From assembly GCA_951406725.2 (NCBI GenBank), contig OX597816.1:103664001-103728000 (forward strand): 64,000 bases of DNA, written 5' to 3'. Source of the stretch: Octopus vulgaris. Its lineage: Eukaryota. This document shows, in pieces, positions 1 through 64,000 of the stretch (within the stretch, counting starts at the first letter, position 1; each line of letters begins with the position of its first letter). Below the pieces are notes generated by a model. That model saw only the letters and a program-made list of their open reading frames with translations, had not been told where the DNA came from and ran no database searches. The position numbers were made by a program, and so were the translations under genes.

Positions 1-699
1 CTATTTTGGTTATACAGTCTTGAAGAGGTTATATTACATTGAGTTTTTATTTAATTGTTAATTTTTCTTTCACTACACTAGACATTGATTGTATTGGATA
101 ATGTTTAAACTACAGTGTACCTCTTTCTGCACCTTCTTTCCTCTGATCATATGTTTACAATGGAGTTTAGTCGAAACTAAGGCTAAAAGGCTGTAAACTT
201 ACCTTTAATGTGAAATTGCTTCAATAAAATCCTGAATTTAGAGCTCATTTGAATTCCAAGTAAATATCCTCTTGAAAACTATTAATTGCCTTTGGTCTGC
301 CTATTCTTCTAATTCTGAACATTCACTGTGACTTACATACATGTGTGTGTGCAGACAGACACACATACAGATACATGCACACATGCACACAAAACACACA
401 CATGTAAGGTAAGTGCATGTGTAGTTATGTATGTATGTATGTATGTGCACGTGTTGAATAAAAGTAAAATGGTATGATGATACGATACGTAAGATTTTAT
501 TTCTTTTAACTAGTTTGTGCAAATTCAGTGCACCTGCAGTTCAGTGATTACTTTCATCTTTATAGTAATCATAGTATGTAATTTGCTTGATAAATCTCAG
601 ATGCCAAACACAATTTATGTAAACATATTATTAGCTTGATGTAAATGTTAATGTCTTTCACTGAAGTGCATGCACACACACACATTAGAACCATACAAA

Positions 700-2640
700 C
701 TTTTCAAGCTGAGAGGTATATGGTTCTGATGAAGACAAATATCAGCTTTATGTGTAACTAAAGATATTATTTGGAAAATTCCAGTTGGAGATAATATAAC
801 AATCCATTGGGACTTCAATGCACGAGTAAGTAAAAACTTTGAAATATGGAGCTGTTTAGAACATCATGTGATGAAGCATAGTCAAATTCCAATAGTCTAT
901 TTTTGCCACAAATGTATGTGCACAATCTTAAAAATGGAAATGCTCTTGATACTTTTAGTATTCCAACAGAAATGATCAGATTATGGGGAAGGAAGTGTCT
1001 GGAGCTTCTGCACATTCTTATATATAATCTGTGGGAAAAAGATACAATTCTTCAAGAGAAGAAGAAGGTGTTACTGAACATGTTACATGAAGGGAAAAGT
1101 GGCAAAGGCATATGCAACAATTTGTTAGGTATTTCTCTCCTCTGTGTTGTAGGGAAAATATTGAGTAGAATTAGGTTCATTCTACATGTTGTGATATCCC
1201 TTCTACTAAATCTCAAGAAGGTTTTCACTCTGGATGAAGAGCTTTTTATATGATATTCTCCACTTGTCACCTGAGAGAAAAATGCATGCATTGAACAGAG
1301 ACTTGATCTCTATCACTGCTTTATTGACCTCATCAAGGCCTCCTTGATTCAAGGAAAACATGATACATTATGGGTAATACTTAGACAAAGTCAGTTGTCC
1401 AGTTAAATTCACAAATATTATGAAGTCCTTTCATGATGACTAAAGAGCATGTGTTGCAATGGCAGTGAATGTTAAGACTCTTTTTCAACCTGTGGTGGTC
1501 TGAAATGGGTTGTATAACTACTCCTGTGCTATTGGTAATATATTTCACAATTGCTTTTTCACTTGAAACACTTCAAGAATATTTGTATATGTTACGGCAT
1601 AAGTGCTAAATTTCTCATCCTCAGACAGCTCAGTTGTTAATTACACCCTTCTGTATCTTTGATAAAATATTTCTTGCACCCTGACGATTATGATATTTTC
1701 TCACAATGAAAAATACTTTTAAACTCTCATTGGACATTGTTCGATCTAATATATTACATTAGCTTGTAAGATATTAAGCCTAACAATGACTGTATTGATG
1801 AAAATGTTCGTTCTTTATGAGATCTGCTGTGGAAAACCTTGTATGAGTCCTGATATAACACATAAAGTATATAACTACAAAATACAACTTTGAAAGCCAT
1901 CTTCCTTCAAATATCATAGCTGTATGTTAAATATAGATGAATATCCTGTTGATGAAATTACAAGTAGAATCTAGGAATAGCTGGTTATCATTTGGAAAAT
2001 TGCAATATTTTCTATGGTCTCAATATTATATACAAAATGACACTGAAGTATCTATCTTCAAAGAACATTTTGTCTATTTTTATTTCTTGTATTGCTGTGA
2101 AACATGGATATAGATATTATTTTTAAAGCCTGTTCATCATTTGGAACATTTTCAGCAAAGCGTTTTCAATAAACTTTGCATATATCTTGGAGAGATATTA
2201 TGTGACTGATGTTGGTGTTTGGAGATAGCAAATATTGCAAGAAAGAAGCTCTCTTGCAAAATAACAGACTGAAGTATTCAAGCTATGTAGTTTGGAAGAT
2301 TGAAGAATTCCAAAGCCTTTTCTCTATAGAGAACTATATTTTTGGGGAAATACCTTTTTTTTTTACAAATCAATGTTAAGATACAGGACTACCTTAAATC
2401 AGATTTGCAGAAAAGCAATATTTATATGGAAGTTTGGGAGGCTATTGCATCTAAATAGACTCATGGAGAAAATTATAATCAATGTGTTCTTGCATTTTGA
2501 AAAGAAGCACCTTAAACATGCGAAATTAACAAGATGAAAGGTAACTCCATAGATAGCAATAAACCCTTCAAATATTTATGTTGTGGACAGATTTCTCTAT
2601 CTAAGGCTGTTCATGTTAGCCACTCACAAGTACATTAATC
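700..2640 (+). mobile_element. Degraded RTE (BovB-like) LINE with internal deletion: APE endonuclease piece joined to RT and C-terminus
   Basis: DFNARVSKNFEIW at ~810-850 (APE GDFNARVG motif). ORF 903-1253 LKNGNALDTFSIPTEM...GKSGKGICNNLLGISLLCVVGKILSRI matches RTE K.GKAPG.DGIPAE...NYRGISLLS..GKILARI. Followed by ESQEGF, FIDLIKA and KSFHDD-like remnants with many stops and frameshifts. Confidence 0.85.
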
Positions 2641-2899
2641 AAAGTAATAGTAGTAGTATCGGGACATATGCTGTAATACCATGTCGCTGCATCCACCATT
2701 TGTTGATAATTCTTTTCTCTTGGTAGATGACATCTTTGCACCACCCTGGCAACAGCCCTGTATGGGTCTAGTTGTTGCTGGTAAGGGTTTTATTAGGTCA
2801 GAGTGCAAACCCTACCTCAACCTCTTTTAGTCATATTTTATGACATGCAGAGGAAATGTTGGGTGCATTTGTTAGCATGCCAATCTTCACACAACACTC

Positions 2900-3000
2900 G
2901 AGAAATGTGAAGTGAAGTTTTTTGCTCAAGAACACATGTCATCCAGTCTGAGAAGTGAACCCATGACCTGGTAATTGTGAGTGGAACACCCTGAACCAAG
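2900..3000 (-). mobile_element. Degraded fragment of SINE family C (CORE-like)
   Basis: gaagttttttgctcaagaacac is the reverse complement of the gtgttcttgagcaaaacacttc block in the intact copy at 58310. Confidence 0.5.
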
Positions 3001-3619
3001 AAAGCTAATAAATCTCTGTTGCTTGAAAAAGCTTATGTCTATCAATTATGCAATAAATGCTATTTTCCTACCAGTGAAAAGACACATGCCTGTACACAAT
3101 GCCAAATGTAATGATTCCATATTGCATTTAAATGAGAAGAGATAGCTGTGATAAAAGCTGCAAATCATCAGCTGTGTTAAAATGTCATCTTCATTAAGAA
3201 GTAGTAGTCACACTCAATATTGAGTCAATTCCCATAAAAAAAATGTATGTATGTATGTATGTATGTATGTATGTATGTATGAGTGTGTGTGTGTATTTGT
3301 TTATAAATATTTAGATATATGTGTGTGTGTATGCATGTATATATGTATGTTGCTAAGTAGATATGTGTGCATGTGCATCTCATCTTGACATCGCTTGCTA
3401 GTTTGAAAATATCATACAAGCAGTGTCATTCAACTGCAATCATCTGTAAAAACATGTTTTGCCATGGTGCTGTTCATGTTCAAAGTGCTTGGGGGAATAT
3501 TTCTCTAGAAAGCAAGTGAAGGTTAACTACTGAGACAGCATTAGGTCATAGAAAATCTGCCTCAACAAATTCCATCTGACCCATGCAAGAATAAAACAGT
3601 GAATGTTAAAATGTTGACC

Positions 3620-3940
3620 AAGATACCTGATGCCTTGCTGTACTCAAGATGACCCATCCTCCATAGCAGAAGTGTTACAGCCACTTTCTCTGGGGAAGAG
3701 GATTGATCTGCAAGAATCCTGTGCTGGTGCCACATAAAATGTACTCGTGCTGGGCCCATGTGACAGTGTTCATGCCAGTGCCATGTTAAAAGTATCCAGT
3801 ACTCACTGTAGAGTGGTTGGTATTAGGAAGGGCATCTAGCTATAGAAACAAAGCTAAATCAAACTGGAACATGGTGCAGCTTGTCAGCGCTGGTCAGACT
3901 GTCCAACCCAGCATAGAAAACATGTTAAAGGATGATGATA
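3620..3940 (+). mobile_element. 5'-truncated RTE LINE 3' end (3' UTR with 26-bp repeats, (GAT)n tail)
   Basis: ggaagggcatctagctatagaaac...ccaacccagcatagaaaacatgttaaaggatgatgat; same tail as the copies at 6182, 9905 and 31818. Confidence 0.65.
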
Positions 3941-3947
3941 GTATATA

Positions 3948-4349
3948 TACTCTTTACTCTTTTTTCTCTTTTACTTGTTTCAGTCATTTGACTGCAGCCA
4001 TGCTGGAGCACCACCTTTAGTCGAGCAAATCGATCCCGGGACTTATTCTTTATAAGCCCAGTACTTATTCTATCGGTCTCTTTTTGCCGAACCGCTAAGT
4101 AACGGGGACGTAAACACACACCAGCATCGGTGCTAGGGGGACAAACACAGACACACAAACACACACACATACATACATACATATACATATATACGACAGG
4201 CTTCTTTCAGTTTCCGTCTACCAAATCCACTCACAAGGCATTGGTCGGCCCGGGGCTATAGCAGAAGACACTTGCCCAAGATGCCACGCAGTGGGATTGA
4301 ACCCAGAACCATGTGGTTGGTTAGCAAGCCACTTACCACACAGCCACTC
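3948..4349 (-). mobile_element. SINE family A (tRNA-like head, CORE-like block, internal microsatellite), near full length
   Basis: Reverse complement starts gagtggctgtgtggtaag (A box)...gggttcaatccc (B box)...cttgggcaagtgtctt and ends in a gaaacaagtaaaagag tail. Many copies occur in the window. Confidence 0.9.
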
Positions 4350-4365
4350 ATAAATATATAATGCA

Positions 4366-4433
4366 TTTTTGGTAATCTACCTTTAACTCTCATCCCACAT
4401 TCCAGATGAGAGCTAAGGGTAGATTACCAAAAA
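4366..4433. other. Near-perfect 29-bp hairpin with 10-nt loop
   Basis: tttttggtaatctacctttaactctcatc-ccacattcca-gatgagagctaagggtagattaccaaaaa; one A.C mismatch and one U.G wobble on the + strand. Confidence 0.85.
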
Positions 4434-4514
4434 ACACACCATTGAAAGGAACCAGCTTTGGCATTTTACTTAGAGAAATTCACTAGCTGCCTGGATTTCA
4501 TATCCCTTCTCTTG

Positions 4515-4558
<44 letters not shown>

Positions 4559-4561
4559 ATA

Positions 4562-4926
4562 TTCTTTTATTTGTTTCAGTCATTTGACTGCAGCCATACT
4601 GGAGCATCACCTTGAAGGGTTTTAGTCAAACAAATCAACCCCAGGGCTTATTCTTTGTAAGCCTAGTACTTATTCTAATGGTCACTTTTGTTGAACCGCT
4701 AAGTTATGGGGACATAAACACACCAGCTTTGGTTGTCAAGTGAAGATGGGAGGACAAATGCAGATACACGCACACTTATTTCTTTCAGTTTCCATCTACC
4801 ACATTTACTCAAAACGCTTTGATTGGCCTGAGGCTATAGTAGAAGACACTTGCTCCAGGTGCCACACAGTGGGACTTAACCCGGAACCATGTGGTTGGGA
4901 AGCAAGCTTCTTGCCTCACAGCCATG
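4562..4926 (-). mobile_element. SINE family A copy
   Basis: Collinear with 3948-4349 from tail (ttgtttcagtcatttgactgcagcc) to head (ggaaccatgtggttgggaagcaagcttc...cacagcca). Confidence 0.88.
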
Positions 4927-5260
4927 ATACGTTTGCGATTATGCATTTGGATATGTATATATGTGTGCGCGCATGTGTGTGTACATATATATGTGTGTGC
5001 ATGTATTTTCATGACTGTGTAAATATGCATGTACACATTATTCAAATAGATGTTTCATTTGAATCTTTAGATTCTTTTTCAAACTTGTTGCCAAGAATTG
5101 GCTTAGAAGTTTGAATATTAACATAGGATTTGAGAGCAGATGTTGTTTATGTTAGCATATGTCTTCCAATGCTAATCAAGCATTATTTTTAATTTGGTAT
5201 ACTTAGGGAACCATAACATGGATTGCCTAAGGAAACAACAGAGTGCTTGTGACAGTTTAA

Positions 5261-5481
5261 CCCTTTAGCATTTAAACCGGCCATATCCGGCCAAAAGTAT
5301 CCAGCCTGTTTTATGTTCAAACTGGCCAGATCTGGTCTCTCAGACCAACCCTACAATATTGTTTTAAAAATTAACAGCTACCTCATAAGAATCTCAAAGC
5401 TACAAGATAATGCATGATTAGTTCAAAACAATGTGGATGAAGAAGCATTAATTTTGGCAGAATAATGTGAACACTAAAGGG
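5261..5481. mobile_element. piggyBac-type MITE (221 bp)
   Basis: TTAA at 5257-5260 and 5482-5485; termini CCCTTTAGcattta / tgaacaCTAAAGGG; no ORF. Confidence 0.85.
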
Positions 5482-6181
5482 TTAAATCCCCATCTTGATA
5501 ATCCCAAATTCAATGTCTGAAACAAAAACATTTTTCTGGGACAATTACAACACAGAGAAGTGTGTCTGGTGAATGATTCATGGTGCAGATGTAAAACTCA
5601 CATGTTAATAAAATTTGGAGTTGAAGCATTTAATGATATATATAAATGAGAAAGATGTGAGCTACAAGTATGATTAAAGAATCAAATTCTTTCGTGACAG
5701 ATCCTGCAATTTCAATTTAACTTTTCTTCATTTGCTCATTCATAATGTTAAGAACTTTTCTTTGGACTTATCAACTTTTTCAATGACTTGAATTTTAAAT
5801 GAAGTACTATAATTGGAAAAAAATCTTAAAAACTAATATGTGGTCTTTTTATCCACAAAGAAAAATCATAAGAGTCACTGGTGTTAATAAAGCTGAGCTT
5901 ACTTTCTGAGGGTATAGCATTGAGTGAATGAAATATTTCTTAATCTGAACAAGCTGACAGTTTGTTGTAGTTATTCCCAGATTCTCTACCACTGATTTTC
6001 TACAGTTTGTGAACGTGATTTAAAGCACATTCAATTTAGATATATTAATCAAAGGTATGGTGAAGCATCTGTGGTCGATACACTCATGTTATGCGTATGA
6101 ACTGGTTGCCCAGAAACTTGTCCCCTCACCTGTTTAGTTTCAACTTATTTCTCAGGTACTCTTTTATATTTTTTGCTAACT

Positions 6182-6625
6182 CATCATCATTGTTTAATGC
6201 CTGCTTACCATGCTGGCATGGGTTAGACAATTTGACAGGAGCCAGCCAGCTGGAGAGCTGTCGAGGCTCCAATTGTTTGTTTGGCTTGGTTTCTATGACT
6301 AGATGCCCTTTCTAATGCCAACTACTCTACAGAGTATGTTGGATGCCGTTTACTTGCTACCAGTATGGGTGCATTTACGTGGCACCAACACAAATACACT
6401 TTATATGGCACAGGCATAAGTGTTCTTTATGTGGCACTTGCATGAGTACATTTTACATGGCACTGGCACCTGCAAAACAAAGATCTCTCAGCTGAGAGAG
6501 GGAGTGAGGGCATATGTATTGCCTCTATGTATTGATGGTCATGATTACACTTAGCTTGATATGCCTTTCAAGTACAATGATCACCACAAGTTTTGGTCTT
6601 ATGTCATCTCCCCAGTGAGGTGCAG
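6182..6625 (-). mobile_element. 5'-truncated RTE LINE 3' end with 26-bp VNTR in its 3' UTR
   Basis: (CAT)n tail, ccatgctggcatgggtt, tandem tttacatggcac units at ~6350-6470, then a minus-strand ORF-end remnant LHLTGEMT*DQNLW. Confidence 0.7.
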
Positions 6626-7799
6626 AAATCCTTTTTACTTCAACTTAACCTGCTGGGAATTGCATAATTATGATAAGTTAGAAATAAAGCTAGCCTGTAC
6701 TGATGTTCTCTGTGGTTGGAACAGAGATAGAGGAAGCATTGTCACCAGGAATTTGAGGAGGATGGAAAATGTTAGCAAAGATGCTACCTCTGTTAGCAAC
6801 AAATGGTTTACATCCATTTAAATATGACGGTATGTAAAGCAAATATTTGAAGTGTGATGTTATATAGTAGTGAAACTTGACAGCTGAATTCAAAATATCT
6901 AAAGAGATTAGAATGAAATAACCTAAGTATAATCTTTCAGATATGCAGTCTTAAATATGAGAAAAGCTCAAAAGAAGGGAGTTGAGAATAGTATCACTGC
7001 TATGGGTATGTGTGCACTTCAGTTGCAGCATATTATTTCGGGTGATGAAAACATTTAATGATTAGTTTGTTAAAAAACTTTTCTTATAATTTCAATGATC
7101 CTGAGTTTTTTCTTTAAATAATGTCAAAATATTTGAGGTTAGAAAAATTATGAAAAATGTTTCTCTATTGGATACGCATATTTCTTAGACTGACTGTACA
7201 TTCTAGTTAGTAGTAGACCTGTCATTTTGTACTTTTGGAGCTCTCCATGGCATTCAAAATATTTTGTAGTTTTATTGCAAATAGTAAAGCTATCCATGAC
7301 TTGGTGCTAACAACATTTCTGGTTTCATCTTCTGATATTCCAAAAATACTATTCAAAGATTGGTGCATTCTTTTCTATATATTACTTTGTATTTTCATAG
7401 TTAAAATTGCATAGTTTGCCCTAGTTAATTTTTAATCAGTAGTCTTACATCTCTGTTTTTATGGAATGCTGGGTTATGTCTGGTAAAGCATATAAATTGA
7501 CAATAATAGGGATTTTAATAGCCTTGTGCATTGGTGGAAAGATCCTTTGAATTCTTGACCTCTGTTTCTTTTTTTTTGTATGTGGAAGAAGTGTCTAAAT
7601 TTATCATCAAGTGTCATTTAATAGTACATAGTATAGTGTTATAAGAGCATAATCTTTATAACCTTGTCTGGAAACAAAAGTTTGTAAGTTCAAACCTAGC
7701 CTGTGCCTTTGTACACACACACACACATGTACAGTACCTGATGACTACATAATTGAAATCTATTTTTATACCAAAATGAAAAACAGCAAAGATGTGTTG

Positions 7800-8017
7800 G
7801 TAGTGGTGGCTTCTATACAGTCATTCAAGCTGCTAGAAATTGCAGTCAGTGAAGCCAAGCCATCCTCAAATTGCACTCTGTGTTTTAAGATAAGAAAAAG
7901 AAGGAAGTACATATTGGATATGTCTTTTAAAAAATGGGATAATTACCAACAGAATGTCTTTGGTCATAGGGTTTATTCAGTCATGGCTGACCCGGGTCTA
8001 TGCAGCAGTAACAGCAA
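7800..8017 (+). repeat. Interspersed repeat family E (unclassified, ~200 bp, (AAC)n-like tail)
   Basis: ctgctagaaattgcag...cctcaaattgcac...gtctttggtcatagggtttattc...gctgacccgggtct. Related copies at ~13235, 15515, 28040, 36025(-), 44740(-), 46460, 51430, 53125, 53510, 54026(-), 56845(-) and 58605. Confidence 0.65.
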
Positions 8018-9448
8018 CTATAGAGTAATAAAAGCAAATGATGAGTTTAAAAATCTGATGAGTGTTACCATAACTCAACTTAGGCACATTGGAATTTTAA
8101 GTATTAATAATATGTTGACAGTAATGATAAAATATTTGGAATTAAGTGAACAGAAATTCCCCGGAAAATATGTAATATGGTAACAACTGAAGGGACAAAC
8201 CTTTAGCATTTTGTAACAGAATAAAGCAGTAATATAGCACCTTTTTTTCCCAGTGTTTTTTCTATGCTGTACAAAGCTACTGTTATTCAAAGAAGGTAGG
8301 TAATGTGAAATAGCTATGCAAAAATCCATAAAATTAAGGTTGAATTTTTTCATGGCTAATATAAACATGATTCTGATGAATAAAAAGAAACCATATGGCA
8401 TTGTATTCTTCCACCTGAATATCTTAATGACTTCTTAGGTTAAAACATTTTACTAAATTCTCATTTTTTTTGTATTATTTTTTTTTAGCATTGCTGATAT
8501 ATTTGAGTGTTTCCTCTGAAAAGTACTATTTTGACTGGATGTCAGCCAAAAATGTAAAGGTAGTTTATTGAAAGAATAGTGATGTGTGGGTGTGATACAA
8601 ATATGCTGTTCTTTACTGGAAACTTCAGTTTATAAAAGAGGAGAGAGTGAGTGAGAAATTGAGAAAGAGAGAGAGAGAGGGGGAGAGGGAGAGAGAATAG
8701 AGAAAATGAGAAAGGTCACATGTTCTTTAACAGGCAAGCTGTTTAAAGATCCTTATGGAATTTGAGGAAAGTCTTGTATGATTAGATTAAATATTGTTTC
8801 TATTGTATTATAAATATTTAAGAATCCATGTAAATTCAATGTCAACCAAAACAGAACTGGTTGGTATTATGTGCAAGGAAATAACTAAATCTCTTCTTTA
8901 TTTTTGTGATTGCTTTTCCACTATTTTACACATGCTCTTTTAGATTTGGATTTAGTAAATCTTCTTGCTAAACAAATCTTAGCTAAATTTTACATCACTT
9001 TGCTCCAATTCCTAAATCCTACCAAACCATCATAGTTTTCACAAGCTGCTAGTATTAACTCTTTCATATGATGGAACTTTTATGATATTTGGTTTGAATA
9101 GCACACTACCTTCCATCAACTAATAACTCATAAAAATCGACAAAGGACATGGCACTTGTCCAAAGAAAGTATATGGTATATATTTCAAGAAGAATGAAGA
9201 TGTTCACAGCTATGTCCTTCTTTGTTCTGAGTTCAAATGCTACTAGGGTTATTTCTTGTCTTTCATGCCTGTTTTACTCAATAAAATATTTACTAGTATC
9301 TTAGAATACGGTTCAGTTAACTATATAGCCTACTTTGCAATTTCCTTGTTATGTTCCAAAGTTATAAATCAATATTTTAAAGTAAGTATTGAAAATTTTC
9401 AGTTGTTCTTTATTACATACACAGATGTACATATGTATAATGTAAATG

Positions 9449-9512
9449 TATGTGTGTGAGTGAGTGAGTGTATGTATGTATGTATGTATGAATGTATGTA
9501 TGCATGCATGCA

Positions 9513-9568
<56 letters not shown>

Positions 9569-9592
9569 AATGTGTGCATGTGTGTGTGTGTG
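9449..9592. repeat. Compound (TG)/(TATG)/(TA) microsatellite
   Basis: Directly visible; the source of several spurious ORFs. Confidence 0.95.
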
Positions 9593-9760
9593 TAGATCAA
9601 AACCGTTTGATTCAAATTCGTTGGTATTCTCGAGTTTCAAGTGTGATGCTAGTCAGCCATTTTGAATTTTTGAATTCAAATTCTTTGACTGAAGACTAGC
9701 ATCACACTTGAAACTTAAGTGTACCAACCGAATTTGGATCAAACTGTTTTGATCCATACA
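9588..9760. mobile_element. Foldback/MITE-like inverted repeat (~60-bp arms, ~39-bp spacer)
   Basis: gatcaaaaccgtttgattcaaattcgttggtattctcgagtttcaagtgtgatgctagtc (9595-9654) pairs with gactagcatcacacttgaaacttaagtgtaccaaccgaatttggatcaaactgttttgatc (9694-9754). Superfamily unclear. Confidence 0.7.
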
Positions 9761-9806
9761 TGTAAAGCCCAATAAATTTGTTGAGTGCCCTTCTTTCATT
9801 TATCTA

Positions 9807-10091
<285 letters not shown>

Positions 10092-10122
10092 TATGTACAC
10101 ACACACACACATATATATATAT

Positions 10123-10284
10123 ATGGGCTTCTTTCAGTTTCCATCTACCAAATTCACTCCACAAGGCTTTGGTTGGCCTGAGGCTATAGTAGGATACACT
10201 TGCCCCAAGTGCCTTGCAGTGGGACTGAACCTGGAACCATGTGTTTGGAAAGCAAGCTTCTTACCACACAGCCACTCTTGCGCT
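10123..10284 (-). mobile_element. SINE family A, 5' half
   Basis: gggcttctttcagtttccatctacc...gtgggactgaacctggaaccatg...cacacagccactcttgcgc. Confidence 0.85.
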
Positions 10285-11489
10285 TATGTATTCACACACA
10301 CTCACACACACACATATATATGTATATGATACTGTAGTGTCAAATGAAAGTACGAGCACTCATGGAAGAGAATATATCTACATAACACACACTGTGAAAT
10401 ACGCAAGTTTTCCCCAGATTTTCATGTTAAACATCACCATGTGAAATTCAAATTTAGAAAATTGGCTGATACAATCTTCAGGCACTTATGCATTGTTTAA
10501 TTAAAAAATCTGTGGTGGAAAGGTTTGTGTCTCTTATAACATACATGCTATAATTGGAACTTGAGTACTCTTTTTCACCACTTGTTGAATAAATAACAAC
10601 ATGAAGGTTATACACATTGAAGGTTATGAAGGTTATATACATTGGCCTTACAAGTTTAAAATTGAAATTGCTGTAGGCCTGCATTAGACAGAAGATGCTG
10701 AGCAATGTACCTATAGCCCACAATAGTATATATTGTTATTATTTTTGTCATCAACATTGTTTATATGCCTGCTTTCCTCCTACTGAGATCAATTGATTGA
10801 GACTAACTGGGGCAATATTCTATGATCAGACACCCTTCCTGTTTAGTCTGACATTTCAAGGGTAGCATAGAGGAAAATGTTTGTTTTCAAAATCTGGTTT
10901 CAGGCAACAAATTTCACGGCTATTGTAAGTTATAGCATGGAGAAGGAAGATTGGAATATGAGTTTATCAGTAAGCTTTTGTCTAAGAGTTGTTAACAGAT
11001 CAGAGATGAACCTAAGCAATGGGGGCTGTCATTGGTAGAATGAAAGGGTGTACAGGGGAAAAGTGAAAGGGACATTCTGTGGAAAATAAGCTGGTAAGGA
11101 ATGATACTCAGAATATACTAAACAAAGCAAGTGGATCTAGGGATGGAGAGTAGGAGTTGAAATATATTTGAATTCACCCTGATATAGTTATAACAGCTGA
11201 GTGAATGGTTCAATAGTCAGAAGAGTGGAGGATTGGATATTAGGAAGATGAGTTGTAGGAAAGAGATATATCAGGGACATAGCTGTAAATGATATGCTTT
11301 TAGGGCCTCATTTGTGCTGAGATGGATGGATTTTTTTCAATCACAGCAAATTGCTAATCATCTCAATCTTTTTTATGTCCTCCGTGATATTCATATGTGT
11401 GTGTGTATATATATGCATACATGCATGCATACATAAACACATACATACACACACACATTCATACATGTCCCTGTACAGTGGACTTACAC

Positions 11490-11632
11490 ACAGTTTCTGT
11501 CTTCTAAATTCACTCAAAAGGCATTGATTATCCTGAGACTATAATAGAAGACATGTTTCTCTAGGTACTGCTCTGTAGGACTGAAACCAAAGCCAGGTAG
11601 TTGCAAAGTGAGCTTTTTACCTACACAGCCAT
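11490..11632 (-). mobile_element. Diverged SINE family A 5' half
   Basis: cagtttctgtcttctaaattcactcaaaaggc...ctataatagaagaca...tacacagcca. Confidence 0.6.
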
Positions 11633-12660
11633 AGCTTAATTTTTAACGACTGATTAGGATGTTATATCTTTTTAGGTAAAGATATTGCAACACAGTTTTA
11701 CTTTTGTAAAATGAGTTAAAAATATCTGTTATTAAAATAACTTTTTCATTCCAACACATGGACCACTTAAATTAATGAAAGGAAATATTCTTTCAATTAA
11801 AATAAATAAATGAATAAATAAACAGGAAGTGTAAAAGAGCAAATTCCTTGCTTAATTTGTATTTGCTTAAATGATATTTCTTATTTTGATTATCAAATAG
11901 CTGACACAAATTATCCAACATCTTCTATATAAAAGCTTAATTATTTTCATTTGTAATTTTGTCAAGCAATTAAAAATTATTTGTCAATTAAAGTTAGTGA
12001 GATTTTGTGTTTAATTAAGTCTTTGATTAATGGGGGATTTTCTGATTCTATGCCTTTTTCCTCTTCTTAATTCTTTGGATTACTTCCTATAGATTGAACT
12101 TCTCACAGGACTTTCACTATTCACAAATCTTGCAGATGTTCACAAGTCAATTTTCATTATCAAGCATTAGACTGACATGCATTAAGCATGGCAATTTGAT
12201 TGAATTGAACAATAATTCGACAACTACTACATCTTTAAAGATTTGTTATAAATTTAGAAAGCTATTAGAATAGACAGTTTGCTAAATATATAATTTTTAA
12301 ATGACATTTGTATGTATGGATTGCAACAAAGTATCTTTTATAGGTTACATTAATTGCATAGAAGCAATGATTTCCTGGCATTAGCTAAGAGAATATTGTC
12401 TCCATGTGCCAACTGATTTACATCATGAATTGAAAACTGAAATTTTGCACTGCTAGCCACCATCATTGCAATAGCGAATGATACTTCACCTTTACATCAT
12501 CATCATCATCGTCATCTTCATCATCATAGAGTAAGTTTCAAAACTGTTACCCCCGCAAAAAAAAAAAATTAAATAATCTGATAACTTGATTTTATTGAGG
12601 AGCAACAATTTTTGATACATTTTTATTTCTAAAAAAATGGATAAATACAAGATTTCATAT

Positions 12661-12872
12661 TGGTTTCAAATTTTAGCACAAGGACAGAAATTTAGGGAAG
12701 GGGGAAGTTGTACATTGACCTCAGTGACCAACTGGTTCTTATTTTATCAATCCTGAAAGGATGAAAAGCAAAGCTGACCTTGGCAGAATTTGAACAAAGA
12801 ACATGAGGGCAGATGAATTGCTGCAAAGTATTTTGCCCATTTTGCTAATGATTCTGCCAGCTCACTGCCTTA
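12661..12872 (-). mobile_element. SINE family B (tRNA-like head plus GCCTTTCATCCTTTCGGGGTCGATAAA..AAGTACCAG central domain)
   Basis: ttttagcacaagg...actggttcttattttatcaatcctgaaaggatgaaaagcaaag...gaatttgaac...gattctgccagctcactgcctta; about 20 or more copies in the window. Confidence 0.8.
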
Positions 12873-13530
12873 TATACAAAATTTCATAGTAACATGTACT
12901 GAATGTCTTTTCAAAATCACAAATTTGACCGAATTATTAAACCACAACTTTATTTCCTTTCTGGATGTCCAGTTTTCAATGATTACTTAAATAATGTAAT
13001 TGTCTAATATAATATAATTATTCAATATAATTATTGGCATTATCTTCATCATCCTTATCATAGCTATTTATCAAGATTATTGTCTGAAAGGATCTTCTGT
13101 ATCAATTATTAATCACTGATATCTATCAATGCTAGCATAGGTTGGATATGTTTGTTACACATTTTTAAAAACATTTTTCTATTTCACTTTCCCTACATCA
13201 TTCCACATATCATTCTGGATACTTAACCAAAAACGGCTGCTAAAATAGCAGCCAAATTTCTCTCAAATCAGACCTGGCTGTCTTAAGACACATTGTATAC
13301 TGGAACACGTTAGTGAATGTGTTCTTCCTTTCCTAAGATTATATGATGCTATTTATTGCAAATGATGTGACCATGTACAGACCCCATCAGTGAATCATGA
13401 AATGATGTTGGGTATTTTATGTTATGGCTTAGTTAGAAGAGGATGGAAAACACCCATGATTTATTTTTTTATGGAGTCCTATATAACTAGTGGAGTAAAA
13501 GGAATAGAAGAACAGGACTTGTTATATGCT

Positions 13531-13589
13531 GCAGAGGCAGTTTTCCTTAGAATGGAACACAGCAGAGGCAGTTTTCCTTAGAATGGAAC
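13531..13589. repeat. Tandem duplication (28-bp unit, 31-bp period)
   Basis: gcagaggcagttttccttagaatggaac occurs twice. Confidence 0.9.
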
Positions 13590-14091
13590 CCTGTTCTAAA
13601 TACTTTTAGAACACCTGCCTCTGCTTCTAATTTATGTCAGCTAGGTAACAAAAGCTATTAACTACTCAAAAAAGAGCTTTCCAAGCATAAAGAGAATCTA
13701 TTTTCCATAAGCTTTTAATGCATATTGTCCTTGTGCTGTTACTGCATATCAAGTCTACTTTCTGTTAGTCTCCTGTGCTCCCACGGTCCCTCTTGTGCAT
13801 CAATACTATACACTGGGTTCACTACATATAATTCCTACATACTCTTTTTTTCTGCATACTGAGCATGCTCATTTCCTTGATGGTACCAGAATCCTGTTTG
13901 CTCTCCTACCTGTTAAAGCTTTAGTCTTTCTTAAGTTTACCTTAAGGCCTCTTGATAGTAGGTTTTGCTTTTAGTCTAAACATATCAAATCATATTAAAT
14001 TAAAGGACATAGTAGTCACATCTGGAATGCTTTTCCAACACACAATCAGTACTGAATAAGGGCTAGAGAAATTTGACTAACTTGGTTGTTG

Positions 14092-14510
14092 GAGTAAAGA
14101 TTATTTGCCAACATAACATAGCATTTCTGGTTTAGCACGAATGTTGCTGTAATTTAGCCCCAGGCAAAATTGTCCCTAGCTGGCTATACGACACGATCGA
14201 TCTGTGTTCTCATATTTTTGAACAAGGGAATCTAGCACCCGAACTCAGCTCAAAACAATATCTGTGTATCATGACTTCCAGGTTATTTCCCTTCATCAGC
14301 ACAGAATAATTGTTCGGCTAGAAGTTTCGAAATATATAGTTTTTAAAGTGACAACTAGTCACTGATCTATAAATTAGAAGATTTATAGGGGCTAAATTAC
14401 AGCAACATTCATCCTAAACCAGGATTGTCACGTTATGTTGGTAAATAATATTTACTCCAAAGTACTGTTGCTGAATATGTCTCATTGTGAGATTTAGAAA
14501 TAATAATTTT
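14092..14510 (-). mobile_element. Penelope-like element remnant (partial inverted pseudo-LTR) with 15-bp target-site duplication
   Basis: ctaacttggttgttg at 14077-14091 and 14511-14525; ~73-bp inverted arms at 14089-14161 and 14388-14460; internal hammerhead-like motif. Confidence 0.65.
14261..14305 (-). ncRNA. Minimal type I hammerhead ribozyme-like motif (one core substitution)
   Basis: Minus strand reads UCUGUG-CUGAUGA-A-GGG-AAAUAA-CCU-G-GAAG-UCAUGA-UA-CACAGA: 6-bp stem I, exact CUGAUGA core, short stem II, GAAG for GAAA, palindromic stem III and UH site. Confidence 0.65.
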
Positions 14511-15514
14511 CTAACTTGGTTGTTGATCATTAGACACACATATTGATATAACTTGCTGAAAGATTAGAATCAGAGCTGGAGCATAAACTATATCCCAAAC
14601 TGTAATATTTTTCAGACAAATGCCAAATAATATTTTTAAATTCCATTCTTCCTCCAAGGATTATGAATCAAAAAATTTATTATTTATGAATTAGTTATGC
14701 AATAATGCGTTTAAAATGTTATGTATATTGTTGCTGATGATTAGCTCTATGCCATCCCTATTTGGGTAGATCTATTACTAAAAGTGTAACAAGAAATGAC
14801 CTTTCTGTCTTTTTCCCAGGAACAGTTCATCCAGGAACCTTCTTTGGCTGGTATAATTATGGTTGAAGTAAATTAAACTACAGCAACTTCATTGATCTTT
14901 TAATTTGAATAGTTGAGATGACATCGTATAATGTCCTTTTTTCCCCAAGTATTATAAAGAAGATAACCCAATAAAACTCTGTTTCCCAACCCATTTGTCA
15001 CTTATTCTTTTTTTCTTTTACTCTTTTTATGGTTTCAGTCATTGGACTGTGGCCACCTCAAATTATTGTCTATTGGTTTTTTGTCTTATGGCAGGAAGTT
15101 GGTCTGTGATTGAGTTTGTAACAGCTGATCTTCCTTGGGTGTGTCCTTGCATGTTTAGATGATCTGGTATCATAGTTGGGAGTTTGTATATCATTTTTTA
15201 AAATGTTTCAGTAAAGATTCCTTTTGTACTTCTGATTTCTTTAGATAAGACTGGTACAATAATGTGCTTTTGTTCATGATTTCAAAGGTGGTGTATTTGT
15301 AAGCTGACAGCATCTGTCAGTTCATGCATTAAAAACCTGTCTAATACTGAAGTTTGGAACATGCCCCTTCAGGATTTTCCATATGTATATCTCTCTCTTT
15401 GGCATTCAAGAGAGCAGAGACAAAGGGCTTTTAGGCATTGTATTTGAAAGAAAAAAAAAGAATATTTGCAGGGGAACAAATAGATAATGAGTCAACAATG
15501 GCGCCTCTGTGAAG

Positions 15515-15700
15515 TTGCATTAATTGCTAGATATAGCAACTAAATCTCTTCAAATCAAACCCTGTCATCTTAGACAAGGAAGTACATATTGGATAAAGTA
15601 GTCCTAGATACCTCTGTAAGGCAAAATGATCAAGATTGGAATTTTTTTGTGAGCATAGGTATGCTTAATCAAAGCTGACCTGGGATTAAACAATAAAAGC
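15515..15700 (+). repeat. Repeat family E copy
   Basis: ttgctagatatagcaactaaatctcttcaaatc...ggataaagtagtcctagatac...gctgacctgggattaaacaa. Confidence 0.65.
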
Positions 15701-18249
15701 AATCAATCACAACCAATATTGCTTAGTTTGTAGCACAGGTGGGACCCAGTCTTTAGTAAGATTGTGTTAATAAAAAAATACCAATATTGGAAAAAATAAA
15801 AATAAATGATTAATGTTGTCAGGCAGATATACTCACTGAAGACATTGTCTTTTTTGTGACAAAAAATCTTTGCAGCCGTTAGTATTTAAATCTGATTCCT
15901 ATAAACACTCTTGGTTGTCTGGATTTTTTTTCACTAAGAAAATTTATTAATACCATAAAATTCTTTGCTTGTTTTATCCAAATATTAACAAAAAAAAAAG
16001 TATTATACACTAATTAATATCAACATCCTCTCTAATCTACACCACATACATACTCACAAAAACATTTACAAGCATACACATGTATGCATGCATGTGTGGT
16101 GCACATATGTAGTTTATATTATAGAATCTCTGTTCTCTATCAGTAGCGTCAATAGAATGTTTAACCTGTAAAATGCAGTGGGGAAAATCCCTCAACATCT
16201 TACGAACTGTAAATCATCAATCATTCTCCATTTTTCTATATCTCTGTAACTATCTCTACACTTGTTTCCATCTTATTGCTAAAAATAGGAAGAGAGAGAG
16301 GAGGGAAGAGAGGGAGAGGGTTGGAAGAGAAAGAGGAGGGAAGAGAGAGAGTGAAAGAAACTAGTATTTAATGTACTCTTTGGTTATTTCCACTTATTAA
16401 TAACTATAGCTACTCAATACTCAATTACCCTGCAGCTGTAACAAAAATGTGCCAAATTGAGTTTGGCACGATGGAAATATTTCTTCTTATAACTACCTGA
16501 CTTTCAAAATGGCAAATTGGCATCATTATGTCAAATCTAGCAACTCTCGTTGCAATAGCAGCAAAATTTGAACCCACAAAGTTTAATTAAGTAACTATAC
16601 ATCAACTCAATTGATAGAATTGCAATCTGTTGTCAGATTTTTCAAAGACTTCTCTTGTGACTGATTGCTACCAAATTGTAATGCTCAGTGAAATTGATAC
16701 TCACTGCCAGAATTGCTTCCTCCACCACCATTCTGACCAATCCAATTCTTTTGTTAATATGCAAAGAAAGAGAAGAGGCTAAGTCAACTCCTATAGGACA
16801 AATATATGTCTCTTCATAGTGGCTTAGATTGATTGATTCTGTAAAATTAATGAATGAAACATTGATGACTTCAGAATTGCTGATCTCTATTCCAGTTATG
16901 GATTGGCAGAACAGCAAGAGCATGCAGTATTTACTTATGGTCCTTTATGTTCTGATTTCAAATCCCATTGAAGGAAAATTTGCTTATCATTATAGGATCA
17001 GTGGACTTTTTGTTTTAGTTTTTAGCCAGAAGGGAAGGCAGTGCCCATGACCCTTCGGAGACCCTCCAAAACTGGTAGTAGGAGGAAGGAAGATGCCCTC
17101 AAGCTGGAGATATGGCCAAAATGCTTGTAATAGAGTGGGCTCTGTTAATGGTTGTCAAGATACCAAGAAGAGATGTTGAACAGAACATTGGATTAAGTTT
17201 ATCATTCAAAAAAGCTATAGTCGAATTTGAACTTAGAATGCAAAAAAAAAGAAAAAAGAACTAGAATAATACCACAAGGTATCTAAGTCAACATTCTTAC
17301 AGTTCCACTAATACACTTCCTTGGATAGTAATTATTTTATTAACCCTAAAGAGATTGAATCTGAATTAACATTGATGGGATCTGAATTCAGAAAGTAGAG
17401 AGTCAGAACAATATTGTAAAGCATTGTAACCAATGCTCTGACAACTATGTCAATCTATAGAACAGTTAAGTACTGAAGTTGATCTAAATTTGTATACTAC
17501 ATCCTAAATATGAATAGAATCATAATAAAAGGCAAGTTAATTATTTTTAACATCTAAAGAATATATGAGGTTGTTTTCACTTGGTTGCAGTTGTAAGAGC
17601 TCATTATTACTTCTAACTGAATAGATACAAATGTATCATACCATCCGTTGTATATACTATAGGAAAGGTAGCTGAGAATGATAATTACTTCATAAATTTC
17701 ATTCTGAACTTCTTTTAAGGAAGTCCACTTTTATAGCACATGAAAATGTGTAAATGAATGATGTGTGTGTGAGAGAGAGTGTTTATTTGTTGTGTTTTGT
17801 AGTAATATATTATGTTTCAAATACTTAATATTGATGAAATGACAGTGTTCTTCAACAGTGTATTGTTTCACCCGTCAGTGAAACAGAATGATTGGGTGGA
17901 GATTTGGACTCTACTGTCGCTTATCGCATGTTGACACAGACTGGCAGATAATTAAATTAGCCCACCCTTTGCTTCTATTTTATTAACTCTGGAAGGATGA
18001 AAGTTAAAGTTCACCTCAGCAGGATTTGAATGAGCTAGAACTGTACCTCAAGGCATATTGTCTTATGCTCTAATTATTCTGTCAAGCTCTACTATCATTA
18101 ATTTCATTCCAGTACAGATGGTTATAGTTCTTCATCATTCTTTATAATCAATAAAATGCAAACTAATTCGAGAAGAACAGAAAAGATGCTATGTTGAAAA
18201 ATGATGGAGAAAAAATTGGTGTCTACATAGTCTACTAACTTGTAAAACA

Positions 18250-18725
18250 TCATAAACAATTATACCACCTTACACTGCCAATGTTTACTGTACTTCTGCA
18301 ATATACTGTATACATTTATGACACTATACACTGCCATTATTTACTAAACTGTTATATAATACTTTAAACATTTATGTCAATAGACTAACATCAAAGTCGC
18401 AATTGACATTTATGTTATGATATACTTTCAGTTCTTACTGAATTACTATATAGTACTATAAACATTTATATTACAATGTACTTTTGATGTTTAGTGAACT
18501 ACTGTATAATACTATAAACATTCATGCCACAAAAGACTATAAATTTCAAAGTCATAGTTGACATTTATGTTTTAATGAATTACTATATTATACTATAAAT
18601 ATTTATGCTTTGCTGCACTATTGTATAATACTACAAACCTATATGTTAAAGTACATTGTAAACATGTATGACGGACTACATTGTCAATATTCATATCACA
18701 ATACACTGTTATTATTTATTGACAT
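18250..18725. repeat. Degenerate AT-rich minisatellite, ~56-bp units with ~150-bp higher-order period
   Basis: Units like tacactgccaatgtttactgaactactatataatactataaacatttatgtcacaa start near 18271, 18327, 18421 and 18477; the gact..aaagtc..ttgacatttatgtt spacer is at ~18383 and ~18535. Confidence 0.7.
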
Positions 18726-21700
18726 TTATTAAGTATAACTGCATAGATAAAAGAAAGTGTTTATTGAAATGGATTTATCTATTGTCTGTTTGGATTTGAA
18801 AATGAAATATCATCAGGCAATTGGATCCAATAACAAAATATAATATATAATTTAGATACATTTTCAAAAAAGTAAGCATACAGAATCAGTTAAGGATTAG
18901 TGTGTGTGAGTGTGAGTGAGTGAGAGAGAGAGAAAATCTCTGTAAAATTCAGCTGTTTTGAAAACAGAAAGATGTCTTTGAAATTTCAAATGATTTACTG
19001 TAATAATATAACTTTTTGAATAAAGTATAGTCCATCTATTCTGTCTTTGACTTTCATCTGATGTTTTCAATTCATCAAAACAGATTTTCAGCTGCAACAC
19101 AATGTTGTTACAGTTGAATATCTATTTTGTTAAGATGAACTTTGTCTTTCATCTTTCCAGAGTCAGTAAAATAAAATAGAAATGTTAAGTTCATCTGAAC
19201 AGCATCAAATCAAATGTTTTATAGCTTTTGCTTACATTTTCCAATTATGTAAGTTAAAGATAAGAGCAGATAAACAATATGATTGACCAGAGATTACTAT
19301 TTTCTCTTAAAGGTGGCACATTTGATATCTTACACTTTTGTTGAATTAACTTAAAACCTTTTCACATCAAATATGAATACCAACTATAAGAAAAGCTTGT
19401 GTAGCTACTAAAATCTAACATAAAGCTACACTAGTTAAATTTTTGTAAACACTTTTATATACAAGTATAGGCTGCATGGTTTTTGAGAATTTAGATATTA
19501 GCACAAAGTGGAAAACTCTATGGTTCTCTGAGTTTAGGGTGTCATAACACTCTGAGTCCTTTGTGATATGCATGCATAAACAAATACTATAACCCCTGGC
19601 CAACCAAGACCTTGTGAGTGAATTTGGCAGATGGAAATGGGAAGTAGCCCATTGAATGAATATATTTGTGTATGTATGAATATATATATGTATATACATT
19701 TGTGTCTCCTTATCTTGAGATTCCCTCACAAGTTGCACAAGCAGTGTCATTCTTTTTCAGTAAAATTATGTCCAATCATGGGGAAATATTATGTTGGTTG
19801 GAAACAGGCAAGATTTGACCATAAGAAGGTATCTAGCTGTAAAAAAATCAGGTTTTGATGAATTCCGTCTGATTCATGTAAGTAAGGAAATGTAACTAAT
19901 GATAAGATTAATAATGTTTTATTTTAAAATGCAGTGACTTTCAACATTCATCATTTCATATATTTGTAAACAACTTTAAAAACTTTGACATTCATGTACT
20001 CTCAAACGGAAATCCATGCTTCTGTAAAAATGATATCTTGCCAGAGGAATTAAAATTTGGTGGCGAGTGATATAGGAATGTAGCAGATGAACACTCATTA
20101 AAAGAACACTGTAAGGAATTTGTTGGGGATATTCAACACTCGAAGGAATTGAGACAAGCAGTTTAGGCATCAAATAAATAAACAGATAATTGGGCATGAG
20201 GGTTTTCTAGAAAGTTGTTAGCTGCAGCATGAGAATCTTAATTTGTTTCTATTGAAGGAGTTTTTGACATTTCACATATATGATAAAAATTTGAGTTGAT
20301 AATTCAAAATTTTTTTGTTGAAAATTATTCTGAAAAGATAGAATCATTTTCTATATTCTTGTTAAATTATTCTAATTTTCCAAATTGCATGCATGCTCAC
20401 ATGTATAGATGTAATTGTGTATTGGATATTTGTATCAATGTATTTGGTTGTATAACATATATATGAGAATATGTGAGAATTCTGTGTATTAGAATTTAAT
20501 AAGATAACAGAAAAGGAAGAGAAAATGACAGTTTGGCAGAGGAATCTGAGATATGAGATATAATGAAGATTCCAGGCATTAAATTGAAAAATGTAACAAA
20601 ATAGAAATAGCAGAGAAAATTAGAGGGAAAAATGGGGAAAGAGTGAGAGTGAAAGAGAAGGAGGAATAATTAATGCAGAATACTAAGGAAAGAGAGAAAA
20701 AGAGGTTAAGCTGGGGTGAAATGATGTTTAAATAGTTGTTGTATACTATTAACCTGTTGTATTTGATGATAAGGCTCTGTGTTGATTATAACTCATAAAC
20801 TGATTGTTCATTTTCCAAACAGGGTATTATTATATTTTATAACCAAAAGAAGAAAACTTTTCAAATAAAGATATGCAGAAATATTTCCTTCTTGATTGCA
20901 TGTGAACATTATGGCTTTGTTAGTACTAAGCTGCATACTGTGAATGAGAGCAACAGTTATTGTTGTGAGCAAATTGATCTGTACAAGAGATTACTAAGAA
21001 AACATTTGTTTCATAAAATCTTGTGTGTTATTCCTACATTGTTGTCTGACCAGTATTAACTTCAAAGCACTGAAGAAAGGAAAAAAAGAAACATTTCAGT
21101 CTTTGTGATATTACGTAAAGCAAAATTAGCAATAACATAACAGTCCTAATTAGGGCTGGTAGGATGAATGAGTCACTTGAATTTCATTGACTTTTACAAA
21201 TAAAAAATGTTGTCTTAGTATTGTTATCTTTATACTACACTCATTTTCTTTCCACTTTGGGAAATACTGTTACACTTTTATGTAAGAGTTCCATTTGTCT
21301 TGAAGTCAATAGCATTTATCAGACGTTTGTGAGTTCCTTTAGTACAGAGATTTACTTCTGATTCACCTGTTTGTTATGTTTGTTATCAGTTCTTGTTCCA
21401 TATTTTGGGACCTAAAAATTGGTTGATCAGCTTTTAACTAACCAGTTTGCATAAAACTAAAATATGCAAAATAATTACCATTAACCTTTTGTGACTTTAT
21501 TTAAAACAAAATTCATTGTGCATCATCAGCAACAAACAAAAGTTGCATAATGCTAATTGGCTACTTTAACACAACAATCTGCACACAATGCAACCTCACC
21601 AATCATTTCTTCACATATCTCTGTAGATCAAAACTAAGATCAGTTTCCATTTATTTTCCATAAAGGCTGTTTGAATAGAAATATTGGCAAAAGTGTAAAG

Positions 21701-23397
21701 TTTTAATTAAAAAAAAAATTGGAGTGATTGTTTTAAAATAATTATTTTCATTTATTTATTAAGCTTTATATTGCAATTTGAACAGTAGAACCATTGATAA
21801 CAGATTTTCAGCCAGTCACTGGCTCACTGCATTTCTAATAGCAAGCATGGCAACAGAATACCTAACTCAATGCAGAGCAAATGTCACAAGGGTTTTTTGC
21901 TCTAAGAGCACAGGACTTGGGTTCATTGCTGATATTTTAAATTCTTCACCTTTGTACATAAGCAAAAGATACGCACATATGTTCCCACATGCTCATACTC
22001 TTATGTACAAACACACATATACACCATATGCATATATGTGCCAGCTGTCCAAAGTTTTGATCTACTAAATTTCTTTTACAAATTATTAGTCAGTTTGACC
22101 AAGGTTCAACACAGTGTGATCAAAACCTTGGAACCATGTGGTTTTGAAGTAAATTACTTAATTACACAGTCATGCTTGTATTACTTATTTAGTAACCCAA
22201 TATTTAGGGTAATAGTTTTAAAAGTTATTGCAAAAATTATAATGACAGGTGTTAATTTAAATACAAATATTTTAAAAGAGATAAATTTTGAATCAAAATA
22301 GTTGTGGTGTATTCTCAAGTTGGTTTCAAAAAAATTAGATGACTTTGGAACTTGCTCAGTAGTCCATTAAGTGCTTTAACATAGAGCTCAAATTCTAAAA
22401 TATTATTCCTGCTAGTAAAAACAATAACTTGTGTGTGTATATGCATCACATAGAAACTGGAACTTGAGTACACTCAAGTAATTTTCTTCAATTTGAAGCT
22501 GTTATTTATAAAATTTGATTATTAGGAGTCATGAATACAATTTCTTGAATATCTCAAGAAATAGTATTTCAATGAGAAGAAAATGACTCTTACAGCTTCA
22601 TGATAATAATTGCAAATTATATTACATGATAAAATTAAATTAATTGTATGAAACATCAATAATAAATTACTAACAATTGTAGAAAAATAATGTTTGGTCT
22701 GTCTAAATTATCTGGAAAGAAAATGTTATTGAAATTCATTTTGAAGTTGAAAGATTTAAAGAAATACTTCATGCATTCATTTTCAGATTCACCCTCATTA
22801 TAAAAATGAAACATAACAAAGTGAAAAACAACAACAAAAACCATAAACAAAACAAAACAAAATAAAAACAAAGCAAAACAAAAGAAAGCAAAAACCTGAC
22901 AAAACCAAACAAAAATAAAAATGAAAACTTCTATCCTTTGTTGTACATTGATGAATGATAACAAAAGGAATATGGGTTTATTTTCTTGGCAATTTCAATA
23001 ACAAAGAATTTTTATATGTGTAGCCAAGTTATATATTGAAATCTGAAGATAGAAAGATAAAAATGTCTCAGATGAATTAACTATCTCATTAGCTGCTTTA
23101 GATTTACTATTAATAAAGCATCCAATTTAATTAACATTTTAAGCTTCAAGTCTCTAATCTGAAGTCTGAGCAATTTATGAAGCTTCATAAAAGTAAGTTC
23201 TATCTTATTGATGAAAATTTAATGAAATATTAACAGTGACTATTGAGCATAAAAATTAAATATCTGTAAGTAAAAAATGAAAATATATTACATTTGATTT
23301 TTTTTTATTAAAAGAAACATCTCTTCATATTTCACCATATTATCCTCTCTAATATGTCATTTAATGGAAACCTGTATATGCTGGTTCTTTCCTGTAT

Positions 23398-23777
23398 AGG
23401 CACAGGCGTGGCTGTGTGGTAAGAAGCTTGCTTCCCAACCACATGGTTTCGGGTTCAGTCCCACTGCATGACCATCTTGGGTAAGTGTCTTCCACTATAA
23501 CCTCAGGTTGACCAAAGCCTTGTGAGTGGATTTGGTAGACAGAAACTGAAAGAAGCCCATCATGTATATATATATGTATGTAAATATATTTATGTATGTG
23601 GCTTTGTGTCTGTGTTTGACCCCCCCCCCCACCACCACCATCGCTTGACAACCAAAACTTAGCTGTTTGGCAAAAGCAACCAAGAGAATAAGTGCTAGAC
23701 TTACAAAGAATAAATCTTGGGGTCAATTTCTTCAATTAAAGGCATTGCTCCAGCATGTCTGCAGTCAAATGACTGAA

Positions 23778-23778
<1 letters not shown>
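23398..23778 (+). mobile_element. SINE family A, near full length
   Basis: aggcacaggcgtggctgtgtggtaag (A box), gggttcagtccc (B box), cttgggtaagtgtctt, internal microsatellite, gcagtcaaatgactgaaa end. Confidence 0.9.
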
Positions 23779-23821
<43 letters not shown>

Positions 23822-24129
23822 TGTATTACTTGCTAAAATGTAGAGGAAGGAGTATTGCCTAAGGCCCTTACAGCCCTGCCAAAATCCGTAAGGTTGATAC
23901 CGTTAATGTTTTGTTTTAATTTTTTCAGGTTAACATCTGTAGGAAAAGCACAAGCAAGGGGTAGTTGCCAAATAGGATCAATTTTCAAGAGAGAAAAGAC
24001 TGGGTGTAGTGATTAGTGCAGGCAAGAGGGTAATGAATGCAACAAAGGTAATGGAAAAAAATCCATGTGGTTTATGAGTATATGAATGGTAGAGGTATAA
24101 GGCCAGCCAGCACCATCTTCCATTTCACT

Positions 24130-25112
24130 ATGAAATTTCCACAGCCACTCTGCTTCTCTATAATGCTGAAGTTCTTTGATACAGATTTCTAAAACTTCTT
24201 TGCTCTTTCAGCATCTGGTAAATCACTTACTGGATGTTCATCATCATTGTTCAGCTGTTGGTGAAATTACTCTTCATTATTTCTCAAGAGTCTGTTCTGT
24301 TAGTATTAGTTTGTTTCTTTGCTAGTATCTAGTTCTTTTTTTACCTGACACTGCTTTGACTTTTTGCCTTATCTCTTCTTTAACTATCATTTGTATCTAA
24401 TTCACTTTCTTTGGATTGTATTCTTGTGTCTTTTCTTCATCTTTCTTTTTATTGTTATATTTATCCTTTCAAGATCTCTATTGAGCTGTTCAACATGGTT
24501 CTCAAGTCTTTGTTCTCACCATGCTTTTTTTTAACATCAAGACTTTCCACAGCAGTAGATGCTGTGTAGTATATGAGGTCATTTAGATCTCAATTTATTT
24601 TCAGTATAGATTTTTTGTATTAACAGTTCATCTTTCTACTTTACTACATTACTTAGTTTTCCTCTTTTGATTCCTATTAAGATCTCTTTCTTTCATGAGT
24701 TTGTATCTCAATTAGACATTATCGTAAGTTCCTTTCATCCTCTGCAACATTCTTTCCTTTCTCCATCTGTTTTCATGTGGGATGACGATTTATTGCTTTC
24801 CTGGCGATTTATTGGTCCTTCTAATACCTCTTGTTCTTGATCGATTTCTTCTTCTTCGTATTCTATATAGTCATGTCTTTCATCTTCCACTGTTGTGGAG
24901 ATCTCTTTCTGTTCTAACTGGGATCACCACTGTCTTTCTCTGATTAAATTTTTCTGGTCTTGTCTAGAAGTCTTTGTTCTGAGACAGGGAACATGCTTTT
25001 CTCTATCCATATTTTATACTTCCATTCCCTGTATTCTATTTTGGTAGACTCACTTCTGTAATAACTTTTCATCATAGTCCTATTGTTGTTTTGAGACCAT
25101 TTTCTCTTAATC
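24130..25112 (-). mobile_element. Degraded Dong/R4-clade non-LTR retrotransposon, N-terminal ORF region
   Basis: KRKWSQNNNRTMMKSYYRSESTKIEYREWKYKIWIEKSMFPVSEQRLLDKTRKI resembles the R4/Dong N-terminal W...N..IM..YY......GYR......W......SEQRL.DQ.R.I motif. Downstream KQKVKA...FHQQL...LPDAERAK remnants. Confidence 0.7.
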
Positions 25113-26274
25113 TTTGTCAGACAGTCCATTTGCTTTCAACACCCGTTGCATGGAGGACTGGGCATGCCGTGGCTGGTGATGTGCAGACATGTGCTGAAAC
25201 TGCGACATCTCCAGCAATACCTTAACAGTGAGCAGGTGTGGTTGTCATTTGTTGAACATACTTTTCCACAGCTTGTCTTCTTGACAGAGCTACAGTCCTA
25301 GATCAGTCATAGACTGAGGCAGGGTGCTTGGCACCTAGAGTGTCTCCAAGTGCTCACAGCCCTCAGCCAGTCGGGCAATGTGGTCGGTGGAAGTTCCACC
25401 TTGGAGTTCTATACAAAATTAGTGAAAGGCAAGAACGTCAGTGTACTCTGAGAGGTTCTGGACATTGAGGAGGATCAACTAACTGGTCTCTTCTGGAGGA
25501 CTTTCAGGCCAGGAACTATGGATAACTTCCAGAGATCCCTGGCCTAGCAGTGCTACTGGGGGGCACTGCTGGTTTAAGACAAGCTCTACAGGCATGGGTG
25601 TGCAGTCAGTCAGGTTTATCTGAGATGCATGCAGAGCAATGAAACCATTCTGCATGCTCTCATACAGTGCCCATACATTGCTGACTTGTTGAGCTTCATC
25701 GAACAGTTATTCTCACACATAGGAAAGATCTCATTATCGTCCGAGTCCATTGTGAAGATTGCCCCACTTCCTTCCTTTGGCTGGGAAGGGAGGGCAATTT
25801 TTCTCTGTCTGGTGGCTATGGCAAAGGAGGTTGTATGGTGGATGTAATTGAACAGGCTAAAGACAAGTACCTTCCTCTTTGGCCAAGGCCTCATTAATTT
25901 TTTTTCAGGTTCCATTTGAAAAGGAAAGTGAGGTTGGAGAGGGAGGTACTGTCATCCAATAAGTTCATTGAAATGTGGGTGAATGTGACAAGAATGGCCT
26001 GCGTGAGTCGGCCTACTCTAAGTGTGTGCCTGAAGGCTAAAAGGAAAGAAGAAAGAATGCCTTCCTAAGAAGCTGTTGGTGTTAAGTGTCCAAAGTGCTT
26101 AAGGTCTCTTTGGGCTTCTTACAGTGGAACTCCCTCCTATTTGGAAGCATATTATTAATTTAATCTCTTTGTTAATTGTTGTGTTTGTTGTCTGTTTACA
26201 CGTTTAACCTCACTGTCCCTTGTCTGTGTATCATCCTCTATGTTTTGTGTTTGACCCCGGTGGCCAATAAAGAA
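25113..26274 (+). mobile_element. 5'-truncated Tx1/L1-clade LINE 3' end (post-RT region, CCHC finger, 3' UTR)
   Basis: VRQSICFQHPLHGGLGMPWLVMCRHVLKLRHL; RCMQSNETILHALIQC zinc knuckle; FHLKRKVRLEREVLS. 3' UTR ends ccccggtggccAATAAAgaa followed by (TTA)n. Confidence 0.8.
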
Positions 26275-26294
26275 TTATTATTATTATCATTACT

Positions 26295-26334
<40 letters not shown>

Positions 26335-26336
<2 letters not shown>

Positions 26337-27138
26337 TTTTTTTTTTTTTTTTTTTCTGTTTTCAAATTTGCTTCCATTTCTTGCCGAGTGTCTTCCCGAC
26401 TCCTAGGGCAAAGAAACTCATAGTATACATTGATAGGCCATTAAACTAAACTCAATAGTTCGTTCATTTTTTTTTTTTTTTTAGTTAAATTAAAATACAT
26501 GGGTAGTAGTAGTTCTCACATCGACAATACTCTTCTCAATACGTGTGATGTACCAGTTAAGACAATCTTTTGCACTTCTTGCAGGGATGGTAAGCCAGGG
26601 ATCATTCTCATATAATTTTCGGTCCCCTTCTTGATCATTCCTAGTGCTCCTACGATCACTGGTATTGTAACCGCCTTGAGATGCCACATTTTCTCAATTT
26701 CAATGAGTAGGTCTTTATATTTTCTGAGCTTGTCAAACTCTTTCGCCGAGATATTATGATCACAGGGGATGCTCATGTCGATCAATAAGCAAACTTTATT
26801 GTTTTGGTCTTTCACAACAATATCTGGTTTATTGGCTTTGATGGTTCGGTCTGTATGTACTGGAAAGTCCCACAGAATCGTTACATTTTCTCCTTCAGTT
26901 ACAGCCTCAGGGTGGTGATTATACCACTTGTCGGCAGTTTTGATATTGTAATGCCGACTTATTAGCCAGTGTAGATATTGGCCAACTCTGTCATGTCTTA
27001 ATTTATACTCCACTGGTGCTAAGACTTTACATCCAGAGATTACGTGGTCCACTGTTTCAATCATGTCATTGCAGAATCGGCATTTTGGGTCTGCTCCATT
27101 TTTCATTACATTGGCCTGGTAGTTCCGGGTTAATAGGC

Positions 27139-27141
<3 letters not shown>
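26335..27141 (-). mobile_element. Young 5'-truncated Dong/R4-clade retrotransposon: CCHC knuckle plus restriction-like endonuclease, 3' UTR, poly(A)
   Basis: Uninterrupted ~207-codon ORF end (26516-~27140): CRFC...ETVDHVISGC, RHD, KPDIVV...LLIDMSIP...K.RKYKDL, PVIVGALG. T21 tail at 26335-26355; (TTA)n on both sides. Confidence 0.92.
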
Positions 27142-27214
<73 letters not shown>

Positions 27215-27232
27215 AATAATAATAATTAGTTC

Positions 27233-27340
27233 ACAAGCTGGCGGAATCATTAGCATGCCTGACAAAATGCTTGGCAGCATTTTATTAATCTTAATGTTCT
27301 GACTTCAAATACCAACAGGATCCACTTTACTTTTCATCCT
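27233..27340 (+). mobile_element. SINE family B 5' fragment
   Basis: caagctggcggaatcattagcatgcctgacaaaatgcttgg...gttctgacttcaaat...cttttcatcct. Confidence 0.7.
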
Positions 27341-27409
27341 GATTGATTATCCTGAGTATGATTGCTTTCTCATTTTCTGTAACCTTTTCTGGCCTTATAA
27401 TTATTATTA

Positions 27410-27447
<38 letters not shown>

Positions 27448-28154
27448 TATGTATGTATGTATGCCTGTTCCCTACAAGTTCCTTCAATTCAAATAATGAG
27501 AAAATTTTCCTATTCACCTAATAGCAATTTACTACTAAGAACTAAAAATCTTTAAAATCTATTCAACATGTTCTCAAAACCTAGCAGCTCTCTGCTGTAA
27601 AAAGATCCAATTGCTGTTTCATTCTTTTCAGACCCCTGTGTTTTCTTATCACTTTACTTTATCAATATCTGTAACACAACCTACTGCATTTATCAATAGT
27701 AAATGCTAGTGGTATTTGAAATCCATTTTACTGAAATTGTTTTATTTATTAGATCACATATTTAACACTTTGCTAATACTTTGTACTTCTGAATTATCTC
27801 CAGTTCACCACTCAGTTCTGATTGTGAGGTTTATCTAAGTAGCTGAGTGGTTTAGATACAGTTTGAAGAAATACAGTGTACAGAAAGTGATGCTTCTAAG
27901 TGTTTAAGCTAACACACTTGGAAAGTTGATGCATTTTCATTTTTTTTTTTAAGAAAATGTTAACACTTGTTACTGACAGTTAAAAGAAAAAAGTATGGAA
28001 GTAACTAACAGTCTTAAGAGCGAGAGAAGAGACTTCATGTGGTTGCTTGATTGAACTAGAAATAATAGCCAAATCTACCTCATCATATTAAATGAGAAAT
28101 AACACATGCAAAGTAACCAGTAGGGGAACAATTAATAATAAATGGAGGATATAT

Positions 28155-28426
28155 TTTATTTCTTTATTGCCCACAAGGGGCTAAACATAGAGGAGACAAA
28201 CGAGGACAGACAAAGGGATTAAGTCGATTACATCGACCCCAGTGCATAACTGGTACTTAATTTATCGACCCCCGAGAGGATGAAAGGCAAAGTCAACCTC
28301 GAGCAAAAGAGCAAAAGCTGGTTCGATCTCGATTTTCAGTACAAATACAGACCGCAAAAGCGTGGCCCATCAATCCTTCTGATCCTGACATGCTAACGTT
28401 TCTACCAGCTCGCCACCTTGGCGAGC
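28155..28426 (-). mobile_element. SINE family B chimeric copy (Tx1-like tail) with 12-bp TSD
   Basis: tggaggatatat at 28143-28154 and 28427-28438. SINE body at 28155-28301 and head at ~28387-28419, with a foreign insert between them. Confidence 0.85.
28301..28382 (+). pseudogene. 28S rRNA fragment (~82 nt, conserved 3' core region) inside a SINE
   Basis: gagcaaaagagcaaaagctggttcgatctcgattttcagtacaaatacagaccgcaaaagcgtggcccatcaatccttctga versus metazoan 28S as I recall it: GAGCAGAAGGGCAAAAGCTCGCTTGATCTTGATTTTCAGTACGAATACAGACCGTGAAAGCGGGGCCTCACGATCCTTCTGA. Confidence 0.88.
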
Positions 28427-29084
28427 TGGAGGATATATCTAATATGAACAACTAATGGAATGAGAACAGTCAATGCCATGGCTTTAATAAAAGGTTCAAT
28501 TTGAAATCCTAAGAACATTTCCGAATACTAGAGGCTCCTTGAAATGGCTGTGGAGTAAAATGATTGAAACGTTGTGACTATAACAAACAATATGAAGACA
28601 CTTGTCTGAATATGTTTGTATGTAATAATGATGATTCATCTCTCAAATGCTGACAAAATCTTGATTTTTCAATCTTTATGCATATACACATGTAACTACA
28701 TATATGCTTGCACACACACACACAAACACCACACACACACAAACATAATATAAAGGAAAACAGTAGGTGGGAATACCATATGATGTAGACAGTGTAAACT
28801 ATGGATGCACAGGAGGAGCTGTAGGATTCCAGGCTACCTGATGGAAGAAAAGGATTTTGTATATAACAAATTCAGCAGAGTAGTTGGAAGTATGAATGCC
28901 CTTAAAGTAAATTCTTTTGTTTTTTAGAGGCGGCTCTCTAAAAGTATTTGACAGCTTTTGATAAGTAGGTGACAAAATTAGCTGTGGAAGATGGTGTTCA
29001 GAATGCATAGTAACCCGAATGAAAATAGGGTTAGATAAAAGTTCAGATAACTATTATCTTTGCTGGTAATGAAGAGTTTCTCTG

Positions 29085-29584
29085 AGAGAAGAGCAGACTG
29101 TTTGATCACTGTGTACATTGCAATGTTGTATGGTAGTGAAACTTATACATTGAATGTGGATATATAGAAGCTTGACAGAAATGAAGTGGGCATATTCTGT
29201 TAGATATGTAATGTTAGTGTCCATGAACAACTACTGCCAAAAGAGTTGATTAGAAAACTTGGTGTAAGAGGAACTGAATTGAGTATGGGATTAAAGACAT
29301 GTGCCAAATCTGCTATAAGAGGCAAACCAACCATAATGTGATATAGATGCCAAAATAAGAGAATGAGACCTGAACCACCTATTACAATGTTTAACAGTAG
29401 AAACTGTGGAAGAATATAACCAAGGAATACATGGGGTAAATGTTAAAAGCTGATTTCAAGAGGTTGAACCTTGCAAAGCAGCTAACAAAAGATTGCAACA
29501 CATGTTGAGATGCTGTGCTTAAGAGAACCCATCTAACCTATGCAAGCACAGAAAAATGGTTGTAAAATAATGATGATGATGATG
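29085..29584 (+). mobile_element. Degraded RTE LINE 3' fragment
   Basis: KSRLFDHCV / AMLYGSETY...KLDRNEVGIFC*ICNVSVHE resembles RTE KGRLYDACVR.AMLHGSETW...RNEASMLRWMCNVSV; ends with AVLKRTH and (GAT)n. Confidence 0.75.
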
Positions 29585-29888
29585 GTATATATATATATTT
29601 ATACACACACTAAAGAAATGCAATATCTTAGTCCTCAGCAGTAATTAGTAACAATAAATTTAATGAGAATAAACACAGAAATAAATAGAATTAAATTGCT
29701 AGTATGTAATTATTTATTACAGAAACTAGTTGTAGTGACGTCCAATATCTTCTGTGTATAATAGAGTTGATTTAATGAGTGCTGCATGTCTAAGCAGTAT
29801 TGTCTGATTATCAATGCTTATTAGTTATATCTGTTAGATATTTCAGATATTGAAATGACTAATAATGATAATGATAATAATAACAATA

Positions 29889-31424
29889 GTTTAAAATTTT
29901 GGCACAAGGCTAGAAATTTGAAGGAGGGGAGTAAATTGATTGCGCTGGCCCCAGTGGTCAAGTGGTATCTTTTTTACTGACTCCAAAAGAATGAAAGGCA
30001 AAATTGACCTCTGTGAATTTGGACTTAGAGCGTAAACATGGACAAAATGCTGCTAAGCATCTTGCCCAGTATGCTGATAATATCTGCCAGTTCACTGCTT
30101 TTAGTAGGATAATAATAATCCTTTCTACTAAAGGCACAAGGCCTGAAATTTTGGGGTAGGGGACTGGTCGATTACATTGACTCCTGTACTCAACTGGTAC
30201 TTGATTTCTCAAACCCAAAAGGATGAAAGGCAAAGTCTACCCCAGCAGCATTTGAACTTAGAACCTAAAACCAGATGTAATACTGCTAAGCATTTTGCCA
30301 GCATGCTTGTCACCTTCATATCTTTATATATAAAAGTAAGGTTGTGTGTCTGTCTCCTACGATTTAGATTCCTAACTACTCCCACATTTTGCGGTGCAGT
30401 TTAACCAAAACCGGGTATCTTATAGTTGTGATTCATATCGAGCCCTTCTGGGTATAAGCGCGCATCTACGATGAGTCTACGATTTAAAAAAAAATTTACC
30501 ATCATTTTTTTCTATTTTAATGCATTTTTTCGCTATTATATAAGGGAAGTAACTCTCTAAAAATGTCTACGATGAGTCAACGATTTAAAAAAAAATTTAC
30601 CATAATTTTTTTTCCATTTTTAATGCATTTTTTTGCTATTTTTTGGCTATAACTCTCTAAAAATGCTTATATAGTTATTTCCCTTATAAACCCGAGCAAT
30701 GCTGGGCGATACTGCTAGTTGATAATAATAATAGTCCTTTCTACTATAGGCACAAGACCTGAGATTTGTGGGGAAGAAGGTAGTTGATTTCATTGATCCC
30801 AGTGCTCAAAAGGATAGGATAAAAAGCAAGTTAACCATGGCAGAATTTGAACTCAGAACATAGGCAAATGAAATACCACTAAGCATTTTGCCTGGTGTGC
30901 TAATGATTCTGCCAGCTCACTGCCTTAATAATAACAACAACAACAATAATAATGATGATGATGATGATGATGACGATGACGATGACGAGGACGACGACGA
31001 TGACGACTTCAAGTTTTGGCACAAGGCCAGCAATTTCGTGGGTGGGGTGATTATGGTGATCCCCGCACTCTACTGGTACTTTCTTGACCTTGAAAGAATG
31101 AAAAGCAAAGTTGACTTCAGTGAAATTTGAACTCAGAATGTAAAGGCAGATGAAATGCTGCTAAGCATTTTGTCCAACATGCTAACAATTATGCCTGCTT
31201 ACTGCCTTCATAATAATAATAATAATAATAACAATATCAATTTCAAATTTTGACACGAGGCCAGCAAGTTCTGTGGGAGTCATTTATATCATCTCCAGTA
31301 CTTGACTGGTACTTATTTTATTGACTCCAAAATGATGAAAGGCAAAGTTGACTTTGGTGGCAATTGAAAATAAAGCTGCTAAGCATTTTGTCTGGCATGG
31401 TCATGATGCAGCCAGCTCACTGTT

Positions 31425-31456
<32 letters not shown>

Positions 31457-31683
31457 CATAATCATAATAATAATTATAATAATAATAATAATAATTCATT
31501 TCTTTATTGCTCACATGGGGCTAAACATAGAAAGGACAAACAAGGACAGATAAAGGGATTAAGTCGATTACATTGACCCCAGTGCATAACTGATACTTAT
31601 TTAATCGACCCCGAAAGGATGAAAGGCAAATCAACCTCGGCGGCATTTGAATTCAGAATGTAACAGCAGACGAAATACCACTA
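29889..31683 (-). mobile_element. Head-to-tail cluster of six SINE family B copies separated by (AAT)n/(GAY)n
   Basis: Copies at ~29889-30102, 30120-30316, 30735-30926, 31008-31208, 31241-31426 and 31498-31683 (last is 5'-truncated with a Tx1-like tail). Confidence 0.85.
30321..30718 (+). mobile_element. Non-autonomous Helitron (398 bp)
   Basis: A|TCtttatatataaaa 5' end; subterminal hairpin cccgagc-aat-gctggg (30691-30706); CTAG|T 3' end; A/T insertion with no TSD; internal ~100-bp tandem duplication (~30466-30665). Confidence 0.88.
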
Positions 31684-31715
31684 CAGAATATTTAGATAAT
31701 TTAATTTTTCTAAAG

Positions 31716-31840
31716 TACAAAGAATTTACAAGATTCTAGAATTTTACTTAATACTTTGAAATAACAGCAATGTCAATAATATAATCTGTACTACAGCTGC
31801 AACTTGACCAATACCGTCATCATCATCATCATCATCATTT
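31716..31840 (+). repeat. Dispersed duplication, copy 1 (paired with 35882-36006)
   Basis: tacaaagaatttacaagattctagaattttacttaat...gcaacttgaccaataccgtcatcat is identical to the 35882 copy except for a 3-nt indel. Confidence 0.9.
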
Positions 31841-32320
31841 AACATCCGCTTTCCATGTTGACATGAGTTGAATGGTCTAACAGAAACTGGCCAACTGGAG
31901 AGCTTCCCAGGTTCCAGTTGTCTATTTTGGCATGGTTTCTATGGCTGGATGCCGTTTTCTAATGCCAACCACTTCACAGAGTGTACTGGGTTAGGGTTAG
32001 GGTGTTTTTTACATGACAGTGGTATGAGTGCTGTTACATGCCATCAGCATGGGTACTTTTTACATGGCACCAATATGAGTGCCATTTACATGGCACCAGC
32101 ATAAGTACCTCTTACATGGTATTGGCACAAGTACTTATTACATGACATCATCGTAAGTGCTTTTTACATGACACCAGCACCTGTGAATCCTCAAGTGAAG
32201 GACCTCTCAGCTGAAAGAGGAATGTAGTGGGCGTACTAGAATGTGTGGGCAGTCACAGTTTTATTTTGCTTGATGTGTCTTCCTAAGCACAGCAAACAAC
32301 CAGGAGTCTCGGTCCCTTAG
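31818..32320 (-). mobile_element. 5'-truncated RTE LINE 3' end with ~7 x 26-bp VNTR
   Basis: (CAT)n tail, ggctggatgcc...aatgccaaccac, ttacatggcaccagcat-like units at 32005-32180, minus-strand ORF end DRDSWLFAVLRKTHQAK*. Confidence 0.78.
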
Positions 32321-32442
32321 TGAAATTAGTAGTTCAGAACTACGCTAGTATGTTGTAAATCAGAAAAATTGTACATCATTTCAATATGGACCATTTTATC
32401 AAAATTACCCAAGAATCAACTTGTAGTGATTAAGAAGCTCAT

Positions 32443-32533
32443 TGTGTGTGTGTGTTTGTGTGTGTGTTGTGTGTGTGTATACATATGTGTGTGTGTGCGT
32501 ATATATGTATGTGTGTGTGTATATATGTGTGTG

Positions 32534-32565
<32 letters not shown>

Positions 32566-32773
32566 CATATGTGTGTGTGTGTGCGTATATATGTATGTGT
32601 GTGTGTATATATGTGTGTGTGTGTATGTGTGTGTGTATACATATGTGTGTGTGTGTGTGTATATATGTATGTGTGTGTGTGTATATATGTGTGTGTATAT
32701 ATATGTGTGTGTGTGTATATATATGTGTGTGTGTGTATGTGTGTGTGTGTGTGCATGTGTGCGTATATATATA

Positions 32774-32808
<35 letters not shown>
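32443..32808. repeat. Long compound (TG)n/(TA)n microsatellite (~365 bp)
   Basis: Directly visible; produces five artefactual ORFs. Confidence 0.97.
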
Positions 32809-32810
<2 letters not shown>

Positions 32811-33392
32811 TTCTAATATAAGGATAAAATTTTATTAAAATTTTATCAGTAGCCAGCATATGAAAAGCACCTTTTAAGATGAAAATTATATAATTATAAA
32901 TAAGGGCAAAAAGAAAAAAATTTCTTTGCCAATATATATTCGCTATGATTTTTTTTCTTACCTTGTTATGTATTCATAGATGTTCTCTGTTTTATGAAAA
33001 CGCTTTGGGGGAAATGATATCCATGACCCATTTTTAATATTCCATTGCAGTGAGATTTCTTAATAAGCATTAATGCTATGACATTACTTTATCACTTCCT
33101 TTCCTACTTCATATAAATTAGACATCAAGATGTGAAATTTTATACCTAATTATGATAACATATGACAAGAAAAAAACGTAAAAAAATAATCAATGATTTT
33201 ATGATACCTTGATTTAATTTATTTTATATTTATATCAGTATTTTTCATTTTCATTTATCCATAACTGAAGATTCCAATCTGCTGGAACATGCATGTGTGT
33301 GTATTAGTGTATATGTGTGTGTGTGTCTGTATTTATGTGTGTGTATTTATATAGGTGCAGGCATGGATGTGTGTTTAAGTAGTTCATTGTGT

Positions 33393-33427
<35 letters not shown>

Positions 33428-34013
33428 AAAACACCTTACTTCCTCCCTTTTAATTTTCTCTATATATTTATACTTAAATATTCATCATCTGAAAGTCTTC
33501 AATCTTTGCTTTCTCTCATTTTGCATATCCACATAATTGCTTCCATATCTGCTCAACTTGATTCCTTTCATACCCATTCTTTATCCCTTGGAATCGGTCC
33601 CTCATAAAGACATTGAGAATCTCTGGATTTTATCTATTGACTATATATATATATATATATCCATAATCAACAGATATATATATATATCTATTTGTATATG
33701 TCTACCTATGTGTTTAAGTGAGTTTGTATTTCCTTTCCTCTTCACACATGTTCACTGACTGATAACAAAAGACTCTTCCAAACAGTGTCATTTGTTTTCA
33801 GTTTTCTTAACTATGTATGACCTTATTGTTGTTTTGTAGACTGGGGAATAATTTCCTTACTTGGAAAAAGGTGAGGGTTTGCCTCAGGAAGGGCATCTGA
33901 CCATAGAAATTCTGCACCAACAACATAGAAAATGGACATTAAAATAATGATGACAACAATGATGATGTTGATGGTGATTATGATGATTATGAGGATATAT
34001 GAGTTTTATTAGC

Positions 34014-34164
34014 AGGCACAGGTGTGGCTGTGTGGTAAGAAGCTTGCTTCCCAACCACATGGTTCCAGGTTCAGTCCCATTATGTGGCACTTTGTGTAAA
34101 GTGCTTTCTATTATAGCCTCGGGCTGACCAAAACCTTGTGAGTGGATTTGGTAGACAGAAACTG

Positions 34165-34198
<34 letters not shown>

Positions 34199-34452
34199 GT
34201 GTGTGTTTGTGTATGTGTGTATGTGTGTCTTTGCATCAGATTGCCCCTCCTGCCGCCAACCCATCACTATTTGACAACCAGTGTTTGTGTGTTTACGTCC
34301 CCATAACTTAGCAGTTTGGCAAAACAGACTGATAGAATAAGTATTAGGTTTAAAGAATAAGTCTTGGAGTCAATTTCTTCGACTAATTCCCTTTAAAGTG
34401 GTGCTCCTACATGGTCGTAGTCAAATAACTGAAACAAGTAAAAGAATAAAAG
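34014..34452 (+). mobile_element. SINE family A, full length
   Basis: aggcacaggtgtggctgtgtggtaagaagc...ggttcagtccc...gaaacaagtaaaagaataaaa. Confidence 0.9.
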
Positions 34453-35881
34453 AAGAAAAGTTGTTAAAGAAATATCCCACCTTGAGTCTATTACAGAACA
34501 TAACTGTGGGTAGATTTTTAGCTGAACATTGCAATCTAAACTAATGTAGCACGTAAACATTTTGTTCCCAGCCCAGTATATTTTGCCCACCCTGATATAA
34601 TGTGCCTCCTCAATGTTCCTTTTGTTTTCTTTCTTCTGGTTTCAATCATTGGAATGTGACCATATTAGGACTCCATTTATAGTCACTTCAGGATGAAAGT
34701 GTATCTTTGTAAGATTCAAACCCAGAAAACGAAGGGAGATAACCAAGTACCACCGAGTTTTTTGCTTGACATTCAGTTGGTTCTGTCATATACTCTGCTC
34801 TAAATATATTGTACCTTCTTTGATTATATTGTGATCTCTCAATTTTATTGTATTTTTTATTTATTTAATTAAATGAAATTCACTTCCTTATGATATCTTT
34901 TGTTCTTTAGTTTGTTTTAGCCATCACTGTCAAGTGATAACATATGCACACAGTACATCTTCTGTACTGGGCTATTAATTGTTGAGCTTTTAATTTGCTA
35001 CAATAATTTTAGTTTTAAGTGATTGTTGATAAAATCTCACTCAAGTACCTTAGACATTTTGTACTTACCATGGTGATTATATAGTGTTTGTTTAGGCAAT
35101 AAAGCTCTTTAATAACTATGTGAATGATTTATATAATAATGTAGTGTCAATGTATGTTAATAGTGATTTCTTTAAGTAGTTATCCATGAAGTTTTAATGA
35201 TGTGTAATAACCAACTTAAAAGGAATTTCCAGCATTTGTAGTTAACCTTGATTTTCTTACTTAGTCAAAAAGGTAGGAAATTCACTGTAAGTTTCTTTGG
35301 TTAGTTAACTGGAAAGATATTAAAGCTATTATCTGTATCATTTGCCATTATTTCATTATTTTCTATTGCTACTATTAATTAGTTAATAAGAAGAGAGGTG
35401 TGAAGGTCATCTTGTATTTATGAGTTCAATGTGATTGGTGTTCACCATAAATCTCTGATGGCCTGTGTCTTCAGACAGAGACTTCTAGACAGTTGCACCA
35501 AGAAGAGGATTTTAGAGGGTTTCTGTATTTGGAGGACTGATTGAATGAAATATTCAATGCAAGTCATTCTAGAGAGTTGGATAGTTGAGTATGTTACGTT
35601 GAACTAGGTGTAGATACTACATAGCTTTGCAGTAAAAAGTAACAGATCATAGTAGAAGCAGCATAAAGGAAAGGAACAGCATATCCGTGAGTGTGTTCTT
35701 GTAAGAACCAAAGCTGTCACTGACAAGTCTGTTATAATTCTTTATGTTTAGTGTCAAAGCATCTTTTGTGTTATTCAATGTCTTCACAGCCAATATATTC
35801 TCACTGATAGTCACTTGGTCTCATGTTAACTTTCTGGTACTACTATATAGCTTGATTCCATGAGTTTTTACATCTTCACAC

Positions 35882-36006
35882 TACAAAGAATTTACAAGAT
35901 TCTAGAATTTTACTTAATAATACTTTGAAATAACAGCAATGTCAATAATATAATCTGTACTACAGCTGCAACTTGACCAATACCGTCATCATAATCATCG
36001 TCATTT
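35882..36006 (+). repeat. Dispersed duplication, copy 2 (paired with 31716-31840)
   Basis: Near-identical to 31716-31840. Confidence 0.9.
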
Positions 36007-36750
36007 CTTAAGAGAAGAAAGAGCAGTCAATAGTATTAAGTCCCAAGTCAACCCTGATTTAGCAGATTTCTGAGTAAAGGCATTGTTATCGAGATCATTC
36101 CTTCTTGTTTTTTGACACATTGTATCTAGAATTACAATATCAGATGTGTCCTTCCTTTTTTAAGATAGAATGATGTAAATCAAAAAATCCTGATGATTTA
36201 GCTGTGATTTCTTGTGCCTTGTGTGACAGCATAAAGATTCCTTCATTGGTTATAATCTATAGCATATAATATACTAATGCAAAATTGTCTAAAATTAGAA
36301 GTAAATAGATTGAATATGAAGAGCTAATAGGTATTTCTTGAACACTGTTAATGACATAAGTATTTCGGTAATTACACATCTCATTATAAGTGGAGGACAT
36401 ACATTTAATGATTGCCTGCTTAATGTAATTCGACAGAAATCTGCTTAATCTCTCCCTGTAAAAGACATCTACTTATCTGTCTGAAAAAGATATCTGTTTA
36501 ATGAAAAAGCTCAACCTGTTTGTAAAATGCATCTGGTTTATTTGAACATAAGGGACATGTTAAATTATATGAAATAGTTACATGATTAACCAGTGTATAA
36601 AAGACATATGAAACTTATTTTCTGTCCACCATTTATGAACTTAGCTGCCTGCAGGGTCTAAAGCTAATCATCAACTACATTAACCTCAGCAATCTGGAAA
36701 AGTCTTCAGAACGTATGGGCATTTCTTAAAAATAATAATAATAATAACAA

Positions 36751-36953
36751 TTTCAAATTTTGGCACAAGACCAGTAATTTGGGGGAGGGGGCAAGTTGAT
36801 TACATTGACTCCAGTGTTCAACTTATTCTATAAATCCTGAAGGGATGAAATGCAGAGTCAGTACCTGCAGTATTTGGCTGAGAGCGTAATGTCAGAAGAA
36901 ATGTCACTATGTATATTTCTGGCATGGTAATGATTCTTCCAGCTTCCCACCTT
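36751..36953 (-). mobile_element. SINE family B copy flanked by (AAT)n
   Basis: tttcaaattttggcacaagacc...gggatgaaatgcagagtc...gattcttccagcttcccacctt. Confidence 0.75.
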
Positions 36954-37014
36954 AATAATAGTAGTAAGTAGTAATAATTACTAATCCCTCTGTCAAGGAT
37001 ATTGGAAAAATTTA

Positions 37015-37415
37015 GGCCTTCCTATGAGTTAACCAAAACCAAGATGAGAATGAATCACTTACTTTATATGGATGACCTCAAGATTTATACAAAAATGAGA
37101 CAGATCTGGATTCTCTGATCCAAACAGTTGAGAGTATTCGATAAAGATACTGGAATGTGGTTTGGGACAGGGTAGTGCACAATACTAATTATGAAGAGAG
37201 GCCAGAAGATAAGTCTGATGGCTTAAAATTACAAGAAAACATCATTAGATTGCTGTAGGATAAAGGGTGGGGTACAAAGTGCTAGAAGACAATAAGATAA
37301 AGGATGCAGAAATGAGAAAGAAAATCACTAAAAAGTACAAAAAAAAATTTAGGAAGGTACTCAAAACAAAATTAAATGGAGGGAACATCACTAAAGCCAT
37401 AAATACAGGGCTATG
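37015..37415 (+). mobile_element. Dong/R4-clade RT fragment
   Basis: YELTKTKMRMNHLLYMDDLKIYTK (YMDD catalytic motif) / DLDSLIQTV / KDTGMWFG...IMKRG, then RKVLKTKLNGGNITKAINT. Confidence 0.8.
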
Positions 37416-37489
37416 CAAGTACTGAGGCCATAAACATGTTAGCCATGCCCTTAATTGCATACAGCTTCAATGCTATAAACTGGTCCACT

Positions 37490-37632
37490 TGGAGGCTGAT
37501 GACAGTCCAAGCAATGCTGATTTTTTGTAGGTATTCCACCTTCACACTTGTGTCAATCTTTTTCAACCATGTTGGTAGTTGAGTACTAATACTTTCAAGT
37601 GCACCAATTACTATTGGTATCACGTCTATTAT
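37490..37632 (-). mobile_element. Dong/R4 C-terminal fragment abutting (TTA)n
   Basis: DVIPIVIGALESISTQLPTWLKKIDTSVKVEYLQK, homologous to the TIPVIVGALG...LQEVQK end of the 26516 ORF. Confidence 0.7.
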
Positions 37633-37671
37633 TATTATTATCATTAATTATTATTATTATTATTATTATTA

Positions 37672-37713
<42 letters not shown>

Positions 37714-39404
37714 CTTGTATTATTATCGTATTATTAAAAGCAATATGAGCCAATTTAGTATGGGGTTATTTTTCAGTCATCTATAAGAATATGTTTATTT
37801 TCTTCCCTTGTCTACCTTGAGACAGTGGTGTTTTGTAGCTTGATGAATTGTACTGCCAAATATTCCAAGCACAACTCAATACTTAAAATCTGCTAAAGTG
37901 ATATTTTATCAATTTGTTGAAATTACTCATGGCAGGTAAAAATCTGTATTGTATTTTGTCAGTATGTATTCAAATTATAAAAACTATGAGATATTCATGG
38001 AGTTATGGATATTTATGTTATTTTTTAACTCCACAATTTGCATTTCACTAGGTCAACTTATTTCAGTGGATGTTATATATTTCACTGTCTTCCTATTAAA
38101 GTTTAATGCAAGAAAGATAAGCTAAAAATGTTACATGTGTAATTACTTTTTGGTTTATCATTATTATTACTTTGTTTATAGTTGTGATACTTGATGGGAG
38201 GATGTTGTTTTATATTTACTGATACCATTGTAGTTACAAATCTTTAATCTCACTCCATACCAAATGTATTCAAAAGTCTTGACTCTAATTGCTTCCACCC
38301 ATCTTTTGCCAATCTTATTGATCTATAAATATGGTACAAGACTATAAATTGCTGGAAAAGAGTAATATTTGATTATATTAACCATCTTTGTTATCAGCCT
38401 TGAAATGAGGAATGCAAAGTTGACTTATGTGAAATTTGAACTCAGAATAATGAAGGGACATAATTTAGGCTCATGGTTATAAACTTTGGAGGAGTTATAT
38501 CAGCTCCAGTACCCACTAGCAATTTAGTTTATGGACCCTAGAAGTATTAAAAGCAAAGCTGAGTTCAACAATATGAACTTATCACTTGACTGATACTTTA
38601 TTTTATCAATTCTGGAATAAGAAAAAGCAAAGTGAACCTTGGTAGTATTTGAACTTACAACATATCTAAATATCACAGGACACTTTTTTCTTTTTTGATT
38701 ATTTCTGTATTCTGTCAATTCACCTTGACATCAGATAATACCACACACAAACACATACTGTATATTGTACTAGGAAATTGCACCATTATGGAGCTATTTT
38801 TCTTTTATTCCAGTATATTCATTAATTTTCTTAAAGCCTTCAACAATTTACATTGATTATCAATACAATTGATTATATCTAGATAATCTATTCTTGAACT
38901 CTAAGAGATGGCAGTCCTTCCTTGAAACAAACAAACAAAGAAACTAGTAAAAATTGTTAATGTACTCTTTCTTCAGTTTCTTGTGGTGATATCATTCACG
39001 ACAAGATTCTGAAGTACTTTTAAGGATATTGATATTTTGTTGCTATTGAACTGATGATAGCTAAACAAAGGCACTAATCTCCAGTAAGCAGACAGGGAAC
39101 TTTCTTTTAAGAATTCCAATCGCATAATGTTATAACTATGAAGCCTTACTTTTGAACAATATTGATTTTTTTTTTTTTTTTAATAAAATTAGGTTTAGGT
39201 TAAATCAGTTAAGTTTATCTCTTACAGAAAGTGTTAAATCCATGCTTCAGAAGAATGAAATTCGATTCCAGTCATTTTCAAAGTGCTATTCCTTCCTATA
39301 CTTTTCATGCCTCATGAAGCAACTACAATACTGTTAACTAATCACTTTACTTAGACTATTTTCTTGTTGTTTTCTTTTTTAAACCAATGTAACTGTCTAT
39401 CACT

Positions 39405-39608
39405 ACTGTTTGGCAGAATTGTTAGACATTGGAAAAATGCTTTTTGGTATTTCTTCTGGCTTCTTATGCTTCTGAGTTCAAATCTTTCTAAGGTCAACTT
39501 CATCTTTCATCCCTCTGAAGCTGACCAAATGAAATATCGGCCAAATTCTGGGGCTGGCTAACCCTCCCACTCTCCTTAAAATTTTGGCCTTGTGCTTTAG
39601 TCAGAAAC
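39405..39608 (+). mobile_element. Diverged SINE family B copy
   Basis: tggcagaattgttag...ttctgagttcaaat...aggtcaacttcatctttcatcc...aaaattttggccttgtgctttag. Confidence 0.7.
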
Positions 39609-41044
39609 TATTGTTACCATCATCATCAATATTATTATTATTGCCTTTCAAAGTATAATGTTTACATGACTTGAAATAACAGGGGTTTGGGGCTGAGAGT
39701 TTGGGTTGCACATGTGAGTAGAGAATATTTTTTTTTACCAGTGATCAACAGTTTGATGATCTTGGACAATAGAGAGTGATAGCTGGTTTAAGGTTAGGTT
39801 TGGAAATGAGAAGTTTTAGAATGTTTGGAAAGACAGTGTGTTAGTCAAAGATATGGATATGTGAGGATTCTCACTAATGTAGACTAACTGCTGTAGAATA
39901 GCAACTGATTTGATGTCTGCACCATCGCTATCAGCGTAAAAGGACTGCAAAAGGCAAGAGGAGTTGTGAGTATGGAAGTTATCAAGGATGATGATATAGA
40001 AGACAGGTGAGATGAAATAGATCTCATTGAAGTTAACTGAGGCAGCTGAACAAGTGTGGAGTATTGGAATTGTTCTAGAATGGATCAGCAGATATTAGAT
40101 TTCTTTTATGGTTTAGTTTTTAGGTGTGAGTATATATGCCTGTGTATGTGTAAATAGAAAGCTATATGGCACATGAATGGCCACAAACCACACTTACTAC
40201 TGAGTGGCCTGCTTGCTAGTCAGTGGCCTCAGCTAGAACACTTGATAAGATCATATGCCAAGTTCCAGTTTTATTTGGTAGCAGGCCTTTACTGTGGAAT
40301 GATTCTCTTCTATACTATCTTACTATTATGAATTCTGTGTCATCTTCATGTCCTTCATATCAAATGACTACTCCAATTGCTAGCATTATTGTTTACTAAT
40401 AAGTTATCATAAAGTTCTCTATAGTATCCATGGCTACTCTGCTCACCAGTTAGTAGCTATTACTAGAGAAGGAGGAGTATTTTAAGATGAGGGCGATTCG
40501 GTAAAGTAGGAAAGTGTAAGGGTGCGGCCTTTGATTGTGGAACAACAGTCAACAAAGAACTTAAAGGCTAATAAGGGAAAACTGTGTAAATATATATGTA
40601 CATGTTTTGTGTAATTGCTTCTATAATTTGAATTTAATTGGATGGTGTTCAACTAAATATCTGATAATTTTTGTAAATGATATTGACTGAGACAAATTTT
40701 GTCAGTCTGACATACTTTCTGAAATAGTTTGGTGACCTCTACAAAATGGAAGAAACAAATCCAAATGTTCTGAAACATTATATTGAAGAAATAAAATATT
40801 TTTTTCTAGGTTTGAATACATATGAAAAATGTAAAAAGCATTGTTCAACAAAATTATAAACCTAATCAGTCAGTCATTGTTAAGGCATCTGTTTTATGCT
40901 GTTGAAGCCTGAAAACATATAGAACTAAATGTTATAAGGTGTCCTATATTTTAGTGCAGTAAATTTGATTAAATACAATGCCTCCACAAAAATATTAGTT
41001 TTATTCACTCTGTCTCTGAGAATGTTACTACCAGACAAGTATCT

Positions 41045-41081
<37 letters not shown>

Positions 41082-42874
41082 TGAAAAGCTATAGTTAAGA
41101 GATGAATTTCTATATACTATGTGATATTCCTTACCAATTTCATTACTTCATCTCTTGAACTGGATAAAAATACATGTATCCTTGCCACAGAAATATTCAA
41201 GCTGAGAATACCAAATATTAAAATATAAAGAAAAAATAAGACAGAAAATGGCAACCCAATTTAACTAGAAATGTAATTTTGTTGGAGTTTTCACATTCAA
41301 AACTGTTGAATTTGTAGCCTTGAAAGACAATATCTAATATAAGACTTGAAGGTAATCAGAAAACTCTCTTCTAAAAATACTGTTTTATAAGTGACAAAAA
41401 CAAAAATGGATGATAATGATCTGACAATCATTTTAATTAAAAATATTGGATCATTTAAAACACATATATTGTTTCCTCATTTTTCTCTTTGTCTTGATTA
41501 TTTTGTTCAAACACAAAAGTGCTTTTTCAATTACTTGTTGAAAATAGTGAGAAAGCATAGAATCTGAACAGGTTGGTTATTTTCTAATTTCATGCTTTCT
41601 GATTGTTGTAGACATTTAGTTCATGAGAATATCTTAAATTAAACTGACATAAGCTGACAGTTGCATCTACCTGCTGCTGCATATATCTTCCTCTTTTAGC
41701 AACTCAGTTCTTTGACAAATAATCAATCTTTTGCAGCGATAGCTGATACTTTTGACTCAAACCTTGTCTTCTAACTCACTTTACTATAACATTCTCATCT
41801 TATTTCCTGTTGTAATTTAATGATTGTTGTGATAATAATACAGACTAAACACACTGCATTTCATTTTACCAACTACTATGGGGAACAAAAGCATTACTAA
41901 TGCAAAGATTTCTGTTATATAGATTTTCTAATACTTATTTTTTTCTTCTTTCCTTCAAAGAATTTCAACTGGTAATGTCTGTTCTTGATTCTTAATTAAA
42001 GTTTTCAAAAGGAGGACAGAAATTAAGTTTGTGTAATGAATTTAAAAATCAAAGTAGTACAGGAGTACAAAAACAAAACAATAAACAAATTCTTAAGTGT
42101 CAAGAGGAAAGTTTTTCAAGCACATCCTCTAAGTTAACTAATAATCTTTTTTATTATTATTATTTTTGTTATGATAGTGTTTACACTGGGAAGCCTTTTT
42201 TCTCTGCTTTTACTTGCTTATTAAATCACACTGTTTATATTCAATGAAATTTCTTCGCTCCTAATGATTTCTTACAATTTGTAGTATTAAACTGGACACA
42301 GAGTTGTAGTGTTGAGGATATAGTCACTTAAACAAATAAACCTCCGTAGATTGCTGGTATTCATTAGATCATCCATAGAGTTTGGTCTTAGAACTGAAAG
42401 GGATGCAATTAAAGTAACAAAGTAATTAGCTTAATACACTTTCTTTTATATCCCATCATCTTATATCTTCACTAATGAATTAGAAGATATCAATAATACA
42501 TTTTCGTAATTTTTTTATGGAAGTTTTCTGGTGAACATTACAATGATATGTATGTATTCTATTATTGACACTGGCACATCATTGAAAACTGTATTCTTCA
42601 TCACATTTGCAGCATAAGACCTTTTAAATTTCTTCTAGACTCTTCTTTTAACTATAATTTGGTATCATAACAAAAACAATGTCAAATGACTTTATTCCAC
42701 TGTTCTCAACTCTAGGCTATCTTTTCTGCTTCTCCCCAGTTTAATCCCTGGTTTTTCTTTTCAAATTTTACTACACTTCATCATAGGGAAGGCTTTCCTC
42801 TCCTAGGTCTTTGTTGGTTTTGAATTATCACTGATAATTCTGTATCTTTGCTTTTTCTAGGTAGAGGTGTTGGC

Positions 42875-43044
42875 TTAACAAATCAGCCCCGTGACATATT
42901 TTTGAAGCCTAGTACTTATTCTGTCAGTCTCTTTTGCTGAACTGCTAAGTTGAGATGCAAACACACCAACACCACTTGTCAAGTGGTGATTAGGGGACAA
43001 ACAGACACAAAGACATACGCATATAGATATATACATACATGTAT

Positions 43045-43095
<51 letters not shown>
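42875..43095 (-). mobile_element. SINE family A internal/3' fragment
   Basis: aagcctagtacttattctgtcagtctcttttgctgaactgctaag...ggggacaaacagacacaaagaca plus microsatellite. Confidence 0.75.
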
Positions 43096-43096
<1 letters not shown>

Positions 43097-43527
43097 AATG
43101 AAAGATGGCAGATGGAACATACAAGAATTTTCTTGTATTGCGTGTTCATTTCTATTTTTTTACCATCTGTGATTTTATTTTTGATCTAAATAACTGAAGA
43201 TATTTCCTCTGTCTGGCTGCTTTTCATTCTACAAAACAAGAAGATACATTGCAGAGCTGTTATTTCAACAAGTTGTATCTATTTAGCACCTGATGCAATT
43301 CATCTACATCTCTGGATGCTCCTGAACCAGTTGTTGAGGGATTGATGCTAGATGTTTTGAAACAATTGTTGTGATTAATAATGAATTCTCATATGCTCCA
43401 TCTTCCATCTTTCATTATTTGCTATATACATAATGATCATTGTGAAAGTGACCATGCTTTACCAGTAAGCTACCTGGTGTAAACCATTTGTTTTGTTTTA
43501 TATATATATATATATATATATGATATA

Positions 43528-43676
43528 TCTTTCAGTTTCCATCAACCAAATCCACTCACAAAGGCTATAGTAGAATCCACTCAGCCCGAGGCTATAGTAG
43601 AAGACACCCAAGGTGCCACACAGTGGGACTGAACCCAGAACCATGTGGTTGGAAACTTGCTTCTTACCACATACAG
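43528..43676 (-). mobile_element. SINE family A 5' half
   Basis: tctttcagtttccatcaaccaaatccactcacaaggc...gtgggactgaacccagaaccatgtggttgg. Confidence 0.8.
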
Positions 43677-46140
43677 TCTTCTCAATGAAAACTTTTGCCT
43701 CTGTAAGATTAACTGCGAGGCTTTTGGATTCTTGGCTTTCTTTTCACATTTAGAATTTTTTTCACTAAATTTTCAACTTCAACTGCTATCTATGATAACT
43801 CGATCGTCAGCACACAAGCTCTTACAGCTGCAAATAAAACTTTTCAGTTATGGCGATACATCTGAATGTTTTCATGCTCAGCAGATAACAGTAAGAGACT
43901 TAATTTGATATTTTTCCACAAATGCTGAATCAGTGCATCATGTTCATTCTTTGGTATCTGGAGTAAATGGTTGCAGCTGTTCTGTGAGGTTCACAGCATT
44001 TGTTCTGAGGTGGAGTTGGGGATGATGATGAAATGGACGACAATTTAGTTTTGTACAAGGCCATGAATTTAAGAGGAAGAGGGTAGTAATTTAAAATGAC
44101 TCTAATACTTAACTGGTACTTATTTGTTGAATGCAGAAGGATAAAATGTGAAGCTGTCTCCATTGGAATTTGAACTTTGCTCTTCAGAACATAATGAGAT
44201 GTAACTAAATACTATAAGGAATTAGTCTAGCACTGTATCAACTTGTCTAGGCTGCTGCTGCTGCCGCTGCTTCCTTATTCCATGCTTTGGAATGTTTTTC
44301 ACTGAAAAAAAAGTTTATTCCATAATCATCTGGGATCTGGTAAATAGTCTGACTATGCTGCATCGAGGAGATTGAATAAGACTGAAACATGCTTGGAGTT
44401 ATCACCAATTTTGCCAAAGCTAGGATCTACTCCCCATTACATAATTTACACAATGTTCGATTAATTTTCTTTTCAGGATTGTCTTCCTTGCCTTTTATAA
44501 AATCATTTGTTAAAGCCAATGATTTTTATCTGTAAGTTAATTAATTATCATCTTTTTTTTTATATATATACATTACATTAAATCTAGTAGCCCTACTTAA
44601 CCATATTTTCTTCATGCAGAAAACATCCCAGAGATATTCTCTCACTATTTTAGGAAAAGCTGCTGATAATACTTACATTACACTATCTCACAGAGTATGT
44701 TTCCAAAACTGAAGCTGTTTTACTTATATTTAGAGTCATTGTCGTTGTTTAACTCTAGGTCAAACTTTATTGAGCTGCTAATGATGAAAAGCATTCCAGC
44801 TATGACCATCCCTTAATTTTAGGAGTAATAACTTGGACTACCTTGTCCAATGCATCTTTTCCACATTTAACAGTTGAGTATTACTTTGAGGGAGATAAAG
44901 TTGTTAAACTCTAGCATGTTGAGTGATCATGTAGATCATCTCCCTTGATGGCTTGACACTATAAAGTAGTTTCTATGTCAGCCTATATAAAAAAGGAAAA
45001 GTAAAGAATTTTGTTTGTTTTATAAATCCTTGGTAAAAATTTCATGCTTCCTGGCTTCAGTAGTTTATGAGAAACTAAAACAGATATGCAAGTAATTTAT
45101 CAATGAATCAAACAAACATAATAAAAACTGGCATATGACTGTTTTATTATATTTGTACAGATATATTTTGGAGGGAGGGGATGGTAGGCACTTTCTCTTT
45201 TTGGCTTTATGTTATCATATTCTAGTGGATAAATGTAATATTCATCTTGCCTGCATCTAACCTAGTTCTCTATTTTTGTAATGAGTGGATCACCTAAATA
45301 TAATGATGAATATTAATGACAATTTCTTTTTTTAAATTTTTTTTTTATATCATTGCACAACATTGATTATATAGAGCTGGAATGAGTATTGTCAATTTGA
45401 CTACTTCATTGAAACTTATTTTATTGATCTCAGAGGTGTAGAGAAAGAAAATTCTCACCAATAATAATTCAATATCTGAACAGAGGAGACATTGAACTGA
45501 ATTTCATTGAATGTCTGTTTCCAGTTTCCTCAGAGTATTTTTTACCTTAAAAGAAATTTGTCAATTTAGCTACTAAGGATTTTATTAACACACAATAATA
45601 ATGATAGACTTAATCCATTGGTCAGTTTAATAACGCCACTTGACTCTTGGAGACTGATAGCAGACTCCTTTCTGATGCAAGGATTCAGCAAAGCTTATTT
45701 TAGGAAGGGGTTTCGACTAATCCTTACCCCAAATTACCCCAAAATGTTTCCCCAAATTAAGCTGTTTTTCTTATAATGTAATGGTTATTTCTACTTCAGC
45801 TACCTAATCTTGTTTATTGCAGGGGGCTTCCCCCCTCAAGTCTGTTTTATATTCGTCATCTGTTATATATCTTTCATCTGTTTTATATTTGGTATGACAG
45901 ACCAGTCACCAATATACTTGAATTTGTGCCACATAATGCCTGTTAATGGTCACTCATTCTGCTAGAAAGTGCAATTACATATCCCTCCAATGACACCCAA
46001 ATGTAAATGGAGTATACATTAGAAAATGTAGTCTTAAATATATGATATCCCCCCAAAAAGAAAGAAATAAAGTAAAATATATTAATAATAATAATAATAA
46101 TGATAATAATAATAATAATAATAATGATAATAATAATTAT

Positions 46141-46348
46141 CCTTTCTACTACAGACACAAGGCCTGAAATTTGGGGGGGGGTAATTGTTTACATCGACTT
46201 CAGTGTGTAACTGGTACTTATTTCATTGACCCCGAAAGGATGACAGGCAAAGTTGACCTCGGCAGAATTTGATCTCAGAACATAAGGGCGGATGAAATGC
46301 TGCTAAGCATTTCGCCCAGTGTGCTAATGAGTCTACGTGTTCACTGCC

Positions 46349-46350
<2 letters not shown>
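46141..46350 (-). mobile_element. SINE family B, full length, inside (AAT)n
   Basis: cctttctact...actggtacttatttcattgaccccgaaaggatgacaggcaaagttgacctcggcagaatttgatctcagaac...cactgcctt; (AAT)n at 46084-46139 and 46351-46443. Confidence 0.88.
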
Positions 46351-46380
<30 letters not shown>

Positions 46381-46397
46381 TAATGATAATAATAATG

Positions 46398-46445
<48 letters not shown>

Positions 46446-49101
46446 ACAGTCGAAGGTACAATGGTCCTAGCTTTGATCATAGACCTGCTTGATCAAGGCT
46501 GACCTGGGGCTAAACAAAAGCAATAACAACAACCTTGCACTGGCTAATGGAAAATATAGGCCATATAATTCAAATAAACCATTCCCTGTAACTTGAATGA
46601 ATCTCTTTAAATTAAGTTCCAGAATAGTTTACTTTTATTATAAGCTCTAATTACATTGCCTTACTTCTCACTAAGAGAAACCTAGTTTGTTGACTATTGA
46701 AATTTGCTTTTATATATTAACTACAAAAGACAATTGGAGTAATACATTCTTTTATTGTAAAACAGTACTTATATATATTAGATTTTGCTACCTTTCATTA
46801 GTCTTCTTATTAGATCAGTGTCATACTAAGTCTTGACATTTATAGCAGTCTAATAAATCTATTCCAGTTCTATATATTACTGTGCTATTTAAATTCTTTT
46901 CCTTTTTATCTCAAACCAAAATGTTTACCTATTGGAAAACATTTCCCAGAGGTTTCTAGAAAGAACACGAAATGAGTTTTCCTCAGTAATTTTATTTCAC
47001 ACGTCTAATCTTTCAAAACTTTTGCTTCTTTGGCAATAAATCAAATTTCTTTAGCAACAGAGATGCAGTCATTCCTTAATAGAATTGAATCGAATTATTC
47101 TATGTATACAGTTTTGTAAATGTAAATGTCTGGAGCCAAATTGATATCCTTACACACACTCACACGCACACATGCACATACATGACACACACGCTCACAT
47201 ATAATTGTTGACATGATTTCATCAGCCTTCACTTCTTGTAAACTGATACAAAGATACACAAAGGTATGTCCATGTGTGTAATGCTATAGGTATCAGGCAA
47301 ATACATTATTACATCAGCCTATATCCATGGAGTATATAACCTAACTGAGTGGAATGCTCTGAATTAGTGGACAAGATAAAGTCCAAGTTGCTTTCAGATA
47401 AAAATTACCTCATGTTTAATTATCAATGGTATTTTATTACAACGCAAATATTCATGTTTAACATTACAACATTTTATTGCTTTTAGGAATGAAGTAAACA
47501 GGCTTGTAGTATATAACCTAATTTTTGAAATTATTATTATTATTATTATTATTTATAGTAGTAGCAGAAGTGAAAGTTAACAAGGATACAAAGTTATAAC
47601 AGACTGAAATGGCAAAAAACTTTGAAGGCTGAGTATGAACATAGCTGCAACATTAACTACGTTAGAAAATAGCATTTTATGCAAGAGTGCTTCATTGGTT
47701 GTTGTTCTCCAAATATGAAAATTGTTTGTGCACGGAATATATATATTTTTTTTGTGTGATAAATACTTCATGAAGAAGACAATAATGTATTTAACTCCAC
47801 AGGCACGTTAGTATATAAGTGCAGTGGAACAGGTAACTGCTGACATTTTACCAAATGCTAGGAAATGTAGACTGAGAGTGTATCAGAACTGTTTAAAACA
47901 AAAAGATTTAAGTTATACAGACAGATTTCAGTATATATTTTAATGGATTTACAAATAGTTTGTTTTAGACAAGTTCAGATGTTTTAGGTAGTTATAAATA
48001 GTACTGAAAGGATATTGTTTCAGATTAAAAACCTCCTCTTTATTTGTCTGGTTTTATTTAGATTCCCTTTAGTTTTTGTTAAACACATTTCAAGTAATTT
48101 ATTCTCTGCCTTCAGGTGGCTATTCTCTTTTGCTGCAAGAGTTAATCACGATGGCCTAGAATATCAATGCTTTGATGGCTGTGGTGAATGCCGAAGAGTA
48201 AAAGATAGGATCTCAGTTCCTGGCATGCTAACATAGTGACACACTTTCACTCACCGCTTAAAACTACTCAACTTTGCATATGCCATCACTGACCTTTCTT
48301 TATTGCATTGTTAGTATAATGATACCTATTTCTTTCCCTCTAAAAATATAGAGTTGTTGTTGTAGATATTATTTTCAACAAATGGTTTAAAAGATATACC
48401 AACTGTCTTTTTCAATCTCTCTTCTTATATGACTTAATAATCCATCTGTCTTTCCTTCCTTCCTTTCATTTTCATTCACACATCCCACTTCTCTGTCTTT
48501 CAATATTGTATAATCAAGTATATTACTAGTACTTAAAATTCAGACTGTGAAACATGAGATGAGACTCATTTTCCAAATATCAAAATTCTAAATCAAATAT
48601 TTTATCATCTTTTTATTTGTCTCTTGCTGCTTAGCAACTGGTATTGGTTTGTTTGTGTCCCTGTAACTCAATAGTTTCATAAAAAGAAAGAAATAGAATA
48701 AACACCTGCTATCAGCCAAAGTTAACTTGATCAAGCAAACCCTTTGAGGTAGAGCTCAATGTGGCTGCAACCCAATGATTGTGACAAGCAAAATTATAAA
48801 AGAATAAAAGAATTAGAAAAATAAAGAAATCAATGAGAAGTACCATCCACATGAAAAACAACTAATTTCGTGTTATCAAATTTAATGTAACAAGCATTAA
48901 AAATCTAATTAAAAATATTTTTCCAATGAGTAAAAGAGGTTATCTCAATGACTAACATTATTTTAATTAGATATTAGTTATGGAATAGTATTATTACTGA
49001 ATAGCAGTCTTCAAATCATGCTTAATGTGGATGTGCTATAAGAGAACTGTAATACTGCAGTATTTGTCCTGAGGAAACTTTTCATATAGATGTTTAATGT
49101 A

Positions 49102-49704
49102 TTGGGTTATCCTATAAATAATGCGTGGTTCCAGAAATTCTGAGCTGGAAACTATAGCATAGAAGACAAGCCTCATCCTGGAAGATCTGTAGAGCTAAAT
49201 GAGGACATCCTGCAAACACTGGTGAAACAAAATCCCATTGTAACTGTTGAGGAACTAGCAGAGAAGCTTGGATTTGGTCATTCAACCAGTCATTCAAGAA
49301 GAAAAATGACCATCTTTGGTTTCAAGATGAAAGGTGTTCTTCCATCAGGATAATGCTCAGCCACATACAGCAATGATGACATTGCAAAGACTGGAATGGG
49401 AAGCGATGTCCCACCCACCATATTCGCTGGACATTGTCCCATCTGATTATCATTTATTCTGCAGTCTTCAAAATCATTTGGCTGGAGAAAATATGAATTC
49501 AGTAGATGAGGTCAGAACAGTACTGGAGGAGTATTTTTCATTATGGACAAGTGAATTTTGAATTTTGCACATCTACCAGATAGATGGAAGAGTATTGTAG
49601 AAAATGAAGGAGAGTATATTTTAGATTAAAAAAGAACTTTGTTTATCTTAATTTTGAAAAGTAAAATAAATATTAAAAATTGCATTATTTATGGGATGAC
49701 CCAA
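49102..49704 (+). mobile_element. Internally deleted mariner (DD34D) transposon
   Basis: TIRs ta|ttgggttatcctataaataatgc and gcattatttatgggatgacccaa. HTH remnant WFQKF*AGNYSIEDKPHPGRS...TVEELAEKLG; catalytic remnant FHQDNAQPH...HPPYSLDIVPSDYHLF...LPDRWKSIVENEGEYILD*. Confidence 0.92.
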
Positions 49705-52181
49705 TTTAAATACATTGAGATGTTATTAGCAGAGAACTGTTCTGCACAAGTGATGGATATTCTGTATAACATGGTTTTGATGTGTTTTGTGGATACGTGC
49801 TGCTGATTAGGTGCAAAACACCAAAAGCATGTGATACAACAGTTCCACTTTTGGTGTGGGGACAGTTCTTGTCTGCTTCTGATATCTCAATGCTTTTATG
49901 TATTAATACAAGAAGCTATCTCAGGATGGTACTCTTATAATGGTACTCTTATAATATATCCCTATGAACCATCCAACCATGTCAGTATAGAAAGCAGACA
50001 TTAAGCGATGATGATGATGATAATTAAGTTGGGTTTGAAGACTGATATTACTTTATTCATTTTTGCAGGCAGCAGAGTCAATTCTGGACAAGTTTTGGTC
50101 CCATTAGATCTCTTCACTGAAGCATATGCCTCAGCATATTTGTCAAAGTAGTTAAAAGTAAAATATTGTAGATAATCACTAAGTAAAATATTGTAGATAA
50201 TCAGATGTGTAAGTATCAAAAATTAGCATATTTAAAAATATAACCCTTAAGGCTAATTACTTAGAGGCACCATTTGCATGAGAATGAATAATTAAATTAA
50301 TGTTAACATATATAATGTAGTGTGTTTCAGAAAAACCTTATTAGAAATATTTATGTAATGAAGGAAAATGTTAACTCAATGACTAATAATATTTCAATCA
50401 TTTTGGCAAGTGTGAGAGATAGCTCTAGATGTGCTTCAGTCTTAATGGATTTCCTATGCAACTGAAAGACTTCATCATACTTGTCCAAATAGCTATGAAG
50501 GAATTATAAATAGTTGTATAATATTTTATGCCAATAGTATAAGTAATTAGTATTTTAAAAAATAAATCAGTAGAATGGCTTTATTATTGACTGAAACAAG
50601 AAAATAATAAAAAAAAAACAAATAAAAATGAAAATTAAGAAACTGTAATTCGTAGAAGCATTATTAGCTTTGTAAGATGAATGGAAAATGTTAACAGTTA
50701 TATAATTAGAATTGGTTTGGAAGGAATGTTTCTTATTCATCTGTGTATAAATTATCAAAGATTTTCTTCCTGCATGTGAAGAATCCTTATAATCTTCATT
50801 CTGTTTTGACATTACTGTATTATAGGTGATGATTAGGATGTTTTAACTGTAAACTATCACTTACTGTCAGCTATTTTCAGCTCTTAATAGTTGTACTTCA
50901 GCTCCAGCTAGTTTTGAAAGATTCAAGAAGTGTATTCTAAATTAGAGTCTCTTTTTCCTGCTGGCATAAATACAACCTTCTATGCAAAATCTGAAGATTC
51001 ATAATTTTTCTTGTGAAAGATATAGCAATGATTTCCTATTGCCTTCTGTCCATTTATTTAGGGCAATGTCTACTCACTAGTGAGCTTGTGTGACACATAT
51101 CTTGGGCCTTTGAATTTTTTATGTTTTAGTTACAAGATCATTCTGACATTTAATCCTTACATGAAAACTTTGGCATATAGTACCATTCTGGTCAGAGTGG
51201 ACTCTGTAGGACAGAGATGACTTGAGGGTAGCTCAAATTTCCCCCCAAAACTCCTGGATTTCCAAGCTGTATCCAGCCTCATCACTGCATACAGTTTAGT
51301 GTCTTATCCAAGACATTAGAGTACTGTTTATATTTCTGGACTGGAGTAGCAGCTGCAACAATAATCATTTAACATTGCACAAGCCCCAGTGCACCAACAT
51401 GCACTAGAAGAGGAAACCATTACACTATTGCTCAACTTGCTAGAAATAACAGTCAAACCTTTATCATATCATATCTTATCATCTTAGAAAAGAAAGATAC
51501 AATCCTTAGGTCACTGTACCTGGGAAAATGAAGGGATGGTTGTGGCTGGAATTTCACTAAACCTAGTTTTGCTTGACGAAAGATTATCCAAAGCTAGAGT
51601 ACTACAACTATTAGTACACAAACATATAGTGTTCACTCAGACTTTTCTGTTACTGTTACTATAATTTCTGGTCTTCTGAATTAATAAGGTGTATATCACT
51701 AAATATGCTTGCCTCTCCTTCTCTCATTATCCATGTTGTATTCTTCATGCCAACTCTAATACCTCAGAAAATTCTTTCTAATCATATTTTTCCCATTAGA
51801 ACTTCAGCCCTTTTGAACTAACTCCCTGCCCCAACCTCCCTTGACAAATATCTGTTTGCAGGAGTTGAAGCTAAAGATCATTCTTGTTGACCTTTTTCAT
51901 CTTGGAGAGCCCACAGTTACTATGGCAACTATATCACTACTTTGGATTAGATTACGACTTTATCCGTAATAATGATTTCAGCTATAGACACGAGGTTACA
52001 CTTTTGGTGGGTTTGGGATGCTTAGTAAATTAAACTGACTTCACTCTCAGGTACTTGTATGATACTTTATTTTATCAGTTCTGGAAGGATAAAAGTAAAA
52101 GTTGATTTCAACAGGATCTGAAGTCAGTATATAAAGGGATGAAACCAAATAACCATTGACTCAATAATAATAATAATGATG

Positions 52182-52261
<80 letters not shown>

Positions 52262-52481
52262 CCTTTTTACCATAGATAGGCACAAGGACCACAGTTTTAT
52301 GGGAGGGGTCAAATTCATTAAATCAGCCTCAGGACTCAACTAATACTTATTTCATTGACCATGAAAGGAAGAAAGGTAAAGTCAACTTCAGTGGAATTTG
52401 AACACAGAACATAAAGAACTGAAAGCAATGCCACTGAGCATTTTGTCCAATGTGCTAACAATTTTGTCAGCTTGTTGCCTT
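52262..52481 (-). mobile_element. SINE family B copy inside (AAT)n
   Basis: ggcacaagg...tacttatttcattgaccatgaaagg...gaatttgaacacagaac...gcattttgtccaatgtgctaac; long (AAT)n at 52163-52261. Confidence 0.8.
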
Positions 52482-52654
52482 AATGATAATGATAAATAAT
52501 AATAATAACTACAATAATGATTTCTTTTATTTGTCATTGGGACATAGATGACGGGGTCATCACAAGGACAGTATACAGTTTGCATAAAGATTAACATAAG
52601 AGATTAATGATTCTGGAAACAAAGAGGCTTGGAAATATCATTATGAAAGACTGC

Positions 52655-52990
52655 TGAACATGGAACCGGCTATCCAAATCGACAGTACTTTAGTAGATAA
52701 AGCAACTAAGGATATGAAAATAGGAAAACCTCCAGCCCATCAGAAATCACCCCTGAGATGCTTAAAATACCTGGCAGTGTGTGTTATGGTCTAGTCACCC
52801 ATATTGTAAATTAGGTGGTTCACGAAGGAGTCATACCCAATGACTGGCATAGCAGCACCATAGTCAACTGCTACAAAGGTAAAGGTGATACCTTAGATAG
52901 AAATAATTACAGAGGTGTCAAATTGTTGGATCAGTTGATGAAAGTTACCGAGAGGGTCATAGCCCAACTAATTAGGGAGTGTGTTAGTCT
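52655..52990 (+). mobile_element. RTE LINE internal RT fragment
   Basis: VDKATKDMKIGK; EGVIPNDWHSSTIVNCYKGKGDTLDRNNYRGVKLLDQLMKVTERVIAQLIRE. Confidence 0.88.
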
Positions 52991-53124
52991 AACATGGGTG
53001 TGGTCCAATGACCGAAACCAATTAAAATACAAATATTTAGATTCTGCTGTAAATACAGATTCCAACATTGTGGCTAGTTGTGAGGTAAATGCATGTCAAT
53101 AAATCTTTGCCGCATAAGAGAGTC

Positions 53125-53336
53125 TCTAGATGATTGTCCAACCTGCAAGAAATAGCAGCTTAGTATCCCTTAAATTAATGTCCAGTTTTAAACAAAGAAG
53201 GACATATCAGATAATGCAGTCCTAGATATTCCTAAAATGAAGAGATGGTAATGGCTGAAAAACTTTTGATTGAATGTACTTGATCAGGAATAACTAATGG
53301 CTAAACACCAACAATGCCTACAACTACAACAACAAC
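53125..53336 (+). repeat. Repeat family E copy
   Basis: acctgcaagaaatagcagc...gaaggacatatcagataatgcagtcctagata...ggctaaaca...caacaacaac. Confidence 0.65.
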
Positions 53337-55428
53337 CTGACCAATTCTCAAAATCTTCTCAAGTCACATATAACAGTGTCACTTGATCTGCCTACTAGAA
53401 TTAATTTAGGCTACTTATTTGTGTTACTCTAGTAAGAAGTGAGGACCCATGAAAAGAAAAGGTTTTATGAACCAATGTGAGAATTTCTACTGTGATGTTT
53501 TGACCTGCATCAAACAGTAGCTAAATTTCTATCAAATCATATCACATCATCGTGAAAGGAAAGATAGCCATATTGGGGGATTTGGAAAGAATGTCTTTTA
53601 TCATAGGTTTGCTTGATATGGGCTTCTTGGAGCTAGAGAACAACAACAAAATATTTTTAGAGCATGATGCCTGAATTCAATTGAATAATAAATTGCATCA
53701 TCACCAATGATTTCTCCAGTATTGACCTTCATTCTTATACATAAAGTACAATATTGCTATTACAGAAATCTTGTTCTTGTTACTTTCATATTTCATATGT
53801 TCACAACATATGTTCAGCTTTTCTAAATCAATAAAATTAGTACTAATCAATCATTGAGATTGATATAATTGACTCTGCTCTCCTCTCCCTTCCAGAGTTT
53901 ATTGTTTTATTTTTGTCAGAAAACCTTATTTTAGTATCTGTTACTTCTGTCATATACAACATTTGGTTAGCCTTACTCTTTGCTATTTTGGATACATAAT
54001 GTGGAAGCTGATTCATATTATTATCATTGTTGTTTAGCCCCTGGTTAGTCCTGACTGAGCAGTTGTATGATCAAATGCATTTCTATCCTGATCATTCAGA
54101 TTTTGTATTTTCATTTTTTTCCAACAGAATGCATATAGGTCTACATCAAGTGTCCAAACCATGCCAGCATGGAAAATGGATGTTAAAGGATGATGATGAT
54201 CTTCATCACCCAATGTGTCGTTCCTGCTTTCAGATTGCAGGGTATGATTCAAAGGGGATTAGGCTTCTGTTTCTCAGAGATCATGTAGCTATATAGCAGT
54301 TTCATTGTTGGCTTGTGTTGACTTTCCTCAGTCATTATATTTTTTCCTTTTTTAAAGGTGGCAGAGCTTTAGTTTTGCTCGACTAACAAAACAGGTTTCT
54401 CTCTGTATTTTATGTTTATATGGTTAACAATATGGAAAAGTATCCAACTGTAAAAACAACTGCTCTTAGAAAATACAAATGACAGTTTTGTCCCATCTGT
54501 CTAAGCAAAGAAAAATAGATGAAAAAAAGTTGAGAAAAATATATTACAACATGAAAGAAAAATTAACCATGAATCATTGATATTAAAAGACAATCAAACG
54601 GTAATATAAAAGATAAATGTTTGAGCTTACTGAATGCAATAACCTTTAAGATAAGTTATAATGGTCATAAAATTCATATGAATTGCATGACTAACATGAC
54701 TATATGAAGAGCCATGAAAACATTCTATAAAACAGAATAGGAAATGTAGTCAATCAGAGCTTAGTATATTAACAAAAAAACAAAGAAACATACACACATA
54801 CTCTCTCTCTCTCTCTCTATTTCATGCACACACACACACACATGATTGACTCTGCTGATTTTGATGTGGGAGCATCCAGTTGCTTGATCAAATGGACAAG
54901 CTACTCATTGACTCAGTATATAATGTTGACAGGCATTCGATAGAGACACATATACCCTTAATGTAATTCTTGGGTGTGTGTGTATGCATGTAAGTATGTG
55001 TGCTTGAATACATGTATGCATATTCGTGGGTGTATGTATATATTATGTATATATGTTTAATCACAATAAATTGGGCTGGTTAGATAATGTTAGTGATAAA
55101 ACAAATTCCAGATGTAGCTATAGAGAAAGTTCAGGAAATATTTTGTCAATATAAGAGGTAGTTATTGACATGCAGTAATAAATTCATCACTGCAGAACAG
55201 AAAGGACTGTAGGGTTTCTTCTCAATTAATAAAATGAAATAAATGAATTAAGACATTAAGTGACCAATTACATTAAATCACATTAAGTGATGCTACTTCC
55301 ACTGTGCCTTTCTTGATACCTCCCTCAATTTTCTCTTTCACTATCACCCTGTCTGTTAGTCTCTCTCCTCTTCCATACACACTTATTGCACATATGATGG
55401 ATTCCCCTTCAAATTTTATATAGGAACA

Positions 55429-55478
<50 letters not shown>

Positions 55479-55524
55479 CATGTGAGCACAGTTACACATG
55501 CATACATATATATTCATATAATAA

Positions 55525-55800
55525 TCACATGATCATATGACCAACCAAACTATTGGTTGTTGTTATACATCACTGGTCACAATAGGCTTTATCTTGTTTT
55601 TAGCTTTTGAATGATGCCACCCCACTGTTTTGGCTAGTAGGCCAACATTCCGCCTGAGTGGAAAAGCCAGTCTGTCTCAGGATTACCCATTTACAGATGA
55701 GTGGACTGGAGCGACATGAAATGAAGTGTTTTGCTCAAGAACATAATGCACCATTTAGCTTGGGAATTGACACCATGATCTAGTGATCATGAGTCCCACA
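55525..55800 (-). mobile_element. SINE family C-related copy (CORE-like block, different 3' part)
   Basis: tacccatttacagatgagtggactggagcgacatgaaatgaagtgttttgctcaagaaca is the reverse complement of the core of 58310-58574. Confidence 0.7.
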
Positions 55801-55883
55801 CATCTTCACATGTACATATCAAAATATATAATGAAAATTTGTTGAGAGGCATAAAATACTAAATGCGTTAAATAATGATTAAC

Positions 55884-55922
<39 letters not shown>

Positions 55923-58309
55923 ATATATATCATACACATTTGTTCTTTGATTAGAACACAGTTCTAGCAGAGTGGAAATAGTTGATTATTTTATAACAGA
56001 AATTGGCGAAATAGAATTGCTATTGTTACTGTTGTTACCTGGAATGACAGGATAAAATGCTTTGTTATGACTGTTGTTTTTATTGTTTAACATGTAACCC
56101 AGAATACATTATCCAATGTGTTTATTATTCAAGGTGGTAGGTTGTTTAAGGTGGTAGGATGTTTAGGAGCTATTTCTATTGGGTCAAATATTCCACACAT
56201 GTGCTCAATTGTTGACTTGAAAAGTCTATGCTGTATTGATGGTGTGGAACATCTAGGTTACATATTGTTCCTTTATCCTTATCTCATTGGTTATTGGTGT
56301 TGTTCCCTAGTAATAAACGTATGTTATGGACTAGTGGTCAGTGCATTGCCTTTATTTCGATGCTAACTGATATTCATAGAACAAAGTTATAAAACGTCTT
56401 TGTTTTGAAATATAATTGATAGAAGTTAGCCAATATCAACTTCAGCTACCAAATTGAATAAAATCATATTTTTAAATTCTTTTTTTTTTCTTTTTTTTTA
56501 TAACCATAAAAATATTTATAAATTTATTGGTTTTGATCTGGAAAGATAATTCAGTGACCATATTTATTTTGATTAATGGTAATTAACTTTAAAATAGCCA
56601 CAACTATCTTTCAGAAAATAACAATATTTCTCTAGTAATGACAAAATTGTCTAGGCTTTTTATATCTAAGTAATATAATGAAATTAATTTAACCATTACA
56701 GCAATAAAATTACTTGGTATTAATTCTGTTTTTGTTGAATTGGGAAGTATAAAATTCAAAACAAAGCAATACTCTAATGAATTACTAGAATGCATTTTAT
56801 CTCAGTGTAATGTGACTTGATTAATGTAGTTTTGATGTTGCTCTTGTTGTTTTCCTCAAGTTGACCCTGATTGCCCTTATCTATAAACAAAGGCATACAA
56901 ACCTTAACCATTTCATTTTCATTTCAGGTATAGGATATCTAAGAATACATCATACAATATATTTGTTTTTAATAGAATATAAATGAAGAAATTTAGTTGC
57001 TAGTTATAGAAGGTCAAGCCAACATATATTATACTGTAGCTCAATATAGTGCAATAGTGTAGTAATGTAGAATGGAGTTCCAGGTGATTTTAAATGTGTT
57101 TATACCTGTAGTTTTCCACTCCATGTAGGCTTGATTGAGCAAATCTATGAGGCCCATTGTGGCCCTTCTCTTGTCTATTTTAATGTATAGTGTATCGAAG
57201 ACTAAACTATTCAATGTGTTCTTTTTTTCATCTTCACTTTCAAGAGTATGGAATCAGTACCAACAGTACACTGTACTTGATCCAACTTACTTCACTTTTT
57301 CCATCTAAAATCTCTGTAATTTCATTGTTATTGTCTCAAGCAGAAATAAGTATTGTTAGGGTCTATCAATTGTGGGATTAATTATGCCCAGAAAGAAATG
57401 CCTGGTTGCAATATGAAGTTTTTAACCAGACAGTCAAGTGCGTAATAACGATATATTTCTTTTCCAAGTTCTCAATTTGATAATCACTTATTTGTAAGAG
57501 ACAGACTAGGTAATTTTTTGAAAATAAACTTTCTCACTATGTCTATCTATCTATATATGTATATATATATATATATATATATAAAATCATCATCATCAAA
57601 ATTATCATAACATCCATTTTTCCATGGGTTGGATGGAGTTTATTAAGCCAGATGTTCTATGGCTGGATGCTCTTCCTGTTGCATGTATATACCTTTTATC
57701 AATTTTTTTTCGATATTATTTAAGGACATTTGAATGGTCATTTAAAATTTAACAAAAAATTTTATCTTTGGCAAATTTTGGATTCAATGTTAATAGTCAG
57801 ACTAACTTCAAAAACTGTTGTAATATACATCTAAACTAATTTCCCTTGACATTTGTTGCTGATAGTGCCTACATTTCAACTTTAATTTATATTTCTTAAC
57901 AAAGTTGTTTATTTGTGTTTTTTTTTTTTAAATTTATTACCTTCTATTTTTAATTTATAAATTATTTTCTGCTTTGTTGCAAATTGTTATTGTTGGAGCA
58001 TGTGTGTGTGTGTGAGATTATAACTGTTCTTTGTGTGGGTGTAGTTGTGTGTTTACACCTGCATGTGTTATTTTTACGCAAACATCTAGCTTAATTTAGG
58101 TGCAGTGTTTATTCTGGTTTTATTTGTCCAAATGTTATTTTCATTGTCTTTCTCTTGCATCACAATGACTAAGTGGTAGAAACAATATGACTGTGTACAT
58201 AATGAATTGGTTATTAGATTACTATCTATGGAATCATGAATTCAAATTCACTGCTGGCATTTTATTGTGTTCTTGAACAAAACCTTTTATTTATCCCTAA
58301 TACATCTAC

Positions 58310-58574
58310 GTGGAGGCGCATGGCTTAGTGGTTAGGGTGTCAGCATCATGATCGTAAGATTGCGGTTTCAATTCCTGGACTGGCCGACGTGTTGTGTTCT
58401 TGAGCAAAACACTTCATTTCACGTTGCTCCAGTCCACTCAGCTGGCAAAAATGAGTAACGCTGCGATGGGCTGGCATTCCATCCAGCTGGGGAACACATA
58501 TGCCAAAGAAACCGGGAAATCGGGCCCATGAGTCTGGGTAGGTTTTAAAAGGGTGCATTTATTTTATTTTATTT
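58310..58574 (+). mobile_element. SINE family C, full length (tRNA head, CORE-like domain, (ATTTT)n tail) with 12-bp TSD
   Basis: tggcttagtgg A box; ggtttcaattcc B box; ttgtgttcttgagcaaaacacttc...ccagtccactcagctgg core; TSD taatacatctac at 58298-58309 and 58575-58586. Confidence 0.92.
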
Positions 58575-59176
58575 TAATACATCTACTGCCACAAAACAAA
58601 TCAAGGCAGTCATTCAATCTGCTTGAAATGGCAACCAGATGTCCTTAAAATTTCTAGCTATTGTCTAAAATAAAGGACACATTTCCCAATGTAGTCCATT
58701 ATATATAAAAAAGATGAGATAATTGCAAGAGGAATACCTTTGATCATAAATTTGCTTGATCAGGTTTGATCAGAGATTAAATGAGCAACTAAATTTACCC
58801 TTAAAAATCTAACGGGGGTTTGGAAGGTCATTTCCATTACAATATACACCAGTCCCAATATCATCGTAATCATAAATTGTTAAGCTAGCTATCATTCCAT
58901 CTCTATAATTATGTATTTATTCAGTCAATTAATGTACTTTAGTCACTTCATTTTACTCAGTTTCTTCAGTTTCACTTTTCTTGATGTCTTATCAGTCATC
59001 ATAATTTTTCATTCATGCCTCAGTCAACAGACTTTTGCTCCTTTATCAAGAAACACTTATCAGTTTCCACTCTATCTGTCTTCATATAACAAGATAATCA
59101 TAATTCATAATCATTATTCACCAAGCACTATTTAAGTTTCACTACTTTCTCAAATGTTTGTAGTCCTTATGCTTAT

Positions 59177-59221
<45 letters not shown>

Positions 59222-60621
59222 CACACACACACACATACACACACACACAGAGTTAGTCAGTCATAAATTGTCTCATATACAATTACTTACATATATTAAC
59301 AGATTTTATTAATAACACTATAGCATTATCAAAATCTTGGTCTTTGGAGTTTTCTTGCTTCACACTTATATGTAGCAAATTGGCAGAGCTGTTAAGAATG
59401 TGGGATAAAATGCTTTGCAGTGTTTGTTCCAGTATACCATGATCTGAGTTCAAATCTCACCAAGGTCAAATTCCTTTCTATTTGACATGACCTTTTTTGG
59501 AAAGTAACTAATAGAAAGTACCACTAAAGTAGAATGGTAGAATTGTTGGAGCGTTGACCTAACAGGTTGTGGTATTTGCTTTGGCCCCTTTCATTCTGAG
59601 TTCTTGTGGTCCTTTAAGGGAGTTTTTGTTGTAACATTGAGGCCAAATATTCAGTTTCAGGATAACTTACTCCTTCTTCTAACCTGTTTACCTGGCTTTG
59701 AAAAAAAAATAAAGGACCATAGATGTTGCTTTTCTAGTGGTTGATTTGTAAAACAATAATTAATTAAAGTAACATCTGTTAAAAGGTTTCTAGATTTTCT
59801 TTCCACTGTAGCTAGGCCTTCACTGGATAAAATCATTGTTTTCTGTTTCAATACAAGAAAATAAGAACTTGTGAGAAGTGTGTCTTTATACCCATAACCC
59901 ATATAAACAGACAGTTTAATACCATATATGCATTAACCAAGAAAGAAGTCATTTTTACATCCTTTAATCTACAAGCCCTTTGTTACTTGTTGTTTAGTTT
60001 GATGGGTAGAATCAAAATTCTTAGTCAAACATAATTTTATTTTGTTACTCCTTATCTTTTGTTTGGTCAATGTTTTTATGATATAGAAGAAATGGCAGAA
60101 TTCAGTCTAAAATTATCATCACTTCTGGCTCACTGTTCTGCTTACTAAACTATCATTTGACATCTAATCATTTATATTCAATACTAATGACTGATTAATA
60201 CCCATCAACAGAAACATTAAATGTTGTAATCTGAACATGATCCAAAATGCCGATAGTCATGTAATTATTTAAGTCTTCGATGTACAATGCAAAAGCTTTT
60301 ATGTTATATTTAACAGTAATTATCTACTAGTGAAATTTGCAATATCATCATTGCAAATAGAAAGAAATTTGGGGTTTAGATACAAGGAAATCTTATTGAT
60401 TTTTCACTGATATTCATTAACTCAAAATTGACTCAGACATTATCCCATTATCCGATATTAATATAAACTGGGATACTAATTCTGAATAAGCAATAAGATG
60501 TTAAGTCTCTATGGCAGAGATAACAGGTTCAAACATCAGCTGTATTATGTAGTTTTTATTGTGCGGCTAGTTGAAATATAATTGATGAGTGACTAAGTTG
60601 CTTGACTACTGACTATATAGA

Positions 60622-60997
60622 AGGTACTGGCATGACTGTGTGGTAAAAAGCTTGCTTCCTAACTTCATAGATTCATGTTCAGTCTCACTGTGTGGCAACT
60701 TGGGCAAATGCCTTCTATTATAAGCCCGGGTTAACCAAGGCCTTGTTAGTGGATTTGCCAGACAGAAACTGACAGAAGGAGATTGTTGGATATATACTCT
60801 TTTACTCTTGTTTCAGTCATTTGACTGTGGCCATGCTGGAGCACCGCCTTTAGTTGAACAAATCAACCCCAGGAATTATTCTTTGTAAGCCTAGTACTTA
60901 TCCTGAGAGTCTCTTTTGCTAAACTGCTAAGTTACAGGGATGTAAACATGCCAACATTGGTTGTCAAGTGATGGTGGGGGGACAAACATAGCCACAA

Positions 60998-61039
<42 letters not shown>

Positions 61040-61256
61040 GATGGGCTTCTTATAGTTTCCATCTACCAAATCCATTCACATGGCTTTGGTTTGCCCATGG
61101 TTATAGTAGAAGATACTTGCCCAAGGTGACATGCAGTGGCACTGAACCTGGAACCATGTGGCTGGTTAGTCCTGAGGTCAATTTGTTTGATCAAACTCTT
61201 CAAAGCAGTGCCCCAGGATGGCCACAGTCCAACTACCAAAACAAGTGACAAATAAA
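60622..61256. mobile_element. Nested, oppositely oriented SINE family A copies
   Basis: + head at 60622-60778; - copy at 60795-61169; + tail at ~61169-61256. Confidence 0.82.
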
Positions 61257-61428
61257 TGATAGTCATAAATTCCAATTATTTTGAAGCTATTATTTTGTGT
61301 TTCACTAAAGCAAGTAATTTTACCAGTCCCTTTCTTGTCCCTTGCACACCTGACTCACATCTCAGCAAGTTGTGTCATAGCAGTCATTTGACATTATACT
61401 CAACTTTATCTTTTATCAGGGTCTAAAG

Positions 61429-62095
61429 CTGGGGTGCCTACACCCGCTGGGTGTGTATGATGGCATTTCAATAGATGACAAAGTAGGAAAGTACATATGT
61501 TATTAAAATCACTTTTACAAATAAAATTATCAACTTTTAAAAATAGCAATATTGCATTAAGTACACAAATCATTTTATCATTTTACTTATTATGACCAAG
61601 AAATCTGTCCTCATTCCATTTATATCAACACATTTGTATAAACCTGAATTCAGTTCTCTTCTGTCAATCAAGACAAAATGAAAGAATTATTTGAATCCAC
61701 AGGCAGATCTTTGGGTTGCAACCAGTTAGGTAGTTTTATGATTTGACAAAGTTGCAAATGAGAAGCAGGAACAATCAAGTCATTGTATTTTATGTTCATA
61801 ATTGCTGTTAATTTTACTGTTTACTATTTCCCCCACTTACTCAATTTTCACTTGCATTTTATGTACTGAGTCCAAAGCTTGATTTTTTAAACTTTTATAT
61901 TCAATTTGTTCTTCCACAGTACTGAATGTGGTTCAATTAAAATATGAATAAATTAATACAAAATCAAACTTTTTCACTTCACTTTTAAATGTGATACTGA
62001 TTCATCAATGTTTTCATTTTCAAATATGATATTAACTTTGTACGGGTATGAAATTTAATCAAACATATTGTTACAGAAAATATTTGGAAGCACTG
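61429..62095 (+). mobile_element. Degraded hAT (Charlie/Buster-like) DNA transposon remnant
   Basis: One frame at 61592-61785 reads VLIPFISTHLYKPEFSSLLSIKTK*KNYLNPQADLWVATS*...EKQEQSSH, resembling the hAT C-terminal LIPFATTYLCE.GFS.L..IKTK.RNRL...DLR.A motif. Right end tttggaagcactg is TIR-like; left boundary is uncertain. Confidence 0.72.
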
Positions 62096-62767
62096 TGTTA
62101 TGCATGTAGTTGGCGTTTACATGTCTGAGGTATTTTGGAAGTGCCTGTGCTCTTTACAGGTTGACAATCGACAAGTTCTAGTCTTATTTCATTGTTGAAT
62201 ATCTTATCAGTAGAAATGTTATCAAATAGAAAAAATCAATTGCTGCTCCTATAAACAAAAACATTCCACCTATGCAAACCTGATAAGAGAGCATCTACTT
62301 AAAAGCAAAAGATCATTAAATAAGAAATGTTTGATCTTTGTCAAGATGTTAGTTATTCAAAGTTTAACTGGTTTTAAAACTACACAAATTACACAAACCT
62401 GTTTAGAAAAAAAAAAGAATAAAATAAAATAAAGCAAAGCAAAATGTGAACTGTAAATTAATACGTTTTTAATTAAGCTGTTGTTGATTTAAAATTAAAT
62501 AAAATGCCAATGTTCATGCAATAAAAAGTAAAACTGTTGATTTTAAACTGAAGACTATAAATCTTTAAATTTATCTTATCAATTAAAATATCTGTTTAAT
62601 GTAGAACTAATTGGAAATGTATTTTATTCTTATATCCCTAGAGGTAGAAATTAAACCTAGATCTAAATCGAATAAAAAAAAATACGAAAATGTAATTTTC
62701 TTCCTTCAAAAATTGTATACAAATATTCTATTATCTATTATGGAAATCATTATTTTGACTTTTGCAG

Positions 62768-62864
62768 ATGGAAAATATCTTGGACCGTATGCAAGATGAA
62801 AATACTGGAGTACCTGTGAAAACAGTAAAAAGTTTCATGTCAAAAGTCCCCAGTGTTTTTACAG
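62768..62864 (+). CDS. RGS7: Internal coding exon of an R7-family regulator of G-protein signalling (RGS6/RGS7/EGL-10-like), start of DEP domain
   Basis: Acceptor tattttgacttttgcag|ATG and donor ACAG|gtatgt; 97 nt (phase 0 to phase 1). Translates [32 protein letters not shown](G), versus human RGS7 as I recall it, [33 protein letters not shown] (21/33 identical). RGS6 vs RGS7 cannot be resolved. Not in the ORF track (different frame from the 62611 ORF). Confidence 0.93.
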
Positions 62865-63072
62865 GTATGTTGCACAATATTTTTTTTGTGTATGAAACAA
62901 CTCACATTTATTGTGGCTGAAGGGTAAAATACAGAAGTAGTGAATCAATGATGGAAATATAATAAAAAAACTACTGATGTGAAACTAGCCTACATACTCA
63001 ATTCTCTATGCTGCTATATTATGATATACATACATTATTTACATATATATGTTTATGTATATGCTTATAGGT

Positions 63073-63105
<33 letters not shown>

Positions 63106-63347
63106 AATGTATGTATGCTTATATATATGCTTATATATATGTGTTTATATATATATATATATGTATATGTATATATATGTATATAATGTTGAAGCTGCAG
63201 ATTGAAGATTGCACTTTTCAGTTATTTCAAATATTTTTCATCCTCCTCTCCAGGTGCTCTCTCTCTATAGTCAGCAAGGCTGACAGATGCCATTCATCTA
63301 TTCAAAACTTACCTACATTCATACATACTCTCAATATTACCTCATCT

Positions 63348-63490
63348 GGTGGCAAGCTGGCAGAATCGTTAGCATACCGAGTGAAATGCTTAGTGGTATT
63401 TCGTCTGCCATTACGTTCTGAGCTCAAATTCTGCCGAGATCGACTTTACCTTTTATCTTTTCGGAGTCAATTAAATGAGTACCAGTTACA
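63348..63490 (+). mobile_element. SINE family B 5' portion
   Basis: ggtggcaagctggcagaatcgttagc...ttacgttctgagctcaaattctgccgag...cttttatctttcggagtcaattaaatgagtaccagttac. Confidence 0.85.
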
Positions 63491-63765
63491 TATGTTTATT
63501 CCTACCCTGCCTGAGGTTACCATGGTCTTTTCTGTAGGCTTTTCTTTCCATAAACCTAATTTTACTTTTTACATTTTTAAAACTCTTCTGTGATACACGA
63601 TCCCTATTGATCATTTTCTTCTTTTTTTTTTTTGTTTCTGATCCCTTTTGATAGGAATTTTACTTTCTTTCTTATTTTTCCCCTTTTTTTCATTTTCGAA
63701 AAGAAAGCTCTACATTTTGTATTTGTCCCCTCTGTGTTCAGCCCTGTGTTACCAGTAAAGAAAGT
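63491..63765 (+). mobile_element. Probable Tx1-type LINE 3' UTR
   Basis: T-rich tract ending tttgtcccctctgtgttcagccctgtgttaccagtaaagaaa, similar to the 3' ends at ~26230-26274 and 28155-28200 (rc). Confidence 0.5.
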
Positions 63766-63796
63766 TATCTATCTGTCTGTCTGTTTGTCTATCTAG

Positions 63797-63985
63797 ATTG
63801 ATCACTAGCTACTAAACCTTTTTTATTTTCTCTCTCTGCTTATATCTGTGTTCCTTTCTGTTGAAGAGCGTGGGCTTGAAGCATAAAAGACTTTCTCATT
63901 TCCTGAGCATTAAACTAATGCATCTGTTTGTTGTTTACACACCTGTCTTCATTTTTTTTTTTTTTTTTGTAAATTCCAACTGTAT
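63797..63985 (+). mobile_element. Probable Penelope-like pseudo-LTR fragment with degenerate hammerhead-like motif
   Basis: cttt-CTGTTGA-a-gagc-gtgg-gctt-GAAG-ca-TA-aaag at 63854-63889; the surrounding sequence resembles a repeat I recall from octopus genomes (unverified). Confidence 0.4.
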
Positions 63986-64000
63986 ATGTATATGTGTGTG

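What the first reader, a model, noticed from the sequence alone, without database searches (positions are those of the whole stretch)
14077..14525. TSD-flanked inverted-repeat element carrying a minimal hammerhead ribozyme (Penelope/retrozyme-like)
Seen: a 15-bp TSD (ctaacttggttgttg) and ~73-bp inverted arms that are not symmetric with the TSD (about 50 extra nt on the right). The minus strand reads UCUGUG-CUGAUGA-AGGGAAAUAACCUG-GAAG-UCAUGA-UA-CACAGA. Known: Penelope-like elements carry minimal type I hammerheads with palindromic stem III (active as dimers) and often insert as partial inverted pseudo-LTRs. Inference: this is a ~420-bp non-coding, ribozyme-bearing mobile unit that a TIR-based search would mislabel as a MITE. 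This copy has GAAG for GAAA and is probably crippled, but relatives may be active.
Basis: partly seen in the sequence, partly recalled or inferred. Interest (0 to 1): 0.7.

Follow-up and report, generated by a model that had tools for sequence, protein, structure and literature searches.

The report
Crippled Penelope-borne hammerhead retrozyme copy
This is one old, mutated copy of a family of thousands of small protein-free jumping elements that carry a predicted self-cutting RNA; it is a known kind of element, and its lopsided inverted ends are likely the scar of a Penelope-type enzyme copying the RNA from both sides of one DNA break.

Summary
Observation confirmed: 15-bp TSD, 73-bp inverted arms, 50-nt extra right end and the hammerhead string are all there. 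The element is one copy (about 8% from the family majority) of a non-coding ~350-nt tandem-capable monomer, roughly 5,000 arms genome-wide; a relative's contig lacks it at this site. The family has GAAA (53 of 63 arms) and a palindromic stem III; two sister families show compensatory stem I changes. This copy is GAAG and has an 18-nt deletion before its likely start. Not a MITE: arm lengths vary, TSDs are mostly 12-15 bp, and 102 of 103 two-armed insertions pair one short with one long 3' end (the Penelope 'tail'). No autonomous Penelope partner, cleavage or circular RNA was shown. A Tx1-like LINE targets the family's likely start site, which lies behind a U2-like promoter element. Verdict: new family of a known kind (non-LTR retrozyme / non-autonomous Penelope-like element). 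The scan already reported twin priming and LINE targeting on other DNA of this genome.

The parts
14077..14091 (+). Left copy of the 15-bp target-site duplication; last 3 nt also match the template at the short start site
14092..14383 (-). Long arm: monomer positions ~345/1 to ~301, ending at the short (S) 3' end
14261..14305 (-). Minimal type I hammerhead motif; predicted cut between 14267 and 14266; A15.1 is G here (14275); stem III TCATGA is a CpG-decayed form of the family palindrome TCGCGA
   Evidence: 14275 reads as the family base in nearly all contigs of four organisms
14325..14326 (-). 18-nt deletion (monomer 53-70) between the TATA-like box and the inferred transcription start / LINE target site
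14332..14338 (-). TATA-like box, -31 to -25 of the inferred start in undeleted copies; also present in sister family F2
   Evidence: function inferred
14360..14376 (-). U2-like upstream promoter element (15 of 17 nt equal to the commonest U2 upstream type, ATCAGT at -59 in both)
   Evidence: function inferred
14384..14386 (.). Junction of the two arms; 14365-14386 can also be read as an 8-bp fold-back
14387..14510 (+). Short inverted arm: monomer 230-350, ending at the long (L) 3' end
14461..14510 (+). 50-nt 'tail' between the S and L ends, present on this arm only
14511..14525 (+). Right copy of the TSD; first 4 nt also match the template at the long start site

Best explanation
The element is a dead copy of a non-coding ~350-nt hammerhead-bearing repeat (non-LTR retrozyme) that was likely inserted by a Penelope-like RT/GIY-YIG protein acting in trans. 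Shown: monomer, tandem arrays, no ORF, two head-to-head arms of variable length, two fixed 3' ends ~50 nt apart, one per arm, 12-15-bp TSDs, T-T bias just outside both TSD ends, empty site in a relative. Inferred mechanism: (1) an external U2-like promoter lying in the preceding monomer starts RNA near monomer position 71; (2) a dimeric endonuclease nicks both strands 12-15 bp apart; (3) the top-strand nick primes cDNA at one site and the bottom-strand nick at the other (S ~301, L ~354), helped by 1-4 nt of microhomology; (4) both cDNAs stop at random and are joined, mostly over 1-6 shared nt, giving lopsided inverted arms. This copy's long arm runs past position 71 into the promoter, so its template would have been a multimer or a circle. 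The hammerhead is predicted to cut as a dimer through the palindromic stem III, but cut RNA does not appear to be the usual template. This copy is predicted inactive (GAAG; 18-nt deletion before the start).
For: Family and tandem ~350-nt period. End pairing: 61 of 89 insertions picked by the ribozyme pattern are L+S, 0 L+L, 0 S+S (60 L+S by a second method); 41 of 63 picked by a 3' pattern are L+S, 1 L+L, 0 S+S; the rest are one-armed or decayed; binomial p 4e-19 and 1e-11 against free choice. TSD above the 95% null in 65 of 81 L+S insertions, 46 of the 65 being 12-15 bp. TT at +2,+3 beyond the TSD in 65 of 130 ends, background 12%. Junction overlaps 1-8 nt in 28 of 52. GAAA in 53 of 63 arms not selected on the ribozyme; stem I 6 of 6 pairs change on both sides across three families. 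Empty site: one 604-nt contig of organism E joins 14090 to 14542 over 6 nt. Tail at one end and inverted truncated copy are Penelope hallmarks (PMC8557442, passages); two RT start sites and nicking of both strands shown in vitro for an Anolis element (PMC11167929, parts 1-2 of 4). RT+GIY-YIG elements exist in this genome.
Against: No autonomous element shares the monomer: none in 35 GIY-YIG loci by local alignment or by a three-family profile, none in flanks of 250 family loci. Base of stem II departs from the described minimal motif: A.G or A.A (42 and 20 of 63) lies between the G-C stem and the core, effect on cleavage unknown. Two S+S insertions occur among 28 query-selected loci (L015/L016, which share a flank at 93%). 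The microhomology figure (1.9/1.6 nt vs 0.5/0.3) is inflated because the TSD caller extends into matching bases. In vitro the Anolis enzyme showed no strand difference in start site, so strict pairing is not yet explained. Covariation rests on three families and 16 hand-picked intact copies. Core positions are no better conserved than the rest after insertion (96.4% vs 95.7%).
Confidence: 0.85

Rival explanations
1. The copies are only truncated pseudo-LTR ends of an autonomous Penelope-like element, not an independently spreading non-coding unit.
For: Same tail/inversion footprint; most autonomous insertions are 5'-truncated (PMC8557442); only 35 of thousands of GIY-YIG loci were inspected (6136 candidates).
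Against: Arms that pass monomer position 1 continue into the monomer's own 3' end, in arrays of up to 3+ units; no ORF in six frames; shared flanks turned out to be a Tx1-like LINE, not a Penelope ORF.
Confidence: 0.07
2. The Tx1-like LINE that sits in some copies supplies the RT/endonuclease for the family.
For: Physical linkage; LINE 3' fragments lie inside two L+S insertions with outer TSDs (L315, L329).
Against: The LINE cuts one fixed site and duplicates ~18 nt of the monomer (L312, L359), whereas the family inserts at unrelated sites with another TSD length and no tail of A; the LINE fragments are better read as passengers.
Confidence: 0.04
3. A MITE or fold-back DNA transposon with terminal inverted repeats.
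For: Short, non-coding, inverted arms, TSD; the top BLAST hits look alike in size.
Against: Arms asymmetric by a fixed 50 nt, insertion sizes from ~210 to ~1250 bp, junctions everywhere along the monomer, one-armed copies, tandem arrays, TSD 8-21 bp.
Confidence: 0.02
4. Insertions are copied mainly from ribozyme-cut linear monomers.
For: 6 of 94 non-wrapping arms start at 126-130, next to the predicted cut.
Against: Direct test: 17 of 30 examined (of 33 hits) truncated at the cut site, about 14 on inspection, against 11 of 30 (of 41 hits) three bases downstream, so about 15-19 vs 15; many arms run through the site.
Confidence: 0.05

Closest known systems
Metazoan non-LTR retrozymes (Cervera & de la Pena 2020, PMC7229834, passages and section 14 read; Li, Clavereau & Pollet 2026, bioRxiv 10.64898/2026.07.22.740005, parts 1-3 of 5 read, supplements closed)
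   Same: Non-coding tandem-capable monomer of ~350 nt (mussel 350-390 bp), type I hammerhead per unit, low GC, TSD longer than 4 bp, co-occurrence with Penelope-like elements; proposed non-autonomous Penelope derivatives.
   Different: Hammerhead is of the minimal Penelope type with an extra mismatch under stem II; most copies are dispersed two-armed insertions; circular RNA and cleavage not shown; no pLTR-sharing partner found.
Penelope-like elements with GIY-YIG endonuclease (Craig et al. 2021, PMC8557442, passages; Frangieh et al. 2024, PMC11167929, parts 1-2 of 4; Cervera & de la Pena 2014, PMC4209133, parts 1-2 of 4)
   Same: Inverted 5'-truncated copy, tail at one end only, partial tandems, two RT start sites, minimal hammerhead with palindromic stem III and a base between A9 and stem II.
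   Different: No ORF; tail is ~50 nt rather than 30-40; pairing of one short with one long end is almost absolute in these samples.
Target-specific Tx1-clade LINEs: Tx1 in Tx1D, Tx1-Mar, Keno in U2 genes (Kojima 2015, PMC4494074, passages)
   Same: For the LINE found in other copies: CCHC ORF1, APE + RT, fixed site in a multicopy element, tandem re-insertion. Clade assignment is by recalled motifs and Pfam domains, no tree was built.
   Different: Target is the likely start site of hammerhead retrozymes (two families) and of U2 genes. Not present in this window's copy.
MITEs
   Same: Short, non-coding, inverted repeats, TSD.
   Different: No symmetric TIRs, no fixed size, no fixed short TSD.

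Membership tests
Minimal type I hammerhead (Penelope type) | CUGANGA, GAAA and UH core in the family | tested here: met
   Whole core intact in 42 of 63 arms, GAAA in 53 of 63
Minimal type I hammerhead (Penelope type) | GAAA in this copy | tested here: not met
   GAAG at 14278-14275
Minimal type I hammerhead (Penelope type) | Stem I with compensatory change | tested here: met
   6 of 6 pairs, 93.8% of cells paired, slid controls 11-53%; only three independent families
Minimal type I hammerhead (Penelope type) | Palindromic stem III | tested here: met
   TCGCGA and CpG-decay forms; CTCGAG in F2, CCAGGCTGG in F3
Minimal type I hammerhead (Penelope type) | G10.1-C11.1 directly next to G12, one extra base after A9 (PMC4209133) | tested here: not met
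   An additional base also lies on the 3' side (A.G/A.A in F1, C.A in F2)
Minimal type I hammerhead (Penelope type) | Self-cleavage as dimer | not testable with these tools
   Needs transcription in vitro
Non-LTR retrozyme | 150-450-bp monomer, found in head-to-tail tandems, hammerhead in each unit | tested here: met
   350-nt period, L020
Non-LTR retrozyme | No protein coding | tested here: met
   Six-frame translation full of stops
Non-LTR retrozyme | TSD longer than 4 bp | tested here: met
Non-LTR retrozyme | Expressed as circular RNA | tested here: inconclusive
   RNA reads of a relative map on both strands, ~70% run on into unlike sequence, no pile-up of ends; head-to-tail joints cannot be told from genomic tandems
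Penelope-like element (non-autonomous) | Inverted truncated copy and tail at one end only | tested here: met
Penelope-like element (non-autonomous) | 3' end or pLTR shared with an RT+GIY-YIG element | tested here: inconclusive
   None in 35 loci examined of 148 listed, 6136 candidates
Penelope-like element (autonomous) | RT + GIY-YIG ORF | tested here: not met
MITE | Symmetric TIRs, uniform size, fixed short TSD | tested here: not met

The most novel reading that the evidence does not exclude
Retrozymes of this superfamily are snRNA-promoter-driven RNAs copied by a dimeric Penelope enzyme that obligately uses its two start sites one per strand, and a Tx1-like LINE has become a hyperparasite that lands on their +1, borrows the promoter and is itself carried around by the Penelope machinery; the thousands of fossils give in vivo rules (stagger 12-15 bp, symmetric nick motif, strict L+S coupling) for a transposition step not resolved in vitro.
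Probability: 0.5. Interest if true: 0.62.

Novelty: new member of a known kind. Interest (0 to 1): 0.36.

Why it matters
The copy itself is a dead repeat. The family matters because it gives countable in vivo footprints for how Penelope-type enzymes make their inverted, one-tailed insertions, which the papers read call undefined, supports by insertion anatomy the proposal that animal retrozymes ride on Penelope machinery, and offers a 350-nt natural substrate to test it. It also shows why TIR-based annotation would mislabel such repeats.

Tried and rejected
Rfam: no hammerhead model hit. Autonomous partner: GIY-YIG search, 35 loci, local alignment, profile search and flank comparison found none; 17-nt matches inside two ORFs were taken as chance. 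Excess of arms starting at the ribozyme cut: not found. A pile-up of arm starts at 70-96 as proof of a start site: dropped, as it is confounded by selection on the ribozyme, stem I self-complementarity and LINE junctions. U6-type promoter: TATA spacing fits but the U6 upstream element is absent. No RNA holder listed among indexed runs. No tRNA, no host-gene ORF next to the element; host-gene context not established. Lunse et al. 2017 could not be read, so whether the stem II mismatch is described there is unknown; seen only as cited in PMC6765202 (passages). Literature blanks: 'Penelope + twin priming + pLTR' 0 papers; 'octopus + Penelope + hammerhead', 'Tx1 + hammerhead + inserted into + retrozyme' and one search listed nothing on this family or on LINEs targeting retrozymes; subscription journals, Repbase and Dfam were not searchable.

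Full report
Observation. The TSD (14077-14091, 14511-14525), the 73-nt inverted arms, the 50-nt surplus on the right and the minus-strand hammerhead string (14305-14261) are as described. Rfam does not detect the motif. The window lies in a 2.8-Gb, 227-contig, AT- and microsatellite-rich animal genome.

Family. The element has 3139 first-look candidates, of which 40 were scored. A 24-nt 3' pattern has 1696 exact matches, control 0; 47 of 151 arms carry it exactly, giving about 5,400 arms. The unit is a 350-nt monomer found in head-to-tail arrays, without an ORF; 160 long hits average 93% identity to the majority. The window copy differs at 23 of 291 and 10 of 124 positions in its two arms. One contig of organism E joins the flanks across the element (14090 to 14542 over 6 nt, where 17 would be expected for a clean empty site), while contigs of organisms D and A run into it. 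So it is an old insertion.

Ribozyme. In 63 arms from loci not chosen on the ribozyme, 53 have GAAA and 42 the whole core; stem III is TCGCGA or a CpG-decay form. A 34-nt intact-core pattern has 141 exact matches, control 0. Two homologous families turned up: F2 (alignment score 192, best of 200 shuffles 109) and F3. Across 16 chosen intact copies all six stem I pairs change on both sides, and each family has its own palindromic stem III; this is three lineages, not sixteen events. Against the described minimal motif (PMC4209133, parts 1-2 read) there is an extra mismatch under stem II, so activity is predicted, not shown. The window copy has GAAG. Arms do not start preferentially at the predicted cut, in line with the Anolis result that uncut RNA is the main substrate.

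Insertion anatomy. Outer ends fall at two template sites, S (~301) and L (~354). In the two samples blind to architecture, 61 of 89 and 41 of 63 insertions are L+S, one is L+L, none S+S; the others have one arm or a decayed end. Duplicated loci were removed before counting (3, 6 more). Among 28 query-selected loci 20 are L+S and 2 S+S. TSDs pass a mismatched-pair null in 65 of 81 L+S insertions, 46 of them 12-15 bp; TT follows both TSD ends at +2,+3 in 65 of 130 cases against 12% background. [quoted passage not shown] Inference: each nicked strand primes one site and the two cDNAs are joined. A MITE reading fails on size, symmetry and TSD.

Partner. RT+GIY-YIG elements are abundant, including many 781-aa frames, but none of 35 loci shares the monomer. 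Carriage by a Penelope enzyme therefore rests on anatomy and on the proposal of Li et al. 2026 (parts 1-3 read; supplements closed).

LINE and promoter. Shared flanks at monomer 70-88 belong to a LINE with CCHC ORF1, APE and RT; L312 holds a 5.2-kb copy and L359 a truncated copy between two copies of the target. Searching with the LINE 3' UTR alone, 12 of 30 loci end in front of the F1-type hammerhead (one is the query), 15 in front of F3, 1 in another LINE, 2 elsewhere. In L315 and L329 LINE fragments lie inside L+S insertions with 11-13-bp outer TSDs. After these calls I saw earlier scan notes with the same LINE result and a U-snRNA promoter lead. Testing it: 13 of 15 U2 loci have ATCAGT (one with a change) at -60 to -57, F1 has it at -59 of position 71 with 15 of 17 nt equal to the commonest type, and the other 2 U2 loci have the LINE 3' end at +1; the U6 upstream element is absent. 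The promoter would lie outside the transcript, so only copies from multimers or circles regain it. The window copy has it, but with an 18-nt deletion before the start, and carries no LINE.

Expression. Raw RNA reads of a relative (three runs of one study, about 6% read) map to the monomer on both strands, mostly the 3' half, about 70% running on into other sequence, with no pile-up of ends: read-through, neither for nor against circles.

Verdict. A crippled member of a new family of a known kind (retrozymes; PMC7229834, passages and section 14). The strict L+S pairing and the LINE targeting were not in the papers my searches returned, but the scan has reported both on other repeats of this genome. 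Interest 0.36.

Noticed in passing
L312, L359, L306-L311, L315-L361: Tx1-like LINE inserted at monomer 70-88 with an ~18-nt duplication, just upstream of the hammerhead of two retrozyme families, sometimes in tandem; also at +1 of U2 loci L382 and L389.
   Followed up: yes
L315:574-1682, L329:1189-1754 (oriented): LINE 3' fragments enclosed within twin-armed insertions with outer TSDs, likely carried as passengers.
   Followed up: partly
L156-L175; L333-L361: Sister families F2 (often ending in TA microsatellites) and F3, with their own hammerhead stems and homologous 3' ends.
   Followed up: partly
L137:1245-3588 and many loci: Young RT+GIY-YIG element with a 781-aa open frame in many near-identical copies; L140/L141/L149 family has a hammerhead with a U.U pair under stem II.
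   Followed up: partly
L311:3382-5737 (-): 435-aa RT-like frame without a Pfam hit, by recalled motifs possibly a Naiad-type Penelope-like element.
   Followed up: no
window 26516-27304 (-); L314:2-2196: 3' end of another non-LTR retrotransposon ORF ending in a restriction-like endonuclease-type region (label recalled, not tested).
   Followed up: no
window 15009-15060: Short piece of a different, very high-copy repeat (depth).
   Followed up: no
window 13531-13589: Perfect 28-nt direct repeat with 31-nt period.
   Followed up: no
L020:1634-1636 in runs X21-X23: About 40% of reads of organism C carry three adjacent changes at the predicted cut site, perhaps another subfamily.
   Followed up: no

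Follow-up and report, generated by a model that had tools for sequence, protein, structure and literature searches.

An octopus SINE with 53 nt exchanged for antisense 28S rRNA, and a probable genomic record of the helix 88 break

The window analysed here is a 64,000-nt stretch of Octopus vulgaris DNA (contig OX597816.1, positions 103,664,001 to 103,728,000). At 28143..28438 it contains a family A SINE that carries within it a fragment of host 28S rRNA in the opposite orientation, and a single 12-bp target-site duplication (TSD) encloses the entire SINE/28S unit. The parts are listed below, with 28S positions given relative (+/-) to an anchor at window position 28301.

28143..28154, no strand: left copy of the 12-bp TSD, 12-mer TGGAGGATATAT
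28155..28301, minus strand: SINE (family A) body and tail, consensus nt 90-233, 94% to the consensus from intact copies
28299..28301, no strand: TCG microhomology, common to SINE and 28S at the left junction
28299..28383, plus strand: host 28S rRNA fragment, -2 to about +83, assigned by Rfam RF02543, the host array and the break motif
28384..28419, minus strand: SINE head, consensus nt 1-36, with an A-box-like TGGCAGAA word in the consensus
28420..28429, plus strand: inverted copy of SINE head nt 6-15, consisting of 7 new nt and the TGG common to the duplication
28427..28438, no strand: right copy of the 12-bp TSD, 12-mer TGGAGGATATAT

The word TGGAGGATATAT occurs twice in the whole window, both times as a copy of the duplication, and a 12-bp duplication is expected by chance at about 5e-5 when 20x20 registers are allowed. 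Both SINE parts, body and head, are on the minus strand and follow the same linear order as in intact SINE copies. The earlier note had described a replacement rather than an insertion, and this is borne out, as 53 SINE nt are gone and about 85 nt of 28S stand in their place. The segment that it gave as about 60 nt is indeed absent, but measures 53 nt (consensus nt 37-89). Its claim that the B-box region is lost holds in that a B-box-like word, GTTCAAATTCC (nt 77-87), falls within the lost part, but not in the strict sense, since the strict B-box pattern fails even in the SINE consensus. The A-box-like word is retained at the locus and the B-box-like word is gone; no tRNA was detected in the SINE head by Rfam (1 intact copy) or ARAGORN (5 loci). 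Because the 53 nt lost include the B-box-like word, this SINE copy is probably dead. The 28S piece is internal to the SINE, with 36 nt of SINE head beyond it, and hence is not at the element's 5' end. Microhomology amounts to 3 nt (TCG) at the left junction and 0-1 nt at the right one, and the lost SINE part has weak or no homology to the insert (shuffle p 0.20 on the same strand and 0.049 on the opposite strand).

A feature absent from the earlier note is a fold-back at the right end, where 7 extra nt (28420-28426) create a 10-bp inverted repeat with the SINE 5' end. The first 8 nt of the fold-back piece (28420..28429) are identical to 28S +91..+98. The fold-back pattern, whose length was picked after the chimera locus had been seen, has 1 genomic match against roughly 1e5 recognisable SINE heads, a number extrapolated from 15 in 261 kb.

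That the insert is host 28S, antisense to the SINE, was confirmed by a plus-strand match to Rfam LSU_rRNA_eukarya (RF02543; 34.8 bits, E 2e-6), which stays under the 50-bit gathering score because the fragment is short, and by a match to the tandem rDNA array on G000:C20. This array carries 18S, 5.8S and 28S, and the insert is 90% identical to it over 83 nt, with differences that are mostly CpG decay. The SINE and 28S parts are of equal age in a comparison of little power: 5 of 11 CpG sites are deaminated in the 28S piece versus 5 of 12 in the SINE, and non-CpG differences number 3/63 and 9/158, respectively. The 3' end of the insert lies in the 5' strand of helix 88 (H88), about 18 nt before a reported break in this helix.

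The genome contains many other short copies of the same 28S region. A census with the central part of the insert (+28..+52) gave 86 genomic matches, all of which were retrieved; 65 dispersed copies remained when 20 long or array copies and 1 duplicate had been set aside. Six other rRNA motifs, searched under slightly different mismatch rules, gave 31, 35, 42, 48, 48, and 55 matches. The 3' ends of the 65 copies fall at 52-72 in 5 cases, at 73-85 in 32, at 86-101 in 6 and beyond in 22 (9 of the 65 ends were placed by hand from two alignments, and the 6 include three SINE-head fusions set by hand at 98, outside the peak). The end hazard is 0.050 per nt at +73..+85 versus 0.0057 elsewhere, about nine times the background, and the Poisson probability of this cluster is about 1e-19, for an interval picked after the data had been seen. 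The densest part of the cluster is at 80-83, the point past the basal stem at which the local fold opens. Expansion-segment drift was ruled out as the source of the cluster, because conserved rDNA does not resume downstream of the ends in any of the 36 copies checked. At the other side, 21 of 32 5' ends lie at -8..+20.

The dispersed copies have differing flanks, no common tail and no common lineage variants, and their divergence ranges from 0 to about 16%. Because the flanks differ and the variants are star-like CpG changes, the 28S pieces are independent captures, the same rRNA stretch having been taken up many times over. A mobile family was rejected as an explanation: most of the recurrent variants are CpG changes, and each non-CpG variant is confined to at most 3 of 31 copies. 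A non-repeat TSD of at least 10 bp was found in only 3 of 66 short copies, one of them in the hot-spot class, so that most captures do not resemble standard insertion. Many older copies (L026, L049, L058, L060, L080, L090, L092, and others) lack the same 3 nt of helix 88 (+83..+85), and this hints at a former rDNA variant close to the break.

The break is described in a 2026 preprint (Mitra et al. 2026, PMC13321053). According to its accessible text, helix 88 of 28S undergoes an octopus-specific cut at TATG/CGTC, which occurs in both egg and sperm, was mapped in O. bimaculoides as a single cut at G4322/C4323, is confined to incirrate octopuses and is tied to translation fidelity. The same TATG/CGTC motif is found in the source genome's own rDNA at +101/+102, which places the end cluster 16-28 nt upstream of the break. 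This shortfall, with only 6 of 65 ends at +86..+101, counts against a link to the break, as do the 22 of 65 short copies that cross it (all 20 long ones cross as well). Among 14 extra copies examined for the 5' end of the downstream fragment, one begins at 102 and four begin at 94-113.

At D7a, 26 of 37 dispersed copies end at 80-97, before an AU-rich gap, and 5 cross it (50 of 55 matches retrieved, 13 long ones set aside). We take the AU-rich segment to be the protostome hidden-break gap; some D7a copies continue a few bases into old variants of it. For 18S, 4 of 8 genuine ends coincide with the mature terminus (30 of 42 matches viewed, judged by eye). Separately, three 18S pieces (L181, L200, and L203) share one internal end, about 34 nt short of the mature 3' terminus. 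In a control region that lacks a free end, copies with unrelated flanks end anywhere between 32 and more than 500 (33 loci, by eye), and false end clusters at -74 and +272 result from expansion-segment drift.

Because the D7a and 18S controls behave alike and the ends are spread where there is no free end, the templates were likely mature, cut rRNA, and the genome probably holds a fossil record of the octopus H88 cut, a break mapped in O. bimaculoides. The template of the chimera was likely mature rRNA too, since its 3' end falls within the genome-wide hot spot. The earlier note had proposed a templated capture of rRNA or rDNA; templated capture is likely, and its source can be narrowed to what was probably mature rRNA. 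A broader proposition, to which we give slightly less than an even chance, is that the dispersed retrocopies amount to a fossil 3' RACE, with ends that would map every free mature-rRNA 3' end in the germ line, record the H88 break over the long term and imply an abundant, previously unreported 28S fragment of 70-90 nt whose end lies about 20 nt before the break. We found no open paper that ties rRNA retrocopy ends to hidden breaks, and in the main text of PMC13321053, the subject of which is ribosome function, the word 'pseudogene' occurs 0 times.

SINEs are joined to 28S pieces at other loci as well. The H88 set includes about ten sense fusions (L005, L027, L029, L041, L055, L063, L068, L070, L076, and L077), and the chimera locus is its sole antisense SINE/28S chimera; L026 is a later SINE insertion into a 28S fragment. 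The D7a set has 4 sense fusions, and 7 of its 37 copies are antisense head-to-head fusions with SINEs of families A and B (L145, L147, L148, L205, L207, L214, and L222). The view that antisense rRNA fusions are unusual is thus weakened for this genome, although it applies at H88. Two of the antisense D7a units have one duplication around SINE and rRNA together (L222, 16 bp; L147, 9 bp); a 16-bp repeat at L205 was discarded as a TSD because it is the SINE tail. Since 7 of 37 D7a copies are antisense, two of them with a single duplication, copying of rRNA on the second target strand during SINE insertion is likely to be recurrent in this genome.

The sense piece at L005:1502-1586 spans -2..+82, the same two ends as in the chimera, and is flanked by two family B SINEs, with the tail of one on one side and the head of the other on the opposite side. 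The longest exact word that the SINE head has in common with the complete 28S measures 10 nt (+89..+98; gapped extension p 0.01) and stops three bases short of the break; in three sense fusions the joint lies at this word or just ahead of it. Nested SINE insertions start at nt 50-53 in 12 of 39 young matches. Family A SINEs are stacked at head nt 50-53 at L029, L030, L147, L151, L190, L211, and L217 and at 31491-31639 of the window, and their tail end is similar to the target.

Followed along the minus strand from the right duplication, the locus consists of 7 nt complementary to the SINE RNA after a 3-nt pairing, 36 nt of SINE head, the 28S complement starting from its hot-spot end, TCG, and the SINE body. 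One run of second-strand synthesis with template jumps accounts for this whole order. According to the accessible text of PMC6895275, LINE reverse transcriptases need no homology to jump between templates and copy RNA as well as DNA. We consider it an even bet that the SINE within its 12-bp TSD, with 53 nt swapped for 85 nt of antisense 28S, arose in one insertion event, in which the reverse transcriptase on the second target strand jumped to a free 28S 3' end that probably stems from the octopus H88 break. The target end would have paired by 3 nt with the SINE and copied 7 nt, giving the inverted piece; 36 nt of SINE cDNA would then have been copied. With 0-1 nt of homology the enzyme would have jumped to the 28S end at about +83 and copied 85 nt, and it would have returned to the cDNA at TCG, with the loss of 53 nt. 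The tail of the cut rRNA may have been tethered to the end of the finished cDNA by the 10-nt word, and the 16-28 nt offset could reflect a loose tail trimmed back toward the basal stem. The need for four template hops counts against the single-event model, as does the scarcity of TSDs among the short copies.

The main alternative, itself unlikely, is that an intact SINE inserted and was cut soon afterwards, possibly by a SINE-targeting retrotransposon endonuclease at nt 52/53; repair of the cut would then have used the same 28S RNA fragment as its template and lost 53 nt. The site of nested insertion, nt 50-53, lies inside the lost segment (nt 37-89) and fits such a later cut, although the junctions are 16 and 37 nt away from it. 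Internal replacements in another SINE family (24 and 32 nt lost, at L027 and L077), a 28S piece joined at SINE nt ~50 at L055 and the absence of TSDs from most copies also fit a later repair. However, the genome-unique fold-back would be a second coincidence, and the SINE and 28S are equal in age, albeit in the low-power comparison above.

We hold it to be more doubtful still that the hot spot is real but independent of the break, arising by internal priming on intact 28S or pre-rRNA, in which a stretch at about +80..+88 is A/U-rich and unpaired. The opening of the local fold at the peak of the ends speaks for this, as does PMC5322556, which in its accessible text favours such priming at single-stranded regions, and the offset from the break lacks an explanation. 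However, the other two pile-ups of ends are at known mature ends, and the ends are spread (by eye) in the region without a free end. Moreover, at known targets (the chimera locus, L005, and L077; by eye) the junctions have only 0-2 nt of microhomology, and the 5' ends concentrated at -8..+20 are as expected from a discrete fragment.

Copying of the piece from rDNA by DNA-templated repair is very improbable: it would leave orientation unconstrained, and many dispersed rDNA pieces and whole relocated units are present, but the end lies within an RNA-type hot spot, and at the background hazard an end in those 13 nt has a chance of about 7%.

The earlier note had also raised a new composite SINE subfamily. 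This was ruled out, because each junction pattern, with CpG decay allowed, has a single match in the 2.8-Gb genome. A contig of the independent run X1 covers 28324-28416 with 0 differences and bridges the right junction, and in its left flank shows two indels relative to the window. Contigs of X2, X6, X7, and X8 have a hole over 28307-28383 at 98% likeness; the hole is uninformative, because X6, from the same sample as X1, shows it too. That the locus is a new subfamily or an assembly chimera is hardly credible: the left junction lacks an independent contig and four runs have the hole, but the junctions are single-copy in the genome, the X1 contig is free of differences and the insert is CpG-decayed to the same degree as its SINE.

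Chimeric insertions of 28S, 5S, or tRNA with LINE-1 have been described (bioRxiv 10.1101/2025.02.02.635956). As far as the accessible text of that work goes, they resemble the octopus locus in combining an rRNA fragment and a retroelement in one insertion, in their recurrent breakpoints and in the presence of antisense cases, those with 5S, tRNA, and U5 in primates being attributed to twin priming. In contrast, the RNA there lies at the LINE-1 5' end and 83% of the 28S pieces are sense, whereas in octopus the 28S lies inside a SINE with the head beyond it, in an invertebrate, with a breakpoint beside an rRNA break specific to the lineage. Tailless retropseudogenes (Noll et al. 2015, PMC5322556) share with the octopus copies the lack of poly(A) and a defined 3' truncation in single-stranded regions. 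In the text available they are therian, L1-driven, TSD-flanked and internally primed, with only ten 28S cases, and their targets have 2-18 nt complementary to the RNA; in octopus TSDs are rare, the ends follow mature rRNA ends and, at known SINE targets, 0-2 nt are shared. SINE28 (Longo et al. 2015, PMC4994717), given as the 28S-bearing SINE in the accessible part of PMC10946416, likewise comprises dispersed short 28S copies with a bias to one region, repeatedly re-derived from rRNA. According to the same limited text, however, SINE28 derives from the 28S 3' end and has a simple-repeat tail, a TSD and Pol III transcription, whereas the octopus copies are internal and tailless, give no sign of propagation and end about 540 nt before the Rfam 3' end. 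The paper on the H88 break, in its accessible text, maps the cut without a shortened end, and the fossil ends found here are shorter.

The chimera alone is a dead single-copy curiosity, and the pattern behind it matters more. If the reading is true, the H88 break has left dozens of datable DNA copies, and its age and distribution would be testable from assemblies, including those of rare cirrate and deep-sea species without usable RNA. More generally, genome assemblies by themselves could then suffice to detect and date rRNA breaks. Given the offset, a trimmed end or a small rRNA fragment is predicted, which can be searched for directly. The chimera and the seven antisense D7a fusions would be natural examples, from the SINEs of an invertebrate, of second-strand priming on rRNA.

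The RGS host gene of the earlier note, in whose pre-mRNA the 28S piece would be sense, was not confirmed. The RGS domain (PF00615) has 11 matches in the genome and 0 in the window, and a Pfam search of 145 of the 477 open frames in the window, in which short exons could be missed, gave nothing over the cut-off. Weak zf-RVT matches below the cut-off at 26519-27304 (minus strand) and 25578-25844 (plus strand), 1-3 kb upstream of the chimera, are probably decayed LINE pieces. The 18S gene at L037:6524-9164 spans about 2640 nt, far above the 1831 positions of the Rfam model, and the L037 spacer downstream of 28S contains degenerate 28S-like repeats. Dispersed rDNA units at L033 (G000:C2:103397000-103406900), L034, and L039 are interrupted in 28S, at the classic R2 site, by a 4.6-kb insertion with one frame that encodes a reverse transcriptase domain (RVT_1, E 1.5e-21). 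At the same site, L035, L036, and L040 have an element of 1.75-1.95 kb without long frames, which in L040 occurs without upstream rDNA.
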